Assembly: GCA_022452125.1 (NCBI GenBank)
Contig: JAKURJ010000001.1
Location: 1-47,035, forward strand
Length of the DNA stretch: 47,035 bases
Reading direction: 5' to 3'
From: Candidatus Poseidoniaceae archaeon
GTDB taxonomy: Archaea; Thermoplasmatota; Poseidoniia; Poseidoniales; Poseidoniaceae
In this document: positions 1 to 47,035 of the stretch, one piece after another
Numbering within the stretch: the stretch's first letter is position 1
Layout of the letters: every line of letters starts with the position of its first letter
The notes under the pieces: model-generated
Told to the model about the DNA's origin: nothing
The model's database searches: none
The model's input: only the letters and a program-made list of their open reading frames with translations
Program-made: the position numbers and the translations under genes

Positions 1-2
1 AA

Positions 3-488
3 GGCCGTTTTTGCGTTGTAGGCGAAGGTTGGTCTGTATTAATTGGCCGGTTAGCATCAACTCTGGAAGAGGTAGGCATACCAATCCAAACCGGTATGAA
101 AATTACGGACACGTATGAAGGAGGAGTAGTAACTTCCAAGGGCCTCAAAATCGAAGCTGATGAAGTCCGAATGTGTGATGGCGGAGCAGTAGGTGAAGCG
201 GTTAAGGTTTCAACATTGGATGTAGTTTTAGACAATCGTCCTCTCAAAGGATTACACGGTTTAGTCAAAGGGGATGTAGCCATTCTTGATTTGGCTGCAA
301 TTCATACTAAGAAAGCACCAGGGATGAGTCATTTCTCTTGCATCGCATTATCTGGAGGAGTTGAGGCGATTGAGGATTTACTAGATGAGAGAGTCTCTGG
401 ATGGCGCTCTCATATCATAACAAAAAGAGAAAACAAGTCCATCACACTTACAGATTCTAGAGGGCTACTTTCTGATGGGATGATTTGA
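3..488 (+). CDS. hypothetical protein, 5'-truncated by the window edge
   Basis: The frame of the 96..488 ORF stays open with no stop codon back to nt 3 (checked codon by codon). The gene therefore probably starts upstream of the window. I recognised no family motif. Confidence 0.45.
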   Translation, partial: GRFCVVGEGWSVLIGRLASTLEEVGIPIQTGMKITDTYEGGVVTSKGLKIEADEVRMCDGGAVGEAVKVSTLDVVLDNRPLKGLHGLVKGDVAILDLAAIHTKKAPGMSHFSCIALSGGVEAIEDLLDERVSGWRSHIITKRENKSITLTDSRGLLSDGMI

Positions 489-1297
489 AGCACCGTCTAG
501 TACAAAGGGCCAATATGCGAATAGTCACTTGGAACGTCAACGGTATTCGGGCGGCAATCCGTAAAGGGTTCGACAAATTTGTTGAGAAGATTGATGCAGA
601 CATTTGGATGCTCCAAGAAGTACGTTGTTTGCCAGAACAATTGCCACCAAAATGGGCACCTCCTGCTGATAGCGAGATGATTTTACATCCTGCAGAAAAG
701 AAAGGATACTCCGGAGTTTCTACTATTTCGCGAGTGGAAATGAAAGAACTTGGCAGAGGCATGAAAGGTAACCTTGACCCTGAAGATTCGGAAGGTAGAG
801 TGCTTGTAACACAGCATGGCGACATCACTCTAGTCAACACCTATCTTCCAAGCGGCTCATCTAAAGAAGAAAGACAGAGATACAAGGAAGACTGGATGGC
901 ACAGTGGAGAGATTTCATCAAACCGATGTTTGATTCAGATAAACCAGTAATTGTAGCGGGAGACCTCAACATTGCACACACTGAAAATGACATTTGGAAT
1001 GCAAAAGGTAACGCAAAATCAAGCGGATTCTTACCACATGAGAGAGAATGGTTCACCGATTTGCTAGGTGATGGCTGGCACGATTTGTTTAGAGAGCACG
1101 TAGGCCCAGACGCCAAGATTTACTCCTGGTGGTCAAATCGAGGACAGGCACGAGCTAAGGATAGAGGATGGAGAATAGACTACCTCCTTGGAAATAATGC
1201 GGCAAAAGAAATGACAAAATCGGTAGAAATCGATAGGCAAGGTGGGCTTGAAGTAAGCGACCACGCTCCGGTTATTCTCGACCTTCACTCATCTTGA
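485..1297 (+). CDS. xth: exodeoxyribonuclease III / AP endonuclease (EEP family)
   Basis: It has the N-terminal MRIVTWNVNGIRA, LQEVR, GDLNIAH and C-terminal SDHAPV motifs typical of ExoIII/APE1. The ORF-track start at 485 is TTG. The ATG at 515 (MRIVTWNVNG) is the more likely start. Confidence 0.85.
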   Translation: MKHRLVQRANMRIVTWNVNGIRAAIRKGFDKFVEKIDADIWMLQEVRCLPEQLPPKWAPPADSEMILHPAEKKGYSGVSTISRVEMKELGRGMKGNLDPEDSEGRVLVTQHGDITLVNTYLPSGSSKEERQRYKEDWMAQWRDFIKPMFDSDKPVIVAGDLNIAHTENDIWNAKGNAKSSGFLPHEREWFTDLLGDGWHDLFREHVGPDAKIYSWWSNRGQARAKDRGWRIDYLLGNNAAKEMTKSVEIDRQGGLEVSDHAPVILDLHSS

Positions 1298-1497
1298 TCG
1301 GAGAAAATAGTCAGCAAATTATCAACCGATTCTCTTAGTGTTTCCAAACTATCTGCAGTGACATTCACTACTAGAATTGACTCGCCACCTTCTTCTGTTA
1401 ACTCATAGTCGAATCCTTCAGGAATCAGGCTAGACAAACGAGCACCGATTTCCGCAGAGCCGCGCCACTCGAGGGTGGTTGAGCACTTATCGGCCAT
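1285..1497 (-). CDS. small Pcc1-like (KEOPS subunit) protein, tentative
   Basis: The 70-aa ORF contains ILVVNVTADSLETLRESVDNLLTIF. This resembles the Pcc1/CTAG signature as I remember it from Pyrococcus Pcc1 (IILDIKATDSSALRGTVNSYLRWI). The size is right. Confidence 0.4.
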   Translation of the reverse strand: MADKCSTTLEWRGSAEIGARLSSLIPEGFDYELTEEGGESILVVNVTADSLETLRESVDNLLTIFSDQDE

Positions 1498-2900
1498 GGA
1501 GTGAACTACAGCATCCCCTCAATGAGCGTTACGATATCACAAGGGTTCTTTCAGTAAGTGCCTCTCGCACGTGTATGGATGAGCCAATCCAGGTCCTTGC
1601 AGGAACTGGTGGCGTAGCTCTTGGCGAGGCTCGCACTAATCATCAAGGCCGCAGGGCGGTATTGATGCATAGGGATGGCAACCCTGCAGAATTGCTTGCA
1701 TTAGCCGAAACAATGGGTGTCGAAATCGTTGATATTCAATATCAAAAAGGGAATGACGACCCTAGGACATATTTTGGAAAGGGCCGATTACAAGACGTGG
1801 CTGATGAAATTTCCAGCGCAGTCGAAGGCCACCCTTGGCACGGAGTCGACTTGGTGATTATCCATTCAAACGCATCTCCTAGACAACTAGTGAATGTTCA
1901 TGAATCAGTCCAAGTGGAAGTGTGGGATAGAGTAAGACTACTGCTTTCACTATTCATTTCTCATGCAGGTAGCGTTGAGGCTAGAACTCAGGTTAGAATC
2001 GCTCAATTGTTGGCCGACCGCAGCGTCCTTCGAGAGTTGGTCAACCAACAAACAACCGGTGAGAGAGCTGGTTTTGGTGGTGCAGGACAGCAAGGGATTC
2101 GAGGTGTCCTAGAGACGGTATCTAGGGAGCTAACTCAACTAAGAAGAAAGCAGAGAAAGCATGCACTGGCACGTAGTGAAAGAAGACGTCAGAGAGCGAG
2201 AGGCGGTGCTAGAACCGTCGGGCTTGCAGGATATACAAATGCTGGAAAGTCATCTCTATTCCTCGCACTATCCGGAAAACAGGTTTTAGTTGAAGATAAG
2301 TTATTCTCAACTTTGGAAACGACAGTTGGCAGAATGGAAATGAGTCCTAGAATTCTATTGGCAGATACAATCGGTTTCATCGACGAACTGCCTTCTGATT
2401 TGCTTGATGCATTCCATGCAACCTTGGATGAATCCTTGCAGTGTGACCTACTGTTACTTGTGGTAGACAGCAGTGATGAACCAGATGAGTTCAAGAGAAA
2501 ATTGTCTACGACTCGCCGTGAAGTATTGGAGCGCGGGGACGAATCTGGAATGAATATCAAGGTTGTATTGACAAAGTCCGACCTTGGAGGAAATATCGAA
2601 TCCGCAATCGAAATTGTCAACTCGATGGGGATGACAGAACCGCTTGTTGTATCGTCTCATGATGGACAGGGGATGGATGAGTTGAGAGAATCAATAATGT
2701 ATTCTCTATACGGGCCAAAAACAACCTTAGTTGTTTCAGAGGGAGATGATGATGAACGCAGTGCTGAGGCTTATGTTAGTCAGATATACGACTTGGGAAT
2801 AGTCACTGAAAAGAATGGCCTTGAGTTGACTCTTTGGTGCGGAAAAGCAGAGATGATGAAATTGATTTCTAAATCTAATGGACGCATTTCTATCAAGTAG
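1479..2900 (+). CDS. hflX: GTPase HflX
   Basis: It has a G1 motif GYTNAGKSSLF, a G3 motif DTIGFI and a G4 motif TKSD. An HflX-type N-domain is present (PAELLALAETMGVEIV...YFGKGRLQDV). The track start at 1479 is TTG and overlaps the divergent Pcc1-like ORF. The in-frame ATG at 1575 (MDEPIQ) is more plausible. Confidence 0.85.
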   Translation: MSTYRPWSELQHPLNERYDITRVLSVSASRTCMDEPIQVLAGTGGVALGEARTNHQGRRAVLMHRDGNPAELLALAETMGVEIVDIQYQKGNDDPRTYFGKGRLQDVADEISSAVEGHPWHGVDLVIIHSNASPRQLVNVHESVQVEVWDRVRLLLSLFISHAGSVEARTQVRIAQLLADRSVLRELVNQQTTGERAGFGGAGQQGIRGVLETVSRELTQLRRKQRKHALARSERRRQRARGGARTVGLAGYTNAGKSSLFLALSGKQVLVEDKLFSTLETTVGRMEMSPRILLADTIGFIDELPSDLLDAFHATLDESLQCDLLLLVVDSSDEPDEFKRKLSTTRREVLERGDESGMNIKVVLTKSDLGGNIESAIEIVNSMGMTEPLVVSSHDGQGMDELRESIMYSLYGPKTTLVVSEGDDDERSAEAYVSQIYDLGIVTEKNGLELTLWCGKAEMMKLISKSNGRISIK

Positions 2901-2921
2901 GACTGACCCTTAGGCCTAAAC

Positions 2922-3794
2922 ATGTCCGAACTGCTTGAGGATGTACCTTCTCTTCCCGAAGAAGAGCCGGTTTTCCAATCAAGCGGTGTCGCATTCGAAA
3001 TAAAAAGCGAAGACGGGCATCCAGTTTTGCGCATGATCGGGATTTTCGTCTTCGTAATATGCGCTCTTGGATTCGCTAATGGTTTAGATTTCATTAATCC
3101 GGAATCTGGACTGGTAAGGCCACACGAATGGATAAACGGAATGGCGCAGGGAGCTCCACACGATTCTGCTGAATTTTCTGGCACAATTACTTCGGGTGGA
3201 GAGCCACTGGTAAATGCAACAGTATTGCTAGAGCACAAAACCGCTGACGGGATTATCGATGTGCCATTAGAAACCGTAACTGATGAAAATGGTTATTTCG
3301 AATTCACAGGAGCAACTCCTGGTCTAACATCTATCGAAATTAAACGCCATAATGATGATGGTAAGCATGATGCTGTTAGGCATAGATTGATTTTGAACCC
3401 ACCATCGTTCTTCGAGAAAACAGGTTTTACAACTATCGATTTTGATGTTCCAGAAAACAGCGAGTTTTCTGATGTTGAGTGCAAAGGAAACTACGCAGAT
3501 GGCTCATGCGTGAGGACAATAAGTTACTTCGATGAGCAAATGGAATTCCCACTAATCGATGAATCAGCAGCTGGGTTTTACATCATGATTGGCTGGGCGA
3601 TGATTGGATTAGCACTAATCTCTGCAGGTTTCGCATTCTTTGGAATCAAGAAAGGTTCTAGAGGAATGATTCAGACATCTTGTGTTCTGGTGTTCTTTAC
3701 TGCAGGACACTACTATAGTGCCTGCTTGTTCTCAGTAATGGCATTCGCCCTGACATTCACTGTACCTCGCAAGTCCATAATCCTCGAAGCCTGA
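2922..3794 (+). CDS. membrane protein with a carboxypeptidase-regulatory-like beta-sandwich segment
   Basis: There is one N-proximal and about three C-terminal hydrophobic helices. The central part, GTITSGGEPLVNATVLL...TDENGYFEFTG, resembles a CarboxypepD_reg-like fold. Confidence 0.45.
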   Translation: MSELLEDVPSLPEEEPVFQSSGVAFEIKSEDGHPVLRMIGIFVFVICALGFANGLDFINPESGLVRPHEWINGMAQGAPHDSAEFSGTITSGGEPLVNATVLLEHKTADGIIDVPLETVTDENGYFEFTGATPGLTSIEIKRHNDDGKHDAVRHRLILNPPSFFEKTGFTTIDFDVPENSEFSDVECKGNYADGSCVRTISYFDEQMEFPLIDESAAGFYIMIGWAMIGLALISAGFAFFGIKKGSRGMIQTSCVLVFFTAGHYYSACLFSVMAFALTFTVPRKSIILEA

Positions 3795-3833
3795 AGCCGA
3801 CATCCTATTGACTCAATCCGGTTTAGGCCATGT

Positions 3834-4856
3834 ATGGATTTGGTTCAGGCGGCCTGGATGATTCGAGATTTAGGCCAGCCAGTCAGCTCCATCGACTTAG
3901 AGGAAGACTCGATTATTGCCGGAGGCTGGGATGGTTCTCTGAAGATGTGGAATGGCGATGGTGACATTCTTTGGTCTGCTCAATGTGAAGACAGAATTGA
4001 GGCAATCATCCGAATTGGGGAATTGGTAGTAGTGACTTCTGGCCTGCACATTACTTGTGTAAAATCGGGCGAAATTCTTTGGAGTAATGCATTGGAAGGC
4101 TCAGCTGATTTACTTGCATTCTATGACAACAAGGTCATTGCAACATCTAGCGTTTATGATATTGAACATGGTGATTTCATGGAAAGTGCATTATGGCAAT
4201 TTTCAATAGATGGGGAATTGATTGAAGTTACACGTATGGATGAAAGACCATGGTTTTTGCATTCAAATGAAAATCTAATTTTGGCACTTGGTCGGCCAAG
4301 GTGTGGACTTTTGGTTGACGGGGAACACAGAGAATTACCTAGCACTTCACCGGTTATGTGTGGTCTGTCAGGGCGAGAGAATATTTTGTTCGGTCATGCA
4401 GACGGAACAGTATCATCATTCAATGGCGATCAAATATGCAAAGAATCCACTTCAATCGAATCAATGACCTGTATCGAGCAAGGCTTTGTTGCTGCATTGG
4501 ATAACGGAGACCTAGTCGCTAGAACCCCAAGCTCAGTTCAGATTTGGACAGCTAGTGGCCCTCAAGTTACAACTCAAGTTGCAGGTTTTGATGATATGCA
4601 TTGGTGTGGGCGGTGGGATTCTATTCGTGGATATCTGGAAGTGAGGGCTAGTTCAGGCGAACTGATAGTTTCAACAGAAACTAGTCGTTCTAGGGTTTCT
4701 GATTATTCAGAAAATCGAATCGCTTTTGGATTTGAGGATGGCCAAATCTTGGTCTGGGAAAGAGAATTATTTCAACGTCGCTCAAATCAGGAGAATGGCG
4801 AGGAAAATAGTAGAAATTCTGCCCTCGCCGCTAGGCTCAGATCTTTGCGAAAATAG
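3834..4856 (+). CDS. beta-propeller (WD40/PQQ-like repeat) protein
   Basis: It shows repeated motifs of the type GGWDGSLKMWNGDGDILW, HADGTVSSFNGD and FEDGQILVWE. The function is unknown. Confidence 0.5.
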   Translation: MDLVQAAWMIRDLGQPVSSIDLEEDSIIAGGWDGSLKMWNGDGDILWSAQCEDRIEAIIRIGELVVVTSGLHITCVKSGEILWSNALEGSADLLAFYDNKVIATSSVYDIEHGDFMESALWQFSIDGELIEVTRMDERPWFLHSNENLILALGRPRCGLLVDGEHRELPSTSPVMCGLSGRENILFGHADGTVSSFNGDQICKESTSIESMTCIEQGFVAALDNGDLVARTPSSVQIWTASGPQVTTQVAGFDDMHWCGRWDSIRGYLEVRASSGELIVSTETSRSRVSDYSENRIAFGFEDGQILVWERELFQRRSNQENGEENSRNSALAARLRSLRK

Positions 4857-4858
4857 TG

Positions 4859-4867
4859 TTATTTATT
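4859..4867 (+). promoter_or_regulatory. candidate archaeal TATA-like box for the downstream structured RNA
   Basis: TTATTTATT lies directly after the upstream stop codon and about 25 nt before position ~4890. A second A/T box, AAATATT at 4896-4902, would instead place the start near 4925. This is positional reasoning only. Confidence 0.2.
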
Positions 4868-5302
4868 GCACAAAATCTCCATTGGAAGCAGTGGAAATAT
4901 TGCTCGCAACCCCCCATTTCCGGTGGAAAAGGGCCGAAATAAGCGTAAAGTTTATTTGCCTCCTCCCCACAAGGAGAAAGTGCCGCTCCACAAGGAGTGG
5001 TGGAGGACTTCCTCGGAAGGCCTCCGGGACCCTTGCCAACCGGCCTGCTCAAACCGAGCAAAGTGTTGGTCACAAACTCTGGAGACAGAGCAAGTGAGGC
5101 GCCAGGGAAGATACGGACTTTTCGGAGACCGTAAGTTCCCCCGCCCACAGGATGACTCCAAGCTTCGGCAAAGAGTCAACCACACAACCCTCGGGAAGTG
5201 TGGTACAGGGAGGGCTGCAACCTAGTTGCAGAAGTACCAACAACTGTGCATCGCCGGTAGGAGTGGCAGTAACAGTTCTTCGGGACAACCTCTGTCACAA
5301 AT

Positions 5303-5545
5303 AACGGCACGGCGAAACCGAGCCAGGAAAGCGACCTTCGGGAAGCAGAACTGAAAACGGACGCCACGGACGGTAACCGCGCCACCTGCTTCTTCGGAAG
5401 CAGGTGGAAACGGACCTCCACGTCGAAACCGAATCTGAAGCTCGCTTCAGAAAACGGACGACACGCCGGATCGAACAGGAACACTTCGGTGGGAATGCAA
5501 GAAACGGCAACCGGTAGAGAAGAAGGCGACCTTCGGGAAGCACGA
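5303..5545 (+). repeat. quasi-periodic array of ~50-nt two-hairpin modules inside the structured RNA
   Basis: AACGG(A/C) recurs at 5303, 5356, 5409, 5453 and 5503, with spacings of 53, 53, 44 and 50 nt. Each copy is followed by a small hairpin and then a YUCG-capped hairpin. The 17-mer GCGACCTTCGGGAAGCA is identical at 5331-5347 and 5526-5542. Confidence 0.55.
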
Positions 5546-5795
5546 ATCGATACCACCCTGGGAGCTAACCACTTCGGTGGAAGGTGAACAGAAACCCGGC
5601 CGCTGGGAAGAAGGCGTCTTGGCAACAAGGCGTCAACGATCTGGAAGATACTCCTCGGAGTAGACGAAGGTGACGACGACCCGGCAGCCACCAGCGGAGG
5701 CTGGCAAGGGGGCGGATATCCCACCCGGATGAAACCCCCTTGCCAGTTCTCCCATCCTGCTCTCACAGGTAAACGGGTGCCAGTGCGTTCCGCTT

Positions 5796-5817
5796 ATGAC
5801 TGTTAAGGGTCATTTTT
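5796..5817 (+). terminator. hairpin plus T5 tract, candidate 3' end of the structured RNA
   Basis: ATGAC (5796-5800) pairs with GTCAT (5809-5813), which runs into TTTTT (5813-5817). Oligo-T is the usual archaeal termination signal. The tract is T-rich only on the + strand. Confidence 0.35.
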
Positions 5818-5844
5818 CATCTTACAACCACTTTTGACTAGTGA

Positions 5845-7263
5845 TTAATTTGAGCCAGTCATTTCCTCTGGTCTAACCCACTGGTCAAACTCTTCATTGC
5901 TTAGATAGCCTAGTTCAAGAGCTGCTTCTCTAAGAGTAGTGCCCTCTTCGTGAGCCTTTTTTGCAATCTTTGCAGCTTTGTCATAACCGATATGATTGTT
6001 CAACGCTGTTACTAACATCAACGAATTTTCCAAATGATTCTTGATCATTCCTTCATTGGGCTCAATCCCTTCAACACATTTTGTTCTGAATGCTCGCATT
6101 GAGTCAGACAGAATCCTTACACTGTGCAATAAGTTGTGAATCATCATCGGTTTGAATACATTTAATTCGAAATTTCCTTGGCTTCCACCCACTGTTATTG
6201 CGGTGTGGTTACCCATTACTTGACAACAAACCATTGTCATCGCTTCTGATTGAGTTGGGTTGACTTTACCCGGCATAATCGATGAGCCTGGTTCATTTGC
6301 CGGTAGTGAGAGTTCCTGTAATCCACACCTTGGTCCTGAACCTAGCCACCTAATGTCGTTGGCAATTTTCATCAGACTTACCGCTAATGTGTTCAGTGCA
6401 CCACTTGCGGCAACAATCGCATCGTGTGCTGCTAATTGCGAGAACTTATTTTGTGCTGAAACGAATGGAAGATTGGTTTTCAACGCAATTGCAGATGCAA
6501 CTCGATTTGCGAATTCTGGGTGGGTGTTCAACCCGGTCCCAACTGCAGTTCCACCTAATGCTAATTCATGCAAGTCTTCCAAAGCGAACTCAACTCTTCG
6601 TATATCTGCGTCTAATTGAGCAACCCACCCACTCGCTTCTTGTCCAAGTGTGAGAGGTACAGCATCCATTAGATGCGTTCTGCCTATTTTCACAATATCT
6701 GACCACTCATCTGATTTTTTTGCAAGAGCATCCCTTAGTAAAACCAAACTAGGGATTAGCTCGCTAGTAAATGCTTCAGCGCTTGCAATATGCATAGCTG
6801 TAGGGAAAGTATCATTCGATGACTGAGCACGATTCACGTGGTCATTTGGATGAACCGGGGACTTGGACCCAAGAACTCCGCCAGCCATTTCAATGGCCCT
6901 ATTTGCAATGACTTCATTGGTATTCATGTTAGATTGTGTACCGGAACCCGTTTGCCAAACCCTCAGCGGAAAATGGTCATCTAACTCCCCATTGATTACT
7001 TCTTCAGCAGCAGAAATAATGAGTTTTGCAACCTTTCCATCTAATTGTCCTAAATCAGAATTAACCTTCGCTGCAGCCTGTTTTAGTATGCCAAAGGCAC
7101 GTATGACACCTCTTGGCATTTTGTCATCACCAATATCGAAGTTGATTAGAGACCTAGCGGTCTGACATCCGTAGTACCGGTCGGCAGGAACTTCCAGTTC
7201 ACCCATGGTGTCAGCTTCTATTCGTACCTCTCCCATGTACATACGGCATAGCCGACCGTCCAT
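5845..7263 (-). CDS. fumC: fumarate hydratase, class II
   Basis: It has the [16 protein letters not shown] signature and colinear fumarase/aspartase family motifs ([17 protein letters not shown]). The true start may be the downstream MGEVRIE. Confidence 0.9.
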
Positions 7264-7314
7264 GTCCCTTTCCCTCTAGTAAGCGTCAAAGGTGAGAATC
7301 TCGAGCAGAGAATA

Positions 7315-8031
7315 ATGGCCGCTTACCGCCTCGTATGGTTCCAGCATCTGCACAAAGCAGCTGGAACTTATGTGATTAGACGAGCGATGGCCAACGGCGA
7401 GACATTTTGGCCAAACCACGAGAATGGCAACCCAGTCAATAATGGCGAAGTAATCCCTTTGTGGAAAATGAACTCTAGTGAGTTGACGTCATTCATAGAC
7501 GAATGTGAAGAGAAAGGAGTTACATTTGTTGCATGTGAATGGGGCGGGCCAGATTATGAAACTCTGGCCAAGGACGAGAGAGTCACCATGTTGACGTGCC
7601 TTAGGCACCCAATCAAGAGATTGGTTTCAAATTACAATTATGACCACTATTGGATGTGGACTAAAGCCGCATCATACCAGGAATATCTTGCAGAAGGCCA
7701 CCTTCATTCTTCTCCTGAATACTATACCAAAATCTTCGCACGCGGAGAATTAGACTCCAATAAAGCGAAATCCAACCTCGAATTGTTCGACCATGTAATT
7801 GTCGCTGAAGACGGCATGGAAGCCTTAGACGAACTTGGATGGCCTAAGGAAAGCGACACCACTCATCCTACATTTGGAGATTCAAAGAGGGCCATGATTT
7901 TGTTTGCAAAACTTAGGTGGTTCAGGTTGTTTAATTACCTGAAGAAAAAGAAATTCCAGCCGCCAAGCGAAATAAAAATCGAAGAATCCAATCAACATGA
8001 TTTGGAACTTTACAACTCAATGCGAAGATAA
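7315..8031 (+). CDS. sulfotransferase-family protein (putative)
   Basis: The N-terminal FQHLHKAAGTYV resembles the 5'-PSB loop (hiPKtgGT). RHPIKRLVSNYNY resembles the 3'-PB motif (RdPveRlvS.y) of Sulfotransfer_2/3-type enzymes. Confidence 0.5.
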   Translation: MAAYRLVWFQHLHKAAGTYVIRRAMANGETFWPNHENGNPVNNGEVIPLWKMNSSELTSFIDECEEKGVTFVACEWGGPDYETLAKDERVTMLTCLRHPIKRLVSNYNYDHYWMWTKAASYQEYLAEGHLHSSPEYYTKIFARGELDSNKAKSNLELFDHVIVAEDGMEALDELGWPKESDTTHPTFGDSKRAMILFAKLRWFRLFNYLKKKKFQPPSEIKIEESNQHDLELYNSMRR

Positions 8032-8967
8032 ATCTGGTCCTATTCCAGTCATAACTTCGCCATTTTTCCAATAGCCTCGATACATCAGCATTGTCTGAAA
8101 TGGAATAGCGATATTGCCTTTCGAATCGACGGCTATAACTCCGCCTCTACCACCTAGCGGTGCGACCATATCCAGCATATTTCCACAGGCATCTGCAAGT
8201 GAATCTCCCGCTTTTACTCTAGTAGCGACTTCGTGCGCCGCACAAGTTCTGATGAAGGCTTCACCAACACCAGTACACGAAACTGCAACTCTGTTATCTG
8301 CCCATGTTCCAGCGCCAATAATGGGGGTATCTCCGATTCTTCCATCCGGTTTTCCAGTCATCCCGCCAGTGCTTGTTGCAGCGGCAAGAACGCCCTTCGA
8401 ATCTATGGCAACTGCACCGACAGTTCCCATCCCCTCGCCATCGTGGTCAAGTATAGCCTCATCATCTTCATCGGTCGAACCAGGCCTTGATTTCGCATCT
8501 TTCCACTTCTTCCATTGGGCTTGACGTAAATCAGTGGTCAGCCATTCTTGCGATACCTCTTCAACGCCGTTTTTGATCGCAAAGTTATCAGCAGCAGCCC
8601 CGTTCAACATAACGGGCCAGTTATTGTCAAGGACCATTTTTGCAGCACGAATTGGATGCCTGATTCTTTTTACATTGACAACTGAACCTGCGGCAGCATC
8701 ACTACCACGCATGATACTTGCATCCATTGTAACACTTCCATCAGCTGCGATAACTGAACCGATTCCAGCATTGAATAGTGGTTCATTCTCCAACATTTCA
8801 ACAGCGATAGTAACAGCTTCTAGTGCATCAATACCGTCTTGTAGCATTGAACCTACTGTCGTTAGAACGCTCTGCATGCATGCTATACGTTGTGGATCCA
8901 AATCTGTTGGACCTTTCCACGGACCGTCGCCGCCAGCTCCACCGTGAATGGCGAGGCCGACCACCAT
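8017..8967 (-). CDS. isoaspartyl peptidase / L-asparaginase (Ntn-hydrolase, plant-type asparaginase family)
   Basis: It has HGGAGG at the N-terminus and an autocleavage/nucleophile context DHDGEGMGTVGAVAID. STGGMTGKPDGRIGDTPIIGAGT is also typical of the family. Confidence 0.85.
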   Translation of the reverse strand: MVVGLAIHGGAGGDGPWKGPTDLDPQRIACMQSVLTTVGSMLQDGIDALEAVTIAVEMLENEPLFNAGIGSVIAADGSVTMDASIMRGSDAAAGSVVNVKRIRHPIRAAKMVLDNNWPVMLNGAAADNFAIKNGVEEVSQEWLTTDLRQAQWKKWKDAKSRPGSTDEDDEAILDHDGEGMGTVGAVAIDSKGVLAAATSTGGMTGKPDGRIGDTPIIGAGTWADNRVAVSCTGVGEAFIRTCAAHEVATRVKAGDSLADACGNMLDMVAPLGGRGGVIAVDSKGNIAIPFQTMLMYRGYWKNGEVMTGIGPDLSSH

Positions 8968-8973
8968 CTCACC

Positions 8974-9456
8974 TCATGCTCTGGTAACTGAGATGATTTG
9001 TTGAGGTTGCGCAGGCCTGTCTCCAGGAAGTTTTCTGCAGCCTTCGATTGTCTTAACGACGTTCATTCCATCAACAACTTCTCCGAAAACAGCGTGGTTA
9101 CCATTTAGCCACGGGGTTGCAACGGTGGTTAGGAAAAACTGCGATCCACCTGTGTTGCGGCCAGCATTAGCCATTGAGAGAACGCCGGGGCGGTCATGCT
9201 TCAAGGATAGAGCGCTAGGCTCGCAAGGAATCTTCCATCCAGGGCCACCTGTTCCAGCCATTCGACTCATAGGGTCTTTGGAATGTGGGCAACCACCTTG
9301 AATCATAAATTGCTCAATCACTCTATGGAAGTGTAGTCCGTTGTAGTATCCATCGTCAACTAGTCGAAGGAAGTTAGCGGTCGTATCTGGGGCTTCACCG
9401 GTAAATAGCCTAATTCGGATTTCACCGGCACTTGTCTGCATAATGACGTCTGTCAT
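8974..9456 (-). CDS. peptidyl-prolyl cis-trans isomerase, cyclophilin type
   Basis: It contains FHRVIEQFMIQGG, SMANAGRNTGGSQFF and VFGEVVDGMNVV, which are canonical cyclophilin motifs. Confidence 0.9.
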   Translation of the reverse strand: MTDVIMQTSAGEIRIRLFTGEAPDTTANFLRLVDDGYYNGLHFHRVIEQFMIQGGCPHSKDPMSRMAGTGGPGWKIPCEPSALSLKHDRPGVLSMANAGRNTGGSQFFLTTVATPWLNGNHAVFGEVVDGMNVVKTIEGCRKLPGDRPAQPQQIISVTRA

Positions 9457-9502
9457 AACATGGTCTAGGCGAAGCCCGTTGATGACCCTTGCTATTGTCT
9501 AA

Positions 9503-12500
9503 TCATTGGTTAAGCCAAGGGCGGAAATGCTGGTCAGCATATGCTCTTGCCTGTTCTGCTGTGTAACCATGAGCCAATAGTTGCTGTTCGTATTGCAACT
9601 GCTCTGGGGTAATACTTGGGTCTGCAGCGGCTAATCCGCCCATCGGTTGTTCAAACGCTGCGTTAGCGTATGAATCTCCAGCAAGGCCATCGCCTCCACG
9701 ACCCTTTCTAACAATCAAGAAGGTTAGTAGAATGATAATTACAACACCGAAACCGACCCCTCCAATCATCACAACATCAGTGCTGCCTTCCGCAGAGTCA
9801 TCAGTGCTTTCTCCACCGTCTCCGGTTCCTGAACCACCATTGTTGTCAGTGCCTCCTCCGTTGTCAGTTCCACCGTTGTTGTCAGTACCGCCGCCATTGT
9901 TGTCGACTACTTCACAACCGACTGAGTCGACAGTTACGTTAACTGCGGTTGCTGGACAATCATCCATTGAATCAACTACACCGTCGCCGTCAGTATCAAC
10001 TTCACAACCGTTCTCATCAATCACTACATCCGCAGGAGTAGAGTCACAATCATCATCAGAATCCTGGACGCCATCACCATCAGTATCGACAAATGGTGGC
10101 GGACATCCATCTCCGCCTTCTCCATTTTCGACACCTGCTACGCCTGGGCACTGGTCTCCTAGGTATCCAGAGCTGTTGTCTCCAAATCCATCTTCATCTT
10201 CGTCAACCCACTGGCTTTCATCCAGTGGAGAGAAGTCGTTTAGGTTAGACCAACCGTCTCCGTCTAGGTCGGCACAGCCATAGCGGTCTCCCCAACTCTC
10301 TCCGTACTTGTCAGGACAATCGTCAACGATTCCGTCACCAGTATCTGTGGTGTTGTAACCGTCTCTATCAACGTCGTTTGCCCACAATTCTTCTTCGTTT
10401 TGAACAGTGAAATTGTCTCCCATCATTTCATTGTTGATGAGCTCAACCTCGTCGACAGCACGGTCCATGTTGATCATTACATGACAAGAATAGGTTCCCG
10501 ATGCAGTAGTTGCATCGATGAATGTTGATGATGCTCTTTCAAGAACTAATTGTCCATATGTTGAGTATGTACTCATCGCTGACGAATCAATTTGTTCTAC
10601 AACCGCTCCGGTTTCATCAATTAAATCTAGACTCCAATTGAAATCTCCAATTGCAGGACCACGCAAGTTGTGTATTTCGAATGAATAGAACAATTCCTCA
10701 TTGCTAACCATTTCTGCACCACATGATAGGTTACTGACTGCAAGGTCAGCAGGTGCAGGAGGCATGGAATTGATTGAGATGTTGTAGTAACCCTCTCCTC
10801 CAGCAGAGTCGATAACTAGAGTGAACATTCCGTCCTGTCCTTCATATTCTGAATCGCCCATTGACATCCATTCTGTACCATTCCAACCAGCAACCATGTT
10901 GCTTTCTTCATCGTATAGATTTGCAGTGAATGGTGAACCCATATCTGGTGAGAACATCACGTTGATGTTGTTGTAATCTTCAAGATTGAATTGGTATGCG
11001 TCAGAGGAGTCTTGTCCATCCAAGCAGCCTTGCCCCATCATCGATGGGTTTGATCCGAGTGGAATAGCATTCGTCATATCTGTTCCAGCATCTGTGCCTG
11101 TTCCAGCATCGGAATGGCCAACGCATGTGAATGGTGCATCATATCCTGCTGGGGTTCCAATGAGAAGTCTGTATGTTCCAGCTCCGCCAGATTCCCAAAA
11201 TACTGTTGATCGGTTTACCATGATTGTGTAGGTTCCAGCCACGCCATCGCTAGAAGTGCCAACGGTTGTAACTTCAGAATCTGAGAACAAACCAATGTCT
11301 GAATCTACTTCAGCACCATTCGAGTCCAGCAATGCAAGGTTTACAGCACCAGACGGTGGGTCGACGAGAGTGATATTCAGATTCTGACCTGCGCCAATAG
11401 TAATTGTGTAATGGTCTGCAGTGTCGCTCGAATCAATGCAGCCGCGGTATTCCGCATCAGCATAGTTTCCTAAATCGAAAGCACCTGCTGAGTTGTTGGC
11501 AGCATCGCCACCCATTCCAGCATCATTTTGAGTTGCACACGACGTTTCTGCATTTCCAACAGTGAATTGTCCGGTTCGGGTTTGTTGATTGTTATCCTCA
11601 TCTCTCTCAAGAATTAGGTCGTCTTGGTCAACTACCACGTAGAGGTAGTATCCGCCTTCCACGATATCTGCTGGAATTGTAGAACTGATGGTCACGCTAG
11701 TGTTTGTATCAATTGGGATTCCACTAGTGGTTGTGGAACCGATTTCATGGTCATACCAGTCTACGCCAGTGTTCACTGAAAGAATTACAGTCAATTCCAC
11801 GCTTGAAACTCCGTCCACAGTCCCTTCATTCTCTAGAACTGCTGTAACATCAAACATGTCTCCTGGCTGCCCACTTCCAGCACTAGTTACAGTATCGATA
11901 GTATAGTCTGGTGCAGGAATACTTTGATTGGTCCAAACATCGAGAGTGTAATTTGAAACTCCGGAATAGTGAGATACATTGACGTAATATGTTCCGCCAA
12001 CTCCTTCGTAATCTGTTAATTTTACAGTAGCAGTTTCAGGATATGAGGAGGTGTATCCTCGGTCAACTTCTGAACCGTTGGAATAGTGGATGAACACATC
12101 AAGGTCTGAGGTTTGGTCTTCCGCATCTAGTTCGACTTCGAGGAAATACCCTGCAGGTACGTCGAAGGCATAGACGTCATCACCATCAGCACCATCCATA
12201 CAACCAGTGTATGACGAGGTTACGTTACTACCCATATTGGAAGCATTAGCAGCATCATTACCTGCATCCGCTCCAAGGCCACCATCATTTTGTGTACCAC
12301 CCAAGAGGTCTGTACAATCATTACCGACAACCATTACTCCAGATGACCACATGTTATTGTTGGACGAGTTACTTTCAGTAATGTTTCCATACCCATCGGC
12401 CCAGACTAGCCAGTAATAGGAATCGTTGGTCAAATTGGATGGAAGAGTAATACTCATTGAGGTAGTTCTTGTTGCACCAGCGCCCAAATCAGCTTCATTG

Positions 12501-13321
12501 GATACATCATCAAGTAATTCATCAGCGAAATCGTAGGTTGTATCGGTTGAAAGGATGAAGAACACATCAAATGCCCCGGTTGTTGCAGATGAGTTGTTTG
12601 CTAAGTTTTCTACAGTGTAGTTCACAGTAACAGTGTCTCCTGCCTGTGCCTTGACAGGGATGTCAACCATTGAGACAGTGATATCTGGTTTAGGTGTCGA
12701 ATTGTTGGTCCAAACTCGCAATGTGTAGGTACCATCTCCACTGTATGCATTGATCCAAACATAGAATGTTGTAGCATTTCCTTCCAGCGCAGTACCGCCA
12801 GTGGTTACTTGCTCTAGAGGGTCATTATATTCGGAGTAATCATAGAATGTGGACTTGGTTGCATCCACTAAGTACAGGTCAAAGTCAGCGCCTGTTGGAA
12901 CAACGAGTTCAACGTCGACTTCCTTGCCCGAAGTCGTAGTAATGCTGTACATGTCCTCAGGATCGTTTGCATCTACGCAACCAGTTACTCCACTTGGACC
13001 GTTTGTAGGGTCGGTACCCAAGCTCTTTGCTGTTGTACTGGTGTTTCCTGCATCTCCTGCTGAGCCAGCATCTGTTTGTACAGTGCTACATGGAGCGCGA
13101 CCCGATGCGCCGGTGTCAATTCTTGGTCCAACCGAATCGATTGTCTTTGCAGGCAGGTCGAAAATCGGCGACTCATCGAACTCTTTTCCTTGTTCAATTC
13201 CCTTCTCATAATCCGCTGAAACTAGCGGAGTCATGGACATCATTATCATCAGGCTGGCAAGAAGGATTGTACGTGTACGCATGGCCCTCACGTAGTACCC
13301 CTGCCACTGGTTCGCTATCAA
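9503..13321 (-). CDS. giant secreted/anchored surface protein: [PPC-like domain - CARDB-like Ig domain] x4, thrombospondin-type-3-like Ca-binding repeats, C-terminal TM anchor
   Basis: There is an N-terminal signal or anchor. Four ~125-aa units begin (Q/T)(N/D)DAG.GxDAGN...LG...GC.D..D..D.Y and end YTL.VWTN, which resembles the pre-peptidase C-terminal domain. They alternate with PD(I/Y)T(V/I)... Ig-like units. DTDGDGV.DS.DDC repeats follow, then a G/T/D/N linker, the TM helix GGVGFGVVIIILLTFLIV and a short tail. Confidence 0.7.
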   Translation of the reverse strand: MIANQWQGYYVRAMRTRTILLASLMIMMSMTPLVSADYEKGIEQGKEFDESPIFDLPAKTIDSVGPRIDTGASGRAPCSTVQTDAGSAGDAGNTSTTAKSLGTDPTNGPSGVTGCVDANDPEDMYSITTTSGKEVDVELVVPTGADFDLYLVDATKSTFYDYSEYNDPLEQVTTGGTALEGNATTFYVWINAYSGDGTYTLRVWTNNSTPKPDITVSMVDIPVKAQAGDTVTVNYTVENLANNSSATTGAFDVFFILSTDTTYDFADELLDDVSNEADLGAGATRTTSMSITLPSNLTNDSYYWLVWADGYGNITESNSSNNNMWSSGVMVVGNDCTDLLGGTQNDGGLGADAGNDAANASNMGSNVTSSYTGCMDGADGDDVYAFDVPAGYFLEVELDAEDQTSDLDVFIHYSNGSEVDRGYTSSYPETATVKLTDYEGVGGTYYVNVSHYSGVSNYTLDVWTNQSIPAPDYTIDTVTSAGSGQPGDMFDVTAVLENEGTVDGVSSVELTVILSVNTGVDWYDHEIGSTTTSGIPIDTNTSVTISSTIPADIVEGGYYLYVVVDQDDLILERDEDNNQQTRTGQFTVGNAETSCATQNDAGMGGDAANNSAGAFDLGNYADAEYRGCIDSSDTADHYTITIGAGQNLNITLVDPPSGAVNLALLDSNGAEVDSDIGLFSDSEVTTVGTSSDGVAGTYTIMVNRSTVFWESGGAGTYRLLIGTPAGYDAPFTCVGHSDAGTGTDAGTDMTNAIPLGSNPSMMGQGCLDGQDSSDAYQFNLEDYNNINVMFSPDMGSPFTANLYDEESNMVAGWNGTEWMSMGDSEYEGQDGMFTLVIDSAGGEGYYNISINSMPPAPADLAVSNLSCGAEMVSNEELFYSFEIHNLRGPAIGDFNWSLDLIDETGAVVEQIDSSAMSTYSTYGQLVLERASSTFIDATTASGTYSCHVMINMDRAVDEVELINNEMMGDNFTVQNEEELWANDVDRDGYNTTDTGDGIVDDCPDKYGESWGDRYGCADLDGDGWSNLNDFSPLDESQWVDEDEDGFGDNSSGYLGDQCPGVAGVENGEGGDGCPPPFVDTDGDGVQDSDDDCDSTPADVVIDENGCEVDTDGDGVVDSMDDCPATAVNVTVDSVGCEVVDNNGGGTDNNGGTDNGGGTDNNGGSGTGDGGESTDDSAEGSTDVVMIGGVGFGVVIIILLTFLIVRKGRGGDGLAGDSYANAAFEQPMGGLAAADPSITPEQLQYEQQLLAHGYTAEQARAYADQHFRPWLNQ
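9833..9907 (-). repeat. imperfect ~18-nt tandem repeat encoding a (N)NGGGTD linker
   Basis: The + strand reads ccaccattgttgtcagtg / cctcctccgttgtcagtt / ccaccgttgttgtcagta / ccgccgccattgttgtcgac. On the - strand this translates to NNGGGTDNNGGTDNGGGTDNNGG. Confidence 0.7.
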
Positions 13322-13363
13322 ACTACGGTTTTAGGCCATGATGCACGACAGTGCACATTTTGC

Positions 13364-14956
13364 TTAATTTAGGGCCGGAGCAGCAGCATTAACTTCGGCC
13401 GAAACACCCTCGGAGTATCTTTCGAAGTTTTCATTGAACATAGCAGCCAACTTGTCAGCAGTGGCATCGTAAGCATCACCATCACTCCATGTTTGCTTAG
13501 GAATCAATACCTCAGAAGGAACCCCAGGGCACGATTTAGGAATTTCAAAACCGAATCTTTCATCGGTTACGTATTCAACATTGTCGAGTGCGCCGTCCAT
13601 GGCTGCATTCAACATTGCACGAGTGTACTTGATTTTCATTCTGCTTCCAACACCATAAGCGCCACCAGACCATCCGGTGTTGATTAGCCAAGCAGTAGAA
13701 CCGTGTTCAGCCATTTTGCTAGATAGTAAATCAGCGTAGACTCCTGGGTGCATTGGCATGAATGGCTCACCGAAACATGCAGAGAATGTTGCCTGCGGCT
13801 CAGTAACTCCAATTTCAGTTCCAGCAACCTTTGCAGTGTAGCCCGAGATGAAGTGGTAAGCAGCTTGTGCAGAAGTCAATCTGCTGATAGGAGGAAGAAC
13901 TCCAAATGCATCGCAAGTTAGGAAAATTACGTTTTGCGGGTGTCCCCCTTTGCTATCCAGAGTTCTGTTTTCAATCGCTTCAATTGGATATGAGCCACGG
14001 GTATTCTGAGTCTTGCTAGTGTCAAAGAAGTCTGGAATGCCTTCAGAATTGACAACGATATTCTCTAGGACAGTTCCTTTTTGTCGAGTTGTAGCGAAGA
14101 TTTCCGGCTCATCCTCTTCTGACAGGTTGATGAGTTTAGCATAGCAACCGCCTTCGAAATTGAATACTCCATTTGCTCCCCAGCCGTGCTCATCATCACC
14201 GATTAGAGCACGATTAGGATCAGCAGATAGAGTCGTTTTTCCAGTACCAGACAGGCCAAAGAAAATTGCAGTGTTCTCGCCGTTTGTGTTAGCAGAACAG
14301 TGCATAGGAAGGATACCTTTCTTTGGTAGAATGAGGTTCATGACGCTGAAAATAGATTTCTTGATTTCGCCAGCATACCTAGTACCTCCAATGATTACTT
14401 CACCGAGTTGATAGTTTACAATAACAAAGCATTGTGAATTCAAAGCGTCATCATTTGCTTCGAAATGAGGAGCATGGTAGACTGTAAATTGTGGCACATG
14501 GCTTTCCAATTGTTCAGCGCTCGGTCGTACGAACATATTTCTTGCAAATGCATTGTGCCACGCATTCTGGTTAATTACCCGAATCGGCAAAGCCTCACTT
14601 TCTTCAGCGCCGCAGTATAGGTCTTGAACGAACAAAGAATCTCTTTGCGACAAATATTCGATGACTTGACCCTTCAATCTGTTAAACACGGATTCATCGG
14701 TTGAAATGTTCACATCTCCCCAATTGACATCTTGGTTTGTTGTTGGCTCATCAACAATGAATTTGTCGTTAGGGGAACGCCCAGTTCTCTCACCGGTTTC
14801 AGTAACCAATGCTCCTTCAGATGTCAAATAACCTTCATTTCTCTCGACAGCTAGGTCGATGAGAGTGATGTTATCCAAGTTCCAATAAATTGTGGCATCG
14901 GTATCGATGCCGCTCTCAGATAGGTCGCCTGAAGGGGCACCCACAGCATCGGCCAT
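13364..14956 (-). CDS. pckA: phosphoenolpyruvate carboxykinase (ATP)
   Basis: It has the kinase-1a motif GLSGTGKTTLS, plus RSPNDKFIV, GDDEHGW and GGCYAK. The length and colinearity are typical of PckA. Confidence 0.9.
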   Translation of the reverse strand: MADAVGAPSGDLSESGIDTDATIYWNLDNITLIDLAVERNEGYLTSEGALVTETGERTGRSPNDKFIVDEPTTNQDVNWGDVNISTDESVFNRLKGQVIEYLSQRDSLFVQDLYCGAEESEALPIRVINQNAWHNAFARNMFVRPSAEQLESHVPQFTVYHAPHFEANDDALNSQCFVIVNYQLGEVIIGGTRYAGEIKKSIFSVMNLILPKKGILPMHCSANTNGENTAIFFGLSGTGKTTLSADPNRALIGDDEHGWGANGVFNFEGGCYAKLINLSEEDEPEIFATTRQKGTVLENIVVNSEGIPDFFDTSKTQNTRGSYPIEAIENRTLDSKGGHPQNVIFLTCDAFGVLPPISRLTSAQAAYHFISGYTAKVAGTEIGVTEPQATFSACFGEPFMPMHPGVYADLLSSKMAEHGSTAWLINTGWSGGAYGVGSRMKIKYTRAMLNAAMDGALDNVEYVTDERFGFEIPKSCPGVPSEVLIPKQTWSDGDAYDATADKLAAMFNENFERYSEGVSAEVNAAAPALN

Positions 14957-15045
14957 GCACTGTCGACCCGCGGGCCCTCTTTGTCCCTTGCGGTTGGCAT
15001 CTTCAAAAAAATGCGCGAATACAATCCTAATTCAATCTGTGAAGG

Positions 15046-18000
15046 GTGATATTGAAAGCCAATTCAAATGGTGCCCCATCAATGGAGAAGGAATCTGAAG
15101 ACGAAATCCTCTCCAAGAGGAATTTTGAAACCGATTCAGGAGTCAACCTTGACAAATTTTTGATTAAATCAGTGGTCGAGGAAGAAGCGCCAAAAGAGGC
15201 AGATGAAACTCAGGAAAAAGAAATCGATGTTGCCGTAGGAGAGGTTGCGGAGATTTTCTCGCGTGGCGATGCTCCAAGCAGAATAAATCGAGACGGTACA
15301 GTTGATGATGCTCCGGAAGTGGATAGCGTAACAGAATACGCTATGGAAGGAGAGAAGAGGCTGCATTATGGATTAATGATCTCTATGATTGTAGTCTGGT
15401 CTGCTATCGGCACAATCGTAGGAACCTCGCCAATCTTTAGCCACACGATTTCAGCGATTGGATTATTCTTGATGGCTGGCTTTGGAATGTGGCTTGGTCA
15501 AATTTGGATTCCCCAAGAAAGAATGCATTTGTTGGGCGTAACTTGGGTTATTATCTCTATGAAAATCCTGTATGGTTTAGCAATCTCAATGTATGCATGG
15601 GAATGGATTGGAGAGACAGAATTGGGCGCCTCACTACTTGGTTTGGTCACTCTCAATATTGCAATAGCACAATATCACGATGAAGATGCTATCGCTACTC
15701 AAGCAACGTTGGTACTACTCGCAATTGGTTCAGCCGCAGGTGGGCCATATGGTGAAGAAGGAGTAGCGATAATGATTGGAATAGGTACGCTTCTATTCCA
15801 TGGATTGGCTTATCTCAGAAGTTCAGGAAACCTTGCATCTCTTGGAATTGCAGTATCTTATCTGTGGATTGGTCTTCATGCAATCAGTAATGATTGGGTT
15901 ATCTTTGGAATTGAAATTAAACCCTTCAATGATGAATTACTTCTGTTCTTGTTGATGTTTGGTGTGACTGGAATAAATGCAGTTACAGCTACTAGATTTG
16001 CAAAGGCAGAGAATTGGTTTTCCTCAGCTTTCAAAGCGATGGGCCTTGGAAAACCAGGCCTTTGGTCGGTATCTGTAGGATTGGGAATGATTGGAGCTTT
16101 ACTTGCAATTGCTTCAAATCGTCTTGAAACAGGTTATGCTCTTGCACAGTTGATTCTACTTCTATCCGCATTTACTCCTTCTTATCTCGTGGTCAGAGGC
16201 GAGAGTTGGCAGCGATTGCAACGCTATGCGCTTTGGCCAGCACCTGTGCTACTGGCAATTCTGATATTGATGGTTAGAGGCGTAATTGATGCTCCATTTT
16301 CCGAACCATGGTCGATATATGCGGTTTTCAGTGCAGCGATTACCACTTTCGCGATTCTGAATCACCAGCATGCGGTTTCCGACCATGTATTGTGGATCGG
16401 CTCTATTGTGATTGTAATTTTGCTAACGCTGTTAATCCCAGCAGACCAGACTAGTATGGCAAGAGTGTTGTTGGCATGCCAAGCTGTAGTTTGGATAGGC
16501 CTTGCATTCCTTGCAATACAAAGAGATTCTCCGTCCTTAGCAGGAACTGCGACTTTAGCACCGTGGTTTTGGCTTGTATTATTTGTCAGCAATTTGGAAG
16601 GGAGATTGATTTCTGTTGATATCCTGCCAATGAATTTCTCTGAACACGATGTTTCGATTTACTTGATTGCGTTATTATTGATTCAAATCCCACTTAATTT
16701 CAAGCTCGGTGAAAGTGGAGTAAATCTTGCAGGCCGTTTAGTTGGAATGTCAGAATTGAGTGCAAGAATGAGAGATAGTGGAATGATGAGATTGTGGAAT
16801 ATCAGTTTCATTACAATTATCTGTTCGATGCTATTCATCACAGGCCCTGGAATTGTACCTTCGTATGGAGTGATTTCAGTGATGGGACTATTGCTGATTT
16901 ATCACTCGATTGCTATGCGTATGGACAGGCACCAAGGTACCCCGAGAACGATTCTCGTATCTTGGGCAATTGCCGCTTTAGTACTTCAGTGGCGATTTGG
17001 TTTCGGCGCAATATGGATTGCTTTATTTGGAATTTCATCGGTTCTTATCATTAGTTGGTCTGAGATAAACGCAAAGCGATTGATGGAAGGAGAGAAACTC
17101 TCTCACCAAGCATTGATGCCAGGCAATCTAATCTCGATTGTACTAGGCTTCATCGCAATTATGTTGATGATTATTGGATTGGATGAACCGCTGTCATCAA
17201 TTCTTTCACACAGTGACAAATTCCCGTCTGACATTGCTAATCTTAGGCTAGCCAGCTTTGCTGCAATTTCCACTGTTGTTGGGCTTTATTTGCCCAGAGC
17301 ATCGACACTTGAGAGACTTCTTCCATCCGCTGTTGCTAGCATAGCAGTCTTGGTTACAGTCGGCCTAGCATCGGTCAGCCTTGAGGATGATATGACGTTG
17401 TACCTTGCTGGAATCAGTTTCATAGTTACGGGGGCATGGCTGTCGGCACAAGGAGAAATCAGGTCGCGCTTGAAACAAGTATCTCAGCGCGACGAAAGAC
17501 TGGAGAAATATCTCGCAAGACAAGAATTGAAATCACAAGTTGAGCAAGAGAGTGAAGGTTCGCAAATCAAGATGATTGATGCTGAATTGCTCCAGTTGTC
17601 TGAATTGCAGAAAAAGCGTTCACTTCGCCGCTCTTCATCGGGAGATTATGACCTGGTTGTCGGCGATATCCATCACAAACCAACGATAGTGATTTCATTC
17701 ATCATCGTGACAATTCTAGTAGGCGTATTCTTTGCTTGGACCAGTGGAGAATCGCTACCTGCAATTGCAGTATCCTCATTCGTTTCCGTCCTGTTTATTG
17801 GAATCGCTCGCTGGAGAGCAGACCAAGTTAACTTACAACTTCCAGATATTATGGGGATTGAATCTCCTGTTGCCATTACAATGGCCGGTTTAACTCTCAT
17901 CCAAATCGCAGGAAGGCTTGGTGATGCGAATGTAACTCAGGAATATCAGTGGGAAATACTCGTACTACTCGTAGCCCTGATTATTTTAGCATCCATTTCA

Positions 18001-18846
18001 CTACTTGGAAGAAAAGATCTCGGACTGAGAATACCTTCGGTACTGGAGGGAATTGTTCTTCTTTTGCTTGCTTCAAGACTTCTCACTTCTTTAATGGGAG
18101 TAGATAGTATCCAGCTAATTCCTACATTCAGTGATGAGTTGTCCTGGATAGTACCAGTAATTTCTTTGGAGGTATTCTTGGTTGTGGCCGTATTATTATT
18201 TGAATGGGTTGAATCAGAAAGAATCAAGCGCGGATTAGGAGACCACAGAGGAGCGATTGGACGGGTTTCATGGGCAGTAATGGCAATAGCGATTTCATTT
18301 GGAATTGCAGGAATTCTTGCTAGCATTTTTGCATTAAAGAACTCGATTAAATGGCTTCAACCCGCAGTCCCGGTTGGCCTAGCCCTGTTTTTGCCAATCA
18401 GTTGGAATGCCTTGGGAGGATGGATTTCAGTTCTTGATGGAACCACTGCAATATTCATGATAGTTCTAGGCACCATAGGGCTAGTCTCATCAATATACAG
18501 TGTAATTAGTGATAAGCAAATCTGGATTTCTTCTGGTCTATGGGTAGGACATTTGCTGATACCTTCTGGCGCATTTGGACACTATGAACATACGACAGTA
18601 CTGATGATGACACTGATGCTGGTTGTATCAACAACATCTTGGTTAATCGGTGTAATTACATTGCGCCGTGGATGGAGAGTACTTGGTGCTCTTGACTTAA
18701 TTTTAGCATGGATTGTTGCAGGCATCCTCATGCTATCAGGGGCAACATCTCTAATGCTACTGATTATGTTGATGGCAACAGCAGTATTACTCGGATTAGT
18801 CACTTGGTTAGGTCAAAAGTTTGAGGCCGAATTAGCCAATACCTAG
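15046..18846 (+). CDS. very large polytopic integral membrane protein, function unknown
   Basis: This is a 1266-aa ORF. An acidic N-terminal ~100 aa is followed by dozens of hydrophobic helices. They are interrupted by one charged, coiled-coil-like segment (RSRLKQVSQRDERLEKYLARQELKSQVEQE...QKKRSLRRSSS, about nt 17455-17650). The track start is GTG. The ATG at 15082 (MEKESEDE) is an alternative start. Confidence 0.6.
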   Translation: MILKANSNGAPSMEKESEDEILSKRNFETDSGVNLDKFLIKSVVEEEAPKEADETQEKEIDVAVGEVAEIFSRGDAPSRINRDGTVDDAPEVDSVTEYAMEGEKRLHYGLMISMIVVWSAIGTIVGTSPIFSHTISAIGLFLMAGFGMWLGQIWIPQERMHLLGVTWVIISMKILYGLAISMYAWEWIGETELGASLLGLVTLNIAIAQYHDEDAIATQATLVLLAIGSAAGGPYGEEGVAIMIGIGTLLFHGLAYLRSSGNLASLGIAVSYLWIGLHAISNDWVIFGIEIKPFNDELLLFLLMFGVTGINAVTATRFAKAENWFSSAFKAMGLGKPGLWSVSVGLGMIGALLAIASNRLETGYALAQLILLLSAFTPSYLVVRGESWQRLQRYALWPAPVLLAILILMVRGVIDAPFSEPWSIYAVFSAAITTFAILNHQHAVSDHVLWIGSIVIVILLTLLIPADQTSMARVLLACQAVVWIGLAFLAIQRDSPSLAGTATLAPWFWLVLFVSNLEGRLISVDILPMNFSEHDVSIYLIALLLIQIPLNFKLGESGVNLAGRLVGMSELSARMRDSGMMRLWNISFITIICSMLFITGPGIVPSYGVISVMGLLLIYHSIAMRMDRHQGTPRTILVSWAIAALVLQWRFGFGAIWIALFGISSVLIISWSEINAKRLMEGEKLSHQALMPGNLISIVLGFIAIMLMIIGLDEPLSSILSHSDKFPSDIANLRLASFAAISTVVGLYLPRASTLERLLPSAVASIAVLVTVGLASVSLEDDMTLYLAGISFIVTGAWLSAQGEIRSRLKQVSQRDERLEKYLARQELKSQVEQESEGSQIKMIDAELLQLSELQKKRSLRRSSSGDYDLVVGDIHHKPTIVISFIIVTILVGVFFAWTSGESLPAIAVSSFVSVLFIGIARWRADQVNLQLPDIMGIESPVAITMAGLTLIQIAGRLGDANVTQEYQWEILVLLVALIILASISLLGRKDLGLRIPSVLEGIVLLLLASRLLTSLMGVDSIQLIPTFSDELSWIVPVISLEVFLVVAVLLFEWVESERIKRGLGDHRGAIGRVSWAVMAIAISFGIAGILASIFALKNSIKWLQPAVPVGLALFLPISWNALGGWISVLDGTTAIFMIVLGTIGLVSSIYSVISDKQIWISSGLWVGHLLIPSGAFGHYEHTTVLMMTLMLVVSTTSWLIGVITLRRGWRVLGALDLILAWIVAGILMLSGATSLMLLIMLMATAVLLGLVTWLGQKFEAELANT

Positions 18847-20375
18847 TCGAACAATTGTTCGCGCAATGTCAGGATAATTTTTTCCATTGCTTCCAATGCA
18901 TTGGAATAATCCTTTCCAGAAGCAACTCTTAGCGAGACATTTGTTTTGGCTTGTGTACCAGAGTTTCGAATTCCTAAAGAAATACCATCGAGTTCAAGCA
19001 ACATTAGGTTCGCTTCTCCAACCAAACCACTGCGCTTCATTTCACCCAATTTTTTGTTAGCGATGAATTCAACAGTATTCGCTAAATCATTTTCTCCAGT
19101 CCATCTGGATCTGTTGGAAGGAGAAATTGAAACCCTGCGTTTGAATCCTTTCGCAAAAGCGGGAGCTCTCTTTTCGCAGGCCACTGCGCACAGGACAGCT
19201 AGCATGCTAGCGACTCCGTCTCCGACGAGACATCTCCCACCTTGCGGATGAGGAGAAGCCATCACCAAGTGCCCCGAATCTTCCACGCCTAGAATATTGC
19301 AGTCAGACGATTTTAGCGCATGAGATAGCCACCTATCTCCAACCGCAGTTTGAGAAAATAGCACCTCAGCATCTAGTCGACCTAGCGACGAGATTAGGGA
19401 TAAATCGGATTCTATGCTTGCAGCCAAGTGCCATTCACCATTGGCCGAGCGAAGTATGTGGTCTGCCATTTCATCGCCATCAACAATTCTGCAGCCAGTT
19501 TCTGTAGATTCTATGAATAGGCATCTATCGCCGTCTCCATCTAATGCAGCAGCGATGATTTTGCCAGCACTAGTTCTCTGCAGCGAGTTGATGAGCACAT
19601 GCTCATCTTTTGCCGCTTCTTCCCATGTCCAAGAATCAGTGGGGCTAAATTCTCCTGCCCCACAGTTTTCATTCAACGCATTGGCTTGAGTGGAAACTTC
19701 CTCTGCTTCAATGCCTGCTTTGCCAAGAAAATCTGACAGCCATTCACTTGCTGCACCCTTGGATGAATCGATGAAAATCTTCTCAAGAGATGGCGGTGCG
19801 AACATCCCACAGAACTCGGCCAATCTCACAACTAGCAGATTTTGATGTGCCAAATCGGCATCGAAACACGAATCGGGTTTTGATAAATCCGAGAGTTCAC
19901 TTTCGTCCACTTCTCTTTCTTCTGCAGCTAGTTGAACTACCAACTCTGAGATTTCTTTTTCTAGTGACGGACTAGTTTTGAATCCAGAGGAGTCAAAGAT
20001 TTTGATACCGGAATCTGAAACGGGATTGTGACTAGCAGTAATCATGCAGCCCAGTGCAGAACCTGTTTCCAGCAGAGCGTTGTGCAAGCCAGGCGTTGCA
20101 CAAATCCCACCATGGATTACAGTACATCCTCCCAAATGCAATCCGGTTGTTAATGATGCAACCAGTTCGAGATTTCTTGGGCGATTATCCCATCCAATGA
20201 TTACCTTAGAGCCCACAGAAACATTCCTAGAAAGGGCCTCGCCAACCAGTTTCAACAGTCTTGGAGAGATTTTACGATCATCTACCAGATACGAAATTGC
20301 ATCTTCGTCATTGCTTGGAGAATCTACAACTTCGCCACGGATTCCATCAGTGCCGAATAGCATGAAATCACCCAA
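18843..20375 (-). CDS. glmM: phosphohexomutase (phosphoglucosamine mutase / phosphomannomutase family)
   Basis: It has FGTDGIRG at the N-terminus, the active-site loop TASHNP and the metal loop DGDGDRC. Sugar specificity cannot be read from the sequence. The GlmM call leans on the 8-nt overlap with the upstream LbH acetyltransferase gene. Confidence 0.7.
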   Translation of the reverse strand: MGDFMLFGTDGIRGEVVDSPSNDEDAISYLVDDRKISPRLLKLVGEALSRNVSVGSKVIIGWDNRPRNLELVASLTTGLHLGGCTVIHGGICATPGLHNALLETGSALGCMITASHNPVSDSGIKIFDSSGFKTSPSLEKEISELVVQLAAEEREVDESELSDLSKPDSCFDADLAHQNLLVVRLAEFCGMFAPPSLEKIFIDSSKGAASEWLSDFLGKAGIEAEEVSTQANALNENCGAGEFSPTDSWTWEEAAKDEHVLINSLQRTSAGKIIAAALDGDGDRCLFIESTETGCRIVDGDEMADHILRSANGEWHLAASIESDLSLISSLGRLDAEVLFSQTAVGDRWLSHALKSSDCNILGVEDSGHLVMASPHPQGGRCLVGDGVASMLAVLCAVACEKRAPAFAKGFKRRVSISPSNRSRWTGENDLANTVEFIANKKLGEMKRSGLVGEANLMLLELDGISLGIRNSGTQAKTNVSLRVASGKDYSNALEAMEKIILTLREQLFD

Positions 20376-21027
20376 TTGTAGAATCGGAGGAGTGAACTCC
20401 TGTTACCGTAGTATTAGGCATAACCATGCATCTTGGGCCTAGCACTACGCCCGGATTAGTTACTGCGTTGCAGCCCAATTGGCACCCTTCGCCCAATATT
20501 GCACCGAATTTTCGCAGACCAGTAGCGAATCTTTCACCATCAACACGAGTGTGGACTTCTCCACCATCGTTTCTAAGATTGGAAAGCTTGACTCCTGCTC
20601 CGAGGTTAACATCCGGCCCTAACACCGAATCTCCAACGTAATTGAAATGCGGCGCTTTAGCACCTGGAAGAAGGACACTGTGTTTGACTTCGCTTGCATG
20701 GCCAACCAATGCGCCGCCGCAAATCCAAGAGAATTCTCGGATGTAAGCTCCGTGCCTAATAACTGCACAAGGTCCGATATACGCAGGTCCAATGATATGG
20801 ACAGAGGGCTCGATTGTGGCACTATCGTGAATATGGACAGGGCCTTTGGAAGAATCGATACTAACTCCTTCTCTTGTTAGTTCGCCTACATCAGCAAGCA
20901 TATCTGCCATCTGACCTTTCAGTGTAGGCAAAACCGACCAAACAGGACCACTTGGAAAACAAGGTTGACGTCCGATTGACTCGTCTAAAGACGGCCAAAG
21001 GTCATCCGCTTCAGGGGCGCTCATCAA
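20368..21027 (-). CDS. left-handed beta-helix (hexapeptide-repeat) acyl/acetyltransferase, GlmU C-terminal-domain-like
   Basis: It shows imperfect hexapeptide repeats (IGPAYIGPCAVIRHGAYI, VGDSVLGPDVNLGAGVKLSN, ILGEGCQLGCNAV). There is no N-terminal nucleotidyltransferase domain, since the protein is only 219 aa. Confidence 0.7.
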   Translation of the reverse strand: MMSAPEADDLWPSLDESIGRQPCFPSGPVWSVLPTLKGQMADMLADVGELTREGVSIDSSKGPVHIHDSATIEPSVHIIGPAYIGPCAVIRHGAYIREFSWICGGALVGHASEVKHSVLLPGAKAPHFNYVGDSVLGPDVNLGAGVKLSNLRNDGGEVHTRVDGERFATGLRKFGAILGEGCQLGCNAVTNPGVVLGPRCMVMPNTTVTGVHSSDSTIG

Positions 21028-21059
21028 AGCACCCCATTACCAACAGCGATTTGACCTTT

Positions 21060-21323
21060 TCAGGATACGCTGTAGATTCTCTTGCCTGTTGAGCGGTCAA
21101 GTTGGAATCCAACGATGTTCTTCAGATACCTAGGAATGAAGAATCCGACCTTCCTAGATGTTAATCCGTGGTTTCTCATTCTCAATGTGTTTGAGAGATG
21201 ATCTACAATATCAGCTGCAGAGCATCCTGGGTTTCTGGAAACATATTCTGTAATTTCCATCTTCAGACGCTCAAGTCTCGCACTTTTCTGTGAACCCCTT
21301 CCATTCATGTGTTGTAATAGCAC
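21060..21323 (-). CDS. small putative winged-helix DNA-binding protein
   Basis: The 87-aa basic protein contains ITEYVSRNPGCSAADIVDHLSNTL, which looks like a helix-turn-helix. The call is weak. Confidence 0.35.
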   Translation of the reverse strand: MLLQHMNGRGSQKSARLERLKMEITEYVSRNPGCSAADIVDHLSNTLRMRNHGLTSRKVGFFIPRYLKNIVGFQLDRSTGKRIYSVS

Positions 21324-21421
21324 TGCGCACTATATTGACTCAAAGAGGGAAAGCCCGGGGTCCCCGAGTTTGCGATGAACTGTGAAGTAAAATTAATAAC
21401 AATTTTTGGATTGGTAATAAT

Positions 21422-22369
21422 ATGGCCAAGTCGACTATGGTATACCTAATCGTCATGGTCTTGCTGACCTTCCCCCTGACAGGATGTGTAGAAGAGGCCA
21501 TAGAAGAGAAAAAAATCCAAGCAGAGGAATTAATTGAGGTTGAAAATCCGTGCTTGATGCCTTCGGAACCCGTCTTACAGTCAATGACAACAATTCCTGC
21601 GCATGGAGTTGACAGGTATTTCCGACTAACTGTGCCAAGTTCAGAAGCTGGAACAATGCTGCCAATCGTTTTGGCTTTCCATGGCGGCGGCGGCGCAGAG
21701 GAAGATTTCCCACAACAAGATGAATTCGATGCTCTAGCAGAACAGGAGAAATTCATCATGGCATATGTGATTGCCGAAGCAGATAGGACTGCAGAAGAAG
21801 GGGAGTGGTTCCTCAACTCAGCAGCAACATCCAGGGATGACAATGATTTCTCAGAAGCAATTGTAAACGAGCTCTCAAAATCTTACTGCATCGACGAGGA
21901 TAGGCTGTATGCAGTTGGTTATTCACTGGGTTCGATGTTCACTTACGAAATAGCATGCCAACTGAATTCCAAATTTGCTGCAGTTGCATCGTTTGCAGGA
22001 ACAATGCCTGTGAGCCCAGAAACTTGCAATCTTTACGGCAGTATGGGAGTGATGCACATACATGGCAAACTAGACCTTCTCATAGATTATGATGAAGACT
22101 GGGATTGGAAAGACGGAGAACATGAGGGAGTTGGGACGATGAGTAACATTCCTGGAATGATCGACTACTGGGCTGATAAGTCAGACTGTCAAGACGAAAA
22201 TTCACATTATCACTTAGACGTGGAACACATCGTTCACAGTCAATGTTCATATGGTGTATTAGTGGAACACTACGGTCTAGAGTTTGGAGGACACGGTTGG
22301 CCAGAAGAGGTTGCTGGCATCGAAACTTACCAACTAATGTGGCAATTTTTGTTCCAATTCACAAACTGA
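21422..22369 (+). CDS. secreted alpha/beta-hydrolase esterase (PHB-depolymerase / LpqC-like family), lipoprotein-type signal
   Basis: The signal peptide ends LTGC. It has an AFHGGGG oxyanion region, the nucleophile elbow GYSLGS and a late HG..D...HGW segment. Confidence 0.6.
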   Translation: MAKSTMVYLIVMVLLTFPLTGCVEEAIEEKKIQAEELIEVENPCLMPSEPVLQSMTTIPAHGVDRYFRLTVPSSEAGTMLPIVLAFHGGGGAEEDFPQQDEFDALAEQEKFIMAYVIAEADRTAEEGEWFLNSAATSRDDNDFSEAIVNELSKSYCIDEDRLYAVGYSLGSMFTYEIACQLNSKFAAVASFAGTMPVSPETCNLYGSMGVMHIHGKLDLLIDYDEDWDWKDGEHEGVGTMSNIPGMIDYWADKSDCQDENSHYHLDVEHIVHSQCSYGVLVEHYGLEFGGHGWPEEVAGIETYQLMWQFLFQFTN

Positions 22370-22399
22370 TTGAGTCCTATCCAACTTAGGATTATTGAA

Positions 22400-23233
22400 T
22401 CACAAGAAGTCTAGGATTTGATCCCATTTGAATGACGAACCTCTTCTGAAGAGATTGTCATGGAATTCTGTTTGAGGATAGTGTGCACAACGAATAACTC
22501 TCCCTCGACTATTGTAGCAGCCTGAACGGGTGTTGATTGGCACCATTATTGTCGACAAATCTAGAGCAGGGCCATTGGGCGCAGGCGTGCTAACTTCGAC
22601 CTTTTCTTCAATACCATCCCAGGAAATTTCATCCAATTTAGGAGGCATTAATTCTATGTCGTTTTCTAATCTGATTAAACCCTCAGCAAGGCGCTTAGGA
22701 GCCCATGTGTTAGAAAATGCACCATCAAGCCAAGCAACTAATTTCTTCATGTCGGGCAACTCTAGCAAAGTGATGAAAGAACGTTCCCACCACCCCGGAG
22801 ATCTCGCCAATGTTACATGGTGAATACCCGGTTGAATATCTCTAGCGTCCAGATTATCAGCCCATGTTCTGCATATCCCTTCTAGCCTAACCGGAATGAT
22901 TGGCATGTCTGGAGCCATTAGGTCACAAAGCCGATACGGGTTAGCTAATTCTCCAACAATTAGCAAGGGCCTTCGCTTTTCCAAATCAATAATGTCTTTG
23001 ACCCTCTTTCCGTTCTCTAGCGTGAATTTCCCAACATAATCTTTCAGACCGTTCAAGTCCAAACTATCTGTTTCGGGCATTGCTGGGAATGACATTTCGC
23101 TTAACTCTGCAGACGTGAAAAACATCGGCTGCGAAGGCAATGGGAGTGGCGAGTTACCCGGAGGGTTAGCCCATAACCGAGGAGAGTTCGCCATGGCTAA
23201 CCCACCGTCGAGATGTTGTTGAAACTTGCTCAC
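22400..23233 (-). CDS. hypothetical protein
   Basis: It is a long ORF with ordinary amino-acid composition. I recognised no motif. Confidence 0.4.
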   Translation of the reverse strand: MSKFQQHLDGGLAMANSPRLWANPPGNSPLPLPSQPMFFTSAELSEMSFPAMPETDSLDLNGLKDYVGKFTLENGKRVKDIIDLEKRRPLLIVGELANPYRLCDLMAPDMPIIPVRLEGICRTWADNLDARDIQPGIHHVTLARSPGWWERSFITLLELPDMKKLVAWLDGAFSNTWAPKRLAEGLIRLENDIELMPPKLDEISWDGIEEKVEVSTPAPNGPALDLSTIMVPINTRSGCYNSRGRVIRCAHYPQTEFHDNLFRRGSSFKWDQILDFL

Positions 23234-23301
23234 AACTAGAACCGGTGTATGGAGATGCAGTCAGAACGAACCTTCAATGGGAATGAGGTCAACGCACTTT
23301 C

Positions 23302-23733
23302 ATGGCGCTTCCACAAGATGTACTAGCCCGTCTAGCAAGTCTATCGGGCTACGACCAAATGTTAGAGATGGATGCTGTAAGCAGAACTCACGGGGTTGGG
23401 TTGGCTGAAATTGAATCTCAAATCGCTGCATACAAGGCAGGAGCTACACAGCAACAAGCGACCAATCCGGTTGCAGATTTTGACCCGGTTGCAAGCAAGG
23501 AATTGGTGGACTTAGAAAATGCACAACCAGTCAACACTGGACCCAACTACATCGATAATCCTGACCAGTATCGAATGAAGTACGACCCCTCTGCTAGAGG
23601 CCAGGCCAATCAATCTCAAGTCAATCAAGCAATAATGTGTCCAGCTTGTTCAGCACCACTTGGTATACCAGACATTAGGCCAATCAAGGTAACATGCCCG
23701 CAGTGCATGCACGAAGTGGTATTCCACTCTTGA
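23302..23733 (+). CDS. hypothetical protein with C-terminal zinc ribbon
   Basis: It has a CPACS...(19 aa)...CPQC four-Cys ribbon at the C-terminus and a Q/N/P-rich linker. Confidence 0.4.
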   Translation: MALPQDVLARLASLSGYDQMLEMDAVSRTHGVGLAEIESQIAAYKAGATQQQATNPVADFDPVASKELVDLENAQPVNTGPNYIDNPDQYRMKYDPSARGQANQSQVNQAIMCPACSAPLGIPDIRPIKVTCPQCMHEVVFHS

Positions 23734-24852
23734 TTAGATACCCCAGTATCTTTCAGATTGGGCTTGTCTTGCCTGTACAGCACGAACAATAGTGGTAGTA
23801 ACCCACAGTACTGCGATCCACATTAGAGGCTCAAGCATGTCTTCCCATATCTCTTGAACTGTGAAGTTGTAACCTACTCCAGTCAACACATCCATTGCAA
23901 TCAGCAGCCCTTGGTCTAGGAATGAATAGACAACCATGCCGAACACAGCTAGGATGATCAGTCTTCCAGAGAACGAACCTTTCTTCAGACGCAGCAACAT
24001 AAATCCAGCAGTAGAGGTAAGGAATGCGATAACGATCCATGCTAGAGCAGAGTGGACAACACCAATCCAGACAACGGAAGTGTTAGTTGTCGCTTCAAGC
24101 TCGATGTATTTGTCATAGCCCATTGCTACAGCAAATATTGCGCTGAATACCGTAGTTGTCCACAGTAGTGAGGAGAACATAGCAGCGTCTGCGTTTTCTC
24201 TCATCTCTTGGGCTATTCTTCCAACAGTTGCTTCTATTCCAAGTCCCTTAGAGAGAATAAACAAACCAAACACAAGTGGAAGAGAACCGATTACAATTCC
24301 TCCTAGTGTATCCGGTAGCATTACACCAAGGCCGAAAATCGCCATGATTGCACCTAGAGGAACCAGCATCTTAGCTCGCCACTTTGGGTCTTCAAGTGCC
24401 TTAGCAATGTAGTAGTATGTTCCTTCAATACCCTTGGACTGTTTGACAATAATTTTCTGCACGTGGTCGATTCTAACTTGACTTTGGATAATCGGCAATA
24501 CAGATTCATCTTCTGCACCATCGGTCACCAAAATTGCTTGGTCAGGTTGGAATTCTGTTACAACTTCTTCTAATTGCGCTGCAATAGCTCGGTCTGAGCG
24601 TACGCCGACCTTCTCATCACCGGTTAGGATAGCGACTTCAACTTCGTCATTCTCACCATTGGTTTCATCGAGGTTATCGTGCTGATGTAGGGCTCCAAGG
24701 ATTGCGTTTGTATCGCTTTCCTCCGGGTCGGCAATACCTAATTTCAGCGCAGCGGTAAGAACCTGCTTTCGCCCTACGACAGGACCGCGAATCGCTGTTT
24801 TTTGACCAAGATCATTATCTCGGTCTACAGTTATCACTAGAGTCCTTGTCAT
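23734..24852 (-). CDS. DUF373-family archaeal membrane protein
   Basis: The N-terminal soluble domain begins TLVITVDRDNDLGQKT...IADPEESDTN, as I remember for DUF373. About six TM helices follow. Confidence 0.6.
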   Translation of the reverse strand: MTRTLVITVDRDNDLGQKTAIRGPVVGRKQVLTAALKLGIADPEESDTNAILGALHQHDNLDETNGENDEVEVAILTGDEKVGVRSDRAIAAQLEEVVTEFQPDQAILVTDGAEDESVLPIIQSQVRIDHVQKIIVKQSKGIEGTYYYIAKALEDPKWRAKMLVPLGAIMAIFGLGVMLPDTLGGIVIGSLPLVFGLFILSKGLGIEATVGRIAQEMRENADAAMFSSLLWTTTVFSAIFAVAMGYDKYIELEATTNTSVVWIGVVHSALAWIVIAFLTSTAGFMLLRLKKGSFSGRLIILAVFGMVVYSFLDQGLLIAMDVLTGVGYNFTVQEIWEDMLEPLMWIAVLWVTTTIVRAVQARQAQSERYWGI

Positions 24853-24897
24853 AGAGTCCCACCTCGGATATGTTAGCGCTGACGCGCTTCCTGTTCA

Positions 24898-26079
24898 TCA
24901 ACCATCGCCCGGTTTGGGCGGTTCGACATTAACTTCCAGACTTTCTTGTCGCTTTCGCCGCCTTTGTTTTGCGCGTATGTACTTCAAAGGATGATCCATC
25001 CATGGCTGGTCGCACAATTTGTCATCACCGGTTCGCACTGCACAGTTGTGATTGACTTTCAATTTTGAACATCCAGAAGGAGTGTACTCTCTTTCGTAAA
25101 GATGGTTCACTTGGTACGTAGTTGTGCCTTCACTGAAGTCAGGAGCGCCCCGGAAGAAATCGACAGTAGTCTCTTGTGGCAATCCTATGCATCTAGACAT
25201 TGAGCCTAGGAATACTCTTCCGAAGTGATTTACATTCACGCCTTCAGCAAGTTCACCGACAATCTTTCTCATACATGGTGGCCAATCATCTTCGCCAGCA
25301 CCGATTAGAGCAATGGTTTCAGCAGTCTTAGATGCAACTAGACCGCGTATCATTCCAACAGGTTCTGATAGCCTAATTAAGAGGCTCTCATCCATCTTTG
25401 TCATCTTTTCAAGGGCGTCTAGTTTGATGTCTTCTTTCATCCTTTCACGCAATAGTCTAGCGACTTTAGCTCTCGATGAATAACGGTCTCCCTCATCGTG
25501 TAATGTGACCCAGCCATCATTGATTTCACAATTAGGTAATCTCCAACGAGAACCTGTAATGCCTGTACACAATTCGATGAAATCGGAGAGGCCGATTTTC
25601 CAAACGCCTTTCTCGTCACACGAGATTTCAGAAAGGTAGGTGTTGGCAATAACTTGGATTGCTGGGTCCCTTTCTAAGATATGCTGTGCACGTTCAGCCT
25701 CAGCTTGTGCCCATCTGGAAATCAATCTCTCATCTTCGCTGGCACCCACTACAAGCCGAGCATAATAGAATGAAAACGCTTCAAGCAACCTTCCTTCTTC
25801 AGTATGGATGTCGCCGATTGAAGCAACCTCCACCCCATCTTTACTGTCAACCGAATCGACTAATCTTGATCTAGCTCTAATTCGCGCTCTATCCATCATG
25901 CTTCCATCTAGCAGTTCATCGATATCGATCCCATGCTTTACAGCCATGCTAGTAATCCAAGATTTCGCTTGTGGCAAGAAGGGATATCTTGCAAGCGTGA
26001 CCTCGTCAGTGAGGTCTGGAATAGTCATCGGCGTTGGCACGAATGATAATTCCAAGAGGAGGCATTTGAACCCTCTCAT
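24898..26079 (-). CDS. priL: DNA primase large subunit PriL
   Basis: It has the PriL N-terminal helical domain and a C-terminal Fe-S domain with DWPPCM plus three later Cys (GCSKL...NCAV...LCDQPW). The start is more likely M18 (MTIPDL, nt 26028), because the track start abuts the divergent mptE start. Confidence 0.8.
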   Translation of the reverse strand: MRGFKCLLLELSFVPTPMTIPDLTDEVTLARYPFLPQAKSWITSMAVKHGIDIDELLDGSMMDRARIRARSRLVDSVDSKDGVEVASIGDIHTEEGRLLEAFSFYYARLVVGASEDERLISRWAQAEAERAQHILERDPAIQVIANTYLSEISCDEKGVWKIGLSDFIELCTGITGSRWRLPNCEINDGWVTLHDEGDRYSSRAKVARLLRERMKEDIKLDALEKMTKMDESLLIRLSEPVGMIRGLVASKTAETIALIGAGEDDWPPCMRKIVGELAEGVNVNHFGRVFLGSMSRCIGLPQETTVDFFRGAPDFSEGTTTYQVNHLYEREYTPSGCSKLKVNHNCAVRTGDDKLCDQPWMDHPLKYIRAKQRRRKRQESLEVNVEPPKPGDG

Positions 26080-26081
26080 TC

Positions 26082-26747
26082 ATGTGGGGCATCGCTGTGG
26101 ACGGTGCGATGAAGCCAGTGAATCATGATTTGATTCTCATTCAAGATGAGATCAGAGAATCTTTCGACTGGACCCTCGAATCAGACTATGAAAGCGCGAC
26201 ATCTCTAGTTGCGCAATGCAATAATCCCACTCCATTACTGAGTTTCAAATCGAAGGTAACTGTCGTTGGAGCAGCAGCATCTCCTGGGATTGTTCCCGAG
26301 TACCCTACGATAGTTGCAGACGGGGCAATTGGTGCAATTTCAGATCTATCCAAGGTAGCATTGATTGTTACAGATGGAGACGGTACACCTCATCTTGAGA
26401 AAGCGCTGAACAAAGGGATTCCAATCTGCCTTCACGCACATGGAGACAATCAAGATTCATGGACAAGAATATTATCGATAATTGATGAAAACCAAGAGGT
26501 GTTATTGACTCATCAAACTCCATTTGAAATCGATGGAATGCACAACCCAGGTGGATTTACAGACGGCGACAGAGCAGTATGCATTGCGTTTGCTTTAGGC
26601 GCAACTGAAGTAGAATTGGTTGGATTCTCAATAGATGATGTTGGCCAGTGGTCTGGAGTAACAGATGAAAAACGAAAACTAATCAAGTTGAAGTGGATGT
26701 CTAAAGTGTTGCAAATTCTTTCCATGAGGGTTGATGATGAAGAGTAG
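26082..26747 (+). CDS. mptE: 6-hydroxymethyl-7,8-dihydropterin pyrophosphokinase, archaeal MptE type (DUF115)
   Basis: The motifs VVGAAASPG, IVADGA, VTDGDG, HAHGDN and GGFTDGDRA appear in the order expected for MptE/DUF115. An alternative start is the ATG at 26109. Confidence 0.65.
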   Translation: MWGIAVDGAMKPVNHDLILIQDEIRESFDWTLESDYESATSLVAQCNNPTPLLSFKSKVTVVGAAASPGIVPEYPTIVADGAIGAISDLSKVALIVTDGDGTPHLEKALNKGIPICLHAHGDNQDSWTRILSIIDENQEVLLTHQTPFEIDGMHNPGGFTDGDRAVCIAFALGATEVELVGFSIDDVGQWSGVTDEKRKLIKLKWMSKVLQILSMRVDDEE

Positions 26748-27303
26748 TTACTGGTTGTGGATAATCGCGTTGGTCGTGGTCAACACAGGTTGGTACACCG
26801 TTAGTCAACAAGGCGCAACTCAAGAAATAAACAGGCCAGGTGCGGATTTTTCTGAATCTCGCGAAGGCGAACTTTCCACTCTAATCGGCTCAGAAGTAGA
26901 CTATGAGATTGAACACTGCTTCGAATCAATGAATGGAGGGGTGCACAACGCCAGCATAACCGTTGAGAGCAACTCAGAGGTACTCTATTCATGGGAAGGA
27001 GATACTGACGAAGGTTGCATAACATATTCTTCCACTGCAGGCGAGGGTGAATTTGTTGTCATCACAATTGTCGATGAAGGTGTAGAAACTACCACTACTC
27101 TGACAACGTGGCCAATGAAAAGCGCCTTTGTTACGGGGCTGATTGTATTCTCATTGTGTACTGTAGCCGTTGCATTTGGTGAGACTTTTGCTAGGGCATT
27201 TGTCAAGAGGAAAATAGAGCAAAATCATTCTGCACCTACGCCTCAAATCGAATCATTTTCACAATCAAATGGAATTTGGCAAGATCCGGTTAGACCAAAT
27301 TAA
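26731..27303 (+). CDS. hypothetical membrane protein (N- and C-terminal TM helices flanking an exposed domain)
   Basis: It has hydrophobic helices WLWIIALVVVNTGWY and GLIVFSLCTVAVAFG. It overlaps the mptE stop by 17 nt. Confidence 0.4.
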   Translation: MMMKSSYWLWIIALVVVNTGWYTVSQQGATQEINRPGADFSESREGELSTLIGSEVDYEIEHCFESMNGGVHNASITVESNSEVLYSWEGDTDEGCITYSSTAGEGEFVVITIVDEGVETTTTLTTWPMKSAFVTGLIVFSLCTVAVAFGETFARAFVKRKIEQNHSAPTPQIESFSQSNGIWQDPVRPN

Positions 27304-30300
27304 TCACAAGAAATCTGCCAAGCTTAACTGCTTGGCATTATCGTTATTGAATAGACTTTCAACGCTATCTGCAAGCCATTCAACATTCTGCTTAGTGTAT
27401 TGGTCTACTCCATAAGTCTCCATGACGTGCATTGTTACTTTGATGTATTTTCTAACCGCGCCTTCAGTTACGGTAAGAGCCAGATTCCCATTACACATGT
27501 CGCCTTCCGCCTTTTTGATTCCGAAAGCACTCATACCTCTTCCCGTTTGTTTGGGCGGCTGGATACATTTTCCAGCCAATGGCATTCTTCGATAGGAATG
27601 GCCACACTTCAAACAACGAACCTTCTGTCTAGTAAATGCCACAAGGTTACCTCTCAAATCTGGTAGGAAGTGTGAGCGGATAACACTGGATGCAACCGTA
27701 CGAACGTTTACGCCTCGAAGTCTGTGACCCAAAGAGAGTTGTCCAATCATTTTGTCAATCATTGTCTCTAGTGTTTTGTATGCCGAGAGAGGCGGCCCTT
27801 CAGCCATGCTCTTGGTTGAATGCGTGTAACCCATCCCGCGAACTGCACCGATTGTTCCAAGCCTACGTTCTATGAAGTCCATTTTGTCTGCAAGAGCCTT
27901 GGGATGAGGTTGCTCAAGCGTCGCCTCGTAAAACCACCTTTCGTAGTGCCATGCAGAATCAACATTCAGGGCTTCTTTGTCGACTTCAGTAGGGTTTAAT
28001 CTAGTTGTCAACACCAATGGCGCGTCCATCTTTCCACCGCGATTAGCCGGTAAAATGTCTCTGCTGAAGTTTAGCAAACCGTCCATTAGCAACATAATCG
28101 CATCTTCATCACCATCACAATTTCTTCGTTTTGCAGCATGGAAAAGCGGGTGCGCATATCCTCCAGAACTGTTTGAGAAACCAATCAGTCTAGAGAGAAC
28201 CCCTCCGGATGTGTGGGGCGCCAATGCACAAATTAGGTGTCCGACAAGATCCTCTGGTTTGTCGACATGGTAGTAAGGCTCTAGTCCATAAAATCGAACC
28301 AACAATTCATCGATATATTGTGCAGCTCGAACGAAATAATCTGCACCATTTCTTGCCAAGATGAAATCCTGTGGGAAGATTTCTAACATCTGAGTGTCGC
28401 TTTGCAATTCTTCTCCGAAGCAATCATGAGTGTAGCCGAGATGCTTCAATTGGTTCCAATCAACTCCAATTTCTTCAGGCGTGAAGTGGGTAACAGGAAC
28501 ATCGCTCATATCGAATCTAATGGTTCCATCTCTGAATACAGGAAGCCCGTGCTTCGCTCGTAGTATCCCTTTTTCAACAGCCTCAGGAGTTTGATTTTTA
28601 CTCATCAATTTCTTTAGCCCTTTCATTTTCTTTGGCACTCTATCGATGCCTAATGAGATTCTAGCATCTTCAAGTAAATTGTCAATACGGATGGTTTGTA
28701 ACTCGCCTCTACGTCTCGAGTTTTGCTTTTCATTAGAGACTCTTAACTCGGTTCTGCCTCCACAAACTTCACCGGGCTTTTCTTCACCAAAATCGTCCAA
28801 TTTTCTGTGATGACAATTAATCATTGGAGATTTCTTTCCACAAACTGTACAGAACCGAACTCCCATTTCTACTCGCAAATCTTGTTGTTCAGCAGAGTTT
28901 GCAATCAGTCTTTGATTGCCTCCCGAAAGAGCGATTGGAAATAGAGAATGAACAGTCGGCTTTTCTCTTGGCGCACTCTTTTCTGGACGCCCCATTCTGC
29001 AACCCACTCTAACAGGAGCAGAATGCTCCCACCTTAGGCGAGAAATTTGTCGGATTTGAGTCAAGATTCCATCCACTTGGTGGTCGTCTTCTAAGATCTG
29101 TGCGCGTAGGTACTCTTCAGGATTTTTTGGGCCGGGGTCAGGCAATTGATTTGCAGCATCCCTACCAATTTTATCGGTTTCAGCGATTCCTAAACCCCGT
29201 TGCCTTGCATTGGTTTCAGCAGCAATCCTGGCCGTAGAACGTTTCTGCTCCAACTCGCCTTTACGCTTCTGTTCTTCGTCTAGAACTACAACGGCATTAC
29301 GCAACTCAGTAATTCTGTTTCTGAATACGGCTTCAGCATCTTCTATCCGCATAGGGGCTTTGCCTTTGATTGTGAATCCTAATCCATCCAACATTGCTTC
29401 CCAGCCTTCTGTAATCACAAGGTCGTCACCCTCGTGATGGTGAGCCAATCCTAACATTAGGGCGCTACCTTTGACGAGTCCATGGATTCTGAGTACCCAT
29501 CCATGAGGCAAAGTATCGGAAAAGATTCTATCTTCAACTGGAATACTAGGGCCGGGGATTGAATCATAATCTAAAGCAGATTCTACCTCCGGACGTAATT
29601 CGTCCATCTCATCGGCATTCCATCCTTTTACGCCATCAATGAAACGAAGATTTCCATTTCTTACCGTCGCAGTTTCTACTGCTTGAAGCAAGGCTGGAAC
29701 CCATTCAATTGGCAAATCCAGCCACCATGGATTGTGAGAGCCGACTAGAGATGTTGCGAATCTGATTGAGATTTCTTTGGCAGACTCCCAAGAAGGATTC
29801 AGCGAAATCAGCGAATCTCTCCACTTTCTGCGAATGTGAAATCGTTCATCCAAGTCTGTGGATTGATTTATTGGCAAACCAGGCGTGCCTTCCGGCATAT
29901 CTTTTCTATCGGTTCCAATAATTCTACAGAACTCATCAACCGCTTGATCACTGTCCAATGCATCGATTAAATCAGCAGCCCACCAATCGTGTGAATAGGC
30001 AGCTGGAACCAAGTTCTTGTTGTTCTCCATGAACTCTCCATAGCCTAGAACTAACTCACCATTATCCCAAATTGATGAGATATCTTTTCTGTCTTTTTGG
30101 AAAGATTCGAGGTCATTATATTGCTTGAAATCTCCGTTTCGCAGAATTGCCCATGGCCCCTCAGCAATGTCACAGGGAGTAATCGCACATGCCTTTCCTG
30201 GCCTTTCGATTTTCATTTGAGTACCTACTGCAATGAAATCATCCATCGCTGCCATAGATGCTGCATTACACGAGCCGGCTGCTAAACCTGAAGGCCTAGC

Positions 30301-31347
30301 TCTTCCGTACCTGAGGCGAAAACCTCCTGGCTCTAGTGGTGCTCCAAAAACAGGACGGCCTGCAATAATATCCTTCATGAATTTTGAAATTTCTGGGACT
30401 TTGCGAGATGTGAATCCGTCACCATCTCCTGTTTTTTCTTCGTCTTTGTTCTTATTTGCAAAAGTGGAAATGAAATCCCAACCAGGGACCTTTAACCGTT
30501 CAGTATGCCTTTGAATTTTAGGAGCCTTCAGACACAAACCTTCTCCAATAACTAGCAAAACTCCACCTCGAATTCTTGCTTCGTCAATATTTCTAACACG
30601 ACCATATCCGGCGCATTCTATGTCTTCTGTTGATTCTCCGTTAACCATTACTGGACATGCTCTGACGATTGTATCTACTTCTTCGGGAGGCGGGCGATAT
30701 TGCAAATTACCTCGGTATAATCCAAACTCTTCCTTTACTCTCTCTACTTCATCGTCAGTTGGTTTGTACGCGTCTACATTCAATTCTCGACGAATCATAT
30801 CGCCGATTAATACCGCTAGCGCCTGTGCAGTACCACCTGCTGCGCGGATAGGTCCAGCAAAGTGAATTGAAAGGAATTGGCTGCCGTCTAGATTTGGCAA
30901 TAGTCTTACTTCACTAATCCCTTCCAGGGGCGCTACTAGTACCGCTTCAGTAAGAATGGCAAGGCCTACGCGAAGTCCAACGTCGATGCTTTTTTGCAAA
31001 TCGTGCCCGTCGTCTCTGAACCTTTTAGCAACAATTGTAGCCATCTTAATCGAGGTTGTTTCACGGTCATTTTCTGCCAACAATTTACGGATGTCATCAG
31101 CAACTTCAGCACCTTCAAGGTGCTCAACTAGAAGTTTTTCAGTACGGCTAGCCAAATCAGAAGCTCGAGGAATTTCAACTTCTAGCGAGTGATCAAGTCC
31201 CTTTGCTCTAGCTCTTGCAGCGATTTTGTACGCCTCTTCAGTTCTCTCATCGAGCCATTCTTCATAGGATTCCATTTCCCTTTCCAGACGCTCGATATCA
31301 AGACCCAACAGGGGGTCGTGAACATCTCTTGCGCCCTGCTGACTCAT
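27304..31347 (-). CDS. polC: DNA polymerase II (PolD) large subunit DP2
   Basis: The 1347-aa protein has characteristic DP2 blocks (FAGPIRAAGGTAQA, RYGRARPSGLAAG, CDGDEDA...LLMDGLLNFS, GKMDAPLVLT). It also has Cys-cluster zinc modules (CTVCGK...CHH, CLKCGH...). Confidence 0.92.
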   Translation of the reverse strand: MSQQGARDVHDPLLGLDIERLEREMESYEEWLDERTEEAYKIAARARAKGLDHSLEVEIPRASDLASRTEKLLVEHLEGAEVADDIRKLLAENDRETTSIKMATIVAKRFRDDGHDLQKSIDVGLRVGLAILTEAVLVAPLEGISEVRLLPNLDGSQFLSIHFAGPIRAAGGTAQALAVLIGDMIRRELNVDAYKPTDDEVERVKEEFGLYRGNLQYRPPPEEVDTIVRACPVMVNGESTEDIECAGYGRVRNIDEARIRGGVLLVIGEGLCLKAPKIQRHTERLKVPGWDFISTFANKNKDEEKTGDGDGFTSRKVPEISKFMKDIIAGRPVFGAPLEPGGFRLRYGRARPSGLAAGSCNAASMAAMDDFIAVGTQMKIERPGKACAITPCDIAEGPWAILRNGDFKQYNDLESFQKDRKDISSIWDNGELVLGYGEFMENNKNLVPAAYSHDWWAADLIDALDSDQAVDEFCRIIGTDRKDMPEGTPGLPINQSTDLDERFHIRRKWRDSLISLNPSWESAKEISIRFATSLVGSHNPWWLDLPIEWVPALLQAVETATVRNGNLRFIDGVKGWNADEMDELRPEVESALDYDSIPGPSIPVEDRIFSDTLPHGWVLRIHGLVKGSALMLGLAHHHEGDDLVITEGWEAMLDGLGFTIKGKAPMRIEDAEAVFRNRITELRNAVVVLDEEQKRKGELEQKRSTARIAAETNARQRGLGIAETDKIGRDAANQLPDPGPKNPEEYLRAQILEDDHQVDGILTQIRQISRLRWEHSAPVRVGCRMGRPEKSAPREKPTVHSLFPIALSGGNQRLIANSAEQQDLRVEMGVRFCTVCGKKSPMINCHHRKLDDFGEEKPGEVCGGRTELRVSNEKQNSRRRGELQTIRIDNLLEDARISLGIDRVPKKMKGLKKLMSKNQTPEAVEKGILRAKHGLPVFRDGTIRFDMSDVPVTHFTPEEIGVDWNQLKHLGYTHDCFGEELQSDTQMLEIFPQDFILARNGADYFVRAAQYIDELLVRFYGLEPYYHVDKPEDLVGHLICALAPHTSGGVLSRLIGFSNSSGGYAHPLFHAAKRRNCDGDEDAIMLLMDGLLNFSRDILPANRGGKMDAPLVLTTRLNPTEVDKEALNVDSAWHYERWFYEATLEQPHPKALADKMDFIERRLGTIGAVRGMGYTHSTKSMAEGPPLSAYKTLETMIDKMIGQLSLGHRLRGVNVRTVASSVIRSHFLPDLRGNLVAFTRQKVRCLKCGHSYRRMPLAGKCIQPPKQTGRGMSAFGIKKAEGDMCNGNLALTVTEGAVRKYIKVTMHVMETYGVDQYTKQNVEWLADSVESLFNNDNAKQLSLADFL

Positions 31348-31448
31348 GGCTACCTATCTGCGCTCCTTGTAGGTGGCTCATAAGGGCTACCACACAATGC
31401 AATATCTCCTAGGGAAGGTTCATTCCCCTCAAACTGATGGCCTAGTAC

Positions 31449-32042
31449 ATGTCGGTCCCCCAGCAACTACGCAACGACCCTCGATGGGCCCGCCTTGTGG
31501 ATTTAGTCAGAGAGTTAGCATTTCTCGACGGCGGCAATGACGAAGCATTCACTTTAGCCAGTGGTAGAACTTCACGTTGGTTTTTCGATATGAAGCCTGT
31601 AATGATGCACCCTGAAGCAGGCCGTTTGGTGGGACAATTAATGAATGCTCGATGTGATGAAATCGGTGCAGATTTCGTAGGTGGATTAGAACTCGGAGCA
31701 GTCCCACTGGCTGCATTGGTTGTTGCAACCGACTTTACTTCAGAAAGACTAGGATTCATGGTACGCAAGCAGGCAAAAGGGCGAGGAGGAAGAAAGACGA
31801 ACAATCCTCCAGGAATCGAGGGGGCATCAATTTCAGAAGGAGGCAAAGTAATCATTCTTGAAGATGTTACTACAACCGGAGGCTCTGCAATCCAAGCAGT
31901 CAAGAGAATCGAGGATGAGACCTCCTGTGAAGTCGTAGCAGTAATCAGTATTCTAGACCGTCAAGAAGGTGGGAAAGAAGCATTTGAGGATGCAGGAATA
32001 GCATTCGAGAGCCTATTGGTTCGCTCCGATATATCCGGGTGA
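31449..32042 (+). CDS. pyrE: orotate phosphoribosyltransferase
   Basis: It has the PRPP-binding loop VIILEDVTTTGGS, FTLASGRTSRWFFD and a type I PRTase layout. Confidence 0.85.
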   Translation: MSVPQQLRNDPRWARLVDLVRELAFLDGGNDEAFTLASGRTSRWFFDMKPVMMHPEAGRLVGQLMNARCDEIGADFVGGLELGAVPLAALVVATDFTSERLGFMVRKQAKGRGGRKTNNPPGIEGASISEGGKVIILEDVTTTGGSAIQAVKRIEDETSCEVVAVISILDRQEGGKEAFEDAGIAFESLLVRSDISG

Positions 32043-33268
32043 ATACTTTGGAACTGAGTCCTAGTCAGGCAGACCTTAGCGGTCCTACCGCAAATGATTC
32101 AACCGCACCAGAAGGATTAGTTTTTCATTATGCAGATGAGGCTAAACCTCTAGCAACTCCTTGGCAGGTAGCGGTTGAAAGAGCCAAGATGGTTAGGAAA
32201 TGCGGTTTGCCAGGTGGCGCGATTTTGGACCCTGCATGCGGAAGCGGGATTCAATTAGCAGCCTATTGCGCCATGATAAGCAGAGAGGGCTTTGGCATAG
32301 AAATGGACGAATCTACAGCAAAGGCAGCTAATTCTAATCTCAGGAGAGTAGCTGAACATGGCTTTGGCCAATCATTGCTATCTTCAACCATTAAAATCGG
32401 CGACGGAACAATTGGTGAATATGAGCAAAAATTTGCCATGTTGCACCTCGACCCTGCAAGACCTCGAAACTCTCGTACCCACGGCCTAGATGAGATGGCC
32501 CCCAGACTACCTGAAATTTTTGAAGCGTGGAAAGACGCACTGAATCATGGCGAAAGAGGTCCAGCGATTCTGTTGGATTTGTCTCCACGATTGGATAACA
32601 GTCAACGCCTTGAGGTTGAAGAAATAGTTGAATCATTTTGGCCCAATATTGGAAAAACTTGGGTGTGGACTAGCCGTGGTAGAGGCAGAGTGGATCGCCT
32701 ATCTTTGTGGGTTGGCCAATTGTCAACACCTGGAATATCTCGCAGATTTGTTCGTATCCCACCAGATTTCAAAGATAAACCATTGATAATCGAAGGGGAT
32801 TTTGAAGAAATATCCGAGCACCGTAGGCCACCAAGAAAAGGCGAGCACGTCAGTATTCTAGACGCAGCATTGGTCGAATCAGGCCTAGCTTTACATTTCT
32901 TGAGAGACTTGATTCCGGGACAAGAAATCACATGGAGCATTATCGATGGACGTAGACCTCAAATCCATCATTCACAGCCAATTATTTTTGAAAATAAACA
33001 AGAAAAAATGCTCGTACAGGCCACTGGAAGAATTGTAAAATTGGTTCATTCTGAATTGTCCTTAGAAACAATTTCCCACCTTGTAGAAGCATCTAGGGAT
33101 TATGGATTTGGCAAATTGACCCTACGGGTCGCACTTGAACCACAGTTGCAGCCAAAGCTTCAGGGAAGCCTCGACAGGCAACTTTTTTCCAAGGGGGGAG
33201 AGCATGTTGGATTTGTTGCGAAACAACCCCATGATTCGATGCTACTTTTGTGCCTTGAAACACAATAG
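32039..33268 (+). CDS. class I SAM-dependent methyltransferase with a C-terminal THUMP-like extension (putative RNA methyltransferase)
   Basis: Motif I is ILDPACGSGIQ and motif IV-like is LHLDPARP. The ~200-aa C-terminal extension is only tentatively called THUMP-like. It overlaps pyrE by 4 nt. Confidence 0.5.
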   Translation: MNTLELSPSQADLSGPTANDSTAPEGLVFHYADEAKPLATPWQVAVERAKMVRKCGLPGGAILDPACGSGIQLAAYCAMISREGFGIEMDESTAKAANSNLRRVAEHGFGQSLLSSTIKIGDGTIGEYEQKFAMLHLDPARPRNSRTHGLDEMAPRLPEIFEAWKDALNHGERGPAILLDLSPRLDNSQRLEVEEIVESFWPNIGKTWVWTSRGRGRVDRLSLWVGQLSTPGISRRFVRIPPDFKDKPLIIEGDFEEISEHRRPPRKGEHVSILDAALVESGLALHFLRDLIPGQEITWSIIDGRRPQIHHSQPIIFENKQEKMLVQATGRIVKLVHSELSLETISHLVEASRDYGFGKLTLRVALEPQLQPKLQGSLDRQLFSKGGEHVGFVAKQPHDSMLLLCLETQ

Positions 33269-33412
33269 GCTTTTAGCACCACGAACAGAGGGTTAGAAAA
33301 TGGCGAATCTGTGGCGCAGTCTCGCGAATGATGAATCGCGGTCTTGATATAGGGGAGGTTTGTCGCAAAGTCGCTCGACATCATGTTGTACGCGTTGAAC
33401 AGGTGAACTGTA

Positions 33413-33874
33413 ATGGCTAATGAACAAGAATTGGGAGACGACTTCTCCTACATGCTTCGAATGGCAGATACCGATATTGACGGTTTGAGGCCACTAAGGA
33501 CTGCGCTCACTGCTGTCCGTGGTGTTGGCGACCGAACTGCAGCTAATATCTGCAGAATAACAGGATTCGATCCTAGTATGAAGGCTGGACACCTTGATAC
33601 CGCTCAGCAGGAAACCTTGCGTGAAGCGATTGAGAACTATGCTCAAAACGTCCCACTATGGATGCTGAACCGTCAGCGCGACCTAGAATCCGGTGATGAA
33701 CTACATCTTTCCGGACAAGATCTCAAACTCACTCATGAAGACGATATCAGTCGTCTTCGTGGAATCAAGTGCTACCGTGGAGTACGCCACGCTGGCGGCC
33801 ACAAAGTACGTGGACAGCGCGGCCGTTCCAACGGCCGATTTGGTCTGACTCTTGGAGTACAGCGAAAGAAGTGA
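33413..33874 (+). CDS. rps13: 30S ribosomal protein S13 (uS13)
   Basis: It contains LTAVRGVGDRTAANICR and CYRGVRHAGGHKVRGQR, which are classic uS13 motifs. Confidence 0.92.
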   Translation: MANEQELGDDFSYMLRMADTDIDGLRPLRTALTAVRGVGDRTAANICRITGFDPSMKAGHLDTAQQETLREAIENYAQNVPLWMLNRQRDLESGDELHLSGQDLKLTHEDDISRLRGIKCYRGVRHAGGHKVRGQRGRSNGRFGLTLGVQRKK

Positions 33875-33889
33875 TAGGGGGAATAAGAC

Positions 33890-34549
33890 ATGGGACATCC
33901 AAAATTTGCTCGACCTAAGTACGACACTCCTCCTCATCCTTGGAAGGCTGACAGAATTGAAGAAGAACACGCAATCAAGGCAAATCACGGTCTAAAGAAC
34001 ATGACCGAGATTTGGAAAGCAAAGTCTGCTCTACGCCGTATTCGTGGCCAAGCTATGAAGTTGATTGGTCGTGTGGACACATCCGAAGGCCACTGCTCTC
34101 GTGAGAAGGATGCTTTACTTGCATCACTTAACCGAAAGGGACTGATTGCAACCGACGCAATTCTGGACGACATCCTTTCTCTATCAGCAGAAGATATTCT
34201 CAATCGCCGTCTACAGGCTCAAGTCTATTACAAGGGTCTTGCATGCTCAATGAAGCAAGCAAGACAACTTGTGACCCACGGACAGATCTGCATTGGCGAT
34301 CAAAAGGTGACAATTCCTTCCTACCCTGTTACCAGAGACGAAGAAGAATTGATTCGCTACCACCCACGCTCCAAGCTAAATGACGAAAACCACATCATTC
34401 GTCAAACAATCTTGGGTGTTCGTGAATCTGCTGAATATGCAGAAGAAGAAGTCGACCCAGAGTTTTCACAATCCGAAGCATCAGAAGTCAATGAATCGGC
34501 TGACGATGCACCTAAGGCAGAAGACACTGTTGTAGGAGGCGGTGAATGA
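33890..34549 (+). CDS. rps4: 30S ribosomal protein S4 (uS4) with an acidic C-terminal tail
   Basis: It starts with MGHPKFARPKYDTPPHPW and has an S4 RNA-binding domain (RRLQAQVYYKGLA...ARQLVTHGQI). An extra ~45-aa D/E-rich tail follows. Confidence 0.9.
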   Translation: MGHPKFARPKYDTPPHPWKADRIEEEHAIKANHGLKNMTEIWKAKSALRRIRGQAMKLIGRVDTSEGHCSREKDALLASLNRKGLIATDAILDDILSLSAEDILNRRLQAQVYYKGLACSMKQARQLVTHGQICIGDQKVTIPSYPVTRDEEELIRYHPRSKLNDENHIIRQTILGVRESAEYAEEEVDPEFSQSEASEVNESADDAPKAEDTVVGGGE

Positions 34550-34929
34550 TGCGCAAGGCAATCATCAATATCTTCTCTAGTTACAACAACGTGTTGTTAA
34601 CTGCAACCGACTTGACAGGAGCTGAAACCATTGCAACATGCTCTGGTGGACAAGTAGTCAAGTCATCCAAAGACTCTGGTGGACAGTTCGCTGCGACACG
34701 TGCAGCTGAAAGAATGGCTGACCAACTAAAGGAGAAAGAATTCACACAGGTCATCGTCAAGTACCGTGGCCCTGGTGGAAACAAGTCAAACAATACTGGT
34801 CCTGGAGCACAGGCAGCAATCCGTGCTCTAACTCGTGCAGGCGTGACAGTTACTCGTATCGAAGATGTAACTCCAATCGCACACGATGGTACAAAGAAGA
34901 AGGGTGGCCGCCGTGGCCGCCGTGTCTGA
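34546..34929 (+). CDS. rps11: 30S ribosomal protein S11 (uS11)
   Basis: It contains IINIFSSYNNVLLTATD, PGAQAAIRAL and THDGTKKKGGRRGRR. Confidence 0.92.
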   Translation: MMRKAIINIFSSYNNVLLTATDLTGAETIATCSGGQVVKSSKDSGGQFAATRAAERMADQLKEKEFTQVIVKYRGPGGNKSNNTGPGAQAAIRALTRAGVTVTRIEDVTPIAHDGTKKKGGRRGRRV

Positions 34930-34938
34930 TTATTTGAG

Positions 34939-35874
34939 GTGTTGAAAATGAAGGCGCAAGTAGTAGAGGGTTGGCCAAAGGACAACAAGATTAGAATCAT
35001 TCTTTCTGAGACAAACGCTGCTCAGGTGAACAGTCTTCGCCGTGCAATTCTCGCAGACGTTCCAAAGATGGCAATCACCAAGGTTCGTTTCGAGCAGGGC
35101 GTAACTCAGGATAACCAAGGAGAAGTTATCGAGTCGGTTAACGTACTTCCTGATGAAGTACTAGCACACCGCCTTGCAATGGTCCCTGTACCTACTTTCC
35201 TAGAGGAATTTGTTTTCCCAGAAGATGACCCAAACAACGAGAACCTTCCTGAAGATCAGTGGGGTTCCCCAATGTCTCAAATCATCTACCATCTTTCAAT
35301 CCGAGGACCAAACTCTGATTCCGATGAAGAGTTCAAGACAGTTTATGCTGGTGACTTGAACGTGCTTGGAGAAACCAAGTTGCAAATCAAGGACGAGCAC
35401 AAGCGCATTCCACTAACCATCCTATCAAGTGGCCAATACCTAGAATTGTACGCTTATGCAACTCTCGGTCGTGGCAGAGACCACGCAAAGTGGTGCCCAG
35501 CAGCTGCAGTAACTTTCCAGCCAAGACAGAAGGCAACTCTTGCAAAGCCGAAGAAGGCAAATGTCCTATTTGACCTAAACTTGACTTCTAAATCGGGTCG
35601 TGAAATCAATTCCAAAATGTTCACAAACAAGGAATGCACAGATGTTGACGCAGTTCTAGACTTGGAGAGAGCACTTCACCAAGTTGGATATGGTACAGGT
35701 CGTGATGAAGCATTCGATAATGCGATTGTCATGGAGGACATCGAAGGAGAATACGTATTCTCATTCGAATCCGATGGTTCACTACCTGCTGAAGAAATCT
35801 TCAACAAGGCTTGCGCAGAACTAGTTTCTCGCTTCGAGAAGATTACCAGCGAAGTCGATGCAGCACTTGCTTGA
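34939..35874 (+). CDS. rpoD: DNA-directed RNA polymerase subunit D (Rpo3)
   Basis: It has NSLRRAILADVP and HRLAMVP motifs and sits after S13-S4-S11. The track start is GTG. The ATG at 34948, preceded by GAGGTG, is the likely start. Confidence 0.85.
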   Translation: MLKMKAQVVEGWPKDNKIRIILSETNAAQVNSLRRAILADVPKMAITKVRFEQGVTQDNQGEVIESVNVLPDEVLAHRLAMVPVPTFLEEFVFPEDDPNNENLPEDQWGSPMSQIIYHLSIRGPNSDSDEEFKTVYAGDLNVLGETKLQIKDEHKRIPLTILSSGQYLELYAYATLGRGRDHAKWCPAAAVTFQPRQKATLAKPKKANVLFDLNLTSKSGREINSKMFTNKECTDVDAVLDLERALHQVGYGTGRDEAFDNAIVMEDIEGEYVFSFESDGSLPAEEIFNKACAELVSRFEKITSEVDAALA

Positions 35875-35937
35875 ATCGCAAATGAGCATCGCCATTCTGG
35901 CGAATTATCATGACCTATCTAGTATAGCGCAAGCACG

Positions 35938-36858
35938 ATGAGTGAGGTCACTGTTCAGGTTGGAGGCCACGTGACTCTCCTTTTCTCAGTTCACTCAAAA
36001 CCTCTGCTAGCTAGAAATCAAGGCTCCAAAGGAGCAGGTTTCTGTCTAGAGGATGGTGTTTTGTCGACAGTTCGCACTCTGCCAAAAGGCTCTGACATGA
36101 TTACGGTAACTTCAATGGACGGGAGTCCGTTTGCCGAGGGCGAACAATTGTATCTTGAAATGCTAAACGCATTTAGAGAATTATTCAGCATTGAATCATC
36201 AGTTGGTATTGATGTCCAGTTAGAGTTACCAGTTTCACAAGGCTTCGGCATGTCCGCCGCAGGGTTGTTTGCGACCAGCCTTGCTCTTGGTGAATTGTTT
36301 GACCGTGGTGATGAAGGCCAACTTGCCAGACTTGCTCATAGAATCGAAAGGAAGTTTTCGGGGGGCCTAGGCGATATTCTTGGCCTATGGGCAGGGGGGT
36401 GTGAACTGAGAGTTACTCCAGGCAGCCCTCCTTTCCCAGGAAAAGCATACGGATTTGATGTCGGTTGCCCTGCAATTTTAGTTTGGGACCCTGAGGGAGA
36501 AAAGCACACTTCGGATTACATTGACAATCCCGAATGGAAGATGAAGATAACAGAAGCTGGTGATTCAGCAGTTGAACGGTTGGAAAGGTTTGATTGGAAT
36601 CTGAATGTTTGGAGTAGTTTGCTAGAAGAGGCAGATCGTTTTGCATTAGAATCTGGATTACTTGATGAAAGTGCCAGAGCAAATCTATTCAGCACAGTGC
36701 AAGAGTACTCGGATGATACTATGAGTTGTCATTTGTGTATGTTAGGTACCTCTTTGATTGTCGTACCAAGGAATTTACAATCGGATTTCGATACCAGTGA
36801 ACTAGCACAGAGGCTTAGGGCGCTTGGCTTAGGTGTTAGAGAAACTATTCTTCAGTAG
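35938..36858 (+). CDS. GHMP-family kinase, most like archaeal pantoate kinase
   Basis: The N-terminus GGHVTLLFSV...GSKGAGFCLEDGV and the GHMP motif LPVSQGFGMSAAG match my recollection of COG1829 pantoate kinases (shITgfF..GS.GAG; GfG.SgA). Confidence 0.5.
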   Translation: MSEVTVQVGGHVTLLFSVHSKPLLARNQGSKGAGFCLEDGVLSTVRTLPKGSDMITVTSMDGSPFAEGEQLYLEMLNAFRELFSIESSVGIDVQLELPVSQGFGMSAAGLFATSLALGELFDRGDEGQLARLAHRIERKFSGGLGDILGLWAGGCELRVTPGSPPFPGKAYGFDVGCPAILVWDPEGEKHTSDYIDNPEWKMKITEAGDSAVERLERFDWNLNVWSSLLEEADRFALESGLLDESARANLFSTVQEYSDDTMSCHLCMLGTSLIVVPRNLQSDFDTSELAQRLRALGLGVRETILQ

Positions 36859-37933
36859 GCTGATTTAGCGGTTCTAGGTTCAAGGGACCGCAGTCAAGTA
36901 AAACCGTGCCCGGGATGTGGACATTTTCACAGAAACCATGTCTGAACACTAAGGCTCCTTGGCCCCATGTATCGACATAACGCCCAGCCTGCCTAACGAT
37001 TTTCTTTCTTTGAAAGTTGACATCAGCGCCGTAGAAATGCTTGGCATCTATCCATGCAACAGGTTCGCCATTAATTTCTACATGGTCTAAGAATAACAAG
37101 TCTGGAGTGTTTACTGGCCTTCCATGTTTGGCCATTTGTTCTTTCACCATCTCACCTTGACGTCGGACTCTTACGCCTTGTTCTTCAAACCAATCTGCAA
37201 GAATGTCCTCGAAAAGGTCTGCTCTCGAATGAGTTTCAGATTGGTCAACATTGCTAACTCTGTCAGCGGCTTCCGCTGCTTTGAACTCATTCCTTTCTCT
37301 TTCTTTGAATTTTGAAGGTGAACGCAGCGTTTCTTTGATTCTAGATTTCGACCATCCCATTTCTTTGAGTACAACACGGAATACATTCATTGGCGGGAAA
37401 TCGAATTTCTTTGAAAGTTTAACAATGGTCAAGCCTTCTCTGTATAGCCTAGCAATCGCTTTTCCTCTTGACTGTAGTTGTCCGTGTGAATATACTGTTT
37501 TTTGTTGCAGTAAAGCACTCCGCAATGATAGTGCTTGGTCTAGAGTCATATCTAAGTCGTCAACCATTTCTCCGATTTCAGCGACCCTTTCATCCGATAG
37601 CCATCCAAATTCGCCACGACGGACTACTTTAGCAGCTAGAACAGATTCAGTCTTCAGAGTTACAGGATTATTTTCCCATTCGAATGAAAAACGCCTAGGC
37701 TCCTCAAAATCTTCTGGGATTGCGATCGGTAGAGGGTTTTGTGAAAACCTTTCATCCGCAGCTTTTTTTGCGGCAGAGTCGTATTCAGCATGCCTTTCAA
37801 TCAGCAAATGCTTGGCAGTTCCACCATGTTGTTTTGGCTTTCTCGGCTTCTTGCGACGGCGGCTATTTTTCTTTGAACCGCCTTCTGCCATGGCACCGTC
37901 TGGGCGCCCCCGTTCCATAGACAAACCGGTCAT
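36845..37933 (-). CDS. TPD-motif / CDIN1 (C15orf41)-like protein with PD-(D/E)xK nuclease-like C-terminal domain
   Basis: It has a basic N-terminus (KKNSRRRKKPRKPK) and a central HTH-like segment. The C-terminal VNTPDLLFLDHVEINGEPVAWIDAKHFYG provides P-D (aa 277-278, nt 37100-37105) and D-A-K (aa 296-298). This is the PD...(D/E)xK pattern. Confidence 0.45.
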   Translation of the reverse strand: MTGLSMERGRPDGAMAEGGSKKNSRRRKKPRKPKQHGGTAKHLLIERHAEYDSAAKKAADERFSQNPLPIAIPEDFEEPRRFSFEWENNPVTLKTESVLAAKVVRRGEFGWLSDERVAEIGEMVDDLDMTLDQALSLRSALLQQKTVYSHGQLQSRGKAIARLYREGLTIVKLSKKFDFPPMNVFRVVLKEMGWSKSRIKETLRSPSKFKERERNEFKAAEAADRVSNVDQSETHSRADLFEDILADWFEEQGVRVRRQGEMVKEQMAKHGRPVNTPDLLFLDHVEINGEPVAWIDAKHFYGADVNFQRKKIVRQAGRYVDTWGQGALVFRHGFCENVHIPGTVLLDCGPLNLEPLNQPTEE

Positions 37934-38403
37934 TCTATCCTCGATAAATCAGAGATAAATTGTTCACCTTGTTTTTTCATAAATGCATTAATCTGCTTTG
38001 AAAACACTGACAGAATTAATGAAACTTCGCAGCTAGCGTGTACTTCAATACCCCCGTCTTCTTGGTAAAGGAATGTAATTGAAATCTGCAGATTCTTCAA
38101 ACCCTTCGCAATCGGACGTTCATTTCTGCTTTGACCTTCTCCCAATAACTCGATTTCACAGAAATCTTCTCCTTCACGAATCGATTTTACCAACCATTTT
38201 GTTTCTATTAGACTGCCTTTGATTAGTTGGAAAATTGCGATGTGATCGCCCTCATCTAGCGACTCAGGCTTAGTGGCTAGCATACTCTTAGCACTGCTAT
38301 TCCAGTCCGGCCACTTGCTGGGGTTTCTGAATGCAGCAAGGCCTTTTTTGACTTGTTCTGGAGGCATCTGCTCTCTAGCAGTGTGAGAGAATACTCTGCC
38401 CAT
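37930..38403 (-). CDS. small SRPBCC/START-like protein (tentative)
   Basis: The size of 157 aa, the alternating beta-like pattern and a long C-terminal helix fit the fold. The start of the TPD-motif gene overlaps this gene's stop by 4 nt. Confidence 0.3.
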   Translation of the reverse strand: MGRVFSHTAREQMPPEQVKKGLAAFRNPSKWPDWNSSAKSMLATKPESLDEGDHIAIFQLIKGSLIETKWLVKSIREGEDFCEIELLGEGQSRNERPIAKGLKNLQISITFLYQEDGGIEVHASCEVSLILSVFSKQINAFMKKQGEQFISDLSRIE

Positions 38404-38436
38404 GTAAATCCCAAGTTGTGATACAGCATTGATGTT

Positions 38437-41160
38437 GTGGACAATTATGCCATCACTTCAAGTGAGAGAAGCAGATGGGAGTCTATGCGACGCATATTGG
38501 CTCTAGCCGTTGTTTTGGTTATGGTTCTCCCAATCGTATCTGTTGCAGATGAAGAACAAGGCCCCTTGGGATGGGCTGTTTCAGGAGGCGGATTTGATGA
38601 AGACATTCTTGCAGGACATGTCGTTTTGGATGATGGCAGCACGGTAGTTGCAGGCTCATTTACCTCAGCGATTATGTTCGAAGATATCGGTTTAGGAGCA
38701 GTGGGGCTTTCTGGCGACACGGACATGTATATTGCAATAATGAATGCGACAGGAAATTGGACTTCTGCTTTCAGTTTCGGTAGTACAGGTGCTGACGGAA
38801 TTGATGCAATAGCACTTCACAACTCCGGAGATCTAATTCTACTCGGACACTTTTGTCTTGGTACTGCGGGTGAAGCCTGTGAGATGAACATGTCATCCTT
38901 CACACTCAACAAAAGTCAAGACAATCAAGAAGGAGACGCTTTCGTAGGCCGTTTCGCTCTATCAGGAAACACAATTACCCCGATTTGGGTTAGAACTATC
39001 TCAAATCAAGATGACCTTACAGGCTTCGATATAGCAGTAGGTCCCAACGGGGGGATTTCCGTAGGAATCTTCCACAAGGGATTCCTGTGGGTAGAAAATG
39101 AATTTTTGTCTGGGGCTGAAGGAACTAGCGTAGCTTTACTCCACTATGATGAAAATGGGCAATTGATGTGGGCTAATGGAATTAACAGCCCTGGTGGAAT
39201 TGAGGCCTTTGGAGGTATGTGCTACTCTTTGGACGGATATCTTCATGTTACAGGGACTTTTATTGATTCAATAATGTTCGTTGAGCGAACAGATTCGCTA
39301 GGTGAAGCAGATATTTATGTTGCACAATTGGACGGTACAGGCAATTTCACTTGGACTTCATTTGCCGGAGGAACAGGTGAAGAATGGGCTAACGATTGCG
39401 CAGTTGACAGCACAGGAACCGTTCACATAGTAGGCCAATTAGAAGGGACTGCAACTTTTGGTTTCATTAACGCAACATCAAACGGTTGGAGAGATATGTT
39501 CCACGCTACTATCACATCAAATGGGATATGGAGCAATGTGAATAATGCTGGTGGCGGCGGTTGGGAGTTGATTGAAACTCTTATCATCGATTCCAAGGAC
39601 AACATTATCGTTACAGGAACATACACTTCGACATTTACTTTGGGTGTTGACCAACTATCTGACAAAGACTCCAATGGCGAAAAGAGAGATGTGTTCGTTG
39701 CACAAATCGACCCTGCTAATGAATGGGTTTGGGCGGTTTCAGCAGGCGGCTCTGGCGACGACGTAGCTCGTTCACTCCACTTTGGGCTGGATGAATCACC
39801 ATTGATTGGGATGGCTATACAGAACACAGTTACAATGGGTAATTTCAGCGTTTCATCTTCGGGGTACAGCGATATTGCAATTTGGAATTATGCAAGAGAC
39901 CACGATTCAGATGGAATTACAGACGGCTCAGACAACTGTCCTAGAGTTGCGAATCCAGAGCAACTCGATACCGACGGCGATTTGTACGGTGATTCATGTG
40001 ATGACGATGATGATGGCGATTCAATCGGAGATGATTGGGATGATTGCACACCGGGAGAGACCGGCTGGATTTCATCTCCAATTACCGACCATGATAGTGA
40101 TGGATGCAGAGACGCCTCTGAAGACCTAGATGATGATGAAGACGGAATATTCGATCACTACGATGAATGCCCAGAAGGGCCCGTAGGATGGACTTCTACG
40201 ATTGAGAACGATGAAGATCAAGACGGTTGCGAAGACGTAGATACAGATGGAGATGGCTACGTTGACCAGTTAGACAAGTGCCCTGAAATTTATGATGACC
40301 AATCAGATTTGGATGGAGATGGAATTGGCGATGCCTGTGAAAACGATACAGATGGCGATGGTATTCTCGACGAATACGATGAATGCCCATCCGATTCATT
40401 CGACTGGGTTAGTGAACACGATATTGACCACGACCAAGATGGTTGTAGAGATGCTGATAGGGATGCGGATGACGACGGTGACAACGTTTTGGACTTGTCA
40501 GACGATTGCCCTCGTGGTGAAATAAATTGGAACGCATCATTCGACCATGATGGCGACGGATGCCACGATGATCTAGAAGATACAGACGATGATTCCGACG
40601 GGATTTCTGATTCTCAGGACCTCTGTCCAAGAGGCTATGTTGGACAAGCAGGTGTTGGAATGGATTTGGATCAAGACGGATGTGTTGATACAACCGAAGA
40701 TGATGATGACGACAACGATGGAGTTACGGATTCAGATGACAAATGCAGATACACTCCTAGTGGCATGGATGTAGATTCTGAAGGTTGTTCCGGTGTTCAG
40801 TTAGACGATGATGGAGACGGTGTTCACAACCTGAACGACCTATGCCCTTCAACACCAATCGGTGAAGTGGTGTCTTCCACAGGTTGTACTGTAGAAACCA
40901 GTGATGATACCAAAGCTAGTAGCGATGAAGAAAATTCATTTTCACTGATTACGATTCTATTCGTAATCGCGGGGATATTAGTTGCTGTAGCGGCTTATGT
41001 TACTTTCAAACCACAACCACCACTGCCGCCTAAGCCAGTGCCGAAAGTAGGCGCAGAGACTAACTCAACTGTAAACGATGGAGGGGGCCAAGGGGATGGC
41101 GGAAGCACTTCTACCGACGTCAGTGACTCCAGCCTCGATGTCGACGCTAGTGAGTCCTAG
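38437..41160 (+). CDS. large anchored surface protein: beta-propeller-like repeats, ~12 thrombospondin-type-3-like Ca-binding repeats, C-terminal TM anchor
   Basis: There is an N-terminal signal or anchor (ILALAVVLVMVLPIVSVA). Recurrent ...GG.G.D.a..v..d..G..iv.G.f.gt..f units follow, then DxDxDGxxDxxDxCP repeats across aa ~500-790. The TM helix is ITILFVIAGILVAVAAYV, followed by a P-rich tail. Confidence 0.7.
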   Translation: MDNYAITSSERSRWESMRRILALAVVLVMVLPIVSVADEEQGPLGWAVSGGGFDEDILAGHVVLDDGSTVVAGSFTSAIMFEDIGLGAVGLSGDTDMYIAIMNATGNWTSAFSFGSTGADGIDAIALHNSGDLILLGHFCLGTAGEACEMNMSSFTLNKSQDNQEGDAFVGRFALSGNTITPIWVRTISNQDDLTGFDIAVGPNGGISVGIFHKGFLWVENEFLSGAEGTSVALLHYDENGQLMWANGINSPGGIEAFGGMCYSLDGYLHVTGTFIDSIMFVERTDSLGEADIYVAQLDGTGNFTWTSFAGGTGEEWANDCAVDSTGTVHIVGQLEGTATFGFINATSNGWRDMFHATITSNGIWSNVNNAGGGGWELIETLIIDSKDNIIVTGTYTSTFTLGVDQLSDKDSNGEKRDVFVAQIDPANEWVWAVSAGGSGDDVARSLHFGLDESPLIGMAIQNTVTMGNFSVSSSGYSDIAIWNYARDHDSDGITDGSDNCPRVANPEQLDTDGDLYGDSCDDDDDGDSIGDDWDDCTPGETGWISSPITDHDSDGCRDASEDLDDDEDGIFDHYDECPEGPVGWTSTIENDEDQDGCEDVDTDGDGYVDQLDKCPEIYDDQSDLDGDGIGDACENDTDGDGILDEYDECPSDSFDWVSEHDIDHDQDGCRDADRDADDDGDNVLDLSDDCPRGEINWNASFDHDGDGCHDDLEDTDDDSDGISDSQDLCPRGYVGQAGVGMDLDQDGCVDTTEDDDDDNDGVTDSDDKCRYTPSGMDVDSEGCSGVQLDDDGDGVHNLNDLCPSTPIGEVVSSTGCTVETSDDTKASSDEENSFSLITILFVIAGILVAVAAYVTFKPQPPLPPKPVPKVGAETNSTVNDGGGQGDGGSTSTDVSDSSLDVDASES

Positions 41161-43884
41161 GTCGCTACAGATGAAGTCTGAAGCCGCCCCTAAAATTGCA
41201 GCTTCATCCAATGTACCATTAATCATCAACTTCTCTTCGTCAGACCATTTGAAAATTTGTGGAAGCATTCTCTTACCCCAGAATCCCATTATTTCGCCTC
41301 GCATTTCACCTTGGGCGAAAGGTAACCCGGACAAAACTCCGGCGAAGGTTTTGACATTTTCACCAGAATTGATGTGTTCAATCGCTGCTTGTGCCAACTC
41401 TCTCTTCCACGGTCTTGAAATGTGCACTGTGGCATGACTAGGCTCACTGCCTATGTGCTTGACTGCAATCTTAGCAACCTTTCTTGCTTGCTCTAGGAAT
41501 GAGCGAAGATAAGATTCGGCTTCTAGTGCTGCAACTTCTTCCTCGCTCAATTCTCCAGGTAAATCGAAGACCCTTCCCGCCATCAAATCGGTGTTGCCTT
41601 GCATTTTCCACCAATCTTCTGCTATGTGTGGCGTTGCGATAGAAATCATATGAGTCCATACATTGAGGATTTCCTTACCAACTTCTGGATTAGCTCCTCC
41701 TCTTCTTCGATACCAATTCAGGTCTTTGACTAAGTCGAAGTGACTTGCATCTACTGCGCCACGTAAGTCGTAATTATCCATTGCATTCTGCCACTGCAAG
41801 CATCTCTGTTTGAGACGGGCCTGCATCCACAAATCGATTTCACTAGCACTACCATTCCATTCCAATATATTGGAAGGCATTCCATACAATTGAACCATCT
41901 GTCTGTAATTAGCCTCGAGTGCCGAGTCTGACCAATCCATTCCAGCAGTAGGATTGGCAGCAAACAGAATGAACAATCTTACAGTATCTGCTCCGTATTT
42001 TTCGATCATTACTTCTGGAGAAACGGTGTTTCCGAGGCTTTTACTCATCTTTGCACTTCTCTCAGTTAGTATGAAACTACATTGGGGGCATTGCTGGCCA
42101 GCATGGTCGACAGACAATGTAATTCCACAAGGCTCACACCAAGGCGCTGATTTGTTGACCATGCCTTGACATAACAGTTCTTCAAACGGCTCGTCAATAT
42201 TGTGTAATCCAATGTCACGCAATGCCTTTGTCCAGAATCTAGCATAGATTAAGTGCATTTGAGCGTGTTCGATACCTCCACAGTAGAAATCAACATTCAT
42301 CCAGTGGTTTGCGATTTCAGGATTGAAACAATTCTCAGTCTGCATTGGGTCTGTAAATCTTAGGAAGTACCATGAGGAGTCTACGAATGTGTCCATTGTA
42401 TCGGTTTCTCTCTTTGCAGGCTTACCACATTTTGGACAATCCACATTTAGGAAAGATTCACTCGTCTCGAGCGGGTTTCCTTTGCCATCGAAAACAACGT
42501 CCCTCGGTAATTCAACTGGCAGTTGGTCTTCTGGAACTGGTACAGCTCCGCAAGAATCACAATGAATAATTGGAATTGGTGTTCCCCAATACCTTTGTCT
42601 ACTAATCAGCCAAGGCCTAATCTTCCAATTGATTGTACCATTTCCAGCGCCTATTTTTTCAAGCGCTTCGCAAACTGCAGATTTTGCTTCAGCACCATAC
42701 AGGCCATCAAATCCTTCGATCCCAGAGTTTACCATCCACCCCAAATCGCATTCAGCAGCTTTTAGTTCGGTATCAGCAGATTCGTCTTCGGACATAATCA
42801 GAACACGTTTTATTGGAATCTCGTATTTCTTGGCGAATTCAAAGTCTCTTTCATCATGGCCTGGAACAGCCATCACAGCACCAGTGCCGTACGATGCTAT
42901 TACGAAATTACCAACCCAGATAGGGATTCTGTCGCCGGTTAAGGGGTGGATAGCAAATGCTCCAGTAGGAACACCCTTTTTCTTACCCATATTTTTGATT
43001 CTGTCAAATTCGCTCATTGTGATTATTTCATCATGAAGAATCTTCCAATCATGTTCATACTCGGTGCCGGACACTAATTTTTGAGCCAATTCATGTTCGG
43101 GGGCCAAAGTAACGAATGTAACACCAAACAGAGTATCTGGTCTAGTAGTGAAGACACGGATATTTGCATCCATTCCTTCGACTGCAAATTCGATTTCAGC
43201 TCCTTCAGATCGTCCTATCCAATCTTGCTGCAATGCCTTTACATTTTGTGGGAAATTTATCGTTTCCAACCCATCGAGCAACTCTTGAGCATATTTTGTA
43301 ATGTCTAGGAACCATTGGCTCATCCCCTTTTGGATAACTGGTGCATTACACCTCCAACATCTTCCTGCCTTTACTTGCTCGTTTGCAAGAACAGTGCTGC
43401 ATGGCTCACACCAATTAACGGGAGCGAACTCTTGGTAGGCAAGGCCTCTCTCAAGGAATTTCAGGAAAAACCACTGGTTCCATCGATAGTATTGCGGGTC
43501 GTGACTTTTGACAAGTCGCCTCCAGTCGTAAGAGAACCCCATGCGCTTGATTTGTTCTGTAATTGAAGCCATATTTTTTTCAGTGATATCATGTGGATGC
43601 CCACCTTCAGCGATAGCAGCATTTTCTGCAGGCATTCCAAATGAATCGAATCCCATGGGGTAGAGAACATCGAATCCCATCAGCCTCTTGTATCGAGCTA
43701 CCGCGTCACCAATAGAATAGTTTCTAACGTGCCCCATATGCATTTTCCCTGACGGATATGGGTACATTTCTAGGCAATAGAATACAGGGTTACCCTCATT
43801 ATATTCTACATTGAAAATGCCAGAATCTTCCCAAGCCTTCTGCCAGGATAGTTCTGTATTTTGTGGAATATAATCCGACATCAA
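41065..43884 (-). CDS. leuS: leucyl-tRNA synthetase
   Basis: The HIGH motif appears as HMGHVRNY and KMSKS is present. A CP1 editing insertion and archaeal-type length are seen. The track start is TTG. The adjacent ATG at 43881 is the likely start. Confidence 0.92.
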   Translation of the reverse strand: MMSDYIPQNTELSWQKAWEDSGIFNVEYNEGNPVFYCLEMYPYPSGKMHMGHVRNYSIGDAVARYKRLMGFDVLYPMGFDSFGMPAENAAIAEGGHPHDITEKNMASITEQIKRMGFSYDWRRLVKSHDPQYYRWNQWFFLKFLERGLAYQEFAPVNWCEPCSTVLANEQVKAGRCWRCNAPVIQKGMSQWFLDITKYAQELLDGLETINFPQNVKALQQDWIGRSEGAEIEFAVEGMDANIRVFTTRPDTLFGVTFVTLAPEHELAQKLVSGTEYEHDWKILHDEIITMSEFDRIKNMGKKKGVPTGAFAIHPLTGDRIPIWVGNFVIASYGTGAVMAVPGHDERDFEFAKKYEIPIKRVLIMSEDESADTELKAAECDLGWMVNSGIEGFDGLYGAEAKSAVCEALEKIGAGNGTINWKIRPWLISRQRYWGTPIPIIHCDSCGAVPVPEDQLPVELPRDVVFDGKGNPLETSESFLNVDCPKCGKPAKRETDTMDTFVDSSWYFLRFTDPMQTENCFNPEIANHWMNVDFYCGGIEHAQMHLIYARFWTKALRDIGLHNIDEPFEELLCQGMVNKSAPWCEPCGITLSVDHAGQQCPQCSFILTERSAKMSKSLGNTVSPEVMIEKYGADTVRLFILFAANPTAGMDWSDSALEANYRQMVQLYGMPSNILEWNGSASEIDLWMQARLKQRCLQWQNAMDNYDLRGAVDASHFDLVKDLNWYRRRGGANPEVGKEILNVWTHMISIATPHIAEDWWKMQGNTDLMAGRVFDLPGELSEEEVAALEAESYLRSFLEQARKVAKIAVKHIGSEPSHATVHISRPWKRELAQAAIEHINSGENVKTFAGVLSGLPFAQGEMRGEIMGFWGKRMLPQIFKWSDEEKLMINGTLDEAAILGAASDFICSDLGLTSVDIEAGVTDVGRSASAIPLAPSIVYS

Positions 43885-43891
43885 AACCCCT

Positions 43892-43911
43892 CTTCGCCCC
43901 TACGGGGCGAG
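43892..43911 (-). terminator. GC hairpin followed by TTTT between the upstream gene and the leuS start
   Basis: The - strand reads CTCGCCCC-GTA-GGGGCGAG(A)... then AGAGGGGTTTTG-ATG. The 7-8 bp stem has a 3-nt loop. It could terminate the upstream gene or be a leuS leader element. Confidence 0.3.
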
Positions 43912-43950
43912 TAGCCGACATATGTAATGGCCTTGAAACCATCTACAGAA

Positions 43951-46464
43951 TCATAGTTCAGTAGTCTCAAGTAAGAACACAGCCTCTCGAGTCAAGCAGT
44001 ATCTGTTTCTCACGCCACTCCTCTTTTTCTCAACCAGTCCATACTTCTGAAGCGTTCTCAAGTGGTGACTAACCAGTTGTTGTGATCTCTCTAGACGGTG
44101 TGCCAACTCAGCTTGTGTTGGGAATAGATTCAGTTGTCCGTCATCATCTAACAAGCGCAGAATCTTGCCTTGCAAACTGTTAGGGTCTGGAGACAGAGGA
44201 GGCATTGGTAGTTCATCGTCTAGAATTCCTGGGTGAAGGTTTGATGTGAACGGATAGAACCTGACTAAACGACCATCGGCTCTTCTCCATATTCTATCTT
44301 CATCTTCGAGAATCTTTAGGTGGTGAGTAATTTGTCCATTTGACATTTCTAAAGCGGCCATCAATGCACGGAAATGACAACCTGGGTTTGCAGTTAGGTA
44401 ACCCATCAAGCGCCCTCTTTGGTAACGTCCATCACTGGTTTCGCTAGTTCTTCCAACCAATCCTAGGAACCAGAGCCCTGCACTGGTTGCAGGGATTCTC
44501 CACGACTCATTTGTTGCGATTATTGCGACAAGAAGAGAGAGAATTCCACCGCTGGCAACAACGACTCCAACGGTGACGACAGCTGGACTAATTTCCTCGT
44601 TTCCGCTTTCAATCGGAGTAACTTCAACAACTTCTGAATCTTCTTCAACAGTTTCAGTGATTACTCCTTGCGAATACACTTCTTCAACGGTAAATGAAAC
44701 TGCAGCGAAATCAGAACATTCTGGTACAGCCTCAGATTCAAAGATTAGATACTCGCCTGTTGCACCGCGCTCTGGAGCCCAGTTCACAAGTCCTTGAGCA
44801 CCAGCAAGAGTTAGAATTCCTTCATCAGGAGAATTGAGTAACCAGCAGGTTCCCAATTCGTTGGATGTTAAACTCCATGTTCCTGAGATAACCCTTGAAG
44901 CCGCAACTTCTGTTTCTTCAGTAACTTCTTCTTCGTTTGTTTCTTCAGAGACTAATGGCCAATCGAAACTAACCGATGAGCGAACTTGTGGATATGTGGT
45001 AGTTTCGAAGAATAGAGTGTATTCTCCATTATCTAATCCATCCATGTCAAATTCTATTGGGCTTAACTCAATTTCAGATGCTTGTACTGAGAACTGCTCA
45101 AGGTAATCACATTCAGACAGATGCATATCAATCTGTTCTCCAGCACTAAACAAAGCGGCTTCCAATCCGCAAATTGTAAACCAAGACATTTCAAACTCAT
45201 CACCCATCACGGATGGGATTACAGTTAGTAGACCCTCGCCGGTGAATTCAGCATCGATGAATAAAGAATCATCTTCGCAATATGTGTCACGCTCTCTAGT
45301 TAAAGTGATGAATTCTGAAGCATATAGGTCGTGTTCGGGGATTTCCATTACTACTAGCAAATCACCCGGAGGAAGATGACATCCGAACATGTCAATAAAG
45401 TTCCAATCTGGTTGTGTGAAAGATCTCACTGTATCTGGCTGCAGTTGGTATTCAACTTCATTTTCTGAACACTCTTTCATCGAACGGGAATCCATGACAA
45501 CATTGCCTGCAGAGTCTACAACCCATATCTCACCACGGCAAGATGTTGAGAAGTCAATTGCAACATCTTCAAGTCCATTGTTGAATATTGAAATGTCTGG
45601 GCTAAAGGATTCCATTTCACCGAACTGGTTATCTCCTTCAAGAACTAAATCAAGGGAAATGGAATCAAGATTGCCCGAGTTTACTCCTTGGTCAGAATCG
45701 GGTGAAGCATCAAACGAAATTGTTTGAGATAGTTCACTACCGCCGATGGAGACAGCGAACTCGTTAGTTCCAATTTCCAGTAAATAAGGAATCTGAGCAA
45801 TCGTAACAATTTGATTAGCTAGCAAATTGTTTGGTCCGCAATCACCTAACAACTCTGAGTTGATAATCAATTTACACTCTCCGAAATCAAGAGCAATATC
45901 TTCATCCAATGAGTTGTGAAGTCTAACGGAAATGATTGCCGGCTCAGCTTCAGAGAATACATCCTCTCGTGCGGTAGCGATGACACTCAATTCTACGCCT
46001 TCAGGAATATCAAAAGATGATTGAACGTGTACAGGAACTGAAGAAGAGAGTTCTTCGCCTGGGATGAAATACTCAACGATGTAATCACCCGAAGGCACAA
46101 TTTCTCCTTCAGAGTTGGTCAAGTCCCAAGTCAGCGAATTGAAACTAGTAGTCGAGAATGCATCGATATCCATGCCTCTGCTTTGGTCGAGACATTCTTC
46201 TGTTTCGTCATAAACCAGGACAGATTGACTCCAAACCCTCAGAACTTCGTCACAAGAAGGGTCGACTACTATGCTGGTCGCCTCTCCATCATTAGCAAGT
46301 GATGCGGTTAATTCAACAACGTCACCATTGCCGTACCATCCTTTGTCCGGAGCATCGACAATTGTTGCGTTTAGGCTGAGATTATTATTATCTGCAAATG
46401 CGTTAGGAGCCATGATTGCCAGCAGCCCGGCAAGAACCACAGCCAGCATTCGCTCTCTGCCCAT
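43951..46464 (-). CDS. membrane-tethered transcription-factor-like protein: signal peptide, ~600-aa extracellular domain, one TM helix, two cytoplasmic ArsR/MarR-like winged-helix domains
   Basis: The signal peptide is MLAVVLAGLLAIMAPNAFA and the TM helix is AVVTVGVVVASGGILSLLVAIIA (about nt 44515-44583). wHTH1 is GCHFRALMAALEMSNGQITHHLKILEDEDRIWRR. wHTH2 is QAELAHRLERSQQLVSHHLRTLQKYGLVEKKR. Confidence 0.65.
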   Translation of the reverse strand: MGRERMLAVVLAGLLAIMAPNAFADNNNLSLNATIVDAPDKGWYGNGDVVELTASLANDGEATSIVVDPSCDEVLRVWSQSVLVYDETEECLDQSRGMDIDAFSTTSFNSLTWDLTNSEGEIVPSGDYIVEYFIPGEELSSSVPVHVQSSFDIPEGVELSVIATAREDVFSEAEPAIISVRLHNSLDEDIALDFGECKLIINSELLGDCGPNNLLANQIVTIAQIPYLLEIGTNEFAVSIGGSELSQTISFDASPDSDQGVNSGNLDSISLDLVLEGDNQFGEMESFSPDISIFNNGLEDVAIDFSTSCRGEIWVVDSAGNVVMDSRSMKECSENEVEYQLQPDTVRSFTQPDWNFIDMFGCHLPPGDLLVVMEIPEHDLYASEFITLTRERDTYCEDDSLFIDAEFTGEGLLTVIPSVMGDEFEMSWFTICGLEAALFSAGEQIDMHLSECDYLEQFSVQASEIELSPIEFDMDGLDNGEYTLFFETTTYPQVRSSVSFDWPLVSEETNEEEVTEETEVAASRVISGTWSLTSNELGTCWLLNSPDEGILTLAGAQGLVNWAPERGATGEYLIFESEAVPECSDFAAVSFTVEEVYSQGVITETVEEDSEVVEVTPIESGNEEISPAVVTVGVVVASGGILSLLVAIIATNESWRIPATSAGLWFLGLVGRTSETSDGRYQRGRLMGYLTANPGCHFRALMAALEMSNGQITHHLKILEDEDRIWRRADGRLVRFYPFTSNLHPGILDDELPMPPLSPDPNSLQGKILRLLDDDGQLNLFPTQAELAHRLERSQQLVSHHLRTLQKYGLVEKKRSGVRNRYCLTREAVFLLETTEL

Positions 46465-46553
46465 GGTAAACCATGGGCGTCATCCCTTAGAAGTGATGCG
46501 GTTCATGCCATTGGTGAGCGAAGATGGCAGATTGCATTCTAGAAACCGAAAAA

Positions 46554-47035
46554 ATGCTAGTTTTACAGGCGCAGTTGGGCGATTGGGACAATCTCAATCA
46601 CCTATTGGTTTGTAAGAAAACCAACAAAGCGGTCATTATCGACCCATTCTTCTCAGATTACTGGTCTAATTTGTGTAAAGAGAACGGTTGGGAACTGGAA
46701 CAAGTTTGGCTAACACATTCACATTGGGACCACTCTAAGGGCGTGGATGGCTTGCAACAAAAGCAAGTATGGGTTCATGCTGATGAGGCTTTGCGTGGAT
46801 GGAATGGCCCTTCAAACAATGAATGGAACAACAAGGCCAATTCATTCGTTATCCAGAATATAGGTGAATTGAAACTAGAAGCTCATTGCACACCAGGGCA
46901 TACTCCTGGGCACATGACTTTCATCGGTGAAGGCGTTGTCATCAGTGGGGATTGCATGTTTTTGGGCCGTTGTGGAAGAACTGACTTGTTTGGAGGCGAT
47001 GTCGAGGCCCAGCGCGAATCAGTGCTGCATCGAAG
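46554..47035 (+). CDS. metallo-beta-lactamase-fold hydrolase (glyoxalase II-like), 3'-truncated by the window edge
   Basis: My own translation from the ATG at 46554 is MLVLQAQLGDWDNLNHLLV...VWLTHSHWDHSKGVDGL...HCTPGHTPGHMTF...SGDCMF. It contains the HxHxDH metal motif and downstream His/Asp ligands. It is absent from the ORF track because no stop is reached. Confidence 0.75.
   Translation, partial: MLVLQAQLGDWDNLNHLLVCKKTNKAVIIDPFFSDYWSNLCKENGWELEQVWLTHSHWDHSKGVDGLQQKQVWVHADEALRGWNGPSNNEWNNKANSFVIQNIGELKLEAHCTPGHTPGHMTFIGEGVVISGDCMFLGRCGRTDLFGGDVEAQRESVLHR

Follow-up and report, generated by a model that had tools for sequence, protein, structure and literature searches.

The RNA locus, its promoter and its ends

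The window analysed is a stretch of 47,035 nucleotides from a Candidatus Poseidoniaceae archaeon (contig JAKURJ010000001.1 of assembly GCA_022452125.1). Within it, an ORF for a beta-propeller protein (3834-4856, + strand) and the fumC gene (5845-7263, - strand) converge, their ends being those given in a preliminary description of this DNA. The upstream protein is an uncharacterised PQQ/WD-like propeller specific to Marine Group II (MGII, Poseidoniales). The segment between both genes is a U-poor, G+C-rich island, with an AT skew of up to +0.46 and a G+C content of 0.56-0.605 across positions 4900-5799; the flanks have 0.37-0.47, and all the other 1-kb bins of the window 0.41-0.50. The hand counts of G+C made earlier were exact in three cases (36/60, 21/60 and 22/60), and the fourth one, given as 34/60, was recounted as 35/60.

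The preliminary description had proposed that this island carries a large structured RNA of no recognisable class on the + strand, a proposal upheld by the covariation, the conserved synteny, the dedicated promoter and the lack of any Rfam match. The segment from approximately 4982 to 5817 (+) is a single-copy chromosomal gene for a large and highly structured non-coding RNA, present once in the window. Folding of the entire segment gave -385 kcal/mol, with z = -8.6 relative to shuffles on the + strand vs. -3.8 on the - strand, and the refined transcript (4981-5817) gave z = -8.46 on the + strand. The + strand, already taken as the functional one, is also indicated by the fixed G.U pairs and the YUCG loops, which would be meaningless on the other strand. 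The features of the locus are collected in Table 1.

Table 1. Coordinates of the observed and predicted features at the RNA locus, in window positions
Feature	Position	Strand	Remarks
Conserved upstream boxes	4881-4931	.	Candidate regulator-binding sites, probably outside the RNA: ATTGGAAG 4882-4889; CAGTGGAAAT 4889-4898; inverted ATTTCCGG 4916-4923; GGTGGAAAAG 4922-4931
BRE/TATA-like archaeal promoter element AAAGTTTATTT	4947-4957	+	TTTA begins 31 nt upstream of the predicted start G4982
Structured ncRNA, predicted transcript of about 836 nt	4982-5817	+	Folding z, consensus pairs, no coding signal
P1, 5'-terminal hairpin GCCGCUCC-ACAA-GGAGUGGU	4982-5001	+	Nearly invariant, two fixed G.U pairs
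P2, hairpin GGAGGACUUC-CUCG-GAAGGCCUCC	5002-5025	+	Covarying
Closing helix, 5' strand GACCCUUG	5028-5035	+	Proposed partner 5804-5811, tentative
5' domain	5035-5308	+	Hairpins and nested helices (helices 5-17), mostly with compensatory changes; holds invariant ACAGGGAGGGC; helices 5046-5060, 5070-5097, 5098-5145, 5146-5248 (around 5156-5175, 5180-5203, 5215-5231) and 5253-5308 (enclosing 5263-5298)
GUUGG	5065-5069	+	Predicted long-range pairing with CCAGC 5691-5695, linking 5' and 3' domains (consensus fold)
Three tandem hairpin modules	5311-5461	+	M1 5311-5365; M2 5368-5419; M3 5422-5461
3' domain	5598-5689	+	Helix GGCCGCUGGG/CCCGGCAGCC around hairpins 5613-5634 and 5648-5663
3' terminal module, GCGGAG-long hairpin-CUCCCA	5694-5754	+	Whole-family
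Closing helix, 3' strand UAAGGGUC	5804-5811	+	Alternative: 3' arm of small hairpin 5796-5813
T5 tract	5813-5817	+	Likely archaeal termination signal; first run of at least five T after the promoter

Regarding the 5' end, the RNA had been thought to begin at 4890, which had to be corrected, as the region 4890-4980 consists of GTGGAAA-type boxes plus the BRE/TATA element and is not RNA. Transcription most likely starts at G4982. The spacing between the element (R)AAAG(N)TTTAW and the 5' hairpin is the same in the window as in the loci L001, L005, L006 and L010, all found by synteny. The same spacing was detected in all the loci retrieved from metagenomes, where it is circular, as the retrieval pattern required TTTA. 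This pattern contained TTTA and P1, making the conservation of both partly circular in that set, in such a way that L001, L005, L006 and L010 are the only loci in which TTTA and P1 were confirmed independently. Both the spacing and the sequence match the established architecture of archaeal promoters. Upstream of this element, an inverted repeat CAGTGGAAAT...ATTTCC(R)CTG is common to the three subtypes of the RNA described below; L005, a locus retrieved through synteny and not through the pattern, has it as well.

Regarding the 3' end, runs of T5 to T7 come after the conserved 3' strand in related RNAs, and as archaeal RNA polymerase is known to stop at oligo-T, termination at the T5 tract of the window is likely. 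The 3' end proposed earlier (5796-5817) combined this tract with a small hairpin; the tract stands as a plausible archaeal stop, but the hairpin is not conserved, since within subtype A the string RAGGG is kept and the AUGAC/GUCAU arms are not. Transcription of the RNA would be driven by a BRE/TATA promoter of its own (4947-4957) and end at the T5 tract (5813-5817), only about 28 nt from the convergent fumC stop and without overlapping this gene.

A previously undescribed RNA family of Marine Group II archaea

The RNA belongs to a previously undescribed family found in many MGII archaea, the group to which the window itself was assigned through fumC neighbours. When the window RNA was compared by nhmmer with fumC loci, only its 5' ~150 nt were matched, in L001 and L006; the interior was too diverged for direct nhmmer, so homologues were retrieved through motifs and synteny. 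At least 125 loci carry the RNA, at least 89 of them full-length, forming at least 59 clusters at 97% identity and at least 32 at 90%. Public ocean metagenomes contain the family in abundance (at least 120 contigs). Full-length homologues range from 539 to 1254 nt and fall into three subtypes, one rich in UUCG, one with 70% purine (subtype B) and one with a duplicated domain, the window RNA being of subtype A. All of them share the 5' hairpins P1 and P2 and the GCGGAG-long hairpin-CUCCCA module, with a variable and modular interior. The richness in YUCG loops is confined to the subtype of the window, with 16 per kb compared to 4 per kb in the purine-rich one.

The gene order beta-propeller, RNA and convergent fumC was the same wherever a locus had sufficient flanking sequence, with one RNA copy per locus and down to 24% identity between the propeller proteins. 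The RNA was absent from this same neighbourhood in L008, L011 and L236-L241, where the genes abut or other CDS occupy the gap; the propeller gene and fumC are adjacent without the RNA in L008 and L011, and elsewhere the propeller gene has other downstream genes. Therefore, the RNA is either dispensable or relocated in some Poseidoniales and is not tied to the beta-propeller gene. A functional link between them was rejected, and their adjacency is explained by general synteny, since the propeller gene also occurs without the RNA.

The claim of novelty was borne out by the searches against known families, in which no Rfam 15 model reached its gathering score in the window. At E<=10, the region 4700-6000 gave just two matches, both at chance level: 6A (E=6.4), outside the RNA, and whalefall-1 (E=1.9), in the promoter and on the wrong strand. 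In seven loci covering all subtypes no Rfam model was matched at E<=1, including OLE, ROOL, GOLLD, HEARO and raiA. No tRNA or tmRNA was detected in the window by ARAGORN, and a full-text literature search returned no description of such an RNA. Neither phage records nor IMG/VR contained a match to the RNA. A short 5'-hairpin pattern gave 35 matches among viral contigs, all of them attributable to chance and without nhmmer similarity, and a stricter pattern gave none. The neighbours do not include reverse transcriptase, nuclease or transposase genes, the flanks being the beta-propeller gene and fumC. By eye, the internal loops did not fit the consensus of K-turns, C/D boxes or H/ACA RNAs, and neither SD/anti-SD nor tRNA-like readings fitted GCGGAG...CUCCCA.

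Secondary structure and its conservation

The eight UUCG and four CUCG loops reported for the segment are exactly where they had been placed; a thirteenth YUCG loop (CUCG, 4903) falls beyond the limits of the RNA. Each of the 13 has at least 2 bp closing it, and nine have three or more contiguous pairs; in dinucleotide shuffles, loops so closed averaged 0.32 and never exceeded 3. Every helix listed earlier folds as described, including the perfect arms 5382-5392/5397-5407 and 5701-5712/5735-5746. The hairpin 5306-5324 also forms in the window sequence, but it is probably not the conserved fold, as positions 5318-5320 pair with 5358-5360 in the comparative structure, with compensatory changes in two sequences.

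The same RNA is found in related genomes with its base pairs kept by compensatory changes, as expected for a structured RNA. For subtype A, the consensus comprises 161 pairs, with 95.9% of the cells paired vs. 36-47% when the partners were slid. Double changes affected 66 of the 161 pairs (12-26 when slid), and the covariation score was 0.274 (0.05-0.08 when slid), the observed values being reached in none of 500 shuffles; these controls consist of shuffles and slid partners, without correction for phylogeny. In subtype C, 62 of the 342 consensus pairs were compensatory. The purine-rich subtype B surpassed shuffles in folding only by a small margin (z = -2.3), with a poor MAFFT-based consensus of 97 pairs. 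The shape of P2 and of the 3' module is retained between subtypes even though their sequences differ. Cross-subtype alignment with MAFFT and RNAalifold yielded only 13 pairs in the 3' domain and 8 in P1/P2; as such alignments were not structure-consistent, per-sequence folds and a hand-specified apical P2 stem were used instead.

At the 5' end, P1 was 100% paired in 22 distinct 5' ends spanning all subtypes, and its variation was limited to one-sided C to U changes that produce G.U pairs. P2 showed compensatory changes in 5 of its 10 pairs within subtype A and in all four apical pairs across subtypes, and 31 distinct 5' ends fold alike. The closing helix formed by 5028-5035 and 5804-5811 is present in both the MFE and the centroid structures, and analogous end-closing pairs were seen in other subtypes (GGGCC/GGCCC and AGGCCCC/GGGGUCU). 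A family-wide test of the longest helix against shuffled tails was not significant (6.9 vs. 6.3 nt). Tentatively, 5804-5811 may pair with 5028-5035 and close the molecule. The GUUGG/CCAGC pairs (helix 6) are invariant in subtype A, so that covariation speaks neither for nor against them. Together, these two long-range pairings are predicted to bring both ends of the RNA close to each other.

The three tandem modules follow a common plan, closing stem-(A/U)AA-CCG-...YUCG hairpin...-AAA(A)-CGG-A-closing stem, with the repeated motif AAACCG...AAACGGAC and ACG linkers between them. This array is supported by the direct repeats D5 and D7, by the alignment of the modules and by compensatory changes in helices 18-23, and the number of modules varies among homologues (insertions in A4). 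In the 3' domain, the strings GGGAAGAAGGC, GUCAACGAUC and GGUGACGACGAC are conserved, and helices 26-30 contain 4, 5 and 5 compensatory pairs; its motif GGGAAG..GGC-hairpin-GUCAAC is recognisable in all subtypes.

The 3' terminal module was found in at least 89 loci despite being absent from the search pattern. Its hairpin of 17 bp (5696-5712/5735-5752) encloses a smaller one (5717-5731) whose loop is C-rich, CUCCCA occupying 5749-5754, and the 27 distinct versions of the module all form the same long hairpin with differing stem sequences. Palindromes that could serve for dimerisation through this module (GGAUAUCC, AGAUCU and GAAGCUUC) were discarded, as subtype A itself does not conserve them and shuffled sequences have palindromes just as long.

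Possible roles and relation to known large RNAs

A protein-coding segment, a decayed pseudogene or a G+C-rich mobile or viral remnant could be imagined from the atypical composition and from two ORFs of 196 aa (5176-5766, - strand) and 119 aa (4866-5225, + strand). These ORFs have no Pfam match, and the open frames are not conserved, with strand and frame shifting between homologues; several frames are open simultaneously as a consequence of the depletion of U. Substitutions lacked the codon periodicity expected of a coding region (181/183/182 variable columns by codon position), and gap runs were mostly not multiples of three (121/94/23 by length mod 3). With strong covariation, no phage or viral match, a single copy and a fixed chromosomal position besides, this reading is already contradicted and has practically no probability left. 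That the RNA is not an independent gene but a structured 3' UTR of the beta-propeller mRNA, or a cis or antisense element acting on fumC, would fit its strict location between both genes wherever it is found, its orientation, the same as that of the upstream gene, and its end so close to the fumC stop. Against this, the BRE/TATA element is conserved at a fixed distance from the invariant 5' hairpin, T-rich tracts directly follow the upstream stop codon in many loci, fumC is not overlapped, and the propeller gene occurs beside fumC without the RNA (L008, L011) or with other genes downstream, all of which makes such a role very unlikely. The single copy, the own promoter and the predicted meeting of the 5' and 3' regions also recall a housekeeping RNA, and the string ACAGAAACCCGGC (5584-5596) superficially resembles the CR-V/P4 strand of RNase P RNA (E. 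coli M1). A highly diverged universal archaeal RNA, either RNase P RNA or SRP 7S RNA, is nevertheless extremely unlikely: neither RNase P (RF00373) nor SRP (Archaea_SRP) was matched at E<=10, nor were they in the other subtypes, the size of 0.54-1.25 kb is far above that of both archaeal RNAs, and some Poseidoniales lack the RNA at the locus. Moreover, the CR-V-like string is missing from subtypes B and C, and its CCCGGC pairs locally with 5677-5689 in a covarying helix (helix 26) and not as a P4-like pseudoknot, so that with no CM match the resemblance was rejected; and the P1/P2 loops vary, unlike those of the SRP Alu domain.

Two further readings concern what a stand-alone RNA of this kind would do. 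As a ribozyme, its invariant 5'/3' core would be the active site and its periphery would have a stabilising role, as in RNase P RNA or group I/II introns; a core that is conserved while the periphery varies strongly (0.54-1.25 kb) and the invariant junction strings GCGGAG, CUCCCA, ACAGGGAGGGC and GGUGACGACGAC are in line with this, but no known ribozyme model matches, there is no evident substrate, splice junction or processing site, and some relatives have no such RNA at the locus, leaving this reading improbable. Bacterial ornate RNAs form RNA-only multimers via A-minor contacts and kissing loops (Kretsch et al., 2025; PMC12286853), and the MGII RNA could likewise be a protein-free homo-oligomer, a dimer or a cage like those of OLE, ROOL and GOLLD, held together by A-minor or kissing contacts through its A-rich loops and tetraloops. 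The shared size class, the many tetraloop-capped hairpins, the abundant unpaired A and the repeated modules with A-rich internal loops speak for it; the lack of homology to the OLE, ROOL and GOLLD families, and of any conserved self-complementary sequence at the apex of the 3' module in the palindrome search, speak against it, and we consider it unlikely.

Taken as a whole, the data are very probably best explained by a new structured-RNA gene of MGII with its own predicted promoter and T5 stop. Judging from the architecture, the product would be a stable architectural RNA, perhaps most likely a ribonucleoprotein scaffold, a role proposed with low certainty. The sequence-invariant 5'/3' core could be its functional or recognition centre, and the variable, duplicating hairpin modules might be structural struts or repeated docking sites. 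A bolder reading, conceivable though short of an even chance, is that of a first large ornate class of archaeal RNA, an MGII-specific machine of 0.5-1.3 kb with a catalytic or recognition core formed by its 5' and 3' parts and growing by duplication of modules and domains; such a machine might be a ribozyme, or the core of a ribonucleoprotein or of an RNA-only assembly.

To our knowledge, large intricate non-ribosomal RNAs form few classes (RNase P, group I/II introns, tmRNA, OLE, GOLLD, ROOL, HEARO and raiA), and we know of no other large ornate class from archaea. Each of the known large classes has revealed unusual biochemistry. A comparable case is OLE (RF01071), also a single-copy chromosomal RNA (~0.6-0.8 kb) with many short hairpins and invariant stretches between covarying helices, which functions as a ribonucleoprotein and dimerises (PMC12286853). 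However, the two do not match in sequence or structure, and OLE is found in Firmicutes beside its partner gene oapA, whereas the MGII RNA belongs to archaea and no partner gene could be demonstrated for it. ROOL and GOLLD, bacterial or phage RNAs that form RNA-only nanocages, are similar in size class, ornate multiple hairpins, variable regions and unpaired adenosines; they do not match the MGII RNA either, and are often associated with prophages or plasmids, near tRNAs, in contrast to its chromosomal and syntenic location, its absence from viral collections and its lack of a conserved kissing palindrome. HEARO, the omega RNAs of the IS605 family and other element-borne guide RNAs are likewise large, structured and found through comparative genomics, but they lie beside IscB/TnpB nuclease genes in multiple mobile copies, whereas the MGII RNA occurs once, at a constant position with neither nuclease nor transposase genes beside it, and matches no Rfam model. 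Archaeal RNase P and SRP RNAs share with it their stand-alone Pol transcription and a conserved core with a variable periphery; the MGII RNA is two to four times larger, differs in helix topology and is not universal in its order. Finally, the Hgc RNAs, reportedly described by Klein, Misulovin and Eddy in 2002 as G+C-rich ncRNA islands of AT-rich archaea, were also detected as a G+C-rich island in an archaeal genome of lower G+C, but they are of ~100-200 nt (H/ACA, C/D and HgcC families) and included in Rfam, and none of them matches the MGII RNA.

In the surface ocean, no planktonic archaea are more abundant than Marine Group II, which are uncultured and known mostly through the annotation of protein-coding genes. 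If the bolder reading were true, a globally dominant marine order would harbour the first archaeal class of large ornate RNAs, evolving by duplication of modules and domains. At this locus, the annotation of MGII genomes also has a conserved blind spot, and spurious ORFs will probably be predicted on the U-poor strand. The RNA is open to synthesis and to cryo-EM or probing without culturing its host, and the three subtypes constitute a natural comparative series for structure determination.

Structure and coding potential of the RNA

The region between the propeller gene and fumC is well supported as encoding a large structured noncoding RNA of a new family, found in Marine Group II (MGII) archaea and served by a promoter of its own. 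All 12 UUCG or CUCG (YUCG) tetraloops in the preliminary description are correctly placed, and every helix it lists was reproduced on folding; of its four hand counts of G+C, one differs by one and the others are exact. G+C at 4900-5799 is 0.56-0.605, against 0.37-0.47 in adjoining DNA, and the RNA segment is the sole G+C-rich kilobase of the 47-kb window; its + strand is rich in A (0.27) and poor in U (0.15). Closure by three or more contiguous pairs is seen in nine YUCG tetraloops (dinucleotide shuffles: mean 0.32, maximum 3). The folding-energy z-score is -8.6 on the + strand vs. -3.8 on the - strand. The fixed G.U pairs and YUCG loops identify + as the functional strand, as first proposed. 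The anatomy is summarized in the table.

Features of the RNA locus in the window
Feature	Position	Strand	Remark
Beta-propeller ORF	3834-4856	+	340 aa, upstream of RNA
GTGGAAA-type boxes	4881-4931		three direct copies plus inverted ATTTCCGG (4916-4923); upstream of RNA promoter
BRE/TATA	4947-4957	+	AAAGTTTATTT; TTTA 31 nt before G4982, first P1 base
P1	4982-5001	+	5'-terminal hairpin
P2	5002-5025	+	second hairpin
5' domain	to 5308	+	nested helices
Closing helix (tentative)	5028-5035 with 5804-5811		GACCCUUG with UAAGGGUC
Long-range helix	5065-5069 with 5691-5695	+	predicted, invariant
Antisense ORF	5176-5766	-	196 aa, GTG start, crosses RNA
Three tandem modules	5311-5365, 5368-5419, 5422-5461	+	stem-AAA-CCG-...YUCG hairpin...-AAAA-CGG-A-stem
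Further hairpins	between tandem modules and 3' domain	+	
3' domain	5598-5689	+	
Terminal module	5694-5754	+	
T run	5813-5817		first run of at least five T 3' of promoter
fumC	5845-7263	-	Lyase_1 match (1.4e-110), plus FumaraseC_C

A consensus for subtype A, the form in the window, was obtained with RNAalifold on twelve sequences, and pairing was then counted independently, with partners slid by 1-3 columns as controls. Compensatory double changes were found in 66 of the 161 consensus pairs (12-26 with partners slid), 95.9% of cells formed standard pairs (36-47%) and the covariation score was 0.274 (0.05-0.08), values that none of 500 shuffles reached. For subtype C, the consensus from six sequences has 342 pairs, of which 62 show compensatory changes. 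Across subtypes, P1 and P2 are kept in 31 distinct 5' ends, with all four apical pairs of P2 covarying, and 27 distinct versions of the 3' module adopt one long-hairpin fold with differing stem sequences. P1 is essentially invariant in sequence, including two fixed G.U pairs, which points to sequence-specific recognition rather than to pairing alone.

The absence of a credible CDS was borne out, and a coding reading was rejected: variable columns are evenly spread by position modulo 3 (181/183/182), gap runs by length modulo 3 number 121/94/23, the longest open frames shift strand and frame among homologues, and the window's ORFs in the RNA region have no Pfam match. As the + strand is U-poor, multiple - strand frames are open together, and gene callers are likely to list such antisense frames as hypothetical proteins in MGII genomes.

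Promoter and probable ends

When the ends of the noncoding G+C-rich stretches also present between the propeller gene and fumC in loci L001, L006 and L010 were aligned, three conserved features emerged: a 5' hairpin (UGCYGCUYC-N3-4-GGAGUGGUG), an upstream BRE/TATA-like AAAG(N)TTTAW whose TTTA precedes the UGCYGC motif by about 26 nt, and a 3' element (GCGGAG-hairpin-CUCCCA). The BRE/TATA-to-P1 arrangement recurs in loci found by synteny alone. Among the upstream boxes, the inverted copy pairs as an inverted repeat with CAGTGGAAAT (4889-4898); this repeat, CAGTGGAAAT...ATTTCC(R)CTG, is kept in all subtypes and looks like a transcription-factor site, which would imply that RNA expression is regulated. 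Because the BRE/TATA and the boxes lie there, 4890-4980 is promoter/regulatory DNA and not, as had been proposed for 4890 onwards, part of the RNA. The structured RNA itself stands; we infer from the sequence that it starts at G4982 and stops near 5813-5817.

The T5 tract is a plausible 3' end, as suggested earlier; related RNAs carry runs of T5-T7 after the conserved 3' strand. In both MFE and centroid structures the predicted closing helix seals the molecule, and subtypes B and C have analogous complementary pairs; a family-wide shuffle test was not significant, so that this helix, and hence the exact 3' end, are tentative. Subtypes B and C carry a conserved UAUCAAUCAUUGCGGAGC-N4-GCUCCGC hairpin 3' of the RNA core, before fumC (L010 5400-5480 -, L186, L175, L161 and others), which could be the true RNA 3' end or a terminator common to the convergent genes; the equivalent site in subtype A reads UUAUGACUGUURAGGG.

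Family, subtypes and proposed mode of action

Conservation in related genomes was confirmed, with compensatory base-pair changes. L005 and L007 have the RNA as well, and at least 120 marine metagenome contigs match a TATA plus 5'-hairpin pattern, giving at least 125 loci in total with the genome loci. At least 89 span both the 5' hairpin and the 3' element, the latter having played no part in the search pattern; these full-length loci form at least 59 clusters at 97% identity and at least 32 at 90%, with RNAs of 539-1254 nt among the matches listed.

The family combines a sequence-invariant 5'/3' core with a periphery varying more than 2-fold in size; whole modules are gained or lost, and repeated modules carry identical A-rich internal loops. 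Subtype A (at least 21 full-length loci, 693-826 nt) has balanced G/C and 16 YUCG per kb. Subtype B (at least 56, 539-884 nt) is about 70% purine with just 8-12% U and 4 YUCG per kb, which is out of the ordinary for a structured RNA. Subtype-B folding scarcely exceeds shuffles (L010, z = -2.3); its members (L006, L010 5473-6181 -, L148 and others) are rich in GGAAGGGGAAGG and GAACCGGACGCAAGGAAGG repeats and keep the 5'/3' core. In subtype C (at least 12, 909-1254 nt) a 3' domain of about 330 nt is tandemly duplicated, giving a second GCGGAG...CUCCCA module, as in L001 2386-3628 (-), L159, L193, L195 and L209. A 100-N stretch within the L001 repeat looks like a scaffolding gap due to the tandem repeat.

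As claimed, the RNA matches no known class: Rfam 15 (4227 models) gave nothing at gathering score across the 47-kb window and, at E<=10 in 4700-6000, just two chance-level matches, each either lying off the RNA or on the opposite strand, with no match at E<=1 in seven loci spanning all subtypes. ARAGORN found no tRNA or tmRNA in the window, and a literature search returned no description of the RNA. The string at 5584-5596 superficially resembles the RNase P CR-V strand; this reading was rejected, the string being accounted for by a local, covarying helix.

The RNA is alike in style to the bacterial ornate RNAs and a member of none. From its architecture we favour, with low certainty, a role as a stable architectural or RNP RNA. 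An RNA-only multimer, the form shown for OLE, ROOL and GOLLD (PMC12286853), is a live alternative to such a role, as is a ribozyme.

Locus, neighbours and host

The order propeller gene, RNA, convergent fumC holds in all loci with sufficient flank, even as propeller identity drops to 24%. The element occurs once in the window and has no match in phage records or IMG/VR. At the syntenic site of some Poseidoniales it is missing: the propeller gene abuts fumC in L008 (5380-6480), a small membrane-protein-like ORF separates them in L011 (5371-5781), and unrelated genes follow the propeller gene in three other lineages (L236-L241). Judged at this locus, the RNA would thus be lineage-variable or relocatable. 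The upstream protein is a PQQ/WD-like propeller, uncharacterised and restricted to MGII; as it occurs without the RNA in other loci, it cannot be counted on as a partner.

The closest relatives of the window's fumC protein are from MGII (Poseidoniaceae and Thalassarchaeaceae MAGs, 73-82% identity). MGII fumC also shares 63-71% identity with its counterparts in many unrelated phyla of bacteria (L012-L080: Nitrospinota, Acidobacteriota, Verrucomicrobiota and others), suggesting either a very conserved enzyme or exchange between domains. The window also has several very large ORFs (1266-1347 aa), including one that carries CARDB and PPC domains.
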